Source: Patescibacteria group bacterium
Lineage (GTDB): Bacteria; Patescibacteriota; Microgenomatia; Daviesbacterales; UBA10151
NCBI GenBank assembly: GCA_943356485.1
Contig: CALRFD010000005.1
Span: 32,103 to 96,102, forward strand
DNA length: 64,000 bases
Direction of reading: 5' to 3'
Shown here one piece after another: positions 1-64,000 of the stretch (the stretch's first letter is position 1; the number at the start of each line of letters is the position of its first letter). A program made the position numbers and the translations under genes. Under the pieces are notes generated by a model. The model was not told the DNA's origin and made no database searches. It saw only the letters and a program-made list of their open reading frames with translations.

Positions 1-1
1 A

Positions 2-406
2 GATTTGGGCTATGGTATGTTTGATAAGATAAAAAAAGATTATCCAAATAGATTTATTAATACAGGCGCAGCCGAGCAATCAATGCTAGGTATTGTAATT
101 GGACTGGCGCTGGAAGGGAAAATTCCGTTTGTTTATTCTATTACACCATTTCTAATCTATCGACCGTTTGAAACCATTAGAAATTATATAGATCACGAAC
201 GGATTCCGGTAAGATTAGTAGGTTCTGGTAGAGATAAGGATTATTTCAAAGATGGGTTTTCCCATTGGGCAGAGGAAAATAAAAAAGTTATGAGAATATT
301 TAAAAATATAAATTCTGTTTGGCCAAAGACAAAAGAGGAGATTCCGGGATTAGTAAAAAGAATGGTGGAAGAAAACGTACCTTGGTATATTAATTTAAAA
401 AGGTAA
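2..406 (+). CDS. Transketolase-like ThDP enzyme, C-terminal (pyrimidine-binding) subunit fragment; 5' end lies outside the window
   Basis: It carries the FINTGAAEQ motif, matching the transketolase/DXS/PDH-E1beta pyrimidine-binding signature (FxNxGIAEQ). The ORF is open to the window start (in frame from nt 2). It is unusually short after the motif: GFSHW replaces the GxTHQ motif and the typical C-terminal domain is absent. Confidence 0.5.
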   Translation, partial: DLGYGMFDKIKKDYPNRFINTGAAEQSMLGIVIGLALEGKIPFVYSITPFLIYRPFETIRNYIDHERIPVRLVGSGRDKDYFKDGFSHWAEENKKVMRIFKNINSVWPKTKEEIPGLVKRMVEENVPWYINLKR

Positions 407-414
407 AAAATTTT

Positions 415-1347
415 ATGAATAAAAAAAAGACAATTTCTGCAATAATTGCCTGCTATAAAGACAGTGAAGCCATACCTTTTATGTATAAAAGGCTAACAGA
501 TGTATTTAGTAATATTGGAGTGAACTATGAAATAATCTTTGTAAATGACGGTAGTCCGGACAATACCGAAGAGGTAATCAAAAATATTGTAGGTAAAGAT
601 GGGCATGTGATTGGTATAAATCACTCCCGTAATTTTAGCTCCCAAATGGCTTTTACTTCAGGAATGGAAATAGCAAAGGGAGATGCTGTCGTATTGTTGG
701 ATGGAGATCTACAAGACCCACCTGAATTAATAGAAAAATTTTATCAAAAATGGAATCAGGGATATGATGTGGTATATGGAATTAGAGTAAAAAGAGAAGC
801 AGCTTTTTGGATGCAGGTTGCATACAAAGTATTTTATAGAGTATTTAATAAGATATCTTATATAAATATCCCTGTAGATGCAGGAGACTTCTCTTTAATT
901 GATAGAAAAGTTGTAGAAGAACTTAAAAAATTTCCCGAACGGGATAGATTCATTAGGGGACTTAGAGCTTGGGTAGGATTTAGGCAAATAGGTGTTTCTT
1001 ATGTAAGACCAGAGAGAATGTTTGGTAAGACAACCAATAATTTATTAAGAAATTTTAATTGGGCTACAAAAGGTATTTTTTCTTTTTCATATATACCGCT
1101 TCAGATAATGACTCTGTTATCAATGTTAACCTTTTTAATATCGTTGGTAGCTATGATATTACAAATTATTTTAAGGTTGATTTTGCCAAATTCTCCTCAG
1201 GGAATTACTACGGTTTTGATTGCAATCCTTTTTTTGGGTTCTATTCAGCTGCTTGGATTAAGTATTTTGGGGCAATATATTGGTAAAATATTTGAAGAGG
1301 TTAAGCAGAGACCTCAGTTTATCGTTAAAAGTATTTTAAGAAAGTAA
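415..1347 (+). CDS. GT2 polyprenyl-phosphate sugar synthase (GtrB/ArnC/DPM1-like) with C-terminal membrane anchor
   Basis: The N-terminus has the GT2 signature IIACYKD...IIFVNDGSPDNT and a DxD-like LLDGDLQD. Two C-terminal TM helices end in GQYIGKIFEEVKQRPQFIVK, which matches the typical GtrB/ArnC tail (GEYxGRIYxEVKxRPxYI). The length (310 aa) is typical. Confidence 0.8.
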   Translation: MNKKKTISAIIACYKDSEAIPFMYKRLTDVFSNIGVNYEIIFVNDGSPDNTEEVIKNIVGKDGHVIGINHSRNFSSQMAFTSGMEIAKGDAVVLLDGDLQDPPELIEKFYQKWNQGYDVVYGIRVKREAAFWMQVAYKVFYRVFNKISYINIPVDAGDFSLIDRKVVEELKKFPERDRFIRGLRAWVGFRQIGVSYVRPERMFGKTTNNLLRNFNWATKGIFSFSYIPLQIMTLLSMLTFLISLVAMILQIILRLILPNSPQGITTVLIAILFLGSIQLLGLSILGQYIGKIFEEVKQRPQFIVKSILRK

Positions 1348-1358
1348 ATTTATCTAGA

Positions 1359-2105
1359 CTAAGCCTTTTTATACATAATGTAATTACAAGCACAATATAA
1401 TCTATTAAAAAAAGGTATATTTTCAAAAAAAGGCTCGGTAAATTTTAATAATCTTGCCAGTGGGTCAGGACAGAAGTAGGGTACAATGCCATAGTACTTC
1501 TCGCTTATAACCCGGTATCCCCGCTTTATAAACCAACTATTAAGCAGAGGAGGGAAGTAAGATTTTTCTTCATGTTCCTTATGGTATGGCGAGGCTTTTT
1601 CGATTATCTTTAAAATGGGATTGTAGCCATTTGCTTCTATAATTATAACTGTTTGAAAGACCTTACTTATTTTCCAAATGGCATTTTCAGGTTGGTACAA
1701 ATGATGTAAAACTCCTCGAATGATTGCTAAATTAAACTGATTTTTTTTAAATAATTTATCAACGTCATAAATATTGCCGACTTTAAAAATAATCCCACCC
1801 TTGTTTTTTTTGTCTATTCTTTTTTTGGCAACTGAAATGGCCTCCTTAGCCGGGTCAATGCCTAATATTTGAGTTGGAGAAATACGTTTGAAAAGTTCGA
1901 CCGTATGTTTTCCATCTCCGCAGCCAATATCGACTATTTTTATCTTTTTTTTGAAATGTTTGTTTATAAGCTTTACTAATTCGTCTGTTTGTTTTTGAGT
2001 TGCAACTCTTGCCGAATATAATTTATCACTGGTGTATAAATAACCTGTATTTTTTGCAACATCTTTATTAAAGATATTAATATTTTTTTCTTTTTTAAGT
2101 TTCAT
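1359..2105 (-). CDS. Class I SAM-dependent methyltransferase
   Basis: It carries motif I, VDIGCGDGKHTVEL, in a Rossmann-like methyltransferase fold pattern. Confidence 0.75.
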   Translation of the reverse strand: MKLKKEKNINIFNKDVAKNTGYLYTSDKLYSARVATQKQTDELVKLINKHFKKKIKIVDIGCGDGKHTVELFKRISPTQILGIDPAKEAISVAKKRIDKKNKGGIIFKVGNIYDVDKLFKKNQFNLAIIRGVLHHLYQPENAIWKISKVFQTVIIIEANGYNPILKIIEKASPYHKEHEEKSYFPPLLNSWFIKRGYRVISEKYYGIVPYFCPDPLARLLKFTEPFFENIPFFNRLYCACNYIMYKKA

Positions 2106-2124
2106 GAAAATGATTATACTTCAA

Positions 2125-2154
2125 TTGACATTTATAAGGCAAAAAACTTATTAT
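2125..2154 (+). promoter_or_regulatory. Candidate sigma70-like promoter for the carbamoyltransferase gene (-35 TTGACA, -10 TATTAT)
   Basis: TTGACA sits at 2125-2130 and TATTAT at 2149-2154, separated by an 18-bp spacer, in the 64-bp divergent gap upstream of the start at 2170. Chance matches are frequent in AT-rich DNA. Confidence 0.3.
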
Positions 2155-2169
2155 ACCTGTAAATAATTT

Positions 2170-3873
2170 ATGGGAAAAAATATGGTAACAATTTTAGGAA
2201 TTCATGACGGACATAATGCAGGAGCAGCCTTAATTCAAGACGGCAAAGTCCTGGCAGCTATTTCTGAAGAAAGATTAAATAATATTAAAAATTATTCAGG
2301 AGTTCCAGAGCTTGCCATGAGAAAGGTTTTTGAAATCTCTGGAGTTAAGACTTCAGAGGTAGATTCAGTTGCAATTGCCAGTTTCTTAAGGTTGGATGAT
2401 CCGGTGAAAGTTGATGGAAATAAGCTGCATTTCCTGGCAGAAAATATTTCTCCTCTAATACATAACAAAACGTTTATAAAATATAGTGTTTCCTTTTTGC
2501 ATAAGTTTAGAAAGATAAAAGGGATAGTAGATGTTTTAGATGAAATTGGCATAAATAATAAGAAGGTTAAATTTGTTGAACACCATTTAGCTCATGCAGC
2601 GTGTGCTTATTATCAGAGACCCTGGGATGATAAAACCTTAATTTTAACCCTGGATGGCATGGGAGATGGACTATCTGCTACTGTTAGCATAGGATCAAAT
2701 TTTAGCATTAAAAGAATTGCTGAGACTTCCTTTTACGATAGTATAGGTAATAATTTATATTCTGAAGTTACAGCATATCTAGGGATGAAGCGATGGGAAC
2801 ATGAATATAAGATAATGGGATTAGCTCCTTATGGAAAATATGATCAGGTAATTGAAGATTTGAGAAAAGTTATAAGAATAAATCCTCAAAAACCAATGGA
2901 ATTTGAAAATATCTCAGGGTATTACCTTAAAAAGATGCAAATTTATTATCAAAAGGTTTTAGCCGGACAGCGGTTTGATAATATTGCCGCTGCTACGCAG
3001 AAACTTTTTGAAGAATTAGTTATTTTATGGGTAAAAAATGCAATTAGAGAAACTAAACTGCATAAATTAGTATGTGCCGGGGGATCATTTCTTAACGTAA
3101 AATTAAATAAATTAATCAGAGAACTTGATGAAGTTGAAGATGTGTTTTTTTATCCGGCCTCAGAAGATGGAGGGTCACCGGTAGGAGCGGCCATGGAAGA
3201 ATATTATAGATTTTGCCAAGCAAATAAAATTTCTCCTAAAAAGGCAATTGTTTCTGATGTATATTACGGTCAATCATTTACAGATTCAGAGATAGCTGAT
3301 TTTATTAGGTCTAATAAATTAAGTACTCGAGCAAGGAAGGTCTCACCTGCAGAAATTGCTAAACTATTAAGTCAGGGAAAGATAATAGCACGATTCTCGG
3401 GAAGAGATGAATGGGGTCCAAGAGCTTTAGGAAATAGAAGTATTATGGCTGATCCCAGGAGTATGAATGTAATCAGAAAAATTAATTTCGCTATAAAGCA
3501 ACGTGATTTTTGGATGCCCTTTGCTCCGGCAGTACTGGAAGAGGATCAAAACAGATATTTTAAGAAAAGCAGATTTGCTCCTTATATGATTGAAGCTTTT
3601 GATGCAAAAGATGATGCGGCGAAAGAAATTATTGCCGGATTGCACCCCTATGATCTAACTGGCAGACCACAGATAGTCAATAACTGGAATCCTGGTTGGG
3701 AAGCAATAATCAAAGAATTTAAAAGATTAACAGGGGTAGGGAGTATACTCAACACATCTTTTAATCTTCACGGTTATCCTTTAGTCGGTAGTTTAAAATC
3801 AGCTCTTTCTACATTTAAAGATAGTGATTTAGATGGGTTATTGCTTGGGGAATGGTTAATTTTGAAAAAATGA
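2170..3873 (+). CDS. Carbamoyltransferase (NodU/CmcH family)
   Basis: The N-terminus VTILGIHDGHNAGAALIQDGKVLAAISEERLNNIK is the hallmark of the Kae1/YgjD-like carbamoyltransferase N-domain. The 567-aa length is typical, and WMPFAP and a C-terminal domain are present. Confidence 0.85.
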   Translation: MGKNMVTILGIHDGHNAGAALIQDGKVLAAISEERLNNIKNYSGVPELAMRKVFEISGVKTSEVDSVAIASFLRLDDPVKVDGNKLHFLAENISPLIHNKTFIKYSVSFLHKFRKIKGIVDVLDEIGINNKKVKFVEHHLAHAACAYYQRPWDDKTLILTLDGMGDGLSATVSIGSNFSIKRIAETSFYDSIGNNLYSEVTAYLGMKRWEHEYKIMGLAPYGKYDQVIEDLRKVIRINPQKPMEFENISGYYLKKMQIYYQKVLAGQRFDNIAAATQKLFEELVILWVKNAIRETKLHKLVCAGGSFLNVKLNKLIRELDEVEDVFFYPASEDGGSPVGAAMEEYYRFCQANKISPKKAIVSDVYYGQSFTDSEIADFIRSNKLSTRARKVSPAEIAKLLSQGKIIARFSGRDEWGPRALGNRSIMADPRSMNVIRKINFAIKQRDFWMPFAPAVLEEDQNRYFKKSRFAPYMIEAFDAKDDAAKEIIAGLHPYDLTGRPQIVNNWNPGWEAIIKEFKRLTGVGSILNTSFNLHGYPLVGSLKSALSTFKDSDLDGLLLGEWLILKK

Positions 3874-3920
3874 TCTACGATTTACCTGTAGATTAAAGTT
3901 CTCTTAAAAAAATAATTAAA

Positions 3921-5528
3921 ATGCAAACTAATAAAAACAGCAATTTTAAATTTTATTTTATATCCTTTATTGCAATTTTATTAGTATCTTTTGTCGTTTT
4001 GCTTCCTTCCTTTAGATTAGCTTTTCAAGATGATGATTGGCGTGGGGTAGTACTTCCTAAAACCGATTATGCAAACGGAAGACTAATGACACCATATGGA
4101 ATTCAATTGTGGTTCTGTGGAGTTTTATATGATTTTTTTGATTCTAATTTTTATCTTTACTATATCCTATCATTTATATTAAGAAATTTAACAGCTTTAG
4201 GCATTTTGATATTCCTTTATACTATTACGAAAAACCGTTTAGCTTCTTTTTTAGGCGGCTTAATGGTAGCTGTAGGATTTAGCGGCTTACAAACTACATT
4301 TGAGACAGCAAGTACAAATGTTTATTTTGCACTGATTGGATATACTGTCTTTTTAACATCATTTTTCAAAACAAAAGACAGATTAATATTAAAACATCTG
4401 ATTATAATGGATATCTCTTTGGCCTTAGCTACTTTAGCCTCACCTGTTAGAAGCTATCCTTTGTATGCTTGGGCATTTATAGTGGATGGAATTTATTTGC
4501 TGATGCGATTTAAAAGAGAAAGAGTTAAAAATTTTTTAGTCAGGCAATCTATAATTTTAATGAGCTTTTTAATCCTTTATAAAGCAGGTATTTTTAACTG
4601 GTTTAGTTTAGATGCACCTGCTACAAATCATATTAATGATTTTGGTATTTTTATTTCGAAGGGGAAGCTTTTTCTTGAAGGTTTAGATTTTAATATCGTA
4701 CTAAATTTTATAAGAGGTTTGGGAAATATTGTTATTCCTAGTATCTGGGATAAAAGTGGGGTGATGGCAATATTTGTAGGCAGTAGCTACATAGTTCTTT
4801 TGATAGCTCTTTTGTTTTTTATATTTAAAAAAAGAGATGAAAAAATATTTTATATATTCACTTTTTTGTTTTGGCCACCTCTTCTGTATTTTTGTTATTT
4901 TGTAGTGATATTAAGCGGCTATGAAAATCTTTCTAAGGGTACGGTTGTATTGGAATCATTTCGACGTTATTTGCTTCCTCCGTTCATCGGTTTTGTTGTT
5001 TTCTTAGCAATACTTTTATCCTTGGAAAAAACTAATAAGAGGAAGCATATTTTAATAGGGTTCATTCTGCTTTTTATATTCATGCACTCATTTGCTACCT
5101 ATAGCTTTCTTAGTGAGTTGTCAAAAAGAAGAGATGGTTTTTTTATGGTGAATATATGGAAACAACTTGTAAAACTAATGCCATATTCTAGTTTAGATAT
5201 TAATAAAACAAATATATTTTATTTTGAAACTGATGGGTCAGCTAGGGCAATCTATACTTTGGACGATGGGTTTATCTTGCATGCTACAACTTTATATAAG
5301 ATTTACCCCGGGTCAATGAGTACCCCGGATGAAATTGATTCTTTTACGAAAGTATTAAGGCATACATTTTCTTTTAGTGAATTTATCTCTTTTGTCACAA
5401 AGGGTTTTCCAAATGATTCTGGACCTATTCCCTGGAAAAGGGTTTTTGCTTTCAGGGTAGAGGGTGAAAGAGTGATAAATATTAAGGAGGAAGTTAGAAA
5501 AAGATTAGAAAAAAGTTTAATTCAATAA
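3921..5528 (+). CDS. Polytopic membrane protein, function unknown (possible glycan-related GT-C-like enzyme)
   Basis: It has about 10 or more hydrophobic segments. An acidic QDDDW motif follows the first TM helix. It is co-oriented with the carbamoyltransferase gene and the following PMT-like gene. Confidence 0.45.
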   Translation: MQTNKNSNFKFYFISFIAILLVSFVVLLPSFRLAFQDDDWRGVVLPKTDYANGRLMTPYGIQLWFCGVLYDFFDSNFYLYYILSFILRNLTALGILIFLYTITKNRLASFLGGLMVAVGFSGLQTTFETASTNVYFALIGYTVFLTSFFKTKDRLILKHLIIMDISLALATLASPVRSYPLYAWAFIVDGIYLLMRFKRERVKNFLVRQSIILMSFLILYKAGIFNWFSLDAPATNHINDFGIFISKGKLFLEGLDFNIVLNFIRGLGNIVIPSIWDKSGVMAIFVGSSYIVLLIALLFFIFKKRDEKIFYIFTFLFWPPLLYFCYFVVILSGYENLSKGTVVLESFRRYLLPPFIGFVVFLAILLSLEKTNKRKHILIGFILLFIFMHSFATYSFLSELSKRRDGFFMVNIWKQLVKLMPYSSLDINKTNIFYFETDGSARAIYTLDDGFILHATTLYKIYPGSMSTPDEIDSFTKVLRHTFSFSEFISFVTKGFPNDSGPIPWKRVFAFRVEGERVINIKEEVRKRLEKSLIQ

Positions 5529-5531
5529 TCA

Positions 5532-7004
5532 ATGATGGAAAAATTAAAAGAAAATTGGTTCATTATAGTTATAATATTGTTGATTTTTTTTACCCGTTCT
5601 CTTTTGTTTAATAAAGATGCTGCCTTCTTTTGGGCTGATGAACGCCACTTTCAACAAATGATTATAAAACTTCAGGAGTCAAAAGAAAAAAATGACTTTA
5701 TGATTGCGGTAAATACAATTTTTCACTTAAACGCCCGCCCAGGACTCGGATTATTTTATTTTCCATCAGCAATTCTTCAATGGGAAAATCCTGATATTCC
5801 TTTTGGTTCTTATTTTAATATCTTCATTAATTCTTCAGTACTACTGTTAATTTATTTAATTGTAAAAAAAACTTACGGATTTAGATCAGCAATTTTATCT
5901 CTTTCTTTTGTGTTATTTTCTTCATCCACTGCTATTTATTTAAGACATTTATTGCCATATGATGCGTCGTTATTTACTTTACTACTAGGATTATTAATTT
6001 ATGTGTATACACAAAAAGCATTCAGATTTGGATTATTGGCAGGGTTGTCTTTTCTTACTTATGCCAGTTATTATTATATATTGCCAATTCCATTAGTTCT
6101 CTTTTTGTATCATAAATCCTTGAAGCCAGCTATATTTTTCTTACTGGGGACTGCAGCAACTCTTATCTTTGCAAATTTTATGTATATTTACTTTGACCAC
6201 TCATCCTACTTTCAATCTGTTAAAGCGGAGTCCGCAGGTGTAACTTCTGTTCACATAGGGGATTATGTATCGGCATTTTCTTATATAAGTCAGTATATTT
6301 TTACCATTGATGGAGTTTGGCATACATTTTTAATTTTTACCTCTTTAATCTTATTAATTTTTCAGTGGAAAGAAAAAAAGCTTAATATTTTGGGTACTTA
6401 TTTATTATTAACTTTTCTAATTATGGAAATTACATCCCATGTTCTAAAAATGCACGTGCTATATGGAAGGACTGTAAGGCCTTTTTATTTATCAGCATTA
6501 GTCATTTCCGGAATCATTTTTCATAGAGTATTTGCGCGAGTATCTAAAGGGAGTAAAGTAATCTATTTTCGGTATTTCTTCTTAATAATATTTGTTACAT
6601 TTTTAATTTGGTTACCAAATTTTTTAACGTTTAAAAATCTTATTTACCCGGAGCAATTTAAGAAATTGGCTAAGCAGTATTTAGTAACAAAATATAATAA
6701 TCCCTCAAATGTAGAGGAAGTCTTGTTTGTAAATTATTTCGGTGTAGGTAGCCCTCCAAAAATGAATGTCTTTAAGGAATATAAAGGTTCAAAACAAAAG
6801 ACGTTTTATATAGTTAATGCTAACGTTATTTATCCTTACTATGGCAGTTATGATATGAATTTATTTTGCAAAAATGAAATTTTACTTAAGGAGCTGCATA
6901 TACAGTCTAAATTTAAACCATACCTGTTTGAGGGATGGGGAGAAGCTATGAGAGGGCAAGCAGATAAGGATCCCCTTTATTATCAATTAATATACTGTAA
7001 ATAG
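5532..7004 (+). CDS. Polytopic membrane protein, probable PMT/ArnT-like GT-C glycosyltransferase
   Basis: Multiple TM helices are present. FFWADERHF after TM1 resembles the FDEvHF loop-1 motif of the GT39/PMT family. Confidence 0.45.
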   Translation: MMEKLKENWFIIVIILLIFFTRSLLFNKDAAFFWADERHFQQMIIKLQESKEKNDFMIAVNTIFHLNARPGLGLFYFPSAILQWENPDIPFGSYFNIFINSSVLLLIYLIVKKTYGFRSAILSLSFVLFSSSTAIYLRHLLPYDASLFTLLLGLLIYVYTQKAFRFGLLAGLSFLTYASYYYILPIPLVLFLYHKSLKPAIFFLLGTAATLIFANFMYIYFDHSSYFQSVKAESAGVTSVHIGDYVSAFSYISQYIFTIDGVWHTFLIFTSLILLIFQWKEKKLNILGTYLLLTFLIMEITSHVLKMHVLYGRTVRPFYLSALVISGIIFHRVFARVSKGSKVIYFRYFFLIIFVTFLIWLPNFLTFKNLIYPEQFKKLAKQYLVTKYNNPSNVEEVLFVNYFGVGSPPKMNVFKEYKGSKQKTFYIVNANVIYPYYGSYDMNLFCKNEILLKELHIQSKFKPYLFEGWGEAMRGQADKDPLYYQLIYCK

Positions 7005-7095
7005 TCTAAAAATGGACACGAATTTAGATAGTTCTCTTATATAGGAGTAAGCGATATAATCAAACCACAAAATTAAGCTTTAAGAAAACTATAAA

Positions 7096-8211
7096 ATGAT
7101 TAACTTAACCAATATTTATCTTGATAAAAAAATAGCAACTGAAGTACAAAAAGTTCTATTGTCCAAATCATTAGTGCAAGGAGAAAAAGTAAGAGAGTTA
7201 GAAGCAGAGATGAGTAAAGTTAACGAGACAAGGTACGCTGTGGTGGTTAATTCAGGGACTGCAGCTTTGCATACAGCTTTAGTAGCAATTGGCTTAAGAG
7301 AAGGAGATGAAGTTATTACAACACCATTTTCTTTTATCGCCACAGTAAATACTATCTTAATGTGCAAAGCAAAACCGGTTTTTATTGATGTAAATAAGGA
7401 AACTTTTACGATAGATCCTGATTTAATAGAGGATAGGATATCTAAAAAAACAAAGGCGATAGTAACAGTTGATTTATATGGACAGACCTGTGACTACAAA
7501 AAAATAAGTAAAATCGCCAAAAAATATAACCTTAAAATTATAAGTGATTCTTGTCAGGCAATTGGAGCTATGTATAAAAGTAAGCCAATAGCTAAATGGG
7601 TTGATATTGCTTGTTTCTCTTTTTATGCTACAAAAAATATCATGATGGGAGAAGGTGGAGCTTTGGTGACAAATAACAGAAAAGTTTTTGAATTCGCAAA
7701 GCGATTTAGGCAACATGGTCAGGATATGGAAAAGCCGTATTTTTACCATCACTTAGGATATAACTATAGATCGACAGATATTTTAGCTGTAATTGGACTC
7801 TCACAAATAAAATTTTTAAAAAAATGGACAAAACAAAGATATGATAATGCATGTAAATTAATAAAGGGTTTGAAAGGAATTCCAGGGATAATTACCCCTA
7901 ATTTAAGGGTTGAAGGGGAACATGTATTTCATCAATTTACTATTCGTATAACTAAGGATTATCCCTTGCTAAGAGATCAATTGCGTTCCTATCTTTTTGA
8001 TCACGGGGTTAGATCAGGCGTATATTATCCTTGCGTTTTAGCAGAATACCCTTTTATAAAAGAGATAATTCCTTATAACAAGGATATGTATCCGGTTGCT
8101 GAAGAACTTTCTTCTCAGGTATTGTCTCTTCCCGTTCATCCAATGCTTAAAAACTCAGAGATTAAAAAGATAGTATCCTTGATTAAAAAAGGGGCAAATG
8201 AAAAAAATTAG
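7096..8211 (+). CDS. DegT/DnrJ/EryC1/StrS-family PLP-dependent sugar aminotransferase (WbpE-like)
   Basis: It has DLYGQ, SFYATKN (the Lys region) and GEGGALVTNN motifs. It is followed by a Gfo/Idh/MocA oxidoreductase and an acetyltransferase. Confidence 0.85.
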   Translation: MINLTNIYLDKKIATEVQKVLLSKSLVQGEKVRELEAEMSKVNETRYAVVVNSGTAALHTALVAIGLREGDEVITTPFSFIATVNTILMCKAKPVFIDVNKETFTIDPDLIEDRISKKTKAIVTVDLYGQTCDYKKISKIAKKYNLKIISDSCQAIGAMYKSKPIAKWVDIACFSFYATKNIMMGEGGALVTNNRKVFEFAKRFRQHGQDMEKPYFYHHLGYNYRSTDILAVIGLSQIKFLKKWTKQRYDNACKLIKGLKGIPGIITPNLRVEGEHVFHQFTIRITKDYPLLRDQLRSYLFDHGVRSGVYYPCVLAEYPFIKEIIPYNKDMYPVAEELSSQVLSLPVHPMLKNSEIKKIVSLIKKGANEKN

Positions 8212-9142
8212 AGTAGGTGTAATAGGGGTTGGTAATATGGGAAGAAATCATGTCAGGGTTTACTCTAAAATTGCTAATTTAGTGGCAGTTTCTGATATAG
8301 ATGAAGAATTGGGTAAAGAGATTGCAAAAAAGTTTAATTTAAACTTTTATAAAAATTATAAGCAAATGATAGAACAAGAGAAGCTTGAAGCAGTCTCCGT
8401 GGTAGCCCCCACGTTTTTACATAAAAGTATTGTACTGTATTGTTTAAGTAAAAGCCTTCCTACTTTGGTTGAGAAACCAATAGCTATTAATATTTTGCAG
8501 GCGAAGGAAATAATGGAATGTGCAAAAAAGTATGCTACTCTTTTAATGGTTGGGCATGTGGAGAGATTTAATCCGGTAATTATCAAACTGAAAAAGATTA
8601 TAGATGAGGGTCGTTTAGGAAAAATTATTAGTCTTGTTGCTATCCGTGTTGGTATTAATCCCCCTAATCCTGCTGCATCAGACGTAGCTTTGGATTTGGG
8701 GATTCATGATGTAGATGTTTTTAATTATCTACTCGGAAAATTTCCAAAAAAGAAAAAGGTTATTAAAACAAAATTATTTTCTAAGAATACTGCGGATTCA
8801 TCTATTTTATTGTTAGAGTATGGTGAAGCAACAGGTATAATTCAAACAAATTGGATTACTCCGGTAAAATTAAGAAAATTGTTTGTAAGCGGAACCGAAG
8901 GGTATGTTGAGCTAGATTATATTCAGCAGAAATTAGTCTTACATGATAAAATTCTCAATATAAAGTTTAACGGATCTTTTTATGAGCTTTTATCCATTTC
9001 TGATCAAGCGCCAAGAAAAGAAGTTTATATTTCAAAAAAAGAACCCTTGAAAGAAGAACTACTTTATTTTTTGTCTAATATAAAAAATAGGGAATCAAAT
9101 AATATTGTTGATTCTATCGAGGCGCTCAAGGTCGTAAGTTAA
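8198..9142 (+). CDS. Gfo/Idh/MocA-family NAD(P)-dependent oxidoreductase (WbpB-like sugar 3-dehydrogenase)
   Basis: The N-terminus has the Rossmann motif IRVGVIGVGNMGRNH. The length (314 aa) is typical. It overlaps the upstream aminotransferase gene by 14 bp. Confidence 0.8.
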   Translation: MKKIRVGVIGVGNMGRNHVRVYSKIANLVAVSDIDEELGKEIAKKFNLNFYKNYKQMIEQEKLEAVSVVAPTFLHKSIVLYCLSKSLPTLVEKPIAINILQAKEIMECAKKYATLLMVGHVERFNPVIIKLKKIIDEGRLGKIISLVAIRVGINPPNPAASDVALDLGIHDVDVFNYLLGKFPKKKKVIKTKLFSKNTADSSILLLEYGEATGIIQTNWITPVKLRKLFVSGTEGYVELDYIQQKLVLHDKILNIKFNGSFYELLSISDQAPRKEVYISKKEPLKEELLYFLSNIKNRESNNIVDSIEALKVVS

Positions 9143-9143
9143 C

Positions 9144-9665
9144 ATGAAAAAAGTAAATATTCATAAAACAGCAGAAATAGGTAAAAATACAATAATTGGA
9201 GAGAATACTCGAATTTGGCATTTTGTACAAATACGGGAAAATGTAAAAATTGGTTCTAATTGTATTATAGGTAAAAACGTATATATCGATTTTGAAATAG
9301 AAATTGGAAATAACTGTAAGATTCAAAATAATTGTTCAATTTACCATAAAACAATTGTTGAGGATGGTGTTTTTATCGGACCTCATGTAATTATCACAAA
9401 TGACAAAAATCCCCGCGCAATAGATCAAAAAGGCAAGATAAAATCGGCAAACGATTGGAACGCAGGAAAGGTAACTGTACGTTTTGGCGCATCTATTGGA
9501 GCAGGGAGTATTATTCTGCCCAATATCACTATCGGAAAATTTGCGATGATAGGTGCCGGTTCAGTTGTATCTCATGATGTAGCGGACTTTGCTCTTGTTT
9601 ATGGAAATCCGGCTAAGCTGCATGGAAGAGTTGATGAAAGCGGTTCTATTATTGAACGGTTTTAA
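9144..9665 (+). CDS. Hexapeptide-repeat N-acetyltransferase (WbpD/WlbB/PglD-like)
   Basis: Left-handed beta-helix repeats are visible (IGENTRIWHFVQIRENVKIGSNCIIGKNVYI...). It starts 1 bp after the oxidoreductase stop and its size (173 aa) is typical of WbpD-type enzymes. Confidence 0.75.
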   Translation: MKKVNIHKTAEIGKNTIIGENTRIWHFVQIRENVKIGSNCIIGKNVYIDFEIEIGNNCKIQNNCSIYHKTIVEDGVFIGPHVIITNDKNPRAIDQKGKIKSANDWNAGKVTVRFGASIGAGSIILPNITIGKFAMIGAGSVVSHDVADFALVYGNPAKLHGRVDESGSIIERF

Positions 9666-9666
9666 T

Positions 9667-10608
9667 ATGTACAAACGCAGTAAGATTGCAGTATCGATTC
9701 CTGCTTATAATGAAGAATCTCTTATTAGGAAAACACTTGAAGCTATCCCATCATTGGTTGATTTAATAGTTGTAGTTGATGATAAAAGTAAGGATAAAAC
9801 TGTTGATGAAATTAAAAAGTGCATTAAGAAAGACAGAAGGATCCACTTGATAGTTTCAAAAAATAACATTGGTTTAGGAGGTACTGTCATAAAAGCGCAT
9901 CAATTTGCCATAGAAAAAAATGTAGATATTATCGTGGTTATGGCAGGGGATAATCAGATGGATTCATCTTACCTACCTTTATTGCTGGATGCGGTTATAG
10001 AGGATAGAGTAGATTTAGCAAAAGGAAATCGTTTTTTTCACCGCCAGGACTTAAAAAAAATGCCAGTTTTTAGAATAATAGGAAATATATTTTTGACTTT
10101 TGTGTCAAAATTTTGTACAGGCTATTGGTCGATTTCAGATCCTATCAACGGGTATACGGCTCTAAAAGCGGAGACCTTTAAAAAAATCGATGTTTCCAGG
10201 ATCTCATCTCGATATGGATTTGAGCCATCCTTGTTAATTGAACTTTCACTTATAAGCGCAAAAGTTAAAGATGTCTTTATACCAGCCCGTTATGGAGATG
10301 AAATATCGAAAGTAAATCTTTTTAAAGATCCCTTTTGGGTAGTTAAAACTTTTTTAAATGGATATCTGATAAGAATCTTTTTAAAATATACATTGTATAA
10401 TTTTCATCCGATCGCGCTTTTTTATGGGACAGGTTTTTTATTTAGTTTTACAGGTTTTTTGTTTGGGATTTATATTGCTTTTAACAGCCTTCTGTTACAT
10501 AAGATTGCCACCCCGGCAACGGTCGTATTATTTGTTGTGCCATTTTTACTGGGGGTACAGCTTATTCTTCAGGCAATTGTTTTAGATATTCAAAATGAGC
10601 CAAAGTAA
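9667..10608 (+). CDS. GT2 glycosyltransferase with C-terminal TM helices (polyprenyl-phosphate sugar synthase-like)
   Basis: The GT2 signature is IAVSIPAYNEE...VVVDDKSKDKT. Two hydrophobic C-terminal helices are present. I placed the start at ATG 9667 (MYKRSK), 1 nt after the upstream stop, rather than at 9589, which overlaps the upstream gene. Confidence 0.75.
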   Translation: MYKRSKIAVSIPAYNEESLIRKTLEAIPSLVDLIVVVDDKSKDKTVDEIKKCIKKDRRIHLIVSKNNIGLGGTVIKAHQFAIEKNVDIIVVMAGDNQMDSSYLPLLLDAVIEDRVDLAKGNRFFHRQDLKKMPVFRIIGNIFLTFVSKFCTGYWSISDPINGYTALKAETFKKIDVSRISSRYGFEPSLLIELSLISAKVKDVFIPARYGDEISKVNLFKDPFWVVKTFLNGYLIRIFLKYTLYNFHPIALFYGTGFLFSFTGFLFGIYIAFNSLLLHKIATPATVVLFVVPFLLGVQLILQAIVLDIQNEPK

Positions 10609-10625
10609 GTTATAGAGTAAATAAA

Positions 10626-11594
10626 TTATACTGAATTTTTTCTGTGCCACCTAATTGTTTTTATAATTCCGTTATCCAGATCTATTTTTGGTGAATAATT
10701 TAGCAGTTTTTTTGCTAAAGCAATATCTCCAAATCTTCTGTCTATATTATCAATTAATCTTTTTTCCGTATAAATAGTAGTAGAATTTGTTGCAGAAATA
10801 TTCTTTATTTTTTTTGCCAGTTGTTTAATTTTATACTCTTTTCCGCCGGATATATTGATAACTTTTCCTAAAGCATCTTTGACGAAAAAGGATTTTATGG
10901 TTATTTCTGCTACATCATCAATATAAGTAAAATCTCTGGTTTGGTTGCCGTCCCCATAAATATATAAAGGGGTGTTTGTTAGCGCGTTATGTATAAATAT
11001 TGAAATAACTCCTCCATAGCGTGAATCCTCTCTCTGTCTTGGTCCATAAACATTAAAATAACGCAGGGCAACAACGGGTAAATTGTATAGATGATGGTAA
11101 GCAATTACATATCTTTCAGCTGCAAGCTTTGATACGCCATATGGGCTTAGGGGAGAGGTTGAATCGGTTTCTTTTTCCGGCAAATGTTCTATATTTCCAT
11201 AAACTGAGGCGGATGAGGCATAAACAAGTCTTTTTACCCGGCTTTTTCGCATCAGTTCCAGCATCAATAATGTTCCTCTAACATTTACCTCCAACTCCAA
11301 TAGCGGATTGGCAGTAGAGAGTCCAATGCCCCGGACAGCAGCGTGATAGATATAATCAACCTTGTTTATATACTTTTTTAGTAGTCTTTTATTGCAGAAA
11401 TCTGCTTTTACAAACTCAAAGTTATGATTTTTAAAAAGGTGTTGGATATTATTTAAAGAGCCCGTATTAAGATTATCAATTCCGTATATATAGGCTCCTT
11501 TTGCAAGAAGCTTTTCTGTCACGAAACTGCCAATAAATCCGGCGCATCCTGTTACGAGAAATTTTTGACCTTTTATATTATTTTGCATAGCCAA
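10626..11594 (-). CDS. NAD-dependent epimerase/dehydratase (extended SDR; UDP-sugar 4-epimerase-like)
   Basis: It has the FLVTGCAGFIGS glycine-rich NAD motif, a YxxxK region (YGVSK) and a typical length (322 aa). Confidence 0.8.
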   Translation of the reverse strand: MAMQNNIKGQKFLVTGCAGFIGSFVTEKLLAKGAYIYGIDNLNTGSLNNIQHLFKNHNFEFVKADFCNKRLLKKYINKVDYIYHAAVRGIGLSTANPLLELEVNVRGTLLMLELMRKSRVKRLVYASSASVYGNIEHLPEKETDSTSPLSPYGVSKLAAERYVIAYHHLYNLPVVALRYFNVYGPRQREDSRYGGVISIFIHNALTNTPLYIYGDGNQTRDFTYIDDVAEITIKSFFVKDALGKVINISGGKEYKIKQLAKKIKNISATNSTTIYTEKRLIDNIDRRFGDIALAKKLLNYSPKIDLDNGIIKTIRWHRKNSV

Positions 11595-12927
11595 TTCTTT
11601 TTGTTACAAAACCTAAATTAGAAAGAGCTTTTTTATTAATGATATTTTTGGTGTCGATAACAATTTTTGTTTTGACTTGAGTTTTTACCATGCTCCAATT
11701 AATTTTTTTAAACGCTTTTTCCCCAGTAGTAATAATAATGCAATCAATTTTTGTAAAATCTTCTTTATATTTAAACCCTAATTTTTCTATATCCTCTTTG
11801 CTAAATTGGGGGTCATTTACATAAACAGTTTTAGATAAACTATTTAGCTCCAAAGCAATTTTTATCCCGGGAGATTTTCTTACCTCTTTTACTCCGGCTC
11901 TATAAGCAATACCTAAAATAAGAATATTTGCATCCTTTAAGGGGATATTTTTTTCTTTTAAGGCCTCTTTAGCTAGATAAATAACATGAGTGGACATCGA
12001 ATCATTAATCTGCCGGCTTAAATTTAATAGAAGATTATTTGTGTTTTCTTTAAGTATAAAATAAGGATATACCGGGATACAGTGTCCCCCGACACCGGGT
12101 CCTGGAGTTAGAATCCGGCAATATGGATTTGTGTTGGCTGCATTAATGACTTCAAAAGCATCTACCCCTAACTCTTTGCAGGAAAGATACAAAGTATTAG
12201 CAAAAGCGATATTAACATCACGATAAACTTCACCCCAAATTTTCACCAGTTCTGCCACAGTTGGATTTTGTACTGAAATAACATCCCGCTTATTAATTTT
12301 TTTATAAAGATATTCTGCTATGCGGGTGGTTTTTAAATCTGAGCCTCCGACTATTTTTGGACAGAGTCTTCCTTCTATGTCTTTAATTGCTGTTTGTGAG
12401 CTGATTCTTTCAGGACAATGCGCTAGTCCAAAATCTTTATTAAGTTTTAAGTTACTGATTTTCTCAAGCATTTTACCAATTACTTGTAAAGTAGTATTTG
12501 CCGGCGCGGTGCTTTCCAGAATAACAATATCTCCTTTTTGAAGACCAGTGCCAATTTTTTTGACTACGTCCTTAAGTAAGCTTAAATCCGGATTATTTTT
12601 ATCATCAAGATAGATTGGAATAATAATTATCTTAATATCTGAGGTTTTTGACGCCTCTACTCCGTCAGTTGTTGCTTTTAAAAAACCTGTCTTAGTGACT
12701 TTTCTAATAAGTGAAGAAAGTCCTTTTTCTTCTATAACTGGGTTTATTCCCTTATTGATAGAATCAACTGTTTTTTTGTTTATATCAACGCCTATAACTT
12801 TAAAGTTATGTTTGGCAAAGACGCCCGCAAGAGGCAGTCCCATCTTACCAAGCCCATAAATAGATATTGTTATATCTGCCGGATTTATATTGTTAAGTTT
12901 TACTCTGGATAAGTTATAAAGTTTCAT
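11578..12927 (-). CDS. Nucleotide-sugar 6-dehydrogenase (UDP-Glc/UDP-GlcNAc/UDP-ManNAc dehydrogenase family; WbpA/WecC-like)
   Basis: It has the N-terminal NAD motif ISIYGLGKMGLPLAGVFA, a catalytic Cys region (GGHCIPVYPYF) and a UDP-binding C-terminal domain. It is 449 aa. Confidence 0.8.
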   Translation of the reverse strand: MKLYNLSRVKLNNINPADITISIYGLGKMGLPLAGVFAKHNFKVIGVDINKKTVDSINKGINPVIEEKGLSSLIRKVTKTGFLKATTDGVEASKTSDIKIIIIPIYLDDKNNPDLSLLKDVVKKIGTGLQKGDIVILESTAPANTTLQVIGKMLEKISNLKLNKDFGLAHCPERISSQTAIKDIEGRLCPKIVGGSDLKTTRIAEYLYKKINKRDVISVQNPTVAELVKIWGEVYRDVNIAFANTLYLSCKELGVDAFEVINAANTNPYCRILTPGPGVGGHCIPVYPYFILKENTNNLLLNLSRQINDSMSTHVIYLAKEALKEKNIPLKDANILILGIAYRAGVKEVRKSPGIKIALELNSLSKTVYVNDPQFSKEDIEKLGFKYKEDFTKIDCIIITTGEKAFKKINWSMVKTQVKTKIVIDTKNIINKKALSNLGFVTKRIGYAK

Positions 12928-12962
12928 GCTACTCTAGTATCAGTATTTGGCATTATACAACA

Positions 12963-14000
12963 ATGATAACTTTACAAAAACCAATTAAAGAAGCCCTTCC
13001 TTCGGTATCTGTTGTTATCCCAACATACAACTCATCTGATTCAATTAAAGAGTGTTTAAAAAGTGTTTTTGATCAAGACTACCCGAAAGAAAATTTAGAA
13101 GTAATAATCGTAGATGGAGGGTCAAAGGATTCAACGCTAGAGATATTGACAGAATTTAAGATTAAACCTTATAAAGTACCGCCTAAGGATCAGGAAGCTG
13201 AATATAATAAAGGAACAGGATTATTATATGCAAAAAATGAGCTGGTTCTTTTTATAGATGCTGATAATATTCTTCCGCATAAAAATTGGTTAAGAAATAT
13301 GGTAAAGCCGTTAATGGAGAATGAGCAAATTGTAGGTTGTGAGGTTTTAAGATTTCACTATAACCCGAAGGATTATATTTTAGATAGGTATTTTGCTTTA
13401 CTGGGAGGAACGGATCCGGTGCCATACTATTTAGGGAAAGATGCAAAGCTGTCCTGGGCTTTTGATAAATATAACTTGCTGGGTGAAAGTAAGGATATGG
13501 GAGGTTATTATTTAGTAAAGTTTAGCGGTAAAAGGTTATCTACCATAGGGGCAAATGGTTTTATCCTGCGAAGAAAACTCTTAAAATTTGTTAAACCCGG
13601 ACCTCTGAATTTTTTTCATACAGATATAAATTTTGATCTGATACAAAAAGGGTTTAATACTTATGCATTTGTTAAAGATGACATAATCCATTTTAAAAGA
13701 ACTAAAATATCATATTTTATAAAGTTTTTGTTAAGACGAAAATATATAATGGAGACCCAATATTTTGAAAGGATCAACAGAAGACGACATGCGGTTTATG
13801 TGGCAGAAACTGACAGGTGGAATCTTATAAAATATATTGTTTACGCAATAACTTTTATTAAGCCGACGTATGATGCAATAAGAGGTTATCGCAAGGTTAG
13901 AGACGTAGCCTGGTTTTTGCACCCGATTGTATGCTTTGGATTTTTGATTGTATATTCCTGGGCAGTTATAGCTAGAACAATCAAAAGAGTGTTGGTATAA
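12963..14000 (+). CDS. GT2 glycosyltransferase
   Basis: It carries SVVIPTYNSSDSI...EVIIVDGGSKDST and a FIDADN DxD-like motif. Confidence 0.8.
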   Translation: MITLQKPIKEALPSVSVVIPTYNSSDSIKECLKSVFDQDYPKENLEVIIVDGGSKDSTLEILTEFKIKPYKVPPKDQEAEYNKGTGLLYAKNELVLFIDADNILPHKNWLRNMVKPLMENEQIVGCEVLRFHYNPKDYILDRYFALLGGTDPVPYYLGKDAKLSWAFDKYNLLGESKDMGGYYLVKFSGKRLSTIGANGFILRRKLLKFVKPGPLNFFHTDINFDLIQKGFNTYAFVKDDIIHFKRTKISYFIKFLLRRKYIMETQYFERINRRRHAVYVAETDRWNLIKYIVYAITFIKPTYDAIRGYRKVRDVAWFLHPIVCFGFLIVYSWAVIARTIKRVLV

Positions 14001-14010
14001 TCAACCAGTT

Positions 14011-14910
14011 ATGACAACAACTTCTTCAAAGATTGTTTTTACTGGTATAACTGGGTTGTTAGGTGGTTATTTTTTAAAAACAAAAAAATCTGGTTACGGA
14101 ATTATTGGCATAGGTAATAAGAATATTTCCCAGAATAATGATAATTTTTTCCAAATAGATATAACAAACAAAAAACAAGTTCTAGATTTTATTAATAAGA
14201 TTAATCCCTCGGTGATTATCCATGCGGCCTCAATTGGAAATGTGGATTATTGTGAAAGAAACCCTGATGAGGCATACAAGGTAAATATAGAAGGAACAAA
14301 AAATATTATAAACGCAGCAAAAAAAGCTAGAGCTAAGATTATTTTTTTATCTTCAAATGCAGTTTTTGATGGAAATAATCCTCTCTACGATGAAAAAGCG
14401 CTTTCTAGTCCGATTGATATATACGGTAAGACAAAGAAGGAGGGGGAGAGTTTAATAAAAATGAGCGGACTTAATTTTGTCATACTTCGTTTAATGACTA
14501 TGTATGGCTGGCCACAAGCAGGAGGGAGAGGCAACCCGGTAACTTGGATTATTGATAAGCTAAAAACAGGCGAGAAGATAAACGTTGTAAGTGATATTTA
14601 TAATAATCATTTATGGGCAGGACAGGCAGCAGAGGTTATTTGGGAAATTTTAAAAAAGGATATAAAAAATGAGACCTACAATATTGCCGGAATGGATTGT
14701 ATAAGCAGGTATGATTTGGCCTTGAAGGTTGCAAAAATTTTTGAACTTGACCCATCTTTAATAACTCCTGTTACCAGCGACTTTTTTAAAAGCATTGCAA
14801 AAAGACCAAAGAACACCTGCTTTAATGTTTCAAAAATGGAAACGCAGTTAGGAATAAAAGCAGTAAGCATTGATGAAGGCTTAGCCCTTATGAGAGAGGA
14901 ATCAAAATAA
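14011..14910 (+). CDS. RmlD-like sugar-nucleotide reductase / SDR (dTDP-4-dehydrorhamnose reductase family)
   Basis: The N-terminus IVFTGITGLLGG, the IIHAAS...D motif, FLSSNAVFDG and the ~300-aa size fit the RmlD substrate-binding-domain family. Confidence 0.65.
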   Translation: MTTTSSKIVFTGITGLLGGYFLKTKKSGYGIIGIGNKNISQNNDNFFQIDITNKKQVLDFINKINPSVIIHAASIGNVDYCERNPDEAYKVNIEGTKNIINAAKKARAKIIFLSSNAVFDGNNPLYDEKALSSPIDIYGKTKKEGESLIKMSGLNFVILRLMTMYGWPQAGGRGNPVTWIIDKLKTGEKINVVSDIYNNHLWAGQAAEVIWEILKKDIKNETYNIAGMDCISRYDLALKVAKIFELDPSLITPVTSDFFKSIAKRPKNTCFNVSKMETQLGIKAVSIDEGLALMREESK

Positions 14911-14960
14911 CTGAGCATTATTCTGGTTGATGAAATTTTGATTTAAGTGATAACTGAAAA

Positions 14961-15734
14961 TTAAGATTTAAAATTTTTCTCAAAATATTCTACGTCTTTG
15001 GGAGTGCCTAAGCCCCAGACTTTAGGAGTAATGGCTGCGACTATCTTCATACCTTTGTTAATTAGTCTTTGGTAAATCGGGGCAACATAAAACTCTTTCT
15101 TTCCTTCATCCCCGGTTAAATCATTTTCAAATATAGCTTCTTCTACTTCTTTAACAAAAACATTTCCATGAGTAAAATAATAACCACCAATATTAGCCAA
15201 AGCCCCTTTTTCTGCCAACTCTTTATCTTTTTCTCCAACTGCGGAAATTATTCCATCTTTTCCAACCAGTGAAAAACTCCATTTAGGATCTTTGTCCGGA
15301 GGTATGAAAACAGGAATAATCCCTTGAGTTTGCGGATCTTTGTTTAAAATTTTGTCATACAAAAAACTGCCGTCAAAATAATGATCAGAATCAGATATCA
15401 ACATATCTTCATCAGAATTGATATATTCTTTTGCCTTCAAAACAGTTTCCGCAGCGCCTTTCGTTATTTGATCAATAAATATTACTTTAATTTGATTGCT
15501 AAACAACTCTTTTAAAGACTGTGATATTTTAAATTCATCTTCCTGATCCTGGCGGCAGATAAAAATAAGGTCACTTGGATTTATCTTAAATTTAGCTAAG
15601 GAATCAATTGCCCAAACAATCATTGGTTTACCTTTAATATTAATCAGTGGTTTAGGTTTTTTATATTCAGGGTTAGAATCCTGGGCATCTAAAAATCTTG
15701 ATCCTCTTCCTGCCATTGGTATAACTATCTTCAT
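14961..15734 (-). CDS. Sugar-/polyol-phosphate nucleotidyltransferase-like protein (GT-A-like NTP-transferase fold), paralog 1
   Basis: The N-terminus is MKIVIPMAGRGSRF...KPL..I.GKPMI and the C-terminus carries GLGTPKDVEYF (a GTPEDL-like motif). It is a paralog of the adjacent gene. Confidence 0.55.
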   Translation of the reverse strand: MKIVIPMAGRGSRFLDAQDSNPEYKKPKPLINIKGKPMIVWAIDSLAKFKINPSDLIFICRQDQEDEFKISQSLKELFSNQIKVIFIDQITKGAAETVLKAKEYINSDEDMLISDSDHYFDGSFLYDKILNKDPQTQGIIPVFIPPDKDPKWSFSLVGKDGIISAVGEKDKELAEKGALANIGGYYFTHGNVFVKEVEEAIFENDLTGDEGKKEFYVAPIYQRLINKGMKIVAAITPKVWGLGTPKDVEYFEKNFKS

Positions 15735-16480
15735 TTTTTACCCTTCTCTGCAAGATTTAAATACCTGTTTAAATCCTCAGGTGTTCCAAGTCCGTGCATT
15801 TGCGATTGTTTAATCTCCCAATTTATTACTTGCCCGCCGGATAATATCATTTCGTTAAAAACCGGGCAAACGTAAAAATCATTATTAAATCTAATATTTT
15901 TTTCAATCAAGGAAAAAGCCGCTTTAACAAATGAAGAGCCTTTTTTAAAATAATAAATTCCAACTGTAGCCTGATCTGAAATAACCTTCTTTTCGGCAAC
16001 TTCATAGACAACTCCATTTTTTCCAACCCTGGCATAACTCCAACGGGGATGATGTGAGTTAAAGGTCATAATAACTCCATCAGCCTTTGATTCCCTGGCA
16101 AATTTAATAAAATGATCGATATCAACATCGATTACCTGATCGGCATTAGCAATAATTAATTCTTCATCATTATTAATGTAGTCAACAGCATTTAATACAC
16201 TGCAGACTGCACCCTGGGTTGTGCCAAATAAGGGGATGGAGATATAGTTGCCTTTGGTGGAATTATTAAAAATCTGATGAAGTGAAAATTTATCATACTG
16301 TTCCTTTTTAGAGATCAGGATAAATTTATGCTCTGTCTTCGGGGTTAGATTTTCTATGACCAGTTGAATCATCGGTTTGCCGTTTATGTCAATTAAAGGT
16401 TTAGGGAAAGTGTATCCGGCCTGGATAAAACTTGTACCGCTTCCTGACATTGGTATAACAATATTTAGATTATTTTTCAT
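15731..16480 (-). CDS. Sugar-/polyol-phosphate nucleotidyltransferase-like protein, paralog 2
   Basis: It has NIVIPMSGSGTSF...KPLIDINGKPMI and a C-terminal GLGTPEDLNRY. It overlaps paralog 1 by 4 bp. Confidence 0.55.
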   Translation of the reverse strand: MKNNLNIVIPMSGSGTSFIQAGYTFPKPLIDINGKPMIQLVIENLTPKTEHKFILISKKEQYDKFSLHQIFNNSTKGNYISIPLFGTTQGAVCSVLNAVDYINNDEELIIANADQVIDVDIDHFIKFARESKADGVIMTFNSHHPRWSYARVGKNGVVYEVAEKKVISDQATVGIYYFKKGSSFVKAAFSLIEKNIRFNNDFYVCPVFNEMILSGGQVINWEIKQSQMHGLGTPEDLNRYLNLAEKGKK

Positions 16481-16483
16481 TTT

Positions 16484-17131
16484 TTAAATTAAGTTTAAAT
16501 CCAAGAACAGTGAAAGGTTTACATCCTCAAATCCTGCAACGGCAATAACTTTAGCCCCGCTTCTTTTTGCAGCTTCTATTCCATGTAGGGCGTCTTCAAC
16601 AATAATAGCTTCACCCGGGTTAATCTTGAGCTTTTTAAAGGCTGCTAGATATATATCCGGTTGAGGTTTAGGTTTATATCCCTCGTCATTTCCTAGAATA
16701 AAATCAAAAAAGTGGCTAATCCCAGCTCCATTTAGCATGTTTAAAACAGAATATTTTTGGGCATTACTACAGCAGGCTAATTTGTACCCTTTATTTTTTA
16801 AAGTTGTGAGCATAATTTGTTTTTCATGGGTAGGGGTGCAAAGTTGTCTTACCCTTTCATCAGTATATTTTCTTTTTAATACTCTTACAATCTCATGTAA
16901 ACCAGTAGGAAGGCCTTTGCGCTCTGATAAAAGTTTAAGTTTTTCATGGGTGGGTAATCCGTTGTAGGTGCTTAAATGTTCTTCCATACCTATCTCATAA
17001 CCGAAGACTTTTAGAGCATCATTTAAAGCTTCGAAGTGCCACTGTGTTGCATCAATTAATACTCCGTCTAAATCAAAAATAATTGCCTTGATCATACCTT
17101 TTGTATAGTATACTATATCTACTTTTTTCAA
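16484..17131 (-). CDS. HAD-superfamily hydrolase (subfamily IA, beta-phosphoglucomutase/phosphatase-like)
   Basis: It has motif I IIFDLDGVLID and a C-terminal GxxDxxxG-like region (IIVEDALHGIEAAKRSGA). The start may instead be the internal Met at 17095 (MIKAIIFDL), which would leave a 39-bp divergent gap. Confidence 0.7.
   Translation of the reverse strand: MKKVDIVYYTKGMIKAIIFDLDGVLIDATQWHFEALNDALKVFGYEIGMEEHLSTYNGLPTHEKLKLLSERKGLPTGLHEIVRVLKRKYTDERVRQLCTPTHEKQIMLTTLKNKGYKLACCSNAQKYSVLNMLNGAGISHFFDFILGNDEGYKPKPQPDIYLAAFKKLKINPGEAIIVEDALHGIEAAKRSGAKVIAVAGFEDVNLSLFLDLNLI
17104..17117. promoter_or_regulatory. Perfect 14-bp palindrome TATAGTATACTATA in a divergent promoter gap (candidate operator)
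   Basis: The palindrome is read directly: 17104-17117 is self-complementary. It lies between the divergent HAD gene (-) and the methyltransferase gene (+), whose downstream genes run co-directionally through 44223. Confidence 0.3.
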
Positions 17132-17134
17132 GAT

Positions 17135-18070
17135 ATGAAATTATCAAACAGCGAATCTGCAATTGCGAAATTTTACTCGGAATATCCATTTCCTAACGTT
17201 GCTATCTACAAAAAGCAGGATCTTTATAAAACTTTAATATATGAGCTTATATATGGGCTAAGCAAAAAATATTTAGACAAGTATAAAAATAAAAAGATAA
17301 AAATATTGGACGCAGGATGTGGCACAGGAGAGTTAAGTTTAGGCTTGGCGGATGGAAGAAGAGATATCCTAGGTGTAGATATTAACAAAAAATCACTTAA
17401 GATAGCTAAGAGCAGAGCCTTGAAATTTAAGATTACCAGTGTAAAATTTAGTGAATTTGATTTTGCCAAAGCAGATTTACCTAAAGATCACTATGATTTT
17501 ATTTTTTCTATAGGAGTACTGCACCATACTGAGAAGCCGGAAAAGAATTTTAGCCGCTTAGTCGAAGCCCTAAAAATTGGAGGCTATATTACAATTGGCA
17601 TCTACAATCCGTTTGGTTCACTAAAGGTAAGACTAAAAAGAGGGATATTAAAAATATTAGCAGGTGATAATTTTGAAAAGAAAATTGAAATCTATAGGAG
17701 GCTGTTTTACCGAAGAGAGTTAAGTATTTCTGAGAAAGTAGCAGTGGCAGATGCTTTTGCTAATCCATACAGGAGATATTATACTTTTGAACAGCTTCTA
17801 AAATGGTTTGAAAGAAATAATATTCAGTTTTTAGACAGCGCTCCTTCTATTGAGCTATCTAAAAATATTAAATTAATAAAGGTAATCTTTAAAAATATTC
17901 TGGCGGGTAAGAAAGTAAGTTTGATGTCAATCTGGCAGGATATAGTTTACAAACATGAACCAGTTAAAAAATGGGAAATTTCAAAACCAGTATCTTTCCT
18001 TACCCAACTTTCCTGGTCTGTTATTGGCAGAGGGGAATTAATTAATATGATTGGCAGGAAAATGAAATGA
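17135..18070 (+). CDS. Class I SAM-dependent methyltransferase
   Basis: It carries motif I ILDAGCGTGELSLGLA and the post-I acidic residue pattern. It is 311 aa. Confidence 0.75.
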   Translation: MKLSNSESAIAKFYSEYPFPNVAIYKKQDLYKTLIYELIYGLSKKYLDKYKNKKIKILDAGCGTGELSLGLADGRRDILGVDINKKSLKIAKSRALKFKITSVKFSEFDFAKADLPKDHYDFIFSIGVLHHTEKPEKNFSRLVEALKIGGYITIGIYNPFGSLKVRLKRGILKILAGDNFEKKIEIYRRLFYRRELSISEKVAVADAFANPYRRYYTFEQLLKWFERNNIQFLDSAPSIELSKNIKLIKVIFKNILAGKKVSLMSIWQDIVYKHEPVKKWEISKPVSFLTQLSWSVIGRGELINMIGRKMK

Positions 18071-19380
18071 TACTGGATCTTTCCTTAAAGAGAAAAATAG
18101 AAGAGGCGCAGTACTATAGTAGTCCAATAAATCAACTATACCATCCTACAGCTTTGTTTGGCGTAGAGTCAAAGGAGATAGTTTACTCCTGGGGAAATTT
18201 AAATCTGACTAAATTTATCCCAATCTTACTTAAAGAGTGGTTTTATTTAATAAAAAAAGACGAATTTTTGGTGATAGATTATATCCCAAATGACATTTGT
18301 AATAGTCAGAAATTAGAAGAATATATGGAGTTTTTATGGAAAGGCAAATATAAGATCATCTATCATGATTTTATTGATGATTATGAATTTAAAAATTTGA
18401 ATGCCGAAAAAATTAAAAACTTCATTTATAAAAAAGAACGTAATGTAAAAAAAGATAAATATTTAAGGTTTATCTGTCAAAAGATTATCTCTTTAAAAAT
18501 TCCAAATGATGAGATTACAAAATGGACTTTTGGAATAATTACTAACGGTAAAAGGGATCATTGGGTGGATAAAATTATTGACTCTATAAAAAAGCAAAAG
18601 ATTCCAAGTTATGAAATTATTGTTTGTGGAAACTATGAAGGAAAAAACGGAATAATCCATATTCCGTTTAATATAAATGATGATAAAGGATGGATCACCC
18701 GGAAGAAAAATTTAATCGTAAAAAGAGCAAAGTTTGAAAATATCTGTATGCTTCATGACAGAATAGTTTTAGGTCTTAATTGGTATAAGGGTATGAAAAA
18801 ATGGGGTAATTGTTTCGAGAATTTAGGCTGTAAACAATTATATGAAGGTATTAGAGTTAATGATTGGATAGCTTCACACTATTTTATCAGGAATAAAAAT
18901 AATGAGAAATTTTCTTTTGAATCTTACCTTGATTATAAAGACTGGTATCCTCAAGTGTGGTTTTTAGGACAATTAAATATCTTTAAAAGAAGTGAAATTG
19001 CCAAAAATAATCTTTGGTGGAATGAAAATCTTTTTTATGGACAGAGAGAAGACTTTGATTTTTCTTTAAAACTATACCAAAAAGGTTTTATACCAAGGCT
19101 TAATATTTTCTCAGAAGTTGAAACATTAACTAATAAATATGTAAATCCTACATTCATTAGTTATAGTTTAACATCCCTTAATCCTAAGATGAAGCTTAAC
19201 AATAAAAATGCTTACTTAAAAGCAGCCACTTACCTGTTATTAAAAATATTGGGTTTGATCGGAATAAGGTTATCTTTTAGCGCACTGGAAAATATCAGAG
19301 GTAAAATATATACTTTTATTCTAATGTTTACCCCAATCAAGTATTCCCACAATAGGGAATGGAAAAAGGTTATAAAATGA
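18067..19380 (+). CDS. Hypothetical protein; C-terminal half possibly a GT-A-like glycosyltransferase domain
   Basis: I recognise no hallmark motif. YEIIVCGNYEG and QREDFDFSLKL are reminiscent of GT-A DxD/acidic motifs. The C-terminus is hydrophobic. It overlaps both neighbours. Confidence 0.35.
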   Translation: MILDLSLKRKIEEAQYYSSPINQLYHPTALFGVESKEIVYSWGNLNLTKFIPILLKEWFYLIKKDEFLVIDYIPNDICNSQKLEEYMEFLWKGKYKIIYHDFIDDYEFKNLNAEKIKNFIYKKERNVKKDKYLRFICQKIISLKIPNDEITKWTFGIITNGKRDHWVDKIIDSIKKQKIPSYEIIVCGNYEGKNGIIHIPFNINDDKGWITRKKNLIVKRAKFENICMLHDRIVLGLNWYKGMKKWGNCFENLGCKQLYEGIRVNDWIASHYFIRNKNNEKFSFESYLDYKDWYPQVWFLGQLNIFKRSEIAKNNLWWNENLFYGQREDFDFSLKLYQKGFIPRLNIFSEVETLTNKYVNPTFISYSLTSLNPKMKLNNKNAYLKAATYLLLKILGLIGIRLSFSALENIRGKIYTFILMFTPIKYSHNREWKKVIK

Positions 19381-21125
19381 TTACTATTGGTTTTTATAAG
19401 GGACATAATGCCACAGCCTGTATTTTGAAGGACGGTAAAATATTAGCTGCTGTTTCTGAAGAGAGATTTAATAGAATTAAGAATGCAGACGTTTTTCCAA
19501 AAGAGGCAATTAACTATTGCTTAAATAAAGCAGGGATAAATGGTAAAGATGTAGATTTATTTGTTAGAATTTACGAGCATCCGGAAGGGTATATTAGCCC
19601 AACAGGAGAGGCTAAAAGCCCAAAATTAGTAGAACTAGTCCTTTTTCCTCTACCCTACTTAAAGAAATTTATTTTTCAATTCCCCCCAGTAGGTTTTTTC
19701 CTTAAAGAGACATATGCTTTTTTTTCAGCTAAAATACTTGCCCCCTTTTATCAAAAAATATTTAAGGAAAATATGGCCAGATTTTTAAATATCAGCAAAG
19801 ATAAAATAATTTTTGCTAACCATCATCTGTGTCACGGCTATGCAGCGTATTTTGGTTTTCTGTCTGAGAGTGAAAGGAAAAAGGATCAGCTTGTCATTAC
19901 TTTAGATGGTGAGGGTGACAATATTTGCGGTACTGTTTGGACAGTGACAGATGGTAAGTGGAAAAAAATTGCCGAAACATCAGGAGGAAATTCTATAGCA
20001 ACTTTTTATGGTTTAATTACCCATTTTTTAGGTATGAAAATGAATGAGCATGAGTATAAGGTAATGGGACTGGCGCCTTACGTCTCTTTGGTAGAAATGG
20101 ATAAGATCTATCCTTTTTTTAAAGATTTGTTTTGGGTTGATGATAATCTTTCTATTCATTCAAAATATCCATCAGGTTCTTATCTATACTACTTTGATAA
20201 AGTCCTAATACATCAGAGATTTGATGGTATAGCTGCCGGCGCACAAGCATTGGCAGAAAATTTGGTGGTTGAATTAATTAGCAAGGCCATAAAGAAAACG
20301 GGGATTAAAAATATTGTGCTTTCCGGTGGCTTTTTTATGAATATTAAAGCCAATAAAAAAATCTCTGAGATAGAGGCTGTTGAAAGCCTGACGATTTGTC
20401 CCTCTTCCGGCGATGAATCTGCGCCTTTTGGGGGAGCCTACTTTGGTTTTGAGAGTTTAGGCGGTAAGAGCTTTCAGGGAATTTCTGATTTATATTTGGG
20501 TCCAGATTACTCGGATGAGGATATTGAAAAAGCGATCAAAGAAGACCCCTCAGTTAAAAAATACAGCATAAAAAAAATTGCTGATATAGAAAAAAAAGTT
20601 GCAACTTTATTAGCTGAAGGAAAAATAGTCGGTCGTTTTAAAGGCAGGATGGAGTGGGGAGCAAGAGCGTTGGGGGATAGATCAATCCTGATGGATCCAA
20701 GCAGAGTTGATTTAAAGCAAGAGTTGAATGAACAAGTAAAATCAAGGGATTTTTGGATGCCTTTTGCGGCAACTATTTTGGATGAATGTCAAAAAGAGTA
20801 CATTATTAATCCTAAAAATATTAAAGCTTTTTATATGGCAATAGGGTTTGATACAACTCCAAAGGGTAAAAAAGAGTTGGCTGCCGCAGTGCACCCCTAT
20901 GATTTTAGCTGCCGCCCTCAAATATTAAGAAAAGAAGATAATCCTGATTATTATAAATTGATTAAGTATTTTAAATCACTGACAGGAATAGGAGCATTGC
21001 TTAATACTTCATTTAATTATCATGGGGAGCCGGTCGTTTGCAGTCCGCAAGATGCTCTGCGTACGTTTGAGGTTACCAACCTAAAGTATTTGGCAATAGG
21101 AAACTATTTAATGTCCAAAAAATGA
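19377..21125 (+). CDS. Carbamoyltransferase (NodU/CmcH family), second copy
   Basis: MITIGFYKGHNATACILKDGKILAAVSEERFNRIKN matches the carbamoyltransferase N-terminus. I placed the start at ATG 19377, an ATGA overlap with the upstream stop at 19378-19380, rather than at 19359. Confidence 0.85.
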   Translation: MITIGFYKGHNATACILKDGKILAAVSEERFNRIKNADVFPKEAINYCLNKAGINGKDVDLFVRIYEHPEGYISPTGEAKSPKLVELVLFPLPYLKKFIFQFPPVGFFLKETYAFFSAKILAPFYQKIFKENMARFLNISKDKIIFANHHLCHGYAAYFGFLSESERKKDQLVITLDGEGDNICGTVWTVTDGKWKKIAETSGGNSIATFYGLITHFLGMKMNEHEYKVMGLAPYVSLVEMDKIYPFFKDLFWVDDNLSIHSKYPSGSYLYYFDKVLIHQRFDGIAAGAQALAENLVVELISKAIKKTGIKNIVLSGGFFMNIKANKKISEIEAVESLTICPSSGDESAPFGGAYFGFESLGGKSFQGISDLYLGPDYSDEDIEKAIKEDPSVKKYSIKKIADIEKKVATLLAEGKIVGRFKGRMEWGARALGDRSILMDPSRVDLKQELNEQVKSRDFWMPFAATILDECQKEYIINPKNIKAFYMAIGFDTTPKGKKELAAAVHPYDFSCRPQILRKEDNPDYYKLIKYFKSLTGIGALLNTSFNYHGEPVVCSPQDALRTFEVTNLKYLAIGNYLMSKK

Positions 21126-22195
21126 ATAAAGAGCAACCTTTAGTCACCGTATTAGTACTGACTTATAACAGATGCGATCTGCTTAAAAACTGTTTGGATA
21201 GCGTTTTAGCGTCTGATTATCCTAATCTAGAATTTATTGTTTCCGATAATGGTTCAACTGAGGACATAGAAGGTTTTGTTAAAGAAAATTATTCTAAAAA
21301 AGTGATTAACCAGTTGATACAAGTTGTTAGATTAAAACAAAATAAAGGATTAACCGGAGGTTTTAACTACGGATACAAGTTTTGCAAAGGCAAATACATA
21401 ATGATTTTAAGTAACGATACTAGACTTAAAAAAGATGCAATTTCAAAGATGGTAGAAATGGTTGAAAGTGATCCGACAATTGGAATTATTTCCCCTAAAA
21501 TAATTCAGATGAAGGATCCTCTACATTTTCATCATGCAGGAAGTTTTATAACTTTTTCAGGTCTTTTGTACCACTACGGGTTGCTGCAAGATATAAATGA
21601 TAAAAAATATCAGAAAAGCTACTATGTTTTTAGCTGTAACGGGGCGGGTTTTTTAATACGTAAAGAAGCGGCGGAGAGTTGTGGTTTATTTGAAGAGGAT
21701 TTTTATATTTATTATGAGGAGAGTGATTTGTCCCATAGAATCTGGTTAGCAGGATATAGCATTGTTTATTGTCCTAGCGCTTACCTTTGGCATCTTTGGG
21801 GAGCAACAATGGGAGCAGGACCTGAGATCTGGTACTATAATCATAGAAACCATATAAGCTCTTTTATTAGAAATTTGTCCCTACCTTACCTTTTTTTAAT
21901 GCTTTTAAATTTTAATTTATTGCTTATATTTTGGTTTATTTTGTATTCTTTGCAGTTAAGGTTTGATATAAGTATTGCACTTCCTAAAGCTTACCTTTGG
22001 CACTTAATGCATATTAAACAAACACTAAGAAAAAGAAAATTTATACAAAATAAGATTAGAAAAGTATCAGATAAAGAAATCTTTGAAAAAACTTTAGTAT
22101 CCCCGGGTTGGAGATATTATTTTATACACTTAAAGCTAGCTTACCAGGATATTGAGTTACCCAAAAGAGTATTATATCTGGAGAAAAAGAAATGA
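21122..22195 (+). CDS. GT2 glycosyltransferase
   Basis: It carries VTVLVLTYNRCDLLKNCLDSV...FIVSDNGSTED and a hydrophobic C-terminal segment. ATGA overlaps occur at both ends. Confidence 0.8.
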   Translation: MNKEQPLVTVLVLTYNRCDLLKNCLDSVLASDYPNLEFIVSDNGSTEDIEGFVKENYSKKVINQLIQVVRLKQNKGLTGGFNYGYKFCKGKYIMILSNDTRLKKDAISKMVEMVESDPTIGIISPKIIQMKDPLHFHHAGSFITFSGLLYHYGLLQDINDKKYQKSYYVFSCNGAGFLIRKEAAESCGLFEEDFYIYYEESDLSHRIWLAGYSIVYCPSAYLWHLWGATMGAGPEIWYYNHRNHISSFIRNLSLPYLFLMLLNFNLLLIFWFILYSLQLRFDISIALPKAYLWHLMHIKQTLRKRKFIQNKIRKVSDKEIFEKTLVSPGWRYYFIHLKLAYQDIELPKRVLYLEKKK

Positions 22196-24333
22196 AATCA
22201 ATTACCCGGGATTTAATAATTTTAACCAGCCTTTGTTTAATACTGGTATTTTTATGGTTTTCAAAAGGGTTAATTTTTGCCGGAGGAGAGGAAGGAATTC
22301 CTTTTTATGATTTAAATAAAACTACAGAATTTGTTTCATATTCCTGGCAGGATGTTTCAGCAGGTTACCCAACGCAGCTTCTTTTAAATAGAATTCCTTA
22401 TTTTAATTTTCTAAAGCTTTTTTATCTGATGGGTTTTCCCGGATTCTTATCACAAGCCTTGCACTTTTTCCTTATTATGAGTTTTGGTGCCATCTCTTTT
22501 TATTTTTTACTCAGAGAGACGATACAAAAAGAATTGGCTGTAAAAGATGAAGCTTTTAAATTAGTATCTTTAATCGGTGCTATTTTTTATTTACTTAATC
22601 CTTTTTCAATGACTCAAATTTGGGGGAGGGGACTTTATTTGCAATTTTTCCCCTTTGCTTTATTCCCGTTTTTTTTATTAATGTTTATATTAGGTCTTAA
22701 GGGCAAAAATTTTATCTATGGTTTGCTGGGTTTGTTTGCATCAGTTTTTTTTGCGGGGTCTTTTGGTAATCCTACTTATATTTTCTCTTTATGGATCCTT
22801 ATTTTTATCTACCTTTCTACTTACCTGTTCATTAATCGAAATAAAAAAGAAGCAATATTTGCTATTGGTTACTTCTTATTTATGATGATTGGTTGGTTAA
22901 TAGTTCAAATTTGGTGGATCTATCCTTTTCTTAAAATTTCATCAAACCAATTTAGTTCTGCTTTGAATAATTGGGATGAAAATATAGGAACCCTGAAAGG
23001 GATTAGTAAAGACTATAAAATATACAGTCTTCTAAGATTGATTCATGAAGGCTATTATTTTAGAGATCAGATGTATGGAAGTATATATTTGTCAATCCCG
23101 TTTTTTTTACTGAGCTGGATAATTCCAGTTGCCTCAGCTTTTTCTTATAAAATTCTTAAAAGAAGTAAGTTCTTTTTATTTTTTGCCGGGTTGTTTATAT
23201 TTTCTTTATTTATCTGTTCAGGTTCTAACTTACCTGCTGGTAAGCTGTTTATTTTTATATTCAGAATTTTTCCTCCCTTCCAGGCTTTCAGAAATCCTTT
23301 TGAGAAATTTGGTCTGGTTTTAACTTTGGCCTATGCGCCTTTTTTTGCAATAGGAAGCATAGTTTTATCGCAATATTTAAATAAAATATCTAAAAAATTT
23401 GGACAGAAATTATATTTATCGGGAATATTATTTTTAGTTTTTGGAGTTTTTCTCTGGCCTTTTTGGGTTGGTCAGTTTGCAGGAGGAGTTAAAATCAGCC
23501 CCTGGATTAAAGTGCCGGAATATTACAAACAAGCGGATGATTGGTTAAGCAGGCAGGGGGATGATGGAAGGATAATACATCTTCCGATAAATCCGGGTGA
23601 TGGATTGCGGTATAGCGGTTGGGATTATCCTTATCAGGGGATAGAGCCGGGGGAATATATATTCAGCAGGCCTTCTATCGGTAAAAATGGTCAGCAGTTT
23701 AAGCTTTACTACAACGTGTTGTTGCAAAGATTTAATAATTTTCATAAAGGATCCTATGGTTCTGATCCGGATATAACAAATTCTGAGTTTAAAAGTAAAG
23801 AGTTATTTGAAGAATTAGCAAAGTTAAACGTAAGATATATTATTTTACACCGTGATATTAATCCGGAGATTGGACAAGTCGGTTCCTTTGAAAATGTGGT
23901 TTCTTATTTGCAAAATCAAAAAAATATTAAGAAGATTAATACTTTTGGTAAACTTGATTTATACAAAGTGGAAATACCTGATGAAATTCATTTAATTTAT
24001 TCACCCAGTGTTGATTTGAAATATTCCAAAATTAACTCAACTTTATATAAAATTAATTTTCATAATGTTAAGAATCAGTTTAGCCTATTCTTCTTAGAAA
24101 ATTTCGATCCTAATTGGGAAATAAGTATTGATGGTCAAAAAATTGAAAATCATGAAAGAATATTTTCTTATGCTAATAGCTGGAAAATAAAAAAAGTAGG
24201 CACTTTTTCAGCTGTTTTAAGATATAAGCCACAGGATTATATGAATGAGGGAATGAACATAACGAAAACAGCAGTATTACTTGGAGTTTTTATCTGTGCC
24301 GGTTATTTTTTAAACAAAGGAGTTAGGAAATGA
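22192..24333 (+). CDS. Large polytopic membrane protein, GT-C-like (YfhO/AftD-like architecture); smallest member of the 4-gene paralogous family
   Basis: The N-terminus has GGEEGIPFYD (compare GGGDVGLPSYD in the paralogs). Other shared motifs are NPFSMTQIWGRG (compare NPYMMIQIWHRF), FRNPFEKFG and IIHLPI, plus a C-terminal TM anchor. It is 713 aa and directly follows a GT2 gene. Confidence 0.5.
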   Translation: MKSITRDLIILTSLCLILVFLWFSKGLIFAGGEEGIPFYDLNKTTEFVSYSWQDVSAGYPTQLLLNRIPYFNFLKLFYLMGFPGFLSQALHFFLIMSFGAISFYFLLRETIQKELAVKDEAFKLVSLIGAIFYLLNPFSMTQIWGRGLYLQFFPFALFPFFLLMFILGLKGKNFIYGLLGLFASVFFAGSFGNPTYIFSLWILIFIYLSTYLFINRNKKEAIFAIGYFLFMMIGWLIVQIWWIYPFLKISSNQFSSALNNWDENIGTLKGISKDYKIYSLLRLIHEGYYFRDQMYGSIYLSIPFFLLSWIIPVASAFSYKILKRSKFFLFFAGLFIFSLFICSGSNLPAGKLFIFIFRIFPPFQAFRNPFEKFGLVLTLAYAPFFAIGSIVLSQYLNKISKKFGQKLYLSGILFLVFGVFLWPFWVGQFAGGVKISPWIKVPEYYKQADDWLSRQGDDGRIIHLPINPGDGLRYSGWDYPYQGIEPGEYIFSRPSIGKNGQQFKLYYNVLLQRFNNFHKGSYGSDPDITNSEFKSKELFEELAKLNVRYIILHRDINPEIGQVGSFENVVSYLQNQKNIKKINTFGKLDLYKVEIPDEIHLIYSPSVDLKYSKINSTLYKINFHNVKNQFSLFFLENFDPNWEISIDGQKIENHERIFSYANSWKIKKVGTFSAVLRYKPQDYMNEGMNITKTAVLLGVFICAGYFLNKGVRK

Positions 24334-25511
24334 ATTTCATAATTATTGCAATGACAGCCCAAGGGGAAGGGATTTCCGGTTGTGATCGGATCTCTGTTGA
24401 ACTTTCTAAAAGATGGAGTAAGCAGTATCCACTGACTGTTTATTTATGGGAAGAAGGTTACAAGATGTATAAAAGACAACATTTAAGTGATAAGGAAGTA
24501 GAGTTTAAGATAATTGATATGAATCCCTGGAAAAAGATGGGATTTTTTATTAACTATATTGCTGTTATTCTTTCCTCCATTGTTTTTGCCCTAAATCTTA
24601 AATTAAAAGACGCGAAGGAAACTATAGTTTACTCTGCTTCTGAATTTTGGATGGATTCTTTGCCCGGTCTAATTTTGAAAATCAGATTTCCAAGAATTAC
24701 CTGGGTTGCTACCTGGTTTCAAACAGCACCTGATCCGCTGACTGGTTTTAAGGAAGGAGACAGGGCTCTTTCTTACAGGCTGCATGCTTTGCCATATTGG
24801 TTTGTGCAGTTACCGATAAAACCTCTTATTAAAAAATTTGCCAGTCTTGTTTTGGTCAATAACGAGTTTGAAAAAAAAGAATTTCCCCAGATGGATAAAG
24901 AGCAAAAAGTGAAAGTAGTTTTGGGAGCAGTTGATTTAACCTTAATTAGTAAATTTGCCCGGAGGTTTAAAAACGAAAAAAAGATTTTTGACGGAGTTTT
25001 CCAGGGGCGCTTTCACCCACAAAAAGGAGTAGTGGAATTAATAGATATTTGGAAGTTAGTAGTTAGTAAAAAGCCGGATGCAAAACTGGCTTTAATTGGT
25101 GACGGTCCACTTATGGCGGATGTTAAAGAAAAAATAATTAACTTAAATTTACAAAAAAATATTGAACTTTTTGGTTATGTATTTGATGGGTTTAAGAAAT
25201 ACAAAATATTTTCCCAAAGCAAAATAGTATTGCATCCGGCCTTTTATGATTCGGGCGGAATGGCTGCTGCTGAGGCTATGGCTTTGGGTCTCCCGGCAAT
25301 TGGCTTTGACCTGACATCTTATAGGTCTTACTATCCTAAAGGAATGGTAAAAGTTCCTGTTAATGATTTATTGAATTTTGCCCAAACCGTGCTTGATTTA
25401 TTAAAGGATAAAAAATTATACTCAAAAATAGCAAAAGAGTCACGCGAGATGATTTTTAAAAATTGGTCCTGGGATAAAAGAGCAAAAGAAATATTGGAAT
25501 ATATTAAATAG
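24330..25511 (+). CDS. GT4 (GT-B fold) glycosyltransferase
   Basis: The C-terminal domain has GGMAAAEAMALGLPAIGFD, an EX7E-like donor-binding motif. It is 393 aa. Confidence 0.75.
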   Translation: MNFIIIAMTAQGEGISGCDRISVELSKRWSKQYPLTVYLWEEGYKMYKRQHLSDKEVEFKIIDMNPWKKMGFFINYIAVILSSIVFALNLKLKDAKETIVYSASEFWMDSLPGLILKIRFPRITWVATWFQTAPDPLTGFKEGDRALSYRLHALPYWFVQLPIKPLIKKFASLVLVNNEFEKKEFPQMDKEQKVKVVLGAVDLTLISKFARRFKNEKKIFDGVFQGRFHPQKGVVELIDIWKLVVSKKPDAKLALIGDGPLMADVKEKIINLNLQKNIELFGYVFDGFKKYKIFSQSKIVLHPAFYDSGGMAAAEAMALGLPAIGFDLTSYRSYYPKGMVKVPVNDLLNFAQTVLDLLKDKKLYSKIAKESREMIFKNWSWDKRAKEILEYIK

Positions 25512-25512
25512 T

Positions 25513-26415
25513 ATGAAAACAGGAGTATCAATAGTTATACCCAGCTTTAACGGCAAAAAATTTATTTTTAGGTTGTTAAATTCTATCAAAGAGCTAAATT
25601 ACCAAAATATAGAAACTATTGTTGTAGATAATGGGTCAAAAGACAAGACTTTAGCAGAAGGGCAAAAGAGATATAAATGGGTAAGATGGGTTGATGGCGG
25701 AGAGGAAAATATCGGGCAAACAGGTTGTTATAACCTGGGTTTTGCTTACGCTAAAAAAAACAATCATATTCTTTATTGCGACGCAGATGTGGTCTTGGAA
25801 AAAAATATGGTTAGTAAGCTAGTGGAAAAAATAGAATCAGATGATAAAATCGGCGTTGTAACTCCGATGATCCTTTATTTATCAGATAAAAATTGGGTGA
25901 ATCAGGCAGGGGCAAATGTTGATTTAATAACAGGCAGAGTAAAGGTGGGTTGGGGGCCAAAAGAGAATTTTTTAAAAGCTAAGGTTGTACAAAATTCAGG
26001 TACGGTAATGTTATTTAAAAATTCTGTAGTTAAAAAAATAGGCGGTATGGAGGATTGGTTTATGTGTTATTTTGATCCGGATTATTGTTTAAGAGCCAAA
26101 AAGGCGGGTTTTGACACCTGGTATGTACCTGAGGCAATAGCCTTTCATGACCAGTCAAAAGATCCCAAAGTTTGGCGACCAAGAGTTTTAGGCAGGGCGT
26201 ATCTTTTAGGCAGAAACAGAGTGTTGTTTATAAGAAAACACGGTAATATCTTTACCTTTTCAATCTTTTTACCATTGCTTTTAGCTTATTACTTAATTGA
26301 GGCGATAAGATTTGGGCAGTTTGGAAATTTTTTTGAACTTTTTTGGGGGAGTATTGTAGGTTATTTTTATCCTTTAAATTCCGGCTTGTACATTCCTTTA
26401 CCAAAAATTAAATAA
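25513..26415 (+). CDS. GT2 glycosyltransferase
   Basis: It carries VSIVIPSFNGKKFI...IVVDNGSKDKT and DAD. Confidence 0.8.
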   Translation: MKTGVSIVIPSFNGKKFIFRLLNSIKELNYQNIETIVVDNGSKDKTLAEGQKRYKWVRWVDGGEENIGQTGCYNLGFAYAKKNNHILYCDADVVLEKNMVSKLVEKIESDDKIGVVTPMILYLSDKNWVNQAGANVDLITGRVKVGWGPKENFLKAKVVQNSGTVMLFKNSVVKKIGGMEDWFMCYFDPDYCLRAKKAGFDTWYVPEAIAFHDQSKDPKVWRPRVLGRAYLLGRNRVLFIRKHGNIFTFSIFLPLLLAYYLIEAIRFGQFGNFFELFWGSIVGYFYPLNSGLYIPLPKIK

Positions 26416-26572
26416 CTGTTGTAGTTAAATTTTCATTTACCAAAAAATTAAGTTCAAAATTGGGGATTTAATTTTTCTGTAAAATGATATATTAATAGAT
26501 CTGCTTAAATTATGAAGTGTATTCCAATAAAGCTTCACTATATAATACAGCGGGAAGATTTGGTTTCATTTA

Positions 26573-28810
26573 ATGAAAGATAAAAAATTAGTATCAGTAG
26601 TTATCGTAAGCAGGGATCGGAAGAAAGATCTTACAGAGTGTATTGAATCTTATCTTAACTCCTCATACAAAAATATTGAGGTTATTGTTGTTGATAATGC
26701 TTCCAGGCAGCCAATTTCAGATTGGGTTAGAAAGAAGTACCCTAAAGTAAAAATCATCACCAGTGATAGTAATTTAGGGGCAGCAGAAGGTAGGAATATG
26801 GGTCTTGATGTATCAAAAGGAGACTATATTATTTTCACTGATGATGATGCTTATGCTGATAAAAATATGACAAGGTATTTAGTGGAGGCTTTTGAAAAAA
26901 AGAATGATGCAGGAATTATTCAGCCCTTAGTTTACGACAAACAGGAAAAGAGTACTTTGCAAGGAGCCGGCCATGATATAGATTTGACAACAGGTAGAAT
27001 CAAAGCATGGGGGGTAAAAGAGGAAGATCAGGGTCAATATGAAGGGTTGCGGGAAGTACCGATGTGTGGTTGTGTTTGGATGGTAAAGAGGGAGGTTTTT
27101 AATAAAATTGGCGATTATGATAAGGAGTACTTTATTCCTTATGAGGATTCTGATTTTTCCATTAGGGCAAGGAAAGCAGGTTATAAACTTTATTGTTATT
27201 CACTGGCCAAAAGTTGGCATCAGGGAGTAAAGAAAACCTATATACACCCCTGGATTGAGTGGTTAGGTATCACCTCTTCGATCAGGGCGTATAGAGTAGC
27301 CAGAAATAAAATAATTTTTATGGCAAAGCATTCAGAGTATCCTTCAAATGTCCTTTTTTTTAGCATATTCCTGCCTATCTATATAATTTCGCATTCTTTA
27401 ATAATCATAGCTGCAGGTAAATTTCAGCTATTAAGCTATTATTTAAAAGGAGTTTTTTCGGGTTTAACATATCTGCTTAAAAAGATTTTTAATAGTTTGA
27501 CTTTATTAATTTTAGCCTGGAGTGATCCTCTACCCTGGGTAATTGATAGATCAGCCAAAAGTATATTGGACATAGGTTGTGGGGAAGGTCTGCCTATGAG
27601 GTTAATTAAAAAAAGGATGAAGGTGGAGAGCTCAACAGGGGTTGATTTATTTGAGCCTTATATTAAAAAAGCAAGAAATATACAAACTCACGGCAGTTAC
27701 GAGTTACAGGATATAAGAAAATTAAACTATGGTAGAGAGTCCTTTGATGTTGTAATCGCCTCTCATGTTTTAGAACATTTACCTAAAGAAGAAGCTTTAA
27801 TGGTATTAGAGAAATTAGAGCGGATTGCAAAGAAACAAATTATCATAGCAGCTCCTATTGGTGAAATGTATCATCCGGAGGTGGATGGTAATAAGTTACA
27901 GCTGCATTTATCTGAATTTGAACCGGAAGAATTCGAAAAACGTAATTACCGGATAATAAGATACGGGTGGAAATGGTTGTTGGGCGAGAAAGGTTTAATT
28001 AATAAATATCCTAATATTTTTATTCGAAAGTTAATTTTTATCATCCATTTATTATCAACCCCCCTATTTTACATATTTACTGATATTGGAACATATACCT
28101 TTGTGGCATATAAAACAAAGCCCAAAAAGGAAAATCATGACTTGTTAGTAGATAAACCCAGTAGGCTAAAAATATTTTTAATGTCTCTAACAGATCCTCT
28201 TCCACATGTTGTCGATAAAACTGCCAGGTCAATCTTGGATTTAGGTAGTGGTCAGGGAAAGCCCATGGCAATGATTAAATTTTGGAGAAAGATTGAAAAA
28301 GCAGTTGGAGTAGAGTTATACAGACCTTATATCGACCAGGCTAAACAGCTAGGCTTATATGATCAGTATCTACTTGAGGATGTCAGAAAAATAAATTTTC
28401 CGCCTAAATCTTTTGATATTGTGATGGCCTCTCACGTTTTAGAACATTTATCTCAAAAAGAGGGCTGGGTACTGCTTTCCAGGATGGAGAAAATTGCCAA
28501 AAAACAGGTTATTATTGCAACTCCAATTGGAGAAATTTATCAGCCTATGTTTGATAAGAATATATTACAAGAACATAAGTCTTATTTTTTGCCGGAGCAA
28601 TTTATCAAACGTGGTTATAAAGTTATTAAATATGGAGCAAGATGGATTTTGGATGAACATTCCAATAGTCTAGTATATCAAGCTAGAAACCCTTATTTGA
28701 AAAAATTAGTCTATATCTTTAATTATTTGATTACTCCGCTTTATTACTTTTTTCCGGAGATCTGTGATTATTCATTTGTTGCCTACAAAAATATGACAGA
28801 TGAAAGTTAA
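26573..28810 (+). CDS. Trifunctional fusion: GT2 glycosyltransferase + membrane segment + two tandem class I SAM-methyltransferase domains
   Basis: The N-terminus has the GT2 signature VSVVIVSRDRKKDL...VIVVDNASRQ. Mid-protein TM helices follow. Two repeated units each carry DPLP(W/H)V(I/V)D(R/K)(S/T)A(K/R)SILD(I/L)G(C/S)G(E/Q)G motif I and ASHVLEHL...IAKKQ(I/V)IIA(A/T)PIGE. Confidence 0.75.
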   Translation: MKDKKLVSVVIVSRDRKKDLTECIESYLNSSYKNIEVIVVDNASRQPISDWVRKKYPKVKIITSDSNLGAAEGRNMGLDVSKGDYIIFTDDDAYADKNMTRYLVEAFEKKNDAGIIQPLVYDKQEKSTLQGAGHDIDLTTGRIKAWGVKEEDQGQYEGLREVPMCGCVWMVKREVFNKIGDYDKEYFIPYEDSDFSIRARKAGYKLYCYSLAKSWHQGVKKTYIHPWIEWLGITSSIRAYRVARNKIIFMAKHSEYPSNVLFFSIFLPIYIISHSLIIIAAGKFQLLSYYLKGVFSGLTYLLKKIFNSLTLLILAWSDPLPWVIDRSAKSILDIGCGEGLPMRLIKKRMKVESSTGVDLFEPYIKKARNIQTHGSYELQDIRKLNYGRESFDVVIASHVLEHLPKEEALMVLEKLERIAKKQIIIAAPIGEMYHPEVDGNKLQLHLSEFEPEEFEKRNYRIIRYGWKWLLGEKGLINKYPNIFIRKLIFIIHLLSTPLFYIFTDIGTYTFVAYKTKPKKENHDLLVDKPSRLKIFLMSLTDPLPHVVDKTARSILDLGSGQGKPMAMIKFWRKIEKAVGVELYRPYIDQAKQLGLYDQYLLEDVRKINFPPKSFDIVMASHVLEHLSQKEGWVLLSRMEKIAKKQVIIATPIGEIYQPMFDKNILQEHKSYFLPEQFIKRGYKVIKYGARWILDEHSNSLVYQARNPYLKKLVYIFNYLITPLYYFFPEICDYSFVAYKNMTDES

Positions 28811-31800
28811 AGGTTTAATACCAATATTCCTGATATTTATACTGTCCACAGTTCTTATATTCACCTGGTTTCAAGAAGGGTATATGTATGGAGGCGGCGA
28901 CGTGGGTTTACCTTCATATGATCCAGCCCGTACCCTGGAAAAATCAGAGCATATTTGGTGGGAGGCTTCTGCTCCCGGTACAACAGTTCCACAAGGTTTG
29001 ACCTCTGTTCCTTTTCAGGTTTTACAGTCTTTTTTGCACAATATCGGTTTATCACCGGTGATGATACAGGCTTTTGTCTTCTGGAGCCTGCTCTTTTTGA
29101 TGGGTATTGGGATGTATTTTTTAGCCTTAGGGGTGTTTGAAGAAAACTTTCTTTTGGCAACAGTAGCAGCATTATTTTATATGTTCAATCCATATATGAT
29201 GATTCAAATTTGGCACAGATTTATTCATAATACAATCTTTTTGGCTGCTGTTCTTCCCTTTATATATATTTTCTGGAAAAGTTGGATTAAAACAGGTAAT
29301 TATACAAAATTATTTTTATACATACTGACAAATTTGCTGGGGGTTTATCTTTTCGGAACAATTGCTTTTATTGCCACAATTTTTATTTTAATAAGTTTTA
29401 TTTCCCTGATTGAAATCTTATTTCCCTGGCAAGGTTGGAAAAAATTTCGGATGGTTTCTAAGAGATCTATTCTAGGTATAATATTTTGGTCTTTAGCTAA
29501 TATTTGGTGGTTGTGGCCGGTATTAACGATTGCACCGGCCAGCTTATCCTTGCAGCACTCAATTGGAGAAAGCTTAGGCACCCTGCTTGCAATCAGCAGA
29601 CAAGCCATAATACCCTACAGCCTTTTAGGTATAAATTCCTTTTATCTTTATGATAAGGCGGATTGGGGGGATATATATAATAACTACTTTTTCAGGATCT
29701 TGCCCTGGCTGTCTTTATTTTTTTTAATTCCAGGTTTTATTAAAGGTTTAACAAATAGAAATTGGTTATCCTGGTCGTTACTTTTAATCTTAGGGTTATT
29801 TTTAGCCAAGGGCGCGGCAGCCCCTTTTGGTTATATCTATATTTGGGGGTTTAATCATTTTTTTGCTTTGGGAGCTTTAAGAAATCCTTTTGAAAAATTG
29901 GGTATTTTATTGCCTTTTTCTTCCGCTATTTTAATAACAATAGGTATTGATTGGTATTTAGCTAAGTTTAAGAGTCGATTGAAGATAATGATTAGGACAG
30001 GGATTTGTTTAATAATGGTACTGCTTTTGATAGTTAATCTTTGGCCAATGTGGCTTGGAAAAATATTCGGTACCCTGGAAAAACCCGGTTTTGTGGAAGT
30101 ACCTTCAGTCTATAAAGCGGCGGATAATTTCATAAAAAATCAGAGTAAAGACGGTAAAATTTTACACCTGCCACTCACAAGCGGTGAATCTATTACTTAT
30201 AACTGGCCACATGGTTATCATGGCGTTGAACCTTCTCAATTACTTTTTAAATCATTGCCCTCTGTCTCCCATGGATTCAATATTAATCCGGTTGATGATA
30301 GCTTAAATGCGCTGTCTTATATTTTCTTATTATCGGATTCTGAGGATAAGATAATTTCTATTCTGCAGTCATTTAATATTAAGTTTATTGTTTTACATAA
30401 AGATATAGAATGGCATGGAGGAGATTTAGAAGATCCTCAAAAGCTGGAAAAGCGCTTGGATGAATTTGATTTTCTTGAAAATAAAACTCAATTTGGAGAT
30501 TTGATTGTTTATAGATTGAAAGATATGTATTTTTATTCCAGGCTTAGGCTAACTAATAACATTTCCTATTTTATTTCATCTGAAAATAATATTTATTGGC
30601 CATGGTTACTCTCTTCTAATAAATCAGATCTAATTTCATCTCTGCAAAAAAAGAAAGACGATCTACTTATTAAACTTGGAACCGAAATGATTATTCCTCC
30701 CGACCATGTTTATAAATATAGTCCTCAAAAGATCGTTAAAGAAAATATAATAGGGGAAATGCCGGCTGCTAAAGTTTTACCGGACTCCCCCCTCTATCTC
30801 TTTATAAGAATTAAAGAGATGGTTCAATATTTTAGTCTACCCATTAATGATAAATTTTCTTTTAAGCTAACTTTAGCTGGTAAGAGATTAGTAGAGAGTT
30901 ATCTGATTAAAGAAAAAAAATCATCTTTATTAATTACTCCTCAACTTCAAGAATATCAACGAATCTTGACAGAAATTAGGGATGGGGTTTATGCACGGAG
31001 TAATGGAGATGAAGGGAGTAAGGAACTTTCTATTAATTTTATATTATCTCATCATTTAACCACTTTAGAACTTATTAAACAAAAGACTGTCGGTAAAGAG
31101 ATGAAGATAGTTGAATCAACCATAACGCAGTTAACTAATTTAATGAAAGAGGCAAATATTACTCCCTACAACCAACTCATTGAGAGAGAAAATTTACCCT
31201 CTGTTGGCAGATTAATTTCCAAATTTAACCTGCCTATTTCCGGCAAATATGAACTACTTCAGGCTAATGAACAAAGCCAGGGTATTTATCCAAATGGATT
31301 AGGGACTAATGATTTTCAGATTAATAATACGGTTTCGAACTTAAATGGAAAAGCTGCAGGAAATTTTATCTCCTTTGGGACGGTTAATTTAGAGGAAGGA
31401 TTAAGTGAAATAAGCTTTAATTCGATTCCATCTATAGATTTATCTACAATTAACAGAACTTCCAGAAAAGGGGATGTTAAGGAGTCGGGTGATGGAATTG
31501 AAGTAACCTCCAGTGAACACGATTCAAGTTATGTTGACTTAAATATCGATCCGATTCACGGCGGTAATTGGTATCAGCTTAGCTTTGATGCCTGGTTTAA
31601 ACTGGGGGATACCTTCAAGATACAAATAATGCAGGACACAGATCCTTATGACTCTGAAAAACCGGGTGAAAAGATACCCTCCTATGACAATGATTTTCAT
31701 AGGGATGCTTATATAAATGACTGGAATAATAACGTATTTAATTTCTATGTTAATCCGACTACGAGTAAAGTTGTAATTAGATTCCTGGTTATACCCTGGG

Positions 31801-32285
31801 ATGGCTGCAAATACTTTCTGATCTCAAAGACAGTCTGTTCCAATAAATTAGTTAAATACATTTATGAGAAATCCAGTAAGATCTCCTTTCGGAATATCAG
31901 TGTAATTAGGCCTTTAAGCAATCCTATTTTTCTAAAATCAGAAACTGCTTTCGCTCCTCAAAAAAATGAAGGTACGGTTAAATACACTCAAAATAGTGTT
32001 ACTTCATATTCGGGAAGTATAAGCCTAAGCTCTCCGGCCTTCTTAATATTTAGTGAGACATATCATCCGGGCTGGAAGTTGGAGCTTTTTAATCCAGATA
32101 AGTCTACAGTTTTGCAAAGATTTGTAGCTAATAATTATAGTAATGCCTGGTACATCGACCATCCTGGAAATTATACTTTTAAGCTTGAATTTACTCCTGA
32201 GAGGAAAGTAATTGTTGGTTTAATAATTAGCGGCTTAAGCATTTTGGGTTTACTAATTATTGTTATTAAGAAAATAAGACCATGA
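28800..32285 (+). CDS. Giant polytopic membrane protein (1161 aa), GT-C-like N-terminal domain + large extracytoplasmic domain + C-terminal TM anchor (YfhO/AftD-like architecture)
   Basis: Conserved motifs are GGGDVGLPSYDP, IWWEASAPGT, NPYMMIQIWHRF, RNPFEKLG and KILHLPLT. The C-terminus carries SETYHPGWKL...NAWYI...LEF-P followed by a TM helix. It overlaps the upstream fusion gene by 11 bp. Confidence 0.5.
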   Translation: MKVKGLIPIFLIFILSTVLIFTWFQEGYMYGGGDVGLPSYDPARTLEKSEHIWWEASAPGTTVPQGLTSVPFQVLQSFLHNIGLSPVMIQAFVFWSLLFLMGIGMYFLALGVFEENFLLATVAALFYMFNPYMMIQIWHRFIHNTIFLAAVLPFIYIFWKSWIKTGNYTKLFLYILTNLLGVYLFGTIAFIATIFILISFISLIEILFPWQGWKKFRMVSKRSILGIIFWSLANIWWLWPVLTIAPASLSLQHSIGESLGTLLAISRQAIIPYSLLGINSFYLYDKADWGDIYNNYFFRILPWLSLFFLIPGFIKGLTNRNWLSWSLLLILGLFLAKGAAAPFGYIYIWGFNHFFALGALRNPFEKLGILLPFSSAILITIGIDWYLAKFKSRLKIMIRTGICLIMVLLLIVNLWPMWLGKIFGTLEKPGFVEVPSVYKAADNFIKNQSKDGKILHLPLTSGESITYNWPHGYHGVEPSQLLFKSLPSVSHGFNINPVDDSLNALSYIFLLSDSEDKIISILQSFNIKFIVLHKDIEWHGGDLEDPQKLEKRLDEFDFLENKTQFGDLIVYRLKDMYFYSRLRLTNNISYFISSENNIYWPWLLSSNKSDLISSLQKKKDDLLIKLGTEMIIPPDHVYKYSPQKIVKENIIGEMPAAKVLPDSPLYLFIRIKEMVQYFSLPINDKFSFKLTLAGKRLVESYLIKEKKSSLLITPQLQEYQRILTEIRDGVYARSNGDEGSKELSINFILSHHLTTLELIKQKTVGKEMKIVESTITQLTNLMKEANITPYNQLIERENLPSVGRLISKFNLPISGKYELLQANEQSQGIYPNGLGTNDFQINNTVSNLNGKAAGNFISFGTVNLEEGLSEISFNSIPSIDLSTINRTSRKGDVKESGDGIEVTSSEHDSSYVDLNIDPIHGGNWYQLSFDAWFKLGDTFKIQIMQDTDPYDSEKPGEKIPSYDNDFHRDAYINDWNNNVFNFYVNPTTSKVVIRFLVIPWDGCKYFLISKTVCSNKLVKYIYEKSSKISFRNISVIRPLSNPIFLKSETAFAPQKNEGTVKYTQNSVTSYSGSISLSSPAFLIFSETYHPGWKLELFNPDKSTVLQRFVANNYSNAWYIDHPGNYTFKLEFTPERKVIVGLIISGLSILGLLIIVIKKIRP

Positions 32286-32638
32286 TTATAAATCTTAAAA
32301 AAAATCGTGATACGCTAATTAAAATACTAATTCAATTTATTTTTATCTTTCCAGTGATTTTTTTCTTAAATGCAGGTTCGCTAACAGATACATATTGGAA
32401 AGTTGCCCAATCAGTTATTTTAACCGTTGTATTTATCGCTGGATTAAGCCGGCCACAGCTAAAAAAGAATATTTTTTTATTGGGTTTATATTTAATTATC
32501 ATAATGGTGATCCTGTATGTGTTTGGTTTAGTTGATTCAGCTGATTTAGCAGGAAGTAGCGGAGTAGGAATAATAACGATGAATCTATTAACCTATCTTC
32601 CTGAATTAATAAACTTGGGTTATATTAAGAAGATATAA
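32282..32638 (+). CDS. Small 3-4 TM membrane protein, partner of the upstream giant membrane protein
   Basis: It is 118 aa and hydrophobic. It is a paralog of 36084..36413, sharing the tail LTYLPELINLGYIKK versus LSYLPDLVRIGFVKDK. There is a 4-bp overlap with the upstream gene. Confidence 0.45.
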   Translation: MIINLKKNRDTLIKILIQFIFIFPVIFFLNAGSLTDTYWKVAQSVILTVVFIAGLSRPQLKKNIFLLGLYLIIIMVILYVFGLVDSADLAGSSGVGIITMNLLTYLPELINLGYIKKI

Positions 32639-32646
32639 TCTAAGTA

Positions 32647-35600
32647 ATGAAATCTATAAACATTTTTAAAAATAATTTTCCTCAGTTTTTTATTTTTTTG
32701 TTAGTTAGCCTTTTTTTAACCATAAGCTGGTTTAGATCTGGATATATTTATGGTGGAGGCGATGTGGGTCTGCAGGTATATAACCCAATTAGGATTCTGG
32801 AACTTGTATCTTATATCTGGTGGGAGGCTACAGGACCTGGTTCTCCTACGCCACAGGGTTTAACTGCCCTTCCATTCAATTATTTTTTTTCCGGCTTAAA
32901 ATTAATAGGTTTTAGTCCTCTGATGCTTCAGTCAACTCTTTTTTTTCTGATTCTTTTTGCAATGGGTACAGGGATGTATCTGCTTATATTATTTCTCTTT
33001 AATGAAAATCATAAGAAGTATGCACTCTTGGCCGGTTTATTTTACATTTTTAACCCATATATGATGATTCAGGTATGGCATAGGTTTGTTCATAGTACAT
33101 TTTTTATTTCCGCAGCGTTGCCGTTCTTAATGATTTATTGGTTAAAGTGGGTTAGAAACAGAAAACCCCAATCGCTTTTGATATTTCTAATAATTAATTT
33201 AATATCTTTATATGGTTTTGGGACGATCGCCTATATTTTAACTCTTTGGTCTTTTCTCCTACTGATTACAATTCCTGAAATTATCTTCCCTTGGGGTGGA
33301 TTAAAAAATGCGAGGAGAGTATCACTTTTATTTTTTGTTGGGTTTTTGTTCTGGATTTTGACTAATATATGGTGGCTATTACCAATTTTTAAAATTGCTC
33401 CAAGCTTTCTATCAGAGCAGCACAGCAACGAGCAGACGCTAGCTACTATTTATACGCTAGGGTATCAAACGGTCTTGCCTTACTCCTTGCAAATGATTAA
33501 CCCTTTTTATCTCTTTTCCCAGCTGGATTTTGGCAGTAGCTATCTGCATATTTTTTTGCGCATTATCCCCTGGATTTTTGTGGCAGTTATTTTTGTAGGA
33601 ATTATAAAAGGGTTATTTAATCCAAAAAGCGCAAAATGGTCTATAGTCTATCTTTTAGTCTTAGTTCTTTCAAAAGGGGTAGCATCTCCCTTTGGATATT
33701 TTTATGTTTTAGGAATGAAGTATTTTTTTCCATTGGGAGTTTTAAGAAATCCGTTTGAGAAAATGGGGGTTTTATTGCCTGTAGTCAGCTCGATTGTATT
33801 AGTTATAGGTACGAAGATAATCTTCGATTTTTTTAAAGTAAAAACAAATATTAAATTGGCTAATTTGGTGCTACTTACAGCCTTTGGCTTAATTTTTTCT
33901 TTTTGCTGGCCAATGTTTACCGGACAAATTTTTGGTAAGTTTGATAAGCCGGAGTTTGTGGATGTGCCAAAAAGTTATAGTGAAGCTGATCAATGGATAA
34001 AAGCAGATTACTCTTCAGACTTGCATCAAAACCCCGGTAAAATTTTACACCTGCCTTTAACTAAGGGAGAAAGTATTGACTATAGCTGGGAGCATGGTTA
34101 TAGCGGCCTTGAATCAAGCGCCTTGTTTTTTACCAGCGCTCCTTCTATCTCTCATGGTTTTAATTTAGCACAGGTAGATAATGCCCTAACTTCGCTTTAC
34201 CAGGCTTTTCATAAAAGTTTTGTAAGTCCGGATACAATATTAAGGCTTTTAAACGATTTTAATGTTAAATACATAGTTCTACATAAAGATGTAAAATTGC
34301 AGGGTGGAGAATTTTATGATCCAAAACAAACTGAGGAAAAACTAAACAGCTTAGAGTATCTTACACCACCCAAAAGATTTGGTGATCTGGTTATTTATAA
34401 AATTTCTGATAAATTTTTCAGGCCAAAAATTAGTTTAACAAATAAATTTGTTTTACTCTCTCCTCCGGATAATCCTAGTCTTTGGCCTTGGATTTTAGCA
34501 GGTGATAGAACTTTGATTACAGATTTAAGTAAAAATGGGGAGATAGAGAAAGCCTCTAACGCATTTATTTTTCCCAAAAAATCTTTTTCTTATGAAGAGG
34601 CTTCTCCCTCTTCAGCAATAAGTTTAATCAACCAGCTTCTTATAAACCCTAACTACGATAATTTATGGCTTAGTTCTTTGCTTAATCTTAAAACAATTTA
34701 TCGGGCAAATAATGAAATACAGGGAGAACAGTTAAATGATAAGCTAATATCAGCTTCAAAAAAGATTTTGAAAATTGCCAGATCTATCTTTGTTGATAAT
34801 AAAATCTTTTCCTTGTCTGAATTAGATGATTATGCGGAGGAGATGAAACAGATTCTTTCTTCCAACTCAGCGGTGCTTTCCTTTTATGCTAAAGACAAAA
34901 CTATATCAAATATTTTCCAGGTTCATTTATATCTGCTTAAGGCTATAGCTAAAAAAACTCCGGTAGGTGGAAATAGCGCTGCAAGAGCTGCAGATGATTT
35001 GAAGAAAAATTTAGTATCAAATAATTTTATCTCTGAAAATTATGCAGAAGGTGAGATTCCCGTTTTGTTTGAAAAAACAGTTTTAAAGTTTGAAATACCG
35101 AAAGACTCAAATTACGAACTTTTGCTGACTCATTCCAGTAAAGAGAATTTATATCAGGAGAGATATGAAAAAATGGTAGTGCTGGTTGATGGAAAATTAA
35201 ATAATCTCACCCTTAACAAAAAGGAGAATGTTACTTCTTTAGGCGTATTCTTCTTAAGTAAAGGGACTCATGAAATAGATCTGCCAATACGATATTCAGA
35301 TAATTTGCTTTCTAACAAACAGGAAGATGTAAAAATAGAATCAATTAAGGATAAGTTGGGTTATTTTGAAGATAAGATAAGCTATGTTACAGGTCAAGAC
35401 CGCTACAAGGTAAGTTTTAGTGCAAAGGTTGAGAAAGGAAGTGGGTTTTATATTCAACTGGTGCAGGATACGGATAGTAGGGGGTCAAATAACCAAGTTA
35501 ATTATCAGGTAAATGAGTTTATAAGCCAACCATCCGGTCAGGATTTTAGGGATTATAGTTTTCCTCTTCCTGATTTAAGGTTAACCACTAAAGATGCTGC

Positions 35601-36075
35601 AGTAAGATTTTTAGCATCCTCTCCCGATGGCGGAAATCTGGTTTCTTCTTCTATGCTAATCAGAAATCTGCAGGTTAGAAGGTTTTCTGATGAGGAAGTC
35701 TTCCTGCAGGATTTTGGGAAAACCGAACCGGATATGCCATCATCCGGTCACATTTCGATAAACCAAAAAACACCTACCTTTTATGAAGGACGGATACAAA
35801 TAAGTGAACCGGCATTTGTTATTTTTAGTGAGAGCTATCATCCTGGTTGGAAATTAAGTTTGCAAAAAGAAAATAAGGAATATATTTCTAATACTCATTT
35901 TCTGGCTAATTTGTATGCTAATGCCTGGTATATAAATGAAGCAGGTAATTATAACTTTAAGCTTGAGTTTGAACCTCAGAATATAGTTAATTATGGATTT
36001 ATTATAGCTATAATAAGTTATATAGCATTAGTGTTGTATTCCCTAATTGTTAGCTTTAAAAAAGAGAAAGTATAA
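32647..36075 (+). CDS. Giant polytopic membrane protein (1142 aa), paralog of 28800..32285
   Basis: It shares the same motif set (GGGDVGLQVYNP, IWWEATGPGS, NPYMMIQVWHRF, RNPFEKMG, KILHLPLT, SESYHPGWKL...NAWYI) and a C-terminal TM helix. Confidence 0.5.
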   Translation: MKSINIFKNNFPQFFIFLLVSLFLTISWFRSGYIYGGGDVGLQVYNPIRILELVSYIWWEATGPGSPTPQGLTALPFNYFFSGLKLIGFSPLMLQSTLFFLILFAMGTGMYLLILFLFNENHKKYALLAGLFYIFNPYMMIQVWHRFVHSTFFISAALPFLMIYWLKWVRNRKPQSLLIFLIINLISLYGFGTIAYILTLWSFLLLITIPEIIFPWGGLKNARRVSLLFFVGFLFWILTNIWWLLPIFKIAPSFLSEQHSNEQTLATIYTLGYQTVLPYSLQMINPFYLFSQLDFGSSYLHIFLRIIPWIFVAVIFVGIIKGLFNPKSAKWSIVYLLVLVLSKGVASPFGYFYVLGMKYFFPLGVLRNPFEKMGVLLPVVSSIVLVIGTKIIFDFFKVKTNIKLANLVLLTAFGLIFSFCWPMFTGQIFGKFDKPEFVDVPKSYSEADQWIKADYSSDLHQNPGKILHLPLTKGESIDYSWEHGYSGLESSALFFTSAPSISHGFNLAQVDNALTSLYQAFHKSFVSPDTILRLLNDFNVKYIVLHKDVKLQGGEFYDPKQTEEKLNSLEYLTPPKRFGDLVIYKISDKFFRPKISLTNKFVLLSPPDNPSLWPWILAGDRTLITDLSKNGEIEKASNAFIFPKKSFSYEEASPSSAISLINQLLINPNYDNLWLSSLLNLKTIYRANNEIQGEQLNDKLISASKKILKIARSIFVDNKIFSLSELDDYAEEMKQILSSNSAVLSFYAKDKTISNIFQVHLYLLKAIAKKTPVGGNSAARAADDLKKNLVSNNFISENYAEGEIPVLFEKTVLKFEIPKDSNYELLLTHSSKENLYQERYEKMVVLVDGKLNNLTLNKKENVTSLGVFFLSKGTHEIDLPIRYSDNLLSNKQEDVKIESIKDKLGYFEDKISYVTGQDRYKVSFSAKVEKGSGFYIQLVQDTDSRGSNNQVNYQVNEFISQPSGQDFRDYSFPLPDLRLTTKDAAVRFLASSPDGGNLVSSSMLIRNLQVRRFSDEEVFLQDFGKTEPDMPSSGHISINQKTPTFYEGRIQISEPAFVIFSESYHPGWKLSLQKENKEYISNTHFLANLYANAWYINEAGNYNFKLEFEPQNIVNYGFIIAIISYIALVLYSLIVSFKKEKV

Positions 36076-36083
36076 AAGTCACT

Positions 36084-36413
36084 ATGAATAAAATAGTTAT
36101 TAAATTTTTTATATCAACTATATCAATTGCTTTTTTTTGGGGACTTGAATCAGGTTTTACACAGAGAAACGGGTATGAGTTAATAAAATCTATAATTTTT
36201 GCCTCTTCTTTTTTTATAGTTTTAACTAAAAAGTATAAACAATATATTCTTTGGATATCTACTTTCCTATTGATCAGTATGATTATTCTATACTTACTTT
36301 GGCAAATACAACTCTCTGATTTATTAGGAAGTATTGGATTCGGTATGTTTTTTATATTTATCTTAAGCTATTTGCCCGATTTAGTAAGGATTGGGTTTGT
36401 TAAAGATAAGTGA
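36084..36413 (+). CDS. Small 3-4 TM membrane protein, partner of the upstream giant membrane protein (paralog of 32282..32638)
   Basis: It is 109 aa and hydrophobic, with a conserved C-terminal LSYLPDLVRIGFVKDK. It occupies the same position relative to its giant gene, 8 bp downstream. Confidence 0.45.
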   Translation: MNKIVIKFFISTISIAFFWGLESGFTQRNGYELIKSIIFASSFFIVLTKKYKQYILWISTFLLISMIILYLLWQIQLSDLLGSIGFGMFFIFILSYLPDLVRIGFVKDK

Positions 36414-36570
36414 AATTGTATGTATATTTTAAGATATCTTTCTATTTTTAGTTTTTTGATATTGGATTTATTAATTATTACCGGGCATTTTGGTCTGGTT
36501 AATAAATCAGTGAATTTTGTTTTTATTTTAATTGTCATTAATGTAGTTTTTTATCTTTTAGAAATAAAGA

Positions 36571-39252
36571 ATGAATAAGTTTACCTTGGTTTTTATTTTT
36601 ATATTTGCTATTTTGTTTTGGGTTTTCTGGCTGCCTGGCCCCAGGGTTGCAACAGATTATTATTTAAGCACAAGCGAAATAGTTAAAGATTATACTTTTC
36701 CTTGGGGCTGGAGGGAGAATTCATCAGATGGATTAGGGACGTATACAGTCGGAACTTTATGGTCTCAACCGATACATCTTTTATCAAGAATTCTGCTGGA
36801 GCTTAATATATCTGTTGTTTGGATTACCAAGATTTTACTCATATTATTTCTAGCGGCAGGATTTTTTTCTATAAAAAGGCTACTGGGTTATCTGCAAATA
36901 AAGGGAATGGCAAAATATACAGGGGTTTTATTTTATTTACTTAACACGTATTTCTTGCTTTTGATAGATGGGGGACAGCTTTCTTTAGCCTTTGTGTATT
37001 GTTTAGTTCCTCTTTGTATATATTTTTATCTTAAGACAATGAGTGAGCAGAGCACTAAGAATAGATTAAATTTTATAGCCTCCCTTCTTACGGTTTCATT
37101 TTTAGATATAAGGTTTGTTTTTTTATTATTTTTAATCTTTTTTATTCACATTTTATTCAGTATGGCAAAAACTACTAAAAACACAAAATTAAAATTATTT
37201 AAAAATATTTTCATAACGGGAATATTAACAGTAATATTTTTAATCCTCGCCCATATATATTGGATTTTACCAACATTTTTTTCGCATAGCATTCAATTAC
37301 CTCAAACATATGAAAGAAGCTCGCAGGTAGATTTTTTAAGTTGGTCTTCCTTAGCCCATTCTTTATTTATGCAGCAGCCTCATTGGTACAAGAATATATT
37401 CGGAAATATTTCTAATGTAGGATTAGAGTTTTCAATGATTCCAATATTAGTATTTTTAACGATTATATTAAAAAGAAAGGATAAGGTTGTTGGGTTTTGG
37501 TTAATCATAGCCATTCTAGGAATATTTTTGAGTAAAGGTTCGAAAGAGCCATTCGGAGGGATTTACACTTGGGCATTTACTAATATTCCGGGGTTTTCTT
37601 TATTCAGAGATCCGGTTAAGTTTTATCTGCTAACAGCCCTTTCTTATAGCATCTTAATATCTATTTCAATAAGTGAGATTTCAAAGTTTGATACCAGCAA
37701 AAAATTTATTAATCGGCTTGTCAAACTTATCCCAATTCTTACATTAGTATATTTAATCCTGTTAGCTTGGCCGCTTTATTTTAAGCAGATGACAGGAATG
37801 TTTTCTGAACCAAGTTATGAACAGGAGTTTTTTCAACAGTCGGAAATCTTATCCAAGGACTTCGGCTTTTCCAGAATAGTTTGGATACCAGTTCAGAAAC
37901 CTCTTGGTTTTGCCAGCACCAACCATCCTTCAATCGGGGCGATAAGATTATCCCAAAAGCGGCCGTTTGAGGTAGGTATAACAGGTACCTATGAAACGCT
38001 TAATTTTTTAAGAGATACACCTTTTATGGGAGAGATTTTTGATATTGCAGGTATTGGTTATATTAATTATCCCTATCTTGATGTTAAAAGGGATGAGATG
38101 AGTTTTGATAATAGAAAATACTTTTATACATTTTTAAATCAGCTATCGAAACTTTCCTGGCTTGAAAAAGTACCAGAGTCAAAAATCCCTCTTTTTAAAA
38201 CTACCCATCATCAAGATAGATTTTTTATTGCGCCAAATGTTTGGTGGGTAATAGGGTCAGATAAAATTTATAATGAAGCAACTAAGAGTTCCAATCTAAA
38301 ACTTGCTAACAATGCTTTGATTTTCTCAGAAGAGTACTCAGGGTTAGGGGCGGAAATTAGTAATCTGCCAAATGTAAAGATTATCCTGCAAAATAAAACA
38401 GCCATTGACCTTGCAGCTTCATTTATACAGAAAACTTTAATTTTTCCAGCAAAGCAATTAAAGTTTGATCCGGATCTAAATTCCGGATGGTGGAAAAGGG
38501 AGGCCTCAGATTTGATTAATTGGAGGGATTTTTTGCAGTCTAAGTACGGTATTAATAACCAGGATTTTGATTTAGGCGGAGGATGGGCGGTTGGCGAAGG
38601 AAATAAACAGTTGAAAATTGAAGTTTCCAAAAAAGGAAAAGAGTCTTTGAGAGAAGGAAATGTTTTATTAGCTAGGGTAATGGAGAGCACCAGAAGCGGT
38701 TCATTAAGCTTTTATCAGGATGATCAGTTAATAGGAACTCTAAATACTGAAAAAGAAGGCAATAATATCAGGTGGTTTGAAATAGGCCAGTTACGTAAAT
38801 CAGACGGACAACTGAGGATTCTATCGTTTGGGGATATTAATGTAGTTAATGCCTTAGCAATTTTAGACGCTAAAGACTGGCAGGTATTAAAAAATAAAGC
38901 TGTTTTGCTTAAGGGTAGGATTATGGATTTTAATGAAATGAATGCAAGCAGTTCTGGCGTTCCTAAAATTTCTTACCAGAAAATAAATCCGACTAAATAT
39001 GTTGTTAATATTAATGGTTTAACAAAAAGCTCTCTTTTAATATTTTCCCAAAATTACGACAGATCCTGGAAAATTAATAATCAGGAACCGCTACCTATAT
39101 ATAGTTTGCTAAACGGATTTGCTGTAAATACAGATGGCCGCTATGTTATCGAATTTGAACCTCAAAAATATATTAATTTAGGGTTAATTATTTCTATATT
39201 CACAATGAGTATCCTGATTCTTCTCATAATTAAATACAGCAAACAACGGTGA
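36571..39252 (+). CDS. Large polytopic membrane protein (893 aa), divergent member of the giant GT-C-like family
   Basis: It has the same architecture: an N-terminal multi-TM domain, a soluble domain and a C-terminal TM helix. Related motifs are FSLFRDPVKF (compare RNPFEKLG) and the C-terminal FSQNYDRSWKI...EFEPQ (compare SETYHPGWKL...LEFTPE). Confidence 0.45.
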   Translation: MNKFTLVFIFIFAILFWVFWLPGPRVATDYYLSTSEIVKDYTFPWGWRENSSDGLGTYTVGTLWSQPIHLLSRILLELNISVVWITKILLILFLAAGFFSIKRLLGYLQIKGMAKYTGVLFYLLNTYFLLLIDGGQLSLAFVYCLVPLCIYFYLKTMSEQSTKNRLNFIASLLTVSFLDIRFVFLLFLIFFIHILFSMAKTTKNTKLKLFKNIFITGILTVIFLILAHIYWILPTFFSHSIQLPQTYERSSQVDFLSWSSLAHSLFMQQPHWYKNIFGNISNVGLEFSMIPILVFLTIILKRKDKVVGFWLIIAILGIFLSKGSKEPFGGIYTWAFTNIPGFSLFRDPVKFYLLTALSYSILISISISEISKFDTSKKFINRLVKLIPILTLVYLILLAWPLYFKQMTGMFSEPSYEQEFFQQSEILSKDFGFSRIVWIPVQKPLGFASTNHPSIGAIRLSQKRPFEVGITGTYETLNFLRDTPFMGEIFDIAGIGYINYPYLDVKRDEMSFDNRKYFYTFLNQLSKLSWLEKVPESKIPLFKTTHHQDRFFIAPNVWWVIGSDKIYNEATKSSNLKLANNALIFSEEYSGLGAEISNLPNVKIILQNKTAIDLAASFIQKTLIFPAKQLKFDPDLNSGWWKREASDLINWRDFLQSKYGINNQDFDLGGGWAVGEGNKQLKIEVSKKGKESLREGNVLLARVMESTRSGSLSFYQDDQLIGTLNTEKEGNNIRWFEIGQLRKSDGQLRILSFGDINVVNALAILDAKDWQVLKNKAVLLKGRIMDFNEMNASSSGVPKISYQKINPTKYVVNINGLTKSSLLIFSQNYDRSWKINNQEPLPIYSLLNGFAVNTDGRYVIEFEPQKYINLGLIISIFTMSILILLIIKYSKQR

Positions 39253-40538
39253 TTTTTTTATATAATAGCTATATGCTCAAATCAATTATTAAGAGTGCAA
39301 CTTTTAAACAATCGCAGGTAGCTATAATCAGTACCATAATTAACGGAACATTAGGGGCTTTATTCTATATTACCCTGGCTAGATTAGTAGGTCCCTCTAG
39401 CTTTGGATTATTAACTGTTTCCTTGACCACCCTGGTTTTAATCGCAGATATTGTTGATATTGGTACAAACACAGGTTTAATCCGTTTTGTCTCTTCAAAT
39501 TTAACAACGGATAGGAACAAGGCATATAGGTTCTTAAAGTTAAGTTTGGAGATTAAATTAATAGTATGGCTGATAACTTTTGTTGTTATTTTTTCCCTTG
39601 CTCCTTTCTTAGCGACGAATATTTTTCATAAGAGTTCTCTTGTTAGCCCGCTACGTTTGGTTGGCTTTGGAGTAGGGGGAGCTTTGCTTTTTACTTTTGC
39701 TACTTCAATGTTGCAGGCGTTTCAAAAATATTTTCTTTGGAGTCTAGTAAATATTACTACCAATTTTTTAAGATTACTTCTGATACTTATCTTAGGTTTT
39801 TATCTAAAACTTAATGTTCAGAGCAGCTTGGCTACATATATTGCACTTCCAATGTTTGGTTTTTTTATGACGCTTTTATTAGTTCCTGCTCGGGAAATAT
39901 TTTCTGCTAAATCAGAATTTCTTTTACTAAAAGAATTACTTAAATATAATTTACCGGTGGCAATATTTACTATAATTGCTGCTTTCTCTTCAAAATTAGA
40001 CACTTTTCTAAGCGCTACACTTCTTTCCAGTCGGGAGGTTGGAATTTATGGAGCCGCAAGCCAGCTTGTACAAGTTGTGCCTCAGGTGGTTGCAGGTTTA
40101 GGTTTAGTTGCCGCACCCAAGTTTTCTTCCTTTACGAGTGAACATCAGATGGTAATTTATTTAAAAAAACTACAACTACTTGTTTCAGGGTTAGTACTAA
40201 TAGGCATCTTATTGCTTCCTTTAGCAATCTATCTGATTCCGGTATTGTTTGGGCAAGCTTATCAGGATTCGATATCAATATTCATAATTTTATTTTTTGC
40301 TATGCTTGTATTCCTTTTTTCACTGCCGGTTCACAGTAGTGTAATTTTTTATTTTGGCAGACCAGATGTTTTTATTTGGGTATCAATTGGTAATTTAATT
40401 TTGGTCGGAGGACTAGGGTATTTAATGATTCAAAATTTAGGTATGATAGGTGCAGCAGTTTCTGTTTTAATAGGTACAGCCTTTAGCTTTTTATATCCTT
40501 TGGTTTGGCTGTTAGTTAAATTAAAAAAAAATAAATGA
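39249..40538 (+). CDS. Wzx-like oligosaccharide flippase / polysaccharide biosynthesis protein (MOP superfamily)
   Basis: It is 429 aa with about 12 TM helices. The N-terminus SQVAIISTIINGTLGALFYITLARLVGPSSFGLL is typical of the Polysacc_synt/Wzx family. Confidence 0.6.
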   Translation: MIFLYNSYMLKSIIKSATFKQSQVAIISTIINGTLGALFYITLARLVGPSSFGLLTVSLTTLVLIADIVDIGTNTGLIRFVSSNLTTDRNKAYRFLKLSLEIKLIVWLITFVVIFSLAPFLATNIFHKSSLVSPLRLVGFGVGGALLFTFATSMLQAFQKYFLWSLVNITTNFLRLLLILILGFYLKLNVQSSLATYIALPMFGFFMTLLLVPAREIFSAKSEFLLLKELLKYNLPVAIFTIIAAFSSKLDTFLSATLLSSREVGIYGAASQLVQVVPQVVAGLGLVAAPKFSSFTSEHQMVIYLKKLQLLVSGLVLIGILLLPLAIYLIPVLFGQAYQDSISIFIILFFAMLVFLFSLPVHSSVIFYFGRPDVFIWVSIGNLILVGGLGYLMIQNLGMIGAAVSVLIGTAFSFLYPLVWLLVKLKKNK

Positions 40539-41335
40539 AAATTTGGGTAAATACGATTGTAAATAATGAAGAGAACTTTTTATGGTTTAGCGTAATGAGT
40601 GTAGTTGATTTTGTAGATAAGATTTTAATCTGGGACAGTGGGTCAACAGATAACAGTGTTGAAATAATTAAAAAGCTAAAAGAGCTTAAGGGAGATAAAA
40701 TTGAGTTTAAACAGGTGGGGAGGGTAAGCGGTTTGGAGTTTACGAAGATGCGTCAAAAAATGCTGGATCAGTCAAAAAGTGACTGGATCATAATTCTGGA
40801 TGGTGATGAGATCTGGTGGCAAGCCTCTATTAAAAAAATTATTTCTGAAATTATCAAGCGTGGCAGGCAGGTAGAGGGAATTGTTGTGCCGATGGTAGTT
40901 CCTGTTGGAGATATATATCATATTCAAGATGAGAGAGCAGGTAGATATAATATTCTAGGTAAAAAAGGACACTTTAGTTTAAAAGCTTTCAGTAAAGCTA
41001 TCCCCGGTCTTCACGCAGATTGGCCTTATGGGAAAGAGGGATTTTTTGACAAAGATAATCGTTTAATCCAGGAAAGAGAAAAGATCGTTTTTTTGAATGC
41101 CCCCTTTCTACACCTTACACATTTAAAAAGATCGAATTCTAAAAGGCTTTATAATAAGTTTAAATATGAATTAGGTAGATTAGTTCCGGAGGGATTTAAG
41201 TTTCCGGAAATCTTATATAGGGAATTTCCGGAAATGATCTCTTCCCCCTGGAAAAAAATTTCCGGTATAGATTATATTAAAGCAATAATCCAAACACCAT
41301 TAAGATGGATTAAAAGGAGGATTTATTATAGATAA
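40535..41335 (+). CDS. GT-A-like glycosyltransferase (family 2-like)
   Basis: It has LIWDSGSTDNSVEII and a DxD-like ILDGDEIWW. It is 266 aa. Confidence 0.5.
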   Translation: MKIWVNTIVNNEENFLWFSVMSVVDFVDKILIWDSGSTDNSVEIIKKLKELKGDKIEFKQVGRVSGLEFTKMRQKMLDQSKSDWIIILDGDEIWWQASIKKIISEIIKRGRQVEGIVVPMVVPVGDIYHIQDERAGRYNILGKKGHFSLKAFSKAIPGLHADWPYGKEGFFDKDNRLIQEREKIVFLNAPFLHLTHLKRSNSKRLYNKFKYELGRLVPEGFKFPEILYREFPEMISSPWKKISGIDYIKAIIQTPLRWIKRRIYYR

Positions 41336-41348
41336 ATCAAGTCAAACT

Positions 41349-42020
41349 TTGGAATCAATGAGTCAAGCTGTTTGGTATAACAGATGGGTTGAAGGGCAAT
41401 TTTATAAATATCTTTCCGGGAATATCCTAGAAGTCGGTTGTGGTATAGCTAACTTTAGTCAATATCTGTCTAAATATGGAAAATTAACCGCGATAGATAT
41501 AAATAGAGAATATATAAAGCAGGCAAAAAAGAAAGCGGGTATAGATGTAAGAGTAGGATTTGGGGATATTGAGAATGGCCAATATTTTTTTAAAGAACGA
41601 AATTTCAATACTGTTGTTTGTATCAATGTCCTGGAACATATAAATAATGATAAAAAGGCTCTAAAAAATATTGCGGAGTTGTTATTACCAAAAGGCTATT
41701 TGGTTTTGCTTGTCCCGGCTGGTAAATTTCTCTATAATCTAATAGATAGGTCAATCGGTCATTTCCGGCGTTACGAAAAAAATGAACTTTTGCTGCAGTT
41801 AGAGGAAGCAGATTTTGAGATAGTTAAATCAAAAAGGCTAAACTTCTTAGGGGCTTTGGGTTGGTTTATTTCCGGTAGGGTATTTAAAGACAGTAGTGTT
41901 GGTGAAGGGAAGATTAGAATATTTAATTTAATTGCCCCCTTATTTTTAAAGATTGAAAGTATAATTGAGCCGCCCGTTGGGACTTCAATATTAATCATAG
42001 CCAGAAAGAAAGAGAAATGA
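41349..42020 (+). CDS. Class I SAM-dependent methyltransferase
   Basis: It carries motif I ILEVGCGIANFS and NVLEHI...LLPKGYLVL. Confidence 0.75.
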   Translation: MESMSQAVWYNRWVEGQFYKYLSGNILEVGCGIANFSQYLSKYGKLTAIDINREYIKQAKKKAGIDVRVGFGDIENGQYFFKERNFNTVVCINVLEHINNDKKALKNIAELLLPKGYLVLLVPAGKFLYNLIDRSIGHFRRYEKNELLLQLEEADFEIVKSKRLNFLGALGWFISGRVFKDSSVGEGKIRIFNLIAPLFLKIESIIEPPVGTSILIIARKKEK

Positions 42021-42715
42021 AATTATCAATTATTATTCCTGTCTATAACGAGGAAAAGACAGTGGAAGAAATTCTAAAACGGGTTTTAGCAGTCAAGTTG
42101 CCTTTAAAAATAGAAAAAGAGATAATTGTTGTAGATGATGGTTCATCTGATAATACGCCAGTAATTATAAACAAGTTTACCGGGGTAAAAAAAATATTCC
42201 ATCAAAATAATTTAGGTAAAGGCTCTGCCATAAAAACCGGGCTGAAAGTTGCAACAGGAGAGGTAATTGTTATTCAGGATGGTGATTTGGAATATGATCC
42301 CCTTTATTACCCCCTCTTACTAAAACCAATCCTGGATAAAAAGGCAGATGTTGTATATGGCACCAGGTTGATTAATTATCCTTTGAGGTTATGGGGAGAA
42401 AATAAGACTATTCTACCTTTGCATTTGGTTGCAAACAGATTTTTGACGGTCTTAACTAATATCCTTTATGGTTCAAACTTAACCGATATGGAAACTTGCT
42501 ATAAAGTCTTTAGAAGAAGTTGTATTAGCGGAGTTGAATTAATCTCGAGTGGGTTTGCTTTTGAACCTGAAATAACTGCAAAATTTCTGAAAAAAGGATT
42601 AAAGATCATAGAAGTCCCTATTAAAGTTAAACCAAGAACTCATAAAGAAGGTAAAAAAATTAGCTGGTTTGATGGACTTGAGGCTGTCTTTACCTTGTTT
42701 AGATATAGGTTATGA
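42017..42715 (+). CDS. GT2 glycosyltransferase, DPM1/ArnC-like polyprenyl-phosphate sugar synthase (soluble form)
   Basis: It has LSIIIPVYNEEKTV...IIVVDDGSSDNT and IQDGDLEYDP. It is 232 aa and is immediately followed by a GT-C membrane enzyme. Confidence 0.7.
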   Translation: MKLSIIIPVYNEEKTVEEILKRVLAVKLPLKIEKEIIVVDDGSSDNTPVIINKFTGVKKIFHQNNLGKGSAIKTGLKVATGEVIVIQDGDLEYDPLYYPLLLKPILDKKADVVYGTRLINYPLRLWGENKTILPLHLVANRFLTVLTNILYGSNLTDMETCYKVFRRSCISGVELISSGFAFEPEITAKFLKKGLKIIEVPIKVKPRTHKEGKKISWFDGLEAVFTLFRYRL

Positions 42716-44223
42716 ATAGAAAAGGTATTTTCCTGCTAATTTTGATTTTAGCTCTCTCCTTAATTCTAAGGTTTTATCGTTTACATGATATTTATGTTTT
42801 TAACTTCGATGAGGAATATCAGGCTAGCTATGCCTGGACCTTAGTCAAAGACGTTCATCCAATTTGGATAGGGGTTAGTTCCTCTTTTTTAGATTTTTAT
42901 CTGGGACCTTATTTTACTTATTTTACTGCCGTTCTTCTTTATTTTTCTTCAGGAGACCCGATGTTAACTGCTTATTTTGCAGCTTTTTTGGGTGTAGTAA
43001 CCACAGGTATAATCTTTTTCGTCGGCCGTAAAATATTTAATAACCAGATTGGATATATTGCTTCCCTACTTTATGCCACAATGCCCATTTTTGTTTTTTT
43101 TGATCAGAAATATTGGAATCCGATGTTTACGCCAATAATTGTGTTATTTTTATTTTTGACGCTCTACTACAATTTAAAATCCTACTGGTTTTGGATAGGA
43201 GCCGCTGTCTTATTTGGAACTGTGCTTAATACGCATTTGGGTCCGGCACCACTATTTTTAATAGGAGTTTACCAATTTTTCAAAGGAGGTTATTGGAAGT
43301 CCATTAAATTAATTATTATCAGCTTTTTGGCATTTCTAATATTTTATTGGCCTCTAATAGTCTTTGACTTTAATCATAATTTCAGTAATATCAGCAGTTT
43401 TTTAAGAATTGGTAGCAGTTTGAGCCAATCAAAGATAGCATTTAACCCTCAAGTAAAGCTTCAATCATTAGCAGATACGTTGGGCAGATTCTGGTATTTA
43501 AAAAGTGGAAATCCAAACGCTGATGAGATTAACTTCTCCTGCAATTCCCTAACCGTAAAGCCGGAATTTAAAGATGTTGGTCGGTACGCTAAAAGAACAA
43601 GCGCGCCGCTTGTGTTATCTATTTTAAGCTTGATATTAATTTTTTATTACTCTTGGGTAAATTACAACAGTCAAAAATTTGAGCTAAAATTATTAACTGC
43701 TTTTTTGATGGTGGCAATTTTCTCTTTTTTACTTTACCCCGGGGCTTCTTCTGAGTACTATACTATGTCAATTTTGGTCTTGTTTACCTTTGTGCCGGGA
43801 ATATTAATTAGTCAATCAAACAAAAAACTGGCAGTAGGTTTGTTCGGAATAATTATTATATTCTCTATTTTAGGTATTAACACCGTTCTTCATACTTCAG
43901 ATGAATTTAGTTTAGGCCCAAAGAAAAAACTAATTGCTGAAGTAATGAAGATTGTAGGTCAAGAGGACTTTGCCATTGAAGGAAGGGGAATATGTCATAA
44001 TTATGAAGGCTGGAGATATTTATTTAAAGTCTATGGCAGGGTTCCAACTCAGAGCTATACTGATGATAGCCTTGGCTGGTTATATCCCAAAGAGATAGGA
44101 AAGGAAAAACCTGCCATCACTGTTATCCTTTCTGAAGACAGGATTCCGCTTAAAGAAGATCTATCCAGCCTTACCTCTGTCAGATCAGGAGGGTATAGGG
44201 CGTATATCAGGAAAGACAGGTAA
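42712..44223 (+). CDS. PMT/ArnT-like GT-C membrane glycosyltransferase (GT39/83-like), paralog A
   Basis: It is a multi-TM protein. FNFDEEYQASYAW matches the PMT-family loop-1 FDEvhfgxfaxyY motif. Its C-terminal 143 aa are identical to paralog B (46686..48215). Confidence 0.6.
   Translation: MNRKGIFLLILILALSLILRFYRLHDIYVFNFDEEYQASYAWTLVKDVHPIWIGVSSSFLDFYLGPYFTYFTAVLLYFSSGDPMLTAYFAAFLGVVTTGIIFFVGRKIFNNQIGYIASLLYATMPIFVFFDQKYWNPMFTPIIVLFLFLTLYYNLKSYWFWIGAAVLFGTVLNTHLGPAPLFLIGVYQFFKGGYWKSIKLIIISFLAFLIFYWPLIVFDFNHNFSNISSFLRIGSSLSQSKIAFNPQVKLQSLADTLGRFWYLKSGNPNADEINFSCNSLTVKPEFKDVGRYAKRTSAPLVLSILSLILIFYYSWVNYNSQKFELKLLTAFLMVAIFSFLLYPGASSEYYTMSILVLFTFVPGILISQSNKKLAVGLFGIIIIFSILGINTVLHTSDEFSLGPKKKLIAEVMKIVGQEDFAIEGRGICHNYEGWRYLFKVYGRVPTQSYTDDSLGWLYPKEIGKEKPAITVILSEDRIPLKEDLSSLTSVRSGGYRAYIRKDR
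43783..44214 (+). repeat. 432-bp near-identical direct repeat, copy 1 (3' end of GT-C paralog A)
   Basis: 430 of 432 nt are identical to 47778..48209. The only differences are two adjacent bases in caatcaaa versus caactaaa. The flanks are strongly diverged. Confidence 0.9.
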
Positions 44224-44224
44224 T

Positions 44225-45355
44225 TTAGAGGATTTTCTTCAATACTTCAACCATATAATCTATTTCACTATTTTTAAGCTGAGGGTAAATTGGTAGCCTG
44301 ATTAAGGTGGAGGAAACCTCTTCTGTAATTGGGCAGGATCCTTTTTTGTAACCCAGTTGTTTCCCCATAACTGATGTATGGAGCGGTAGGAAATGAAATG
44401 AGGCTTCGACTCCGTATGATTTAAGCTCTTTAACAATGCGACTGCGGGACGACTTTGGCACTCTGATGGCAAAAATATGCCAGTTTGGATCAGTTCCTTG
44501 ACTAACCTGAGGCAGAACTATTTTTGAAGAAAGTGATCTTAGCTTTGTTAATAGATACTCAGCCTTTTTTTGTCTTAAAGAGGTAATCTGGCTCAATTTT
44601 TTCATTTGGACTAGCGCAATCGCAGATAAAATATCCGATAAAATTAAACTGCGCCCGACTCTAACCCATGAATACTTTCCCCTTTCCCCCCGCATAAACG
44701 AAGAACGGTTAGTACCCTTTTCCCTGATAATCTCGGCAATTTTATTAATTTTTGAATTATTTGTTACAAATGCACCTCCTTCACCTGAAGCAGCATTTTT
44801 TGTGCCATGAAATGAGTAACATCCTATCAGACCAAGGGTTCCCAAGTATTTACCATAATACTTTGCTCCCAGCGCGTGGGCTGCATCTTCTATGACAATA
44901 AGTTTATAAGTGTGGGCGATCTTATTAATTTCTTCCATGTCGGCGGCCATACCGGCGTAGTGAACAACCATAATTGCTTTAGTTCTTTTGGTGATTAATT
45001 TTTCTATATCTTTCGGGTTTATATTATAAGTTTGAATATCAATGTCAGCAAAAACAGGTTTTCCTCCGGCTAAGAGTATGGCATTGGCGCAGGATGAAAA
45101 AGTAAATGAAGGTAATATCACCTCATCTCCTTTGTTTAAGAAAAGGGCAAAGGCTAATTCAAGAGAAGCAGTGCCTGAACCTGTGGGTAGTGCGTATTTA
45201 GAGCCTACTATTTGTGATATTTCTTTAGAAAGAAGTTCACTATAATTTAGATCCCCTACTCCTGTACCGCTACGCATAGCCATGACTGCTGCTTTTTCTT
45301 CGTCTTTTCCCCAGAATGGTTTATGTAAAGGTATGAGGTATTTATTTTGAGACAT
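44225..45355 (-). CDS. DegT/DnrJ/EryC1-family PLP-dependent sugar aminotransferase (ArnB/PglE-like), second copy
   Basis: It has the FHGTKN Lys motif and GEGGAFVTNN. It is 376 aa. Confidence 0.85.
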   Translation of the reverse strand: MSQNKYLIPLHKPFWGKDEEKAAVMAMRSGTGVGDLNYSELLSKEISQIVGSKYALPTGSGTASLELAFALFLNKGDEVILPSFTFSSCANAILLAGGKPVFADIDIQTYNINPKDIEKLITKRTKAIMVVHYAGMAADMEEINKIAHTYKLIVIEDAAHALGAKYYGKYLGTLGLIGCYSFHGTKNAASGEGGAFVTNNSKINKIAEIIREKGTNRSSFMRGERGKYSWVRVGRSLILSDILSAIALVQMKKLSQITSLRQKKAEYLLTKLRSLSSKIVLPQVSQGTDPNWHIFAIRVPKSSRSRIVKELKSYGVEASFHFLPLHTSVMGKQLGYKKGSCPITEEVSSTLIRLPIYPQLKNSEIDYMVEVLKKIL

Positions 45356-45361
45356 TTTTAG

Positions 45362-46084
45362 TTATTTTTTTGGAATTTGAGACCTAAAACGGTATATTTT
45401 TTTTAGGTAATCCAAGGTATCAGGTATCAGATTGACTGTGGATTTTTTGTCAGTTCGTCTGATAAAAAGAACCGGTATCTGACTAATTCTTAATCCTTTC
45501 CAAAAAGAACGGGCGCAGATTTCCGTATCCCAGAACCAACCCTTCTCTGTAATCTTTGAGATAACCGGCAAAATTGCTTCTCTTTTGAAAAATTTATAAC
45601 CTGCTTCCGTATCATCAATGGGTAAGCGTAGAAGCCAATGAACTATTAGTTTATAACCTTTGGAAGAAATCACCCTGGAGATAGCTGATAAATTTTTTTC
45701 ATAAAATCTGTTTCCAACAACTAAATCAAAACCTTTTTCCAGTTCCTGAATAAACAAAGGAATATAGTCTGCAGAAACCTCTAAATCAACATCTAAAAAA
45801 CCACAATAAATGCCTTTTGCCCAGTTGATCCCATCACTAACTGCTTTTCCCCTGCCTTCATTTTTGCTATGTTGAATTAAGCGGCTGTTTTTAAAACCCG
45901 GTAATAATTTTTGTATTTTTTGCAGGGTGTTATCCGTACTTTTATCTTCAACAAAAATTAATTCCCAACTCTTTGTCAATTTTTGTAAACTCTTATAAAT
46001 TATTTTTAAGTTTTGCTCAAGAATTGAACCTTCATTATACAGAGGAATTATTAATGAAAGGTAAGGCTTTGACATTGGCTTCAT
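45362..46084 (-). CDS. GT2 glycosyltransferase, ArnC/DPM1-like polyprenyl-phosphate sugar synthase
   Basis: It carries LSLIIPLYNEGSIL...LIFVEDKSTDNT and FLDVDLE. It is 240 aa. Confidence 0.7.
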   Translation of the reverse strand: MKPMSKPYLSLIIPLYNEGSILEQNLKIIYKSLQKLTKSWELIFVEDKSTDNTLQKIQKLLPGFKNSRLIQHSKNEGRGKAVSDGINWAKGIYCGFLDVDLEVSADYIPLFIQELEKGFDLVVGNRFYEKNLSAISRVISSKGYKLIVHWLLRLPIDDTEAGYKFFKREAILPVISKITEKGWFWDTEICARSFWKGLRISQIPVLFIRRTDKKSTVNLIPDTLDYLKKIYRFRSQIPKK

Positions 46085-46143
46085 TCTAATTAAATGTATA
46101 TATAATGTAAAGGTATGTTATATAATTTTTATAGAACAAATCT
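46085..46143. promoter_or_regulatory. Divergent promoter gap with two TATATAAT-like -10 boxes
   Basis: The sequence reads gtatatataatg and gttatataattt in the 59-bp gap between the divergent GT2 (-) and acetyltransferase (+) genes. Confidence 0.3.
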
Positions 46144-46689
46144 ATGCAGGCAATTAAAGAAATAGGATTCAAAAAGGCATTTAAATTTTTCCTGTTTAGT
46201 TTTTTCCAACTTTTTTTTGGCTTAATGATTTTGCCCCAACTTAGAAAAGTGCTATTGCAGATTGGCGGAGCAAAAATCGGCAGAGATTCTATTATTATGG
46301 GAGTACGGTTTTTTAACTGGCATCATCAAGGATTAAGTGGGGTTAATATTGGAAAAGAATGTTTTATTGGTGATGAGACTCTGATTGATTTATATAATAA
46401 AGTAGTTTTAGAAGATCAGGTGACAATCGCTCAGAGGGTCACCCTTTTAACCCATATGAATGTGGGTTATAGAAACCATCCCTTGCAAAAATATTTTCCG
46501 TCCAGCAGCGCACCGATTCTTTTAAAGAGAGGATCGGTGATTGGAGCTTCCGTAACTATTTTACCCGGGGTGGTTATCGGAGAAAATTCAATGGTTGCAT
46601 CAGGAGCAGTGGTTACAAAAGATGTCCCAGATATGACTTTAGTAGGTGGAGTTCCTGCTAAGGAAATAAGAAAATTAGATGAAAAATGA
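46144..46689 (+). CDS. Hexapeptide-repeat acyltransferase (WcaF/LacA-like sugar O-acetyltransferase type)
   Basis: An N-terminal hydrophobic segment is followed by left-handed beta-helix repeats (IGGAKIGRDSIIMG...IGKECFIGDETLID...). It is 181 aa. Confidence 0.7.
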   Translation: MQAIKEIGFKKAFKFFLFSFFQLFFGLMILPQLRKVLLQIGGAKIGRDSIIMGVRFFNWHHQGLSGVNIGKECFIGDETLIDLYNKVVLEDQVTIAQRVTLLTHMNVGYRNHPLQKYFPSSSAPILLKRGSVIGASVTILPGVVIGENSMVASGAVVTKDVPDMTLVGGVPAKEIRKLDEK

Positions 46690-48215
46690 AGATCTTAAAT
46701 TTAGTAAAGAAGTATAGAGTTTATCTTTTATTTGTCCTGATTATAGCCATTTCTATTTTTCTTAGATTTCACCGTTTGGGCGATATTTATGTTTTTAACT
46801 TAGATGAAGAGTACCAAGCGAGTTATGCCTGGACAGAAGTTTTGCACCCGCACAGGATTTGGATTGGTCTGGTAGCGGCTGCGCTGGAGTTTTATATTGG
46901 GCCTTATGTGGTTTATCTGACTGCAATCTTGCTTGGTATATCACATGGAGACCCACTAATCACCGCTTATTTCGCTGCCGGCTTAGGAGTGGTAACTACA
47001 GCAGCAATATTCTTTATCGGGAAGAAGGTTTTTAATTTAACTACAGCAGTTTTGGCCGCCTCTCTTTATGCCACAATGCCCATTTTTGTTTTTTTTGATC
47101 AGAAATATTGGAATCCGATGTTTGGTCCTTTAGTAACAGTATTACTATTTTTAAGCTTAATACAAACTAAACAATCAAAATGGTGGTGGGTTGTTTTTGC
47201 CGGTCTGGCCGGAATAATATTTGAAACTCATTTACCGCCATTTCCACTTTTATTGATTGGAGGATGGGGTTTTCTAAAGCATCGATATTGGCAGGATCTA
47301 AAACTACTTACTTTTTGTATAGTTGTATTTTTAATATTCTATTGGCCGCTTTTAGTTTTTGATTTTAATCATGATTTCAGTAATTTAAAGGTTGTTACCA
47401 GACTTTTTGTAACAAATAGCCAGTCAAAGGTATCTTTTAATCCAGGAGCTAAATTCGGCACGCTTTTTGATAGTATGGGTAGATTTTGGTATTTAAGACC
47501 CGGCTCCCCGAATGCAGATGAGGTTAATTTTGGCTGTTCATCGCTATCTTTATCAACCGGTTTTGAAACAATAGATAAATATACCAGGAGAACATATGCG
47601 CCATTTTGGTTATCTTCAATCTCCCTTATATTGCTTTTAATCTTTTTAAGAAAGAATCTAAGGAATGCGGACGATAATTGTAGGATTTTAGCACTATTTT
47701 TAACTATTTCCGGATTTTTCTTCCTGATTTATCCCGGAGGATCTTTTGAATATTATGCTCTGATATTTTTGACTTTATTTACCTTTGTGCCGGGAATATT
47801 AATTAGTCAACTAAACAAAAAACTGGCAGTAGGTTTGTTCGGAATAATTATTATATTCTCTATTTTAGGTATTAACACCGTTCTTCATACTTCAGATGAA
47901 TTTAGTTTAGGCCCAAAGAAAAAACTAATTGCTGAAGTAATGAAGATTGTAGGTCAAGAGGACTTTGCCATTGAAGGAAGGGGAATATGTCATAATTATG
48001 AAGGCTGGAGATATTTATTTAAAGTCTATGGCAGGGTTCCAACTCAGAGCTATACTGATGATAGCCTTGGCTGGTTATATCCCAAAGAGATAGGAAAGGA
48101 AAAACCTGCCATCACTGTTATCCTTTCTGAAGACAGGATTCCGCTTAAAGAAGATCTATCCAGCCTTACCTCTGTCAGATCAGGAGGGTATAGGGCGTAT
48201 ATCAGGAAAAAATAA
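46686..48215 (+). CDS. PMT/ArnT-like GT-C membrane glycosyltransferase, paralog B
   Basis: It has FNLDEEYQASYAW. The N-terminal ~360 aa are diverged from paralog A, but the 3' 432 bp are nearly identical to it. Confidence 0.6.
   Translation: MKILNLVKKYRVYLLFVLIIAISIFLRFHRLGDIYVFNLDEEYQASYAWTEVLHPHRIWIGLVAAALEFYIGPYVVYLTAILLGISHGDPLITAYFAAGLGVVTTAAIFFIGKKVFNLTTAVLAASLYATMPIFVFFDQKYWNPMFGPLVTVLLFLSLIQTKQSKWWWVVFAGLAGIIFETHLPPFPLLLIGGWGFLKHRYWQDLKLLTFCIVVFLIFYWPLLVFDFNHDFSNLKVVTRLFVTNSQSKVSFNPGAKFGTLFDSMGRFWYLRPGSPNADEVNFGCSSLSLSTGFETIDKYTRRTYAPFWLSSISLILLLIFLRKNLRNADDNCRILALFLTISGFFFLIYPGGSFEYYALIFLTLFTFVPGILISQLNKKLAVGLFGIIIIFSILGINTVLHTSDEFSLGPKKKLIAEVMKIVGQEDFAIEGRGICHNYEGWRYLFKVYGRVPTQSYTDDSLGWLYPKEIGKEKPAITVILSEDRIPLKEDLSSLTSVRSGGYRAYIRKK
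47778..48209 (+). repeat. 432-bp near-identical direct repeat, copy 2 (3' end of GT-C paralog B)
   Basis: It is the counterpart of 43783..44214 at an offset of 3995 bp. A second identical 60-bp patch lies at the same offset (43069..43128 and 47064..47123). Confidence 0.9.
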
Positions 48216-48217
48216 TA

Positions 48218-49162
48218 ATGAAAATTGTATTTCTTAGCAGATATCAAAACAGTATTCAACGCGGAGCAGAAACTTTCGTTAGAGAATTAAGCAAGCAGTT
48301 AAGTCTAAGTCATGAAGTTAGTATTTTAGTTGGAGAAAAGGCCGATAGCTTAAGCGAAATTTTAAAAGGTGATTATCAAATTGTAGTAGCAGTTAATGGT
48401 GGGGCGCAAAGCCTGAAAGCTTCTATTGGGAGATTAAGAAAAAAGTATAAGTTGATAATTACCGGGCAGGCAGGGATTGGCAGGGGAGAAATTTTTAACC
48501 TGGCGGTTGCCAGGCCGGATTTATATGTGGCGCTGACAGACGCTATGTTTAAATGGGCAAAACCTTGGGCTTGGGGGAGTAAGGTTGTTAAAATATCAAA
48601 CGGGGTAGATATAGAAAAATTTACTCCGTTTGGAAAAAAGATGAGTCTTAATTTAGTAAGCCCGGTTATTTTATCAGTCGGGGCGCTGGTTGATTATAAG
48701 CATCATGAAAGAAGCATTATTGCAGTCTCTAAGTTAAATAAGGGCTCACTTTTGATAGTCGGACAGGGACCAAAGGAGAGTAGGCTTCAGGGTTTAGGTG
48801 ATAGGCTATTAAAATCCAGGTTTAAAATATTACATGCAGATTATCAGGATTTGCCAAAAATTTATCGAAGCGCTGACCTTTTTGTTTTGCCGTCCTGGTC
48901 AAGGGAGGCGTTTGGTATAGTATACTTGGAGGCTATGGCTTCTGGACTGGGAATCGTAGCACCAGATGATCCATCAAGAAGGGAAATTATTAGTGAGGCT
49001 GGAATATTAACAGATGTGCTAGATGATAATAAATATACTGAGGCGATCGAAAGGGCACTTCTAATTGATTGGCAGTCTAAGGCTTTAAAACAGGCAAAGC
49101 TTTTTAGTTGGGATAAAATTGGGAGAAAATATGAAGAAGAGTTTGAAAAATTATTAAAATGA
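48218..49162 (+). CDS. GT4 (GT-B fold) glycosyltransferase
   Basis: The C-terminal domain has FGIVYLEAMASGLGIVAPDD, an EX7E-like motif. Confidence 0.7.
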   Translation: MKIVFLSRYQNSIQRGAETFVRELSKQLSLSHEVSILVGEKADSLSEILKGDYQIVVAVNGGAQSLKASIGRLRKKYKLIITGQAGIGRGEIFNLAVARPDLYVALTDAMFKWAKPWAWGSKVVKISNGVDIEKFTPFGKKMSLNLVSPVILSVGALVDYKHHERSIIAVSKLNKGSLLIVGQGPKESRLQGLGDRLLKSRFKILHADYQDLPKIYRSADLFVLPSWSREAFGIVYLEAMASGLGIVAPDDPSRREIISEAGILTDVLDDNKYTEAIERALLIDWQSKALKQAKLFSWDKIGRKYEEEFEKLLK

Positions 49163-49923
49163 ATATGATTTCAGCAGTTATTGTTACTTTTAATGAAGAA
49201 AAGAAACTGGAAGACTGTTTAAAGAGCATTTATAAAAAGGTAGATGAAATAATAATAGTTGATTTAGGCTCAACTGACAAAAGTCTGCAGATTGCATCCA
49301 AATACGAGGCTAAAGTTTTTAAACATGAAAATGTTGACTATGTTGAAAAGGTTAGGGATTTTTCTATTTCCAAAGCAAATGGTGAGTGGATTTTAGTTTT
49401 GGATCCTGATGAAAGGATAACACATTCACTTTTTGAAAAATTAAAGGAGATAATATCAGAGGGTAAATATACAGCTGTAAACATCCCTCGAAAAAATATT
49501 TTTTTTGGCCGATGGATAAGGCATACAAACTGGTGGCCGGATAGACAAATTAGGTTTTTTAAAAAAGGTAAAGTAAGCTGGAGCAGTAAAATACACAGTT
49601 ATCCGAAGGTTTATGGGTTGAGTCTGGAATTAATTTCCAGACCGGAATTATCAATAACGCATTATGGTTATGATAATATCCAACAGTTTATAGACAGGCA
49701 AAACAGGTATTCCTCAATTGAAGCGGAAAATAGATTTAACCTGGGAGAGAGATTTTCCTTTTTTAAACTTGGCTGGTTTCCTTTAAGGGAGTTTATAGTC
49801 AGGTTTATAAGACACGGCGGTTATTTAGACGGAAAATATGGATTTATTTTAACTTATTTAATGATGGTATATCAATTGATGGTAATGATCAAAATTTGGG
49901 AGTTGAGGAAAAGGGGAAAATGA
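49159..49923 (+). CDS. GT2 glycosyltransferase
   Basis: It carries ISAVIVTFNEEKKLEDCLKSI...IIVDLGSTDKS and LDPDE. Confidence 0.7.
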   Translation: MNMISAVIVTFNEEKKLEDCLKSIYKKVDEIIIVDLGSTDKSLQIASKYEAKVFKHENVDYVEKVRDFSISKANGEWILVLDPDERITHSLFEKLKEIISEGKYTAVNIPRKNIFFGRWIRHTNWWPDRQIRFFKKGKVSWSSKIHSYPKVYGLSLELISRPELSITHYGYDNIQQFIDRQNRYSSIEAENRFNLGERFSFFKLGWFPLREFIVRFIRHGGYLDGKYGFILTYLMMVYQLMVMIKIWELRKRGK

Positions 49924-51350
49924 TTTGGTTGATATTATTTTTAAGTCTAATACTTAGGATAGTGAGTTTAAATCAAAGCCTTTGGTTAGATGAGGCAATT
50001 AATGTCATGGCGGCGCGAAGCTATTCTTTTTTAGGAATTTTAACAGAGTATGCTAAAGCTGATTTTCATCCACCCCTATACTTTATAATTATTTGGATCT
50101 GGACAAAACTATTCGGCTTTTCTGAAGTTTCAGCCAGATTACCTTCAGTTATTTTTGGCTTATTAACAATCTGGCTGGTCTTTTTAATTGGCCGGAAGTT
50201 ATATTCTAAGACATTAGGCATCTTAGCTGCTTTATTATTGGCACTTAATCCACTGCATATTTATTACAGTCAGGAAGCAAGGATGTATTCTATGGCAGCT
50301 TTTGCAGTGGTGCTTAACTTACTTTTTTTTATTTTTTTATTAAAAAAAGAAAGGATAAATTTAGTCTTTATTATTTTTAGTAATTTTTTAATATTAATGT
50401 CAGATTATGTTGCATATTTGATTTTTCCATCTCAGTTATTATTAATATTACTATTAAAGGAAAGGAGCCTTTTAAAAAGATGGGGAGTTGGTTTGCTTAT
50501 CTCTTTAATCTTAATTATTTTTTGGATACCTGTATTTTTAAGTCAAATAAGCATAGGTCTTAATATTTCTAAAGATATTCCGGTCTGGAAAGCCGTTGTG
50601 GGCGCTTTTGATTTAAAAAACATAGCCTTAACTTATATTAAATTTATAATTGGAAGAATTAGCCTGGATAATAAATTAATTTATGTAAGTATACTTATGC
50701 CCGTTTGCGCATACTTTGGCTATTTCTTATTTAGAGGGTTAAAATTTGCTTCCAATTTTAATAGAAAATTATTACTGATATTAACTATAGTTCCTATATT
50801 TTTAGCATCAGCAATTTCGATAGTAGTGCCTATATACAGCTATTTTAGATTACTCTTTCTATTGCCTATTTTCCTTATCATAGTTTCATCTGGGATCTTG
50901 TCATTTAAAGCCAGAAGCAGACACTTTTTTTTAATTGTTTTTATCTTGATTGAGACTTTTTCGTCTATGACTTATTTATTAAATACTACTTTTCAAAGGG
51001 AAGACTGGAGAGGTTTAGTTACTTTTCTTAAATCCAAAAACAGCGTACCCGTTTTATTTGAAAGCTCCGGTGCTTTTTCACCGTTTGACTACTACGGGGG
51101 AAAAACAATTAAAGGAGTTGGTGCGCTGAAGAACTTTCCAGCCAGAGATTTAAAGGATATAAAAGACTTAAAAACAGAACTAGGTAGTAAAAACGATGTT
51201 TTTTTGATAGATTATTTAGTCGATATATCTGATCCTTCAAGATTGGTTTCGAAAAGTTTATTATCTTTAGGATATAAACAGATGAGAACTTATAACTTTA
51301 ATGGGGTTGGATTTGTATATTATTTTAAGAAAGATGAAAATGCGCAGTAA
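49920..51350 (+). CDS. PMT/ArnT-like GT-C membrane glycosyltransferase (GT39/83-like)
   Basis: The N-terminus has LWLDEAINVMAARSYSF (a DE loop-1 motif) and HPPLYF, in a multi-TM protein. I placed the start at ATG 49920, an ATGA overlap, rather than at 49896. Confidence 0.65.
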   Translation: MIWLILFLSLILRIVSLNQSLWLDEAINVMAARSYSFLGILTEYAKADFHPPLYFIIIWIWTKLFGFSEVSARLPSVIFGLLTIWLVFLIGRKLYSKTLGILAALLLALNPLHIYYSQEARMYSMAAFAVVLNLLFFIFLLKKERINLVFIIFSNFLILMSDYVAYLIFPSQLLLILLLKERSLLKRWGVGLLISLILIIFWIPVFLSQISIGLNISKDIPVWKAVVGAFDLKNIALTYIKFIIGRISLDNKLIYVSILMPVCAYFGYFLFRGLKFASNFNRKLLLILTIVPIFLASAISIVVPIYSYFRLLFLLPIFLIIVSSGILSFKARSRHFFLIVFILIETFSSMTYLLNTTFQREDWRGLVTFLKSKNSVPVLFESSGAFSPFDYYGGKTIKGVGALKNFPARDLKDIKDLKTELGSKNDVFLIDYLVDISDPSRLVSKSLLSLGYKQMRTYNFNGVGFVYYFKKDENAQ

Positions 51351-52701
51351 GATATTACTAATTTTAATTATAATTTTCCATATTTTTATTTTATATAAAC
51401 TGATATTTTTCCCTTATCCGGAGTTTTTTGTTTATCCTTATTTAACTAATCACGGACTTTTGCCTTATCAACAAATTTTAGATCAGCATTTTCCCGGTTT
51501 AATGTTTCTGCCAATTAATTTTGATAACTTAGGGATGAATAATGAGCATATTGCCAGAATTTGGCTCGTAATGGTAGTTGTTTTGACCCAGGTGCTTATT
51601 TACTGGAGCGCTAAAAATATACTGAAAAGCTCTTACATTGCGTTGCTGGTAAATCTTCTTTATCTGATATGGCAGCCTTTTTTTGAAGGGTGGGTACTTT
51701 GGATTGATACTTTTCTTCCTTTATTTTTAATACCGGCCTTTTATTTAACTTATAAATTTATAGTTGAAGGTAAAAAGAGTATTAAACTGTCTTTTTTTAT
51801 AGGTTTACTACTAGGAATAAGTGTTGTTTTTAAACAGGTTGTTTTACCTTTGACAGGACTTAGCTTTATATACTTACTCTGGCAGAAAAAAAGTATTAAA
51901 TTTGCCTTACCTTTTTTGCTTGGTTTTTTACCCCCGGTTTTAATGATGTTATTTTTTCTTTATCAAATTGGGGTAATTAAGGATTTTTGGTATTGGACAG
52001 TTGTTTTTAATTTGACAACTTTTGCAGAATATGGCAGAAAATTACCCTTTCTTAGCGGTTTAGTCAGAGTTGGTTTTGTTTTATTTTTTGGTTTATCAGT
52101 CTTTTTTTGCAGGGACAGGAAGCTTTATTTAACCCTAGCTCTTTTTACCTTAGGTTCTTTAATGGCTATTTATGCGCGTTTTGACTTTGTGCATTTTCAG
52201 CCAGCTCTACCTTTTATATTAATATCTACTGTCGTTGGTATGAATTCAATAAAAGATAAAATTTATTTTAAAGGGCTAGTCCTCATTTATTTAGCTGTTA
52301 TTTTTTGGTGGATGTTTATTTTTTATAAAGGCCATCTGGTAAATAAAGTTATGTTTTTTGACACTCAGACAAAAGAAATTGCAGCAAAGGTCAGTCGATA
52401 TACAAAGCCAGGGGATAAAATATTTATTTTCGGTACAGTGCCTCATATTTACCAGATGACAAATACCATGCCAGCAGGGGACGTCTTCGTTTTTCAGTTC
52501 CCTTGGTTTTTAAGAGTAACTGAGGATAGGTTGTTGGAGGGATTAAAAGAGGATAAGCCCCGGATTGTTGTTTCGGATAGAACAGTTGAGATTGAAGGTA
52601 GTAAAATAGTGGATTTTGCAAAGAAGTTGGACACTTATATACAACAAAACTATAGGCAAATAGATCAGGTTGGTGATACTAAGATTTTACGCCGGTTGTA
52701 G
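51334..52701 (+). CDS. Polytopic membrane protein, function unknown
   Basis: It has about 10 hydrophobic helices. I placed the start at the internal Met MKMRSKILLIL (51334), overlapping the upstream stop by 17 bp. The ORF track starts it at 51301. Confidence 0.5.
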   Translation: MKMRSKILLILIIIFHIFILYKLIFFPYPEFFVYPYLTNHGLLPYQQILDQHFPGLMFLPINFDNLGMNNEHIARIWLVMVVVLTQVLIYWSAKNILKSSYIALLVNLLYLIWQPFFEGWVLWIDTFLPLFLIPAFYLTYKFIVEGKKSIKLSFFIGLLLGISVVFKQVVLPLTGLSFIYLLWQKKSIKFALPFLLGFLPPVLMMLFFLYQIGVIKDFWYWTVVFNLTTFAEYGRKLPFLSGLVRVGFVLFFGLSVFFCRDRKLYLTLALFTLGSLMAIYARFDFVHFQPALPFILISTVVGMNSIKDKIYFKGLVLIYLAVIFWWMFIFYKGHLVNKVMFFDTQTKEIAAKVSRYTKPGDKIFIFGTVPHIYQMTNTMPAGDVFVFQFPWFLRVTEDRLLEGLKEDKPRIVVSDRTVEIEGSKIVDFAKKLDTYIQQNYRQIDQVGDTKILRRL

Positions 52702-52745
52702 TATCAATCTGATAGAATGTATTTGCAGGTTTTGCCAATTTACTT

Positions 52746-53768
52746 ATGAAAAAAATTTTAATAGGAATGGATATATCACAACTTGCCCACCCCGGGGGTG
52801 TAGCTACTTATACGAAAAATATTGCAGAAAATTTGTCTAAAATTACGGATCTGGAAATGATTTTTTTCTACTCATCACTTAGAAAGCCTTATAAAGGCAG
52901 TTTAAGTAATGTGAAATCATACAAGCTGCCGCCTTCTATCTTTGAATTGTTTTTTAACAAAATAAGAAATGTCAGGATAGAAAAATTTTTAGGTTCTTTG
53001 GATATTTTCCATTCATCGGATTGGACACAACCTCCTGCAAAGGCTAAGAAAATTACTACCTATCATGATCTTGTTCCTTTAAAATATCCGCAATGGTCTA
53101 ATCCGAAAATAGTTTCAGTACACAAAAGAAGACTAAAATTAGTTGAGAGAGAGATTGACCGGGTAATTGCAGTATCGCAGGCTACGAAAAAGGATCTAAT
53201 TGAAACAAGTAAAATTCCGCAGGAAAAGATTACAGTAATTTATGAAGGCCCAACTGCAGAGTTCAAACAACCCTCCAGGGAGGAGCTTCAAGAATTTAGC
53301 AGAAAATACAGTCTGCCTGAGAAATTTGTATTGGCAATTGGGGGTATTGGGCAAAGACGGAATTTATCCAGAATTAAAGATGCCTGCAAGGGATACAGTT
53401 TACTGGTAGCAGGACAAGACCTGCCTTGGCTCAGTACTGGAGAGTTAGGTTTACTTTATCATAGCGCTCATTTACTGATGTATTGTTCGCTTTATGAAGG
53501 GTTTGGTTTACCGATTTTGGATGCTTTCACCTGTGGTTTACCTGTTGTAACATCCAGCGTTTCGTCTATGCCGGAAGTGGGCGGTGAGGCTGCTTTGTAT
53601 GTTGATCCTTTGGATATTGATGATATAAAAAATAAGCTGAAGATAGTTTGGGAAGATAAGGAGTTAAGGCAGGAAATGATTAAAAAAGGATTTGTGCAAG
53701 CAAAGAAATTTTCCTGGGAAAAATGCGCCAGGGAAACAGCGGCAGTTTACCGGGAGATGATCGGATGA
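52746..53768 (+). CDS. GT4 (GT-B fold) glycosyltransferase
   Basis: It has YEGFGLPILDAFTCGLPVVTSSVSSMPEVGG, the EX7E motif. Confidence 0.8.
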   Translation: MKKILIGMDISQLAHPGGVATYTKNIAENLSKITDLEMIFFYSSLRKPYKGSLSNVKSYKLPPSIFELFFNKIRNVRIEKFLGSLDIFHSSDWTQPPAKAKKITTYHDLVPLKYPQWSNPKIVSVHKRRLKLVEREIDRVIAVSQATKKDLIETSKIPQEKITVIYEGPTAEFKQPSREELQEFSRKYSLPEKFVLAIGGIGQRRNLSRIKDACKGYSLLVAGQDLPWLSTGELGLLYHSAHLLMYCSLYEGFGLPILDAFTCGLPVVTSSVSSMPEVGGEAALYVDPLDIDDIKNKLKIVWEDKELRQEMIKKGFVQAKKFSWEKCARETAAVYREMIG

Positions 53769-54883
53769 ACATTTGGATTGATGGATATGAAGCAAATATT
53801 AAACAAAGATTAGGATCTTCGCAGGTAGCTTTTGAACTAATCAGACATATAGAGAAAAATGATAAACAAAATGAGTATACAATTTTAATTCCATCTATTC
53901 CCCTTGATGATATGCCCCTTGAAAGAGTAGGGTTTAAATATAAAATCTTAAAACCAAAAAAACTTTGGACCAAGATTGCTTTACCTTTGGCTTTATACAC
54001 TGCAAAACAAAAGCCGGATCTTATTTTTTCTCCCACACACTATATTCCCTGGTTTTCACCTGTTAAAAGAATAGTTACTGTATTTGACCTGTCCTTTTTA
54101 CATTTTCCAAAGATGTTTACAAAACGTGATCTTTGGCAGCTTAAAAATTGGACTAAATTTTCCATACAAAACGCAGACCATATTATCACCATTTCAAATT
54201 TTTCAAAAAAAGATATTATCTCCCAGTATAAGTTAGATAACAGCAGGGTGAGTGTTGCTTATCCGGGATTTAATAAAAAAATCTTTATGCCAAAGCAGAA
54301 AGATGAAAAAAGTAAACAGATTTTAGATAAATATCAGATTAAGGATACCTACATTATATATATAGGTACAATCCAGCCAAGAAAAAATTTAATCAGATTA
54401 ATGGAAGCTGTTTCCAGGATTGAGGGGCTTAATCTAATAATTGCGGGAAAGACAAAGGGTGAAGGCCGGGAAGGCTGGATGTTTGAGGAAACTCTGCAGA
54501 CGCCAAAAAATTTAGCCATAGAAGATAGGGTTAAATTTTTAGGGTTTGTGCCGACTGAGGATCTGCCGGTACTTATTTCAAACTCAATTGCCTTTATTCA
54601 GCCCTCCCTTTGGGAAGGATTTGGAATACCGGTTGTTGAAGCTATGGCTTGTGGAGTGCCGGTTTTAGTATCAGACAGATGTTCCCTTCCTGAGGTTGCG
54701 GGAAAAGCTGGGTTAAGTTTTAATCCTTATTCAGTCGACCAGATTGAGCAAGCTATTAGAACAATAGTTTCTGATAAAAAACTACATAACAAATATTCCA
54801 AAAATGCCCTTATCCAAAGCAAAAAATTTTCCTGGGATAAGATGTCTCGGGAAGTGATAAAAATATTTAAAATCTTTGCTTGA
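53765..54883 (+). CDS. GT4 (GT-B fold) glycosyltransferase
   Basis: It has WEGFGIPVVEAMACGVPVLVSDRCSLPEVAG. The start ATG 53765 forms an ATGA overlap with the upstream stop. Confidence 0.8.
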   Translation: MNIWIDGYEANIKQRLGSSQVAFELIRHIEKNDKQNEYTILIPSIPLDDMPLERVGFKYKILKPKKLWTKIALPLALYTAKQKPDLIFSPTHYIPWFSPVKRIVTVFDLSFLHFPKMFTKRDLWQLKNWTKFSIQNADHIITISNFSKKDIISQYKLDNSRVSVAYPGFNKKIFMPKQKDEKSKQILDKYQIKDTYIIYIGTIQPRKNLIRLMEAVSRIEGLNLIIAGKTKGEGREGWMFEETLQTPKNLAIEDRVKFLGFVPTEDLPVLISNSIAFIQPSLWEGFGIPVVEAMACGVPVLVSDRCSLPEVAGKAGLSFNPYSVDQIEQAIRTIVSDKKLHNKYSKNALIQSKKFSWDKMSREVIKIFKIFA

Positions 54884-54895
54884 TTTAAGCCGCTT

Positions 54896-55510
54896 GTGTA
54901 TAATCTTTATATGATCTTTAAAGACAGGATGGGTAAAACTCTTAATTTTAATGAAGTTTTAGGCAAAATTGCAGGAAGAATACTTAGTTGGTTTTTAGAT
55001 TTTGAACTGATGTTAATTACCTGGGCAGGTTTAGTCCCCCTACATACTTTCAGATTGCTTATTTATAAATTGGCCGGAGTTAAAATAGGTAAAAACTCAA
55101 GAATTCATGTTGGGGCAAAGTTTTTTTATCCGGCTAATATAGTTATAGGCAATGGGACAATTATTGGCGATAATGCTTTTTTAGACGGCAGATCAAGGCT
55201 AATAATTGGAGATAATGTGGATATAGCCTCTGGAGTTATGATTTACAACAGCGAGCATGATATAAACTCAACAGATTTCCATGCAATATTGGCGCAGGTT
55301 GAGATTGGAGATTATGTATTTATTGGACCAAGAGTTATTATTTTGCCGGGTGTTAAGATAGGCAAGGGGGCTATAGTAGCGGCAGGAGCTGTGGTTACGA
55401 AAGACGTTTTGGAGTTTGCTATAGTTGGAGGCGTTCCGGCAGAAGTTATAGGTGAGAGAAAGATAAAAGATCTGCATTATAAGTTGGGAAGGGCTAGATT
55501 ATTCCAGTAA
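54896..55510 (+). CDS. Hexapeptide-repeat acyltransferase (WcaF/LacA-like)
   Basis: A hydrophobic N-terminal segment is followed by IGKNSRIHVGAKFF...IGNGTIIGDNAFLDGRSRLIIGDNVDIASGVMI repeats. The start may instead be Met at 54911. Confidence 0.7.
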   Translation: MYNLYMIFKDRMGKTLNFNEVLGKIAGRILSWFLDFELMLITWAGLVPLHTFRLLIYKLAGVKIGKNSRIHVGAKFFYPANIVIGNGTIIGDNAFLDGRSRLIIGDNVDIASGVMIYNSEHDINSTDFHAILAQVEIGDYVFIGPRVIILPGVKIGKGAIVAAGAVVTKDVLEFAIVGGVPAEVIGERKIKDLHYKLGRARLFQ

Positions 55511-55512
55511 AA

Positions 55513-56055
55513 ATGAAGTATCTCTTTACTATTTTTAGTGTTCTCCTGCTAATTTATATGGTGGTGCCAGGACCTGTTAGCATATCTAATTTTAAAGATT
55601 TACCGGCTTCAGAAAAGTCAAAGCTGGAAGGTGATACAATACAGATTCCTAATGTAGCAGGGTATTTTTCAAATAATTATAGAAAATTTGTTACAGATTA
55701 TTATTTAAAAGATTATCAGAAAAAAACCTGGTTACCCTTTCCCCCTTTAAGATTAAACCATCCTCCTGAGTATTCATGGAAGGTGATTAAAGTAAATACA
55801 GACAGTACTTATTTAGAAGAGTTTGTATATCCGCTAAGAGATTCTCTGTATGTTAATGGTTTTGAGCCCTTTTACTCAGATGGAAGTCCGAAATATTGGG
55901 GAGCGGTTAAACTGGAGACAAATAAAGAGAGTTGGTTTACTAAGACTACGTTAAGGTATTATCCTTCAGGTTTAACGGTAAGATTTTTGACCTGGTTTGG
56001 GATTAGTTTGTCTATATTCATGATTTATAGGTTAGGTAAAAAAATTATATTATAA
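55513..56055 (+). CDS. Hypothetical N-terminally membrane-anchored protein
   Basis: A single N-terminal TM helix (IFSVLLLIYMVVPG) is followed by a soluble domain. I recognise no motif. Confidence 0.4.
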   Translation: MKYLFTIFSVLLLIYMVVPGPVSISNFKDLPASEKSKLEGDTIQIPNVAGYFSNNYRKFVTDYYLKDYQKKTWLPFPPLRLNHPPEYSWKVIKVNTDSTYLEEFVYPLRDSLYVNGFEPFYSDGSPKYWGAVKLETNKESWFTKTTLRYYPSGLTVRFLTWFGISLSIFMIYRLGKKIIL

Positions 56056-57474
56056 ATGGAAAAAACAGCAAAGTTTATTAAAAAAGTATTATTTTTTTTG
56101 GTAGTATTGCTATTTATATTTATTCCTTTATACCCAAAATTTCCATTGATTAATATTAAAGGAACCTTTGTGGCGATCAGGTTTGAAGATTTTATTATCG
56201 GGTTGAGCGTTGGAATATGGGTTATATATTTGATTATCTCAAAACAGCTAAAGTTTTTGTTAAAAGATAAATTAAATCAGGCGATACTACTATTTTTTTT
56301 TGTTGGCCTGGTTTCAACTTTTTCAGCCTCATTTTTAACCCATTCGGTAGTTTGGTACCTAAGTTTACTGCACCTTTTAAGAAGAGTCGAGTTTATGATT
56401 TTGTTACCTGTTGTAGCAACTATTGTAACTGACAAAAAAAGATTGATTTGGATTTTGTCTTTTTTAATCCTAACTCTAATTTTAGTTAATATATATGCTT
56501 TGGGACAGCAATATTTAGATTGGCCGGTAATATCCACCACTAATTCTGAATTTTCAAAAGGGCTTATTTTACGTTTAACACCGGGCGCTCGCGTAAATTC
56601 CACTTTTGCCGGGCATTATGACTTAGCTGTATTTTTGGCGATGGCACTCGTGATGTTAACCGCGCTTTTCTTCACTGTAAAAAAGCGGATAAAAGTCTTA
56701 CTTTTAATATTAGGCGGAATATCCCTTTTGGTATTAATTATGACTGCGGCCAGGCTTTCATTTGCGGCGGCTTTTATCGGGGTTATCGCTGCTTTACTTT
56801 TCACAAAAAAAAGAAAGTACATAATTTTTATTATTGTTGGACTAGCAGCTATTTTGATATATCCTTCTCAACTGCAGGAAAGATTTATTTCTACCATTAC
56901 AGTTAACCTGTTTCATCAGGGACAAAGATATGTAGGTCAGAGTGAAGATCAAAATATCAGAAGTAAAATAAATATTCCAACTCTGGCAATAAAGACCTCA
57001 AGCAATTCTGCAAAAACATCAACTTTTTCTACCCAGTCTGGGACTATCTCTTCTGACATTGCTCCGGGTGAACCGGTTGATACAACAGAGTTAGGGGTTT
57101 ACCGGTCTTTTGAAATCAGGTATAAAATTGAATGGCCAAGGGCGATTGAAGCTTTTGTTAAGAATCCTTTCTTGGGGACAGGCTACTCTTCGATTGATAT
57201 TGCGACCGATAATGATTTCTTAAGATCACTGGGAGAAGTAGGACTATTAGGTACAATTTCTTTTATTTTGGTATTTATTGAAATTATTAAAAGAATCTTT
57301 TCAGGATTCAAAAATCCAGACAGGTTTCTGCGATATTTTTATGCAGGTACCTTAGCGATGTTAATTGCGTTTTTGGTAAATGGATTATTTATTGATGTAT
57401 TTGAAGCCTCAAAAGTAGCTTCTCTTTTTTGGATGATGGTAGGACTTTGTTTAGCTATAGAGCAATATAGCTAA
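56056..57474 (+). CDS. Wzy_C/O-antigen-ligase-family membrane protein (Wzy polymerase or WaaL-like ligase)
   Basis: It has about 10-12 TM helices. The large loop carries RYKIEWPRAIEAFVKNPFLGTGYSS...DNDFLRSLGEVGLLG, resembling the Wzy_C R...W...P.FG.G signature, and is preceded by a Ser/Thr-rich stretch. Confidence 0.5.
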   Translation: MEKTAKFIKKVLFFLVVLLFIFIPLYPKFPLINIKGTFVAIRFEDFIIGLSVGIWVIYLIISKQLKFLLKDKLNQAILLFFFVGLVSTFSASFLTHSVVWYLSLLHLLRRVEFMILLPVVATIVTDKKRLIWILSFLILTLILVNIYALGQQYLDWPVISTTNSEFSKGLILRLTPGARVNSTFAGHYDLAVFLAMALVMLTALFFTVKKRIKVLLLILGGISLLVLIMTAARLSFAAAFIGVIAALLFTKKRKYIIFIIVGLAAILIYPSQLQERFISTITVNLFHQGQRYVGQSEDQNIRSKINIPTLAIKTSSNSAKTSTFSTQSGTISSDIAPGEPVDTTELGVYRSFEIRYKIEWPRAIEAFVKNPFLGTGYSSIDIATDNDFLRSLGEVGLLGTISFILVFIEIIKRIFSGFKNPDRFLRYFYAGTLAMLIAFLVNGLFIDVFEASKVASLFWMMVGLCLAIEQYS

Positions 57475-57493
57475 AGATGTTTTAATTTAAGAT

Positions 57494-58960
57494 ATGAAAA
57501 TAATAACTGTTTTAAAAAATCAATATTTTTGGTTGAGTTTAATTATTATTTTTGGATTTTTAGTAAGAATTTATAAAATTGATGCCCCGGTTGCAGATTG
57601 GCATTCGTGGCGGCAAGCGGATACAGCAGCAGTTACCAGAAATTTTATAAAATTAGGTTTTAATCCATTTATACCAAAATATGATGATATGTCAGGAGTT
57701 TCGGAGCAGCCTGTTGTAAATTTAGGTCGATTCCGTTTTGTAGAGTTTCCTCTTTACAATATTTTTGTCTACCCATTTTATTTAATGTTTGGTGTAAGCG
57801 AAAAATATCACCGGCTTGTAACTATTATTTTTTCGATGGGTTCAACAACTTTGCTTTTTTTTATTGTCAGAAAATATTCTGGAGTTTTAGAAGGATTACT
57901 AACCTCTTTTATATATGCTTTTATGCCGTTTAATGTTTTTTTTACTCGGACTATCTTACCGGATCCGACCTTTGTTTGTTTTTCTTTAGGGATGATTTAT
58001 TTTGTCAGTAATTGGATTGAGAAAGAAAGGCGAAAGGATTTATTGTTTGGCTTATTCTTTACAAGCCTCGCTTTTTTATTAAAACCCTGGGCAATATTTT
58101 TCTATTTGCCGCTTTTATATTTGTTATTTAAAAAAAACAAAAAGTTTATCTTAAAATTTTTTATATTTTCCGTTCTTTCTTTTTTACCGTTTCTAATTTG
58201 GAGACTTTGGATTTTGCAGCAGCCGGAGGGGATACCTGCATCAAGTTGGCTGCTTAACAGTGATGGGATAAGATTTCGGCCGGCATTTTTCTGGTGGATT
58301 ATTTCTGAAAGATTGGGTCAGGAAATTTTAACTGCCACAGGCATGGTGCTTTTTTTCATCGGGTTAATTATTAAACCTAAAAATGGAAATTACTTTTTGC
58401 ATTTTTGGGCTTTATCGGCTTTTTTATTTATTGTAATATTTGCCACCGGAAATGTCAGACATAATTATTACCAAATTTTATTTATTCCTGTTGCCTCGAT
58501 ATTTCTTGGCAAAGGTTTTTTAGATTTATTAAAAGGGAGCGGATTATTTTTACCAAGAATATATACTATTCCCTTAGCCCTATTATTTTTTGTTCTGACT
58601 TTTTATTTTGGGGCAAAACAAACAGTAGGTTTTTATCAAATAAATAATCCGGTAATTGTTGAGGCGGGTAAGAAGGCGGATAAAATTTTGCCGCAAAATG
58701 CTATAGTTTTGGCGCCATATAATGGTGATACAGCTTTTCTTTATCAGAGTAATAGAGCCGGATTTGCTTTTGTTCCATTACCCATAACTGATATGATTGC
58801 AGATTATGGAGTTACCAGTTATGTATCGACCACTTATGACCCAAAAACAGCTTGGGTAATCAGACATTTTAAAGTATTGGAACAAAATCCAGGATTTGTA
58901 ATTGTTGATTTAACAACGATTAAGGTAAAGCTTGACTATTTAGTTGATCCTGAGCCTTAA
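57494..58960 (+). CDS. Polytopic membrane protein, probable ArnT/PMT-like GT-C glycosyltransferase
   Basis: The N-terminus has DAPVADWHSWRQADTAAVTRNF after TM1, followed by multiple TM helices and a C-terminal soluble region. Confidence 0.45.
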   Translation: MKIITVLKNQYFWLSLIIIFGFLVRIYKIDAPVADWHSWRQADTAAVTRNFIKLGFNPFIPKYDDMSGVSEQPVVNLGRFRFVEFPLYNIFVYPFYLMFGVSEKYHRLVTIIFSMGSTTLLFFIVRKYSGVLEGLLTSFIYAFMPFNVFFTRTILPDPTFVCFSLGMIYFVSNWIEKERRKDLLFGLFFTSLAFLLKPWAIFFYLPLLYLLFKKNKKFILKFFIFSVLSFLPFLIWRLWILQQPEGIPASSWLLNSDGIRFRPAFFWWIISERLGQEILTATGMVLFFIGLIIKPKNGNYFLHFWALSAFLFIVIFATGNVRHNYYQILFIPVASIFLGKGFLDLLKGSGLFLPRIYTIPLALLFFVLTFYFGAKQTVGFYQINNPVIVEAGKKADKILPQNAIVLAPYNGDTAFLYQSNRAGFAFVPLPITDMIADYGVTSYVSTTYDPKTAWVIRHFKVLEQNPGFVIVDLTTIKVKLDYLVDPEP

Positions 58961-58966
58961 ACCAAA

Positions 58967-60157
58967 ATGAAGATTCTAATGCTTACGCCGTATCTACCCT
59001 ATCCTTTACTTACAGGAGGTCAAACCAGATCATATAATTTAATAAAGAGGCTTGCTGCTTTAGGGCATAAGATAACCCTTTTTTGTTTAGTAAAAAGCGA
59101 CAAGGAAAAAAAATATGTTGGAGAGCTGGAAAAATTCTGTGAGGAGGTTTCCGTATTCAACAGATCTGAGAGGCCTTGGACTTTAAGCAATATTTTTAAA
59201 ACAGGATTTTCAATTTATCCTTTTTTGGTTATTAGAAATTGGGCTAGCGGAGAGCGGTCGGCTATAGAAAAAAAGCTTAAGGATCAAAAGTTTGACTTAA
59301 TACATGCAGAGACTTTTTATGTAATGCCGCACATCCCTAAGACAGAGATACCGATCCTTTTGGTTGAACAAACAATTGAATATTTGGTTTATAGTCATTT
59401 TGCAGAGGAGTCGGGTAATCTGGCGCTGAAGCCTCTTTTTTATTTTGATGTTTTGAAGATGAAGTACTGGGAACTTCGATATTGGCAACAGGCGGCAAAA
59501 GTGGTTGCAATGTCAGATGAAGATAGAAGCATAATGATTTCTGAGGTATCCAGATTGAGTGTAGATATTGTTCCTAATGGAGTTGACAGTGTATATTTCA
59601 ACAAATCTATTGCCAGCCGTTCTAAAGAGCAAATAATATTATATGTCGGTAATTTTACCTGGCTGCAAAATCGGGAAGCTGTAGATATTTTGGTAAGAAG
59701 AATCTGGCCAAAGATAAAAAGCCAGTTACCTTTAGCCAAACTTTGGATTATCGGTAAAGAAGCAGAGAAATTTTTCCCAAATTTATCCGAGCAGGATATC
59801 AGGGTTGAGGAAGTTGCCGATATTAGAGAGGTTTATCAGCAGGCATCTGTTTTAGTGGCGCCTATTTATGGAGGAGGGGGAACAAGATATAAAAATTTTG
59901 AAGCCTTTGCTTCCGGGTTACCGGTGGTGACGACCAGTATCGGGATTTCCGGAACAGAGGCAAAGGATGGAGTGGAGGTTATAATCCGGGATCAACCGGA
60001 AGAGATGGCTCAGGCTGTGGTAGAACTTTTGGGAAGTAAAGATCTGTATAGTAAAATCGCCAAAAAGGCTAGAGAAATGGTTAAAAACAGATACGATTGG
60101 GACAGTATCTCCAAAAAATTAAGTGATATTTATGAGCAGCTAGGGAAAAGGGTATAG
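58967..60157 (+). CDS. GT4 (GT-B fold) glycosyltransferase
   Basis: The C-terminus has GGGGTRYKNFEAFASGLPVVTT, an EX7E-like motif. It is 396 aa. Confidence 0.75.
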   Translation: MKILMLTPYLPYPLLTGGQTRSYNLIKRLAALGHKITLFCLVKSDKEKKYVGELEKFCEEVSVFNRSERPWTLSNIFKTGFSIYPFLVIRNWASGERSAIEKKLKDQKFDLIHAETFYVMPHIPKTEIPILLVEQTIEYLVYSHFAEESGNLALKPLFYFDVLKMKYWELRYWQQAAKVVAMSDEDRSIMISEVSRLSVDIVPNGVDSVYFNKSIASRSKEQIILYVGNFTWLQNREAVDILVRRIWPKIKSQLPLAKLWIIGKEAEKFFPNLSEQDIRVEEVADIREVYQQASVLVAPIYGGGGTRYKNFEAFASGLPVVTTSIGISGTEAKDGVEVIIRDQPEEMAQAVVELLGSKDLYSKIAKKAREMVKNRYDWDSISKKLSDIYEQLGKRV

Positions 60158-60177
60158 TTAATATTTTCCTTAGGTTT

Positions 60178-60759
60178 CTATCTGATGAACACCGGTGTTG
60201 CTTGTACAATTGTCTCGTATCGTGTTACAACAGCCATAAAGTTTTTTTGATGATCCCAATTTACTATCCTGTCAAAAGTATCTCCAAGAGTTATGGCATA
60301 TTCTCTTCCTCTTGTAGTAGGAGCAAACAATTCTCGGCTATCCTCATCTGTTCTAACAATAACTAACCCAAGTCCTTCGAGAGAATATAATTCTTTAAGA
60401 AGTGGTCTTACTGAACCATCTCCTGCAAGAAAGTCGGCTAGCGATCTAGGTTGTTCGTTAGGAGCAATGGGTTCGGTTCTAGGCAATTTGTGTAATTCAT
60501 CAGTAGTATAGCTTAATGATACATGATTAAGAAAAGCATCCTGGAAAAACTTTCTGTGGCGGCCTGCTTTTAACAATTGTGCTGCATGAGATGCTTCTGC
60601 AAGAGATTCAACTACTCCTTGCTGAGTGTTTGTGTCAATAACAGCTGCAAGATCTTCAACTTGTCTGCGCGTCAGAGTACCTAATTGATCAACAACATAA
60701 AGAAGAGCATACTTACGTTCTAACTTAGGAACATTTACCGGTAGTCTTTCTTTAGGCAT
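60178..60759 (-). CDS. Hypothetical protein with atypical (GC-richer, Ala/Arg/Leu/Glu/Thr-rich) composition; probably horizontally acquired
   Basis: The track ORF is 60178..60831 from a GTG start. The first 24 codons are AT-rich like intergenic DNA. The composition shift begins exactly at the internal ATG (MPKERLPVN, 60759), so I prefer that start. I recognise no motif. Confidence 0.45.
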   Translation of the reverse strand: MPKERLPVNVPKLERKYALLYVVDQLGTLTRRQVEDLAAVIDTNTQQGVVESLAEASHAAQLLKAGRHRKFFQDAFLNHVSLSYTTDELHKLPRTEPIAPNEQPRSLADFLAGDGSVRPLLKELYSLEGLGLVIVRTDEDSRELFAPTTRGREYAITLGDTFDRIVNWDHQKNFMAVVTRYETIVQATPVFIR

Positions 60760-60827
60760 CGTATGTTTATTATAAATAGAAATATACCATTTGAAAAAAT
60801 TTAAAGCAATATAAAGTCTAAAACTAA

Positions 60828-60928
60828 CCACAACACCACAATTTGTGGACTTTCACGCACGAAAACCACAATTGTTATCCACAACTATCTCTTGTGGTGA
60901 AAGGGGCTCTGCGACAAGCTGATTGTGG
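60828..60928. promoter_or_regulatory. Cluster of seven CCACAA/TTGTGG hexamers incl. a perfect DnaA-box nonamer TTATCCACA and a 13-bp palindrome CCACAATTTGTGG
   Basis: CCACAA occurs at 60828, 60836, 60866 and 60879. TTGTGG occurs at 60843, 60892 and 60923. TTATCCACA lies at 60875-60883 and the palindrome at 60836-60848. The cluster sits in the divergent gap between the atypical gene (-) and a GT4 gene (+). Confidence 0.4.
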
Positions 60929-60992
60929 TAGAGATAAAAATAATTTACACCAGTAATTACAGTCTTTCTTAAGAAAGTATATAATTGTACTT

Positions 60993-62102
60993 ATGCGTAT
61001 CGGAATTGATGCCAGGATGTATTTAGAGTCTGGAATTGGCAGGTATATCCGTAATGTTATAAATAAGCTTCAGGAACTCGATAAGGAAAACGAGTATTTT
61101 ATTCTGCTGAGAAAAGAAGATTTTGAGAACATAAAGTTTAACAGTAATTTTCATAAAGTATTAGCGGATTTTTCCTGGTATGGAATTACCGAGCAGATTA
61201 AATTACCTAAAATATTAAATTCTCTAAAACTGGATCTAGTACATTTTCCTCATTTTAATGTGCCAATTCTTTATAAGGGTAAGTTTGTAGTTACCATTCA
61301 TGATCTAATCCATCAGCATTATCAAATGAAAAGGGCAACAACTCACGGCTTACCAACTTATAAAATTAAACAGTTAGGATATAGAGCAATTTTTAAAAAT
61401 GCCATCTCAAAATCTGTAAAAATATTAGTCCCGTCAGCTTATGTTAAAGAGTTGTTAATAGATGACTGGAAGATAGATATAGGAAAAATAGTTATTACCC
61501 CGGAGGCTGTCGATGACACTATCTTTTCGGTCGTGAACATAATGAAAGGAAAGGATGAACAGGTGATGAAAAAATTTAACATTAAATCGCCATACATATT
61601 TTATGTTGGTAATGCGCATCCGCATAAAAATGTGGAAGGGCTAATTAAGGGGTTTATCAGATTAAGGAATAAATATAAAGACCTGCAATTGGTTTTATCC
61701 GGCAGTGACCATTATTTTTGGCAGAAAATAAAAAAAGAGTTTCACTGGGAAGGAGTTATTTATACAGGATTTATTTCTGATGAAGAGTTAGTTTCACTTT
61801 ATAAAAATGCCAAGTGTTTTGTGATGCCATCATATGAAGAAGGTTTTGGAATACCTTTGCTGGAAGCAATGGCCTGCAAAACCCCGGTTGTTTCATCTAT
61901 GAGCGGATCTTTAAAAGAAGTTGGAGGAGAGGCAGCGGTTTATTTTGATCCGCATAATCTGGAAGATATGATTAAAAAAATAGAGCAGGTTTTAGATAAC
62001 GACAAATTAAGAAAAGATTTAATATCTAAAGGACAAAAAAGAGTAAAGGATTTTAGTTGGGAAAAACTAGCCAAACAAACCCTGGGGGTTTATTTAAAAT
62101 GA
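60993..62102 (+). CDS. GT4 (GT-B fold) glycosyltransferase
   Basis: It has EEGFGIPLLEAMACKTPVVSSMSGSLKEVGG, the EX7E motif. It is 369 aa. Confidence 0.8.
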   Translation: MRIGIDARMYLESGIGRYIRNVINKLQELDKENEYFILLRKEDFENIKFNSNFHKVLADFSWYGITEQIKLPKILNSLKLDLVHFPHFNVPILYKGKFVVTIHDLIHQHYQMKRATTHGLPTYKIKQLGYRAIFKNAISKSVKILVPSAYVKELLIDDWKIDIGKIVITPEAVDDTIFSVVNIMKGKDEQVMKKFNIKSPYIFYVGNAHPHKNVEGLIKGFIRLRNKYKDLQLVLSGSDHYFWQKIKKEFHWEGVIYTGFISDEELVSLYKNAKCFVMPSYEEGFGIPLLEAMACKTPVVSSMSGSLKEVGGEAAVYFDPHNLEDMIKKIEQVLDNDKLRKDLISKGQKRVKDFSWEKLAKQTLGVYLK

Positions 62103-63166
62103 AAGTAGCTATCGTGCATGATGATTTAGTGCAATGGGGTGGGGCGGAGAGGGTATTGCAGGGGATTTGTGAAGTTTTTCCTGAGGCAGCAATTTATACC
62201 TCTGTTTTTGATAGATCCAACAAGCGGCTCTCTGAAGCATTTAAAGATAAAAAAATTATCACCTCTTTTTTGCAAAAAATTCCCGGGTGGAAACTTTTAT
62301 ATAAATTGCTACTCCCCTTCTACGCTATTGCTTTTGAGCAGTTTAACTTTGACAATTTTGATCTGGTTATTTCGCATACCACCCGGCTTGCAAAAAGCAT
62401 TATTACCAAACCGGAAACAAAACACATATGCCTTTGCCATACTCCGCCCAGATTTTTATGGCACTTCTCAGGAGAGAAGAATTATGGTTTGGGCGAGTTG
62501 CTTTTAACTAAGTTAAGAATCTTTGATCAGGTATCAGCCAAAAGAGTTGATTGTTTTTTAGCCGGTTCCAAAAATGCCCAGAGGAGAATAAAGAAAATTT
62601 ACAAAGTTGAGTCCAGGGTTTTATATCCATTTATTGATCTTGGCAGGTTTAAAAATTTGACTAGTTTTGATGGTGGATATCTTGTTGTGGTGTCAAGATT
62701 AAATAAATATAAAAGGGTAGATATTGCAATAGCGGCTTGTATTGAATTGAATATTCCCCTTAAAGTGGTTGGAACCGGTTCTCAAATTGAGTATCTGAAA
62801 TCATTAGACAAAAAAGATCAGGTTCAATTTTTAGGTAATATTAATGAATCCTTATTAGATTTAGTGTTATCCGGTGCAAAGGCTCTTTTGATACCCGGAG
62901 AAGAAGATTTTGGACTTGTTTCATTGGAAGCCCAGGCTTTAGGTAAGCCTGTTATTGCTTTTGGTAAAGGTGGAAGTTTGGAAACTATAGTGGATAATAA
63001 AACAGGCATTTTTTTTGAGATTCAAACAAAGGATGCAATGGTAGATGCAATTAAAAGGTTTGAATTAATGAAAATAAATGCATCAGATTGCAGAGAGATG
63101 GCAGCAAAATTTAGTAAAGAAATATTCAGCAAAAAGTTAAAAGAACAAATTGCTCAAGTTATGTAG
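62099..63166 (+). CDS. GT4 (GT-B fold) glycosyltransferase
   Basis: The N-terminus MKVAIVHDDLVQWGGAERV is a GT4 N-domain start. The C-terminal EEDFGLVSLEAQALGKPVIAFGKGGSLE is EX7E-like. The start ATG 62099 forms an ATGA overlap with the upstream stop. The track ORF starts at 62057. Confidence 0.7.
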   Translation: MKVAIVHDDLVQWGGAERVLQGICEVFPEAAIYTSVFDRSNKRLSEAFKDKKIITSFLQKIPGWKLLYKLLLPFYAIAFEQFNFDNFDLVISHTTRLAKSIITKPETKHICLCHTPPRFLWHFSGEKNYGLGELLLTKLRIFDQVSAKRVDCFLAGSKNAQRRIKKIYKVESRVLYPFIDLGRFKNLTSFDGGYLVVVSRLNKYKRVDIAIAACIELNIPLKVVGTGSQIEYLKSLDKKDQVQFLGNINESLLDLVLSGAKALLIPGEEDFGLVSLEAQALGKPVIAFGKGGSLETIVDNKTGIFFEIQTKDAMVDAIKRFELMKINASDCREMAAKFSKEIFSKKLKEQIAQVM

Positions 63167-63217
63167 CAGTCACTTCAACTGAACTCATCGTCGAAGTCTT
63201 GCCTTTTTTTGGAACAA
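63166..63217 (+). terminator. Weak candidate intrinsic terminator (imperfect hairpin + T7 tract)
   Basis: ACTTC...GAAGT arms are followed by CCTTTTTTTGG downstream of the GT4 stop. The stem is short and the loop long, so the support is weak. Confidence 0.2.
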
Positions 63218-63236
63218 AACGTAAACTTATAAAACA

Positions 63237-63866
63237 ATGTTATACGATATATTAAAAAGATTAACAGATATAGCCGGTTCTTTGTTTGGTTTAATTATAT
63301 TGTCTCCTGTAATATTGATGGTGGCTATTGCAATCAAATTGGATTCAGCTGGTCCTGTCTTGGCAGAGACTCCAATGCGGGCAGGTAAAAAAGGTAGATT
63401 ATTTAGAATATACAAATTCAGGTCAATGGTTCAAAATGCACAAGAAATTTTAGAAAAAAATCCCCAGCTTTTGGAGGAGTATAAAAAAAATAGCTATAAA
63501 ATCTTTAATGACCCTAGGGTTACTAGGGTTGGTAAGTTCATCAGAAGGTTTTCTATTGATGAATTTCCTCAGTTTCTTAATATTTTAAGCGGAGATATGA
63601 GTCTAGTGGGGCCAAGAGCATATTATCCTTATGAGTTAGAAGAACAGCAGGAGAAATACCCTGAATCCAGAAAATATGTTAAGGTGATATTATCAGGTAA
63701 ACCTGGTCTGACTGGCCTTTGGCAAGTAACAGGAAGGTCAGAGATTAACTTTGATAAAAGGGTCAAGATGGATGCTTTATATGTCAAACGGAGATCAATA
63801 ATTTACGATCTTTGGATTATTATTAAAACTATCCCGGCTGTTTTATCAGGAAGGGGAGCGGTTTAA
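63237..63866 (+). CDS. Initiating polyprenyl-phosphate sugar-1-phosphate transferase (bacterial sugar transferase, PglC/WbaP-C-terminal-domain type)
   Basis: An N-terminal reentrant helix (LFGLIILSPVILMVAIAIKLDS) is followed by GPVLAETPMRAGKKGRLFRIYKFRSM, DPRVTRVGKFIRRFSIDEFPQFLNILSGDMSLVGPRA, the classic Bac_transf motifs. It is 209 aa. Confidence 0.85.
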   Translation: MLYDILKRLTDIAGSLFGLIILSPVILMVAIAIKLDSAGPVLAETPMRAGKKGRLFRIYKFRSMVQNAQEILEKNPQLLEEYKKNSYKIFNDPRVTRVGKFIRRFSIDEFPQFLNILSGDMSLVGPRAYYPYELEEQQEKYPESRKYVKVILSGKPGLTGLWQVTGRSEINFDKRVKMDALYVKRRSIIYDLWIIIKTIPAVLSGRGAV

Positions 63867-63873
63867 AGATTTA

Positions 63874-64000
63874 TGGCTTTAACTAATTTAAATAAAAGAT
63901 TAGATAATTTAAATAGAATTTATCCAAAAAAGTCTCCAAATAAAAAAAGGCTGAGAAGACTGGGAGTAATAATAATTATATTATCAATAGCTTTAATTTT
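63874..64000 (+). CDS. Partial ORF at 3' window edge: basic N-terminus + TM helix (type II membrane topology; possibly chain-length/LCP-like)
   Basis: It reads MALTNLNKRLDNLNRIYPKKSPNKKRLRRLGVIIIILSIALI and continues past the window end. Only 42 codons are visible, so it is very tentative. Confidence 0.25.

Follow-up and report, generated by a model that had tools for sequence, protein, structure and literature searches.

Organization of the locus

The 64-kb window, i.e. the whole stretch of DNA that was analyzed, includes a glycan cluster encoding a DegT aminotransferase, GT2 and GT1/GT4 glycosyltransferases, hexapeptide transferases, PMT_2, Wzy_C and Bac_transf. Within this cluster, a minus-strand ORF at 60178–60759 (start ATG at 60759, stop codon at 60178–60180) encodes a 193-aa protein beginning MPKERLPVNV. 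The ORF is flanked by two intact plus-strand glycosyltransferase genes, GT4-1 upstream (58967–60157; Pfam Glyco_trans_1_4 and Glyco_transf_4) and GT4-2 downstream (60993–62102; Pfam Glycos_transf_1), and is convergent with the former, from whose stop at 60157 it is separated by a 20-bp gap, and divergent from the latter, which starts at 60993. The preliminary description of this DNA had reported the same coordinates and translation, the same convergent and divergent arrangement and the same setting in a glycan cluster, and all of these agreed with the gene map (neighbors GT4, PMT_2, Wzy_C and Bac_transf).

The frame can be extended to a GTG at 60831, but this extension crosses an 18%-GC stretch with a promoter-like site, and the DNA homology of the closest relatives is limited to the ORF coding region, ending at its borders. 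The internal ATG at 60759, at which the preliminary description had placed the compositional shift, is therefore taken as the sensible start. A Shine-Dalgarno core of at least 4 nt precedes only 11 of 53 genes in the window, so that its absence from the 193-aa ORF is not unusual, and the sequence suggests that leaderless or short-leader mRNAs are widespread in this organism. TATAAT-like hexamers were also noted approximately 7–15 nt from the ATG of several window genes. At the other end of the ORF, a weak hairpin (CTAGGGAAAA / TTTTCCTTAG; 60140–60173, plus strand) spans the GT4-1 stop and reaches into the 20-bp convergent gap; it was not significant (−12.9 kcal/mol, z = −1.3 on the plus strand), and the minus strand gave no signal.

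A lineage-specific insertion between two glycosyltransferase genes

The gene order was compared with six contigs from five related lineages, namely L008, L009 (GCA_030699125.1), L010 (GCA_964547465.1), L011 (JGI 3300025323) and L017/L018. The order Wzy_C, PMT_2, GT4-1, GT4-2, GT4-3 was common to the six contigs and, where contigs were long enough, GT4-3 was followed by Bac_transf, DUF4012, RecO and a tRNA synthetase. In 6/6 contigs GT4-1 and GT4-2 were directly adjacent, with a 4-nt overlap. DNA alignment with L008–L011 showed homology stopping at the GT4-1 stop and picking up at the GT4-2 ATG, and the extra segment is therefore placed at 60158–60992 (835 bp), i.e. exactly from the stop of one gene to the start of the other, where it comprises one opposite-strand gene and its 233-bp upstream region. 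The 193-aa gene was also absent from the closest relative, L017, in which GT4-1 was 76–84% identical. GT4-1 shared 63–84% identity with its orthologues in the five relatives when compared by quarter of the protein, and homologues of GT4-2 were 62–71% identical and were named Candidatus Daviesbacteria or Patescibacteria by their sources; the host genome is classed as Daviesbacteria-like (Patescibacteria). The gene-carrying contigs L002–L005 were from the same strain (99.9–100% identity).

By this comparison, the 835-bp segment is an insertion, in one lineage, at the junction of two translationally coupled GT4 genes. An insertion into a co-directional array had been proposed from the unusual composition of the ORF; the call is right for a different reason, since it is synteny, with the 4-nt GT4 overlap and no ortholog at the junction in any of the relatives examined, rather than composition that establishes the insertion. 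Flanking direct repeats, which the preliminary description had listed as a feature to look for, were not significant at the insert borders, and neither direct nor inverted terminal repeats were better than those of shuffled sequences (direct 294/300, inverted 91/300). No recombinase, transposase or integrase signature was found in the only ORF of the insert using Pfam, NCBIfam and PHROGs. Of the features of a transposon-, IS- or MITE-type insertion, namely terminal inverted repeats, a target-site duplication and a transposase or integrase gene, none was found. A recombination tract in GT4-1 was considered and rejected, since neither identity nor GC3 changed abruptly at any point of the gene.

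Base composition and codon usage

The ORF had been described as compositionally foreign, with a GC content of 40+% against ~30% for its neighbors. It did rank first of 54 ORFs in GC content, but by a smaller margin, with 39.5% against a window mean of 33.6% (SD of 582-bp windows 2.9%), a z value of only +2.3 and an adjacent GT4 gene at 38.8%. Among 582-bp windows, this GC content corresponded to the 96.8th percentile, the same value being reached by five other stretches. The excess was confined to codon positions 1 and 2, with GC1 of 0.572 (z = +3.9) and GC2 of 0.387 (z = +2.4) each the highest among 54 ORFs, whereas GC3 (0.227, z = −2.0) was the second lowest (rank 53/54). Synonymous codon choice ranked 25/54 in a leave-one-out model, i.e. 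about the median.

The amino acid make-up was, as the preliminary description had noted, unlike that of the surrounding proteome. F+I+K+N+Y accounted for 18% of the protein against 35% (z = −4.5), and the amino acid KL divergence ranked 2/54, with Ala, Arg, Thr, Gln, Glu and Val increased and Ile and Lys halved. The raised GC stems from the composition of the protein family, which is rich in Ala, Arg, Glu, Asp, Thr, Gln and Val and poor in Ile, Lys, Asn and Phe. Homologues in AT-rich contigs showed GC1 of 0.56–0.63 and GC3 of 0.20–0.28, and the homologue in a 59%-GC contig had a GC3 of 0.59. The donor-signature reading thus fails, because silent sites and codon choice are host-typical and the homologues repeat the high-GC1/low-GC3 pattern; the GC bump is a property of the protein family against an AT-rich background and not a donor nucleotide bias. 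The codon-usage check suggested alongside the original claim went against it, and a recent transfer from a GC-richer donor found no support in deviant silent-site composition or codon usage (GC3 53/54; synonymous usage 25/54). Given these native silent sites, the acquisition would either be old, with time for adaptation, or have come from a CPR-type donor of similarly high AT content; the contigs with the closest homologues (60–65% identity) were AT-rich. For genome scans, this implies that a GC bump in an AT-rich genome can stem wholly from the amino acid make-up of a protein family, and that GC3 and synonymous usage need checking before any gene is called foreign. It was GT4-1 (58967–60157) and not the 193-aa ORF that ranked first of the 54 ORFs in GC3 (0.365), with raised values over its full length; of the 11 nearby genes listed, GT4-1 also scored lowest in synonymous usage.

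A sparse protein family with a winged-helix-like substructure

No functional motif had been recognized in the protein from its sequence, and it also had no match in Pfam (E ≤ 0.1), NCBIfam (E ≤ 10), PHROGs or PADLOC. Apart from the protein itself, a word-indexed search of 5.8 billion proteins returned a single relative (60% identity). An exhaustive HMMER search recovered 47 representative clusters at E < 1e-3 (25 at E < 1e-10), mostly from groundwater metagenomes and, in all but two of the 47, with a length of 183–252 aa. Scans of sequence collections for relatives yielded none from viral contigs or JGI metagenomes and a single match in GTDB genomes, and an alignment-based word search added short contigs only. 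The family shares the conserved motifs LxRKYxLxYL, HVALxYxxxEME and DxxAGxGPxRPLLKELYSL. Values of dN/dS of 0.13–0.26 against the two closest homologues (L001 and L007) indicate that the protein is under purifying selection. An AlphaFold2 model based on the 47-sequence alignment reached a pLDDT of 94.7 and a pTM of 0.89. The possibility of a spurious ORF was rejected on the existence of homologues, the low dN/dS and the confident model; this is a real, uncharacterized and unnamed family of about 47 clusters that folds confidently in prediction.

Two relatives of approximately 575 aa (P0029, at L014 6618–8348, and P0038) carry the family domain fused to a conserved C-terminal region of approximately 380 aa; no Pfam domains were found in either, and their AlphaFold2 model was unusable (pLDDT 37).

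In Foldseek searches of the model against the PDB and BFVD, there was no whole-fold match, with query-normalized TM-scores of about 0.25 and no match at E ≤ 0.001. Among the best 50 matches in the PDB, more than 40 were MarR, PadR or other small winged-helix (wHTH) proteins, aligned over 52–59 columns at 1.6–2.7 Å with probabilities up to 1.0, and the picture in BFVD was the same. Because the whole fold is without a match, the term “winged helix” is used here for a local substructure of approximately 55 residues only. The aligned ranges are not reported in the Foldseek output; judging by the secondary structure of the model, the match probably covers helix 107–112, helix 118–129, hairpin 133–147 and helix 149–168. 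Sequence-based comparisons gave no corresponding signal. Profile-library scans of family members, Pfam and NCBIfam included, were as unproductive as those of the ORF. A MarR/PadR model matched 0/47 family members at E ≤ 1, and PHROGs and PADLOC searches with the family gave insignificant matches only, for two homologues (E about 0.02). A full-length profile search of the PDB retrieved a low-complexity-like match to a TAL effector (E = 5e-4), with no domain passing alone, and a C-terminal sub-profile retrieved nothing significant; no wHTH protein was found at a significant E-value.

The ~55-residue substructure superposes on those of the MarR/PadR regulators MepR (3eco), MftR (8ylg), NadR (5aip), PecS (8yli) and LmrR (9h9y) at 1.6–2.7 Å and, as with these regulators, the protein is small and its gene is divergent from possible targets. 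Unlike them, it has no sequence-family membership, a whole-protein TM-score of about 0.25, an additional N-terminal helical region (residues 15–100) and a C-terminal beta-hairpin. It also differs in its predicted wing tip, which is acidic (DEDS), and in the conservation across the whole family of the putative recognition helix (RPLLKELYSL), no other part of the family being as conserved. The calculated pI was 6.2 for the protein and 4.9–9.3 for the family, with most members below 7. A mildly acidic protein with an acidic wing tip is atypical for a DNA binder, and an invariant recognition helix is unusual in regulator families with diverse operators. Assignment of the protein as a winged-helix DNA-binding accessory protein or regulator is given a little under an even chance.

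Genomic contexts of the homologues

The genes surrounding the homologues varied from one locus to the next. In L007, the family gene is located between tRNA-His and a Fic gene, and in L001 it abuts a ychF gene cut down to its C-terminal 149 residues. In L014, the 576-aa fusion protein follows MazE, Fic and YchF, while in L012 the order is T4SS genes, an M23 peptidase gene, a UvrD gene on the minus strand, the family gene on the plus strand, an XRE gene and a PLD nuclease gene. The family gene in L015 is divergent from a gene for a UvrD-type helicase, as in L012, and that in L006, a 59%-GC contig binned as Thiobacillus, has phage tail genes on its flanks. These neighborhoods are of a variable or mobile type. 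The T4SS context in L012 is no proof of a mobile element, since patescibacterial T4SS clusters are mostly chromosomal and without relaxase (PMC12102498). The suggestion in the preliminary description of a regulator or a mobile-element or phage remnant is thus plausible in both its parts, in view of the MarR/PadR-like substructure for the first and, for the second, of relatives located near tRNA-His, Fic, ychF, UvrD, PLD nuclease and phage tail genes. The locus therefore draws attention to an unannotated family that recurs beside Fic, ychF, UvrD and tRNA genes.

Two short sequence features were observed at these loci. A palindromic repeat, GTCATCCTGAG...CGAAGGATC, is found beside homologue P0002 at the ychF break (L001 205–745); the break may have arisen by insertion into ychF or during assembly, and the contig ends close by. 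An identical 19-mer, TGTAAGATTTCAGTCAAAA, is present approximately 70 nt downstream of the family gene in both L015 (1237–1255) and L016 (948–966), which are otherwise dissimilar, with inverted near-identical copies at approximately 1033–1045 in L016 and 476–489 in L015. In that subfamily, it may serve as a cis element, whether as operator, att site or terminal repeat.

The inserted intergenic region

The 233 bp between the ORF and GT4-2 (60760–60992) form the longest intergenic region of the window, and consist of two AT-rich arms (18–23% GC) around a core of 45% GC. Each arm contains a promoter-like site. On the minus strand, TTTTCA-17-TATAAT (60769–60797; 10/12 matches) has its −10 element ending 9 nt before the ORF ATG, which implies a predicted transcript leader that is very short or none. 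On the plus strand, ATTACA-18-TATAAT (60956–60985) has its −10 element ending 7 nt before the GT4-2 ATG. In the relatives, GT4-2 has no upstream intergenic region; here, the plus-strand site is a candidate for a new promoter from which the detached downstream genes of the operon could be transcribed. The count of promoter-like sites in the intergenic region was not above that of shuffles; the TATAAT sites nevertheless fit the style of the host, because Shine-Dalgarno sequences are rare and other genes also have TATAAT-like sequences near their ATG.

Between the two promoter-like sites, seven CCACAA/TTGTGG boxes are located at 60828–60928 (60828+, 60836+, 60843−, 60866+, 60879+, 60892− and 60923−), i.e. 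7 of the 30 copies in the window within approximately 100 bp (Poisson P about 1e-13). The array is highly non-random and statistically strong, and it contains a 13-bp perfect palindrome, CCACAAtTTGTGG, and a perfect DnaA-box consensus, TTATCCACA, at 60875–60883 on the plus strand, the only one in the 64-kb window. The other 22 DnaA-box matches in the window had one mismatch each and were scattered, by a consensus that may not be that of the host. The CCACA core of the DnaA box was common to 7/7 array boxes. With the 9-mer consensus read directly, 6/7 boxes had 2–4 mismatches, although the host’s own consensus may differ, and the invariant trailing A of CCACAA falls outside the DnaA consensus. 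Since the boxes face each other, the core folds strongly on each strand, with single-strand folding energies for 60820–60935 of −33 and −36 kcal/mol (z = −3.6 and −3.3 against shuffles), so that a small structured RNA or a cruciform may form there, as the folding predicts; an Rfam scan of the insert gave no match.

CCACAA clusters were absent from all seven homologue loci examined. A scan for the exact array pattern gave no match in viral contigs and one match in JGI metagenomes, in an unrelated organism. There, the palindrome-containing 23-mer of the array occurs once (L019 4339–4361; JGI Ga0268281_1005567), approximately 150 bp upstream of a wHTH-like ORF unrelated to the 193-aa family; by rough estimate, not computed, this single match is at about chance level. 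An origin of replication (oriC) was considered and rejected, as the GC skew has the same positive sign on either side of the region and nearly throughout the window, and the five related lineages lack the region.

A split glycan operon and the possible ligands of the array

In its most likely reading, the locus varies a well-known pattern in which an operon takes up a small accessory gene of winged-helix type; the family itself is unnamed. We consider it fairly probable that an acquired winged-helix accessory gene, together with its upstream region, split the GT4 operon and placed a protein-binding array between divergent promoters. The 835-bp insert would have cut the glycan operon in two, and its new TATAAT promoter would now probably drive GT4-2, GT4-3 and the genes from the Bac_transf initiating transferase onwards. 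This plus-strand promoter would be divergent from that of the ORF, with the seven CCACAA boxes between them forming what we infer to be a protein-binding platform, and the ORF product would probably regulate transcription, as one of those regulators that accompany variable or mobile regions. The ligand of the platform could be the ORF product, DnaA or both. The locus resembles “morons” and other single-gene operon insertions in having one opposite-strand gene with a putative promoter of its own, absent from relatives and with homologues in phage or variable regions; unlike “morons”, it has no surrounding prophage, and its silent-site composition is fully native.

As to the ligand, it is possible, although on balance improbable, that host DnaA binds the array as a transcription factor or at a titration site and that the ORF is a mere neighbor. 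DnaA-box clusters are known outside oriC, such as the DBCs located between divergent genes in B. subtilis and datA in E. coli, and the array resembles these in its dense boxes, all seven with the CCACA core, in the sole perfect TTATCCACA of the 64 kb and in its intergenic position between divergent genes. It departs from them in that its boxes are mostly degenerate, six of the seven having 2–4 mismatches and all of them a trailing A that is not in the DnaA consensus, and in its location in a lineage-specific insert. The region is missing in relatives and is thus not a conserved control site.

The ORF product may instead act as a local autoregulator, its dimer binding the CCACAA boxes (e.g. CCACAAtTTGTGG) and controlling both promoters, so that glycan synthesis would become conditional. 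This is a rather unlikely reading. The winged-helix substructure of the model, the position of the array between two divergent promoter-like sites of the same insert and the opposed orientations of its boxes, perfect palindrome included, are all consistent with it. MarR/PadR regulators bind as dimers, in a sequence-specific manner, to palindromic operators near their own genes, and the upstream palindrome would be a candidate for such an operator here. However, the motif is missing at the homologues; with a near-invariant recognition helix and yet 0/7 homologue loci carrying a CCACAA cluster, the array is disfavored as the cognate operator of the family. DNA homology to the closest relatives, moreover, ends at the borders of the coding region, and the boxes lie approximately 30 bp outside both −35 elements, not over the core promoters.

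That the protein does not bind DNA at all is judged unlikely, its winged-helix-like module then serving protein–protein contacts in a defense-island accessory or toxin-associated protein. The acidic-to-neutral pI of the family and the acidic wing tip would fit such a role, as would the recurrent neighbors Fic, MazE, PLD nuclease, XRE and UvrD, and the conserved “recognition” helix would then suggest a conserved partner. However, almost all structural neighbors are DNA-binding wHTH proteins, the PADLOC search was without a match, and the gene stands alone in the window with no partner gene.

Very little probability is given to a mobile-replicon remnant. The ORF product would in this case initiate replication or bind the origin, and the array together with the 18%-GC stretch would be what is left of an origin of plasmid or phage type. 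Iteron replicon cores consist of a rep gene, iterons of 17–22 bp, a DnaA box and an AT-rich region, and a similar order of elements (gene, AT-rich arm, repeat array with DnaA box) is found here upstream of a small winged-helix-containing gene, with relatives divergent from UvrD/PcrA-type helicases or located near phage tail genes. Unlike iterons, the repeats are only 6–7 bp with no extended unit, and RepE/RepA/Pi-type initiators were absent among the best Foldseek matches; there was also no GC-skew inflection, and no comparable arrays were found at the homologue loci.

Slightly less credible still is a self-contained CPR module of an unrecognized kind, in which the conserved helix of a new winged-helix family would target a conserved component of the host, such as DnaA or DnaA-bound DNA, the DnaA-box array being a replication-linked switch or a mobile-element origin; if true, this would put half of the surface-glycan operon under replication-status control. 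The remaining probability falls to an array binder other than DnaA, the ORF product or the proteins of a vestigial origin. Finally, the view that the gene is ancestral and that the relatives have lost it is barely tenable, for although the comparison comprises only five related lineages, the closest of them 76–84% identical in GT4-1, the same clean deletion restoring the 4-nt ATGA overlap would be needed in every lineage examined, and the closest homologues of the gene are found at unrelated loci.

Under the reading of an acquired accessory gene, the locus provides a case from a CPR bacterium in which a clean single-gene insertion splits a conserved operon for surface glycans, apparently bringing a replacement promoter with it, and also presents a statistically strong DnaA-box-like repeat array. 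CPR bacteria are attached to hosts and exposed to phage, so that altered control of envelope glycans could matter to them.

The same operon carries a second, independent small insertion in one relative, L010 (GCA_964547465.1), where a different minus-strand ORF of 128 aa, with a weak sub-threshold match to Iron_permease, is located between GT4-2 and GT4-3 (4620–5006) in this relative only.

Follow-up and report, generated by a model that had tools for sequence, protein, structure and literature searches.

A CCACAA/TTGTGG hexamer cluster in a glycan-synthesis region of a Patescibacteria bacterium is a local copy of a conserved, portable non-coding module

The hexamer cluster and its surroundings

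The stretch of DNA that was analyzed, below called the window, comprises 64,000 nucleotides of a Patescibacteria group bacterium. It is a glycan-synthesis region of low GC content (about 33%) and is most closely related to MAGs of Candidatus Daviesbacteria and of other Microgenomates-group CPR bacteria. To our knowledge, almost nothing is known about gene regulation and non-coding elements in CPR/Patescibacteria. Two GT4 genes of this region (58967-60157 and 60993-62102) are separated by 835 bp (60158-60992), which contain the gene orfX (60178-60759, minus strand, ATG at 60759, 193 amino acids) and a 233-bp intergenic region that harbors a cluster of CCACAA and TTGTGG hexamers.

The orthologs of the two GT4 genes were compared in nine related loci. 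In seven of them (L006-L008, L110-L113) the two genes are directly adjacent or share 4 nt, and in the other two (L009, L010) a plus-strand GT2 gene fills the gap. The 835 bp were therefore regarded as a lineage-specific insertion, and the hexamer cluster lies within this insertion, at a junction that is variable among the relatives. No CCACAA cluster was present in any of the related Daviesbacteria loci. Four contigs of the same species (L002-L005) were 100% identical across the region and, thus, were uninformative about variation.

Both genes next to the intergenic region are preceded by a promoter-like site. The site of orfX has the form TTTTCA-17-TATAAT (60769-60797, minus strand), with 9 nt between the end of the -10 box and the ATG. 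That of the GT4 gene at 60993 has the form ATTACA-18-TATAAT (60956-60985, plus strand), and here the distance from the -10 box to the ATG is 7 nt. Such a near-leaderless layout, with the -10 box just in front of the start codon, is common to several other genes of the window. The hexamer array lies 31 bp beyond the predicted -35 box of orfX and 28 bp beyond that of the GT4 gene and overlaps neither.

The initial annotation had described four CCACAA and three TTGTGG hexamers within about 100 bp, which included a 13-bp palindrome, a second palindrome and an exact DnaA-box nonamer, and had placed them between a foreign-looking gene, i.e., orfX, and the GT4 gene at 60993. All of these elements were found again at these positions. 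At 60820-60930 the window reads aaaactaaCCACAAcaCCACAAtTTGTGGactttcacgcacgaaaaCCACAAttgttatCCACAActatctcTTGTGGtgaaaggggctctgcgacaagctgaTTGTGGtag. The hexamer CCACAA starts at 60828, 60836, 60866 and 60879 of the plus strand, and TTGTGG starts at 60843, 60892 and 60923. The first CCACAA (site b) occupies 60828-60833 of the plus strand, and the next one forms together with the first TTGTGG the 13-bp palindrome CCACAA-T-TTGTGG (sites c and c', 60836-60848, CCACAATTTGTGG). The third CCACAA (site d, 60866-60871, plus strand) overlaps the second palindrome (ACAATTGT, 60868-60875) and is directly followed by TTGTTA (site d', 60872-60877, minus strand). The last CCACAA and the second TTGTGG are seven nucleotides apart (sites e and e', CCACAA-N7-TTGTGG, 60879-60897), and the third TTGTGG is site f' (60923-60928, minus strand). 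The exact DnaA-box look-alike (TTATCCACA, 60875-60883, plus strand) is made up of parts of d' and e. As had also been noted at the outset, the cluster is richer in GC than its surroundings, with 46.5% in comparison to 17.6% on one side (60760-60827) and 21.9% on the other (60929-60992).

The clustering of the hexamers is not random. The window contains 30 copies of CCACAA/TTGTGG in total, in comparison to 25.9 +/- 5.3 expected copies, and, thus, the hexamer is not enriched overall. However, seven of the 30 copies are located within 101 bp (60828-60928), while about 0.04 copies are expected per 100 bp. With a Poisson model and the background rate this corresponds to a probability of about 1.6e-14 per position and, over the entire window, of about 1e-9. 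When the window was shuffled 300 times at the mononucleotide level, every stretch of 101 bp contained at most three hexamers. When all hexamers were compared, the CCACAA cluster was the densest non-homopolymer hexamer cluster of the window. All seven CCACA pentamers of the region continue with an A, and, therefore, the hexamer CCACAA was regarded as the unit; it is usually preceded by A or T. Uptake sequences and Chi-like sites were also considered and were rejected, because CCACAA is not enriched across the window.

A conserved module at non-homologous sites

Metagenome contigs were scanned with a pattern that consisted of the palindrome and two more CCACAA hexamers, each within 31 nt, for which about two matches are expected by chance according to our own estimate. 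The pattern was found at 17 loci. Four of them (L089, L092, L095 and L103) had the architecture of the window, and the remaining 13 were tandem repeats or otherwise unrelated sequences. The homologous regions are located at L089:147-276, L092:2319-2439, L095:182-313 and L103:1046-1170, and the contigs all have a GC content of 37%. The four metagenome copies are pairwise 82-88% identical over about 115-140 nt, while their flanks are mostly unrelated. A profile of all five copies (A5) matched each copy with E-values of 1e-34 to 1e-40, and with nhmmer the window copy was delimited to about 125 non-coding nucleotides (60818-60942, E=3e-34). No further copy was detected with the profile in about 1.1 Mb of fetched loci, and no second copy in the 64-kb window. 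The cluster is thus the local copy of a conserved, bounded and portable non-coding module of about 125 bp that occurs at non-homologous places, and the module is a member of a previously undescribed family of conserved elements in a poorly understood group. The family comprises five copies, four of which were recovered with a pattern that demands four hexamers.

The general organization of the module can be written as [CCACAA]-..-CCACAA-ca-CCACAAtTTGTGG-(16-17 nt)-CCACAATTGTGG-(t/a)-CCACAA-(7 nt)-TTGTGG-(24-25 nt, small hairpin)-TTGTGG-..-ATAAAAT. The order and the spacing of the sites are common to all five copies, and the spacer lengths are fixed with the exception of one difference of a single nucleotide. 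Conservation reaches beyond the outermost hexamers into an A-rich box at the 3' edge of the module (ATAAAAATAAT, 60934-60944 in the window). On the minus strand this box reads TATTTT, and it is separated from the first hexamer by 8 nt in four of the five copies and by 9 nt in L103. It resembles a -10 box, but it lacks a -35 partner, and a full promoter of the sigma-70 type was not called at this box.

The conservation is focused on the hexamers. In the alignment of the five copies 48 of 54 hexamer columns were invariant, in comparison to 19 of 57 spacer columns (Fisher test, 1.7e-9), and only six substitutions fell into hexamers versus 45 into spacers. The difference was also seen when the columns demanded by the search pattern were left out (24 of 30 hexamer columns versus 18 of 56 spacer columns, p=3e-5). 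Site b is invariant in all five copies, and the same is true for the 13-bp palindrome, which, however, was demanded by the search pattern. The hexamers e and e' are also invariant, and the 7-nt spacer between them varies in sequence, but not in length. Site d' reads TTGTGG in three of the other copies and CTGTGG in L095, and site f' is changed to TTATGG in L095 and L103. The window copy is the most decayed of the five, i.e., it lacks site a, has TTGTTA instead of TTGTGG at d', and the small hairpin in its last spacer is broken.

The five copies are located at non-homologous sites with unrelated flanks and unrelated neighboring genes. L089 and L092 stem from one metagenome assembly and have different flanks. 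The module of L089 is adjacent to genes for a P-type ATPase and a trehalose-phosphate synthase, that of L092 is adjacent to genes for two unknown proteins, and that of L095 has genes for a nuclease, a wHTH protein, RadC, Vsr, HNH and Dcm in its neighborhood. The gene that follows on the strand of the module is 370-410 nt away from it in L089 and L092 and has its own TATAAT box. A role as a proximal operator can therefore not be general, and the module is autonomous and not tied to a single promoter as a constant component. With the exception of one distant tRNA in L095, no tRNA, tmRNA or Rfam family was detected in the window or at the four other module loci.

Two possible readings: protein-binding DNA sites or a folded RNA

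The reading that is tentatively preferred here, at less than an even chance, is that the module carries, as a portable array, the DNA sites at which a sequence-specific protein binds in trans, and that it serves, between two divergent promoters, as a shared upstream control region. The functional units would be 7-10 copies of (A/T)CCACAA in a fixed order, orientation and spacing. They would be bound by a trans-acting sequence-specific protein, which need not be the product of orfX, and a complex of many proteins could be assembled on the DNA of the module. The module and orfX arrived together in the 835-bp insertion, which split a tightly coupled GT4-GT4 pair and cut the coupling of the GT4/sugar-transferase operon to its upstream genes. 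The module is now located upstream of the divergent, near-leaderless promoters that are predicted for orfX and for the GT4/sugar-transferase operon, at distances of 30-130 bp, and it would most likely be a shared upstream operator or activator site. The locus also marks a recent rewiring, in which a translationally coupled glycosyltransferase pair was cut and the downstream half of a surface-glycan operon was placed under a new upstream sequence. We infer that protein binding rather than RNA pairing has been selected and that the module has an effect on transcription.

Several observations argue for sites in the DNA. The cluster statistics, the five copies with equal order and spacing and the invariance focused on the hexamers are all consistent with it, and a single hexamer is reused in both orientations. 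The lengths of the spacers are fixed, while their sequences drift. Site a, which is unpaired in the folded model discussed below, is perfectly kept in three copies, and site b is intact in L095 and L103, although its would-be partner f' is mutated in both. The abutting palindromes have spacers of 0 or 1 nt and cannot fold alone, and covariation above the controls was seen on neither strand. Further support comes from the promoter-like sites on both sides of the array and from operator-like palindrome arrays in phage contigs. On the other side, the half-sites are separated by 0, 1 and 7 nt, and because of these differences a single dimeric binder is ill-suited. In addition, the whole module including the spacers is richer in GC than its flanks, and the distances of 370-410 nt to the next gene in L089 and L092 count against a proximal operator as the general role. 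The small size of the family and the demand for four hexamers in the search pattern also have to be set against this reading.

The most serious alternative, which is possible, but on the unlikely side, is that the module is transcribed and that its RNA, a small RNA or a 5' leader, acts through its fold. CCACAA:UUGUGG pairs would build a four-helix junction, in which b and f' form the closing helix, c-c'/d-d' a hairpin of 12-13 bp and e-e' another hairpin, together with a fourth hairpin. An equal fold could instead form in single-stranded DNA. The order of the sites, b c c' d d' e e' f', exactly matches such a nested four-helix junction, and the consensus fold uses all hexamers apart from site a, with linkers of only 0-2 nt; this agreement also counts against the reading as protein-binding sites. 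Three of the five copies (L089, L092 and L103) folded alone into the junction on the plus strand, and the folding z-scores ranged from -2.5 to -5.6 across both strands. In L092 one compensatory change from A-U to C-G flanks the closing helix. With a GC content of 46.5% the module also stands out from the AT-rich intergenic DNA around it, and it is independent of its neighboring genes. On the minus strand the TATTTT box lies at its nearly constant distance in front of the first hexamer, terminator-like hairpins are present beyond the module in L095 and L092, and in the window this strand runs into orfX.

However, the covariation in the alignment was matched or exceeded by 199 of 500 shuffles for the minus strand and by 39 of 500 for the plus strand, and the covariation term of RNAalifold was zero or unfavorable. 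Only one or two pairs were changed on both sides, which was not above the shuffle controls, and most pairs never vary. Changes that are compatible with G-U pairs favored different strands in different copies. The use of one and the same hexamer in all helices would invite misfolding, site a has been kept although it has nothing to pair with, and both d' and the fourth hairpin are missing from the window copy. A full promoter, a -35 box or a consistent terminator was not found, and a comparison with Rfam yielded no match at the gathering score, but only chance-level matches when an E-value threshold was applied. Binding sites in the DNA are tentatively preferred, with the folded RNA as a strong rival.

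A sharply bounded, conserved module with nine recognition hexamers could serve as a bait with which to find the protein that binds it, or a new small RNA could be sought with it as a probe. Mapping of its copies across genomes could define a regulon or a family of mobile elements.

Less likely explanations: mobile elements, the adjacent protein and DnaA

A third possibility, which is unlikely, is that the module is the part by which a mobile or recombining DNA element, or a replicon, is recognized. In this case the hexamers would be the targets of a transposase, a recombinase or an initiator and would be kept by selection at the level of the element; the models are a dispersed repeat similar to MITEs or ERIC, an att-type arm or an iteron-like origin. 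The occurrence of the same bounded module at five non-homologous places is in line with this, and so are the two copies with different flanks in the assembly of L089 and L092. Moreover, the window copy is part of an insertion that is absent from nine related loci, inverted hexamers are located near both ends and AT-rich DNA adjoins the module. But terminal inverted repeats or target duplications were not seen at the edges of the 835-bp insertion, a transposase, integrase or Rep gene was not present nearby, and the conserved part does not end with the outermost hexamers, but includes the A-rich box. A second copy was found neither in the window nor in the fetched loci of about 1.1 Mb. The 835-bp insertion and the intact module were both compared by blastn to phage and plasmid collections without a match, and two scans of viral contigs did not reveal the architecture of the module.

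These results also speak against the proposal in the initial annotation that the cluster is a remnant of a plasmid or phage origin: nothing similar was found in the phage, plasmid and viral collections, a Rep-like gene is missing and the repeats are not iteron-like. The iterons of plasmid origins such as those of pPS10, R6K and F are direct repeats of 17-22 bp. Like these origins, the module contains repeats and a DnaA box, and it is accompanied by AT-rich DNA and by a neighboring gene for a probable winged-helix protein. In contrast to them, its cores have 6-7 bp and mixed orientation, orfX does not belong to a Rep family, plasmid or phage homologs were not detected and the DnaA box is not conserved. 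Integron attC sites, which have the core consensus RYYYAAC/GTTRRRY, were considered as well and rejected: CCACAAC/GTTGTGG fits five of the seven core positions when compared by eye, nine boxes are present and not two pairs, and an integrase was not seen.

In its distribution the module shows similarities to dispersed elements. ERIC- and MITE-type repeats are built from two long arms. Like ERIC, MITEs and REPINs (the latter reviewed in PMC8049555), the module has a length of about 100-130 nt and an imperfect palindromic build and is found across species at unrelated intergenic sites. Unlike them, it consists of about nine copies of one hexamer instead of two long arms, showed no TIR or TSD and is present in one copy in the 64-kb window. 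A second parallel are the putative mobile promoters (PMC3575422), i.e., highly similar intergenic blocks in front of non-homologous genes in different genomes. The similarity extends to the window, where the module is placed at a position at which an operon had been interrupted by an insertion and required a new promoter region. However, in contrast to the putative mobile promoters, the -10-like box at the edge of the module has no -35 box, the downstream genes have their own TATAAT boxes, and a promoter activity of the module is putative.

A further reading would be a new kind of autonomous element of CPR bacteria of the Microgenomates type, in which one reiterated hexamer builds a four-way-junction fold of RNA or single-stranded DNA and which moves between loci with a small cargo or with a promoter function. 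We regard this as rather improbable. If it were true, the module would represent a new cassette-insertion or regulatory-RNA system that carried a single gene into a glycan operon, and not an ordinary operator.

The initial annotation had also suggested that the cluster is an operator array for the adjacent protein. OrfX had no match in Pfam, NCBIfam, PHROGs or the sequences of the PDB, and no match to a Rep family. Only two close relatives were found among 5.8 billion protein clusters. An exhaustive HMMER search yielded 47 more distant clusters of proteins of about 200 amino acids, which have the motif AGxGPARPLLKELYSLExLG. An AlphaFold (AF2) model of OrfX, which was built on 38 relatives, had a pLDDT of 94.4, and fold searches gave only weak local matches of its C-terminal part to winged helices of the MarR, PadR and Sso10a types (E at least 0.035, about 55 residues, rmsd about 2 A). 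Judging from the confident model and these weak local matches, OrfX probably has a winged helix at its C terminus and probably binds DNA, as a member of a new family. Matches of the profile of the 38 relatives to TAL-effector repeats were spurious. The genes for the relatives are found next to ychF (twice), directly after tRNA-His, after infC-rpmI-rplT, at a higBA-like pair and among conjugation genes.

According to this proposal, OrfX would bind to the hexamers by its winged helix and would thereby repress or activate both its own promoter and the divergent GT4 operon. It is in agreement with the joint insertion of orfX and the module in this lineage only, with the confident model and the local similarity of its C-terminal part to winged-helix regulators, and with the layout of divergent promoters, which is typical of autoregulated regulators. 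In addition, the -10 box of the gene for one relative of OrfX (P0004) is covered by a 17-bp palindrome. But the array is not linked to orfX at other loci. It was absent from nine loci with six different proteins of the OrfX family (L001, L081-L087), some of which had short contig flanks, and a relative of OrfX was not found near the four other module copies within their available short contigs. A pattern-limited search in the metagenome collection that holds the module copies, and in viral contigs, also did not reveal a family member. The wHTH protein of L095 was considered as a counterpart and was discarded, as its gene is 2.3 kb away from the module and it is unrelated to OrfX. Furthermore, the fold matches are weak, and the nearest hexamer is about 65 bp upstream of the predicted start point of orfX transcription and does not overlap the promoter. 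Within the available contigs the array and the OrfX family did not occur together at other loci, and an operator of OrfX is unlikely also for the window.

The preferred reading, a portable array for a trans-acting protein, can be compared with well-studied multi-repeat operators of small plasmid regulators, e.g., the heptad arrays of the omega protein (pSM19035) and the tetramer boxes of ParG (TP228). They are also dense arrays of a short motif in direct and inverted orientation; they are situated upstream of promoters and are bound cooperatively by one small protein. Unlike the module, they are contiguous, located next to the gene of the binder and present on plasmids. The repeats of the module are 0-31 bp apart, chromosomal and dispersed, and a binder gene is not linked to them. 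By analogy, the module would be most like multi-repeat operators or DnaA-type assembly regions in its working, and most like mobile promoters or ERIC/MITE elements in its distribution. Of the features that define each class, it did not show those of a DnaA-box cluster, of an iteron origin, of any Rfam family or of an operator that travels with a neighboring regulator, and the feature that it did show is that of a similar block in front of non-homologous genes.

The last explanation is a DnaA-box cluster that titrates DnaA or places the promoters under DnaA control, as had also been suggested initially. OriC, datA and other DnaA-box clusters contain boxes in mixed orientation and with irregular spacing next to AT-rich DNA. 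With those of oriC, E. coli datA and B. subtilis the module shares short asymmetric sites with a CCACA core, which is inside every hexamer, and furthermore both orientations, an irregular spacing and an AT-rich neighborhood, in addition to the exact TTATCCACA at 60875-60883. In contrast to them, its unit is the 6-7-mer (A/T)CCACAA and not a 9-mer, a switch of the skew was not seen, and neither dnaA nor dnaN is among the genes that directly flank the array, which are orfX and glycosyltransferase genes.

The DnaA box is not conserved among the copies of the module. At its place the other four copies contain TGGTCCACA or TGGACCACA, i.e., the pattern TGG(T/A)CCACA. The exact box is found only in the window copy, because there TTGTGG at d' has decayed to TTGTTA, which is joined to site e. 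The other sites of the module differ from the box at 2-4 of the nine positions. Beyond the exact box, the module region contains no match with one mismatch, and the next best sequences, CTAACCACA and TTCACCACA, have two. The conserved A after CCACA is outside of the DnaA box, while the TTAT half of the box is not conserved. In the whole window the counts were at chance level, with one exact box versus about 0.8 expected (our own estimate from the base composition) and 23 versus 19.4 expected matches with up to one mismatch. The cumulative GC skew climbs steadily through the site, without a switch of the skew or of the gene orientation. A preference of CPR bacteria for a particular DnaA box was not found in the literature searched, which also yielded nothing relevant on the motif or on CPR origins or promoters. 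Because the box is unconserved, the A outside of it is conserved and both switches are missing, a role of DnaA is very improbable.

The general idea of the initial annotation, a hexamer array in a divergent promoter region that arrived together with a foreign gene, has thus stood, while its three specific proposals, i.e., DnaA, the adjacent protein and an origin, have found less support, and the finding is less exotic than a target of DnaA or an origin remnant. The decay of repeats within a cluster can create an exact match to a DnaA box as a by-product, and this is of importance for the automated prediction of origins and DnaA regulons.

A further observation was made in the viral contigs. 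A scan for the palindrome and one further hexamer matched only unrelated phage sequences that resemble operators. In these phage contigs CCACAA-N-TTGTGG palindromes were found as closely spaced pairs or arrays, as is seen for operators.

The orfX protein family and its genomic surroundings

The gene orfX (60178-60759, minus strand) and its relatives P0002-P0049 form a previously undescribed protein family. It comprises 47 clusters at 50% identity, the proteins have a length of about 200 aa, and they share the motif AGxGPARPLLKELYSLExLG. No Pfam model exists for the family. The AlphaFold2 (AF2) model of orfX has a pLDDT of 94, and, based on the modeled fold, the C-terminal part of the family is probably a winged helix. 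In two cases the gene ychF adjoins an orfX relative, and one relative is located among conjugation genes. In P0029 and P0038 the orfX-type sequence is fused into proteins of 575-576 aa.

Two single relatives have surroundings of their own. At the locus of P0004 (L085), a perfect 7-3-7 palindrome, AGTTGAT-ATA-ATCAACT (5978-5994), lies over the TATAAT box of the gene. It resembles an operator for autoregulation, although by sequence it has nothing to do with CCACAA. The second example is the nearest non-identical relative (65% identity, locus L081), which starts about 50 nt past a putative tRNA-His gene (L081 1-76; anticodon GTG, as read by eye). Genes for tRNAs are a typical place for foreign DNA to integrate.

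The GT4 gene junction and start-proximal TATAAT-like boxes

The junction of the two glycosyltransferase (GT4) genes, at 60155-60995 of the window, is variable among relatives (L006-L010, L110-L113). Seven of them have the GT4 genes either directly adjoining or with a 4-nt overlap, in L009 and L010 a GT2 gene is inserted, and in the window orfX is inserted together with the module, the CCACAA-repeat non-coding element.

At many window genes a TATAAT-like box was found only 4-13 nt 5' of the ATG. The starts with such a near-ATG box are 2105 (minus strand), 2170, 12963, 26573, 46144, 60759 (minus strand) and 60993, the gaps at 26573 and 46144 being longer than this range. None of these genes has a Shine-Dalgarno sequence. 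Together with the position of the boxes, this points to frequent use of leaderless or near-leaderless mRNAs by the source organism.

CCACAA-type and other repeats outside the module

The second strongest hexamer cluster of the window is at 41184-41266. It contains three TTTCCGGAAA-type palindromes (41200-41212, 41224-41236 and 41257-41266) and a partial one (41184-41190), with a spacing of about 24-33 bp, and no tandem repeat was called there. The cluster lies within the 3' end of ORF 40535-41335, directly upstream of ORF 41349-42020, and the palindromes may be an operator array inside a coding sequence.

CCACAA-N-TTGTGG palindromes, paired or arrayed, were present in three unrelated phage contigs (L106 5655-5734, L107 12625-12655, L108 2028-2058); in L107 and L108 the second palindrome of the pair is a variant. 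They resemble repressor operators. In several metagenome contigs (L091 550-1550, L093, L101 and L090/L097) there are extended tandem arrays in which units that include CCACAAtTTGTGG or CCACAA recur every 20, 27 or 35 nt or so. These arrays have no relation to the module.

Downstream of their module copies, the metagenome contigs L092 and L095 share a non-coding stretch of about 260 nt, which contains a GC-rich hairpin repeat (gcgaaggccgcgattagcggcc...; shared sequence and repeat at L092 1970-2440 and at L095 1-300 and 10798-11018). The recurrence of the hairpin repeat elsewhere in L095 marks it as a second dispersed repeat family of these genomes.
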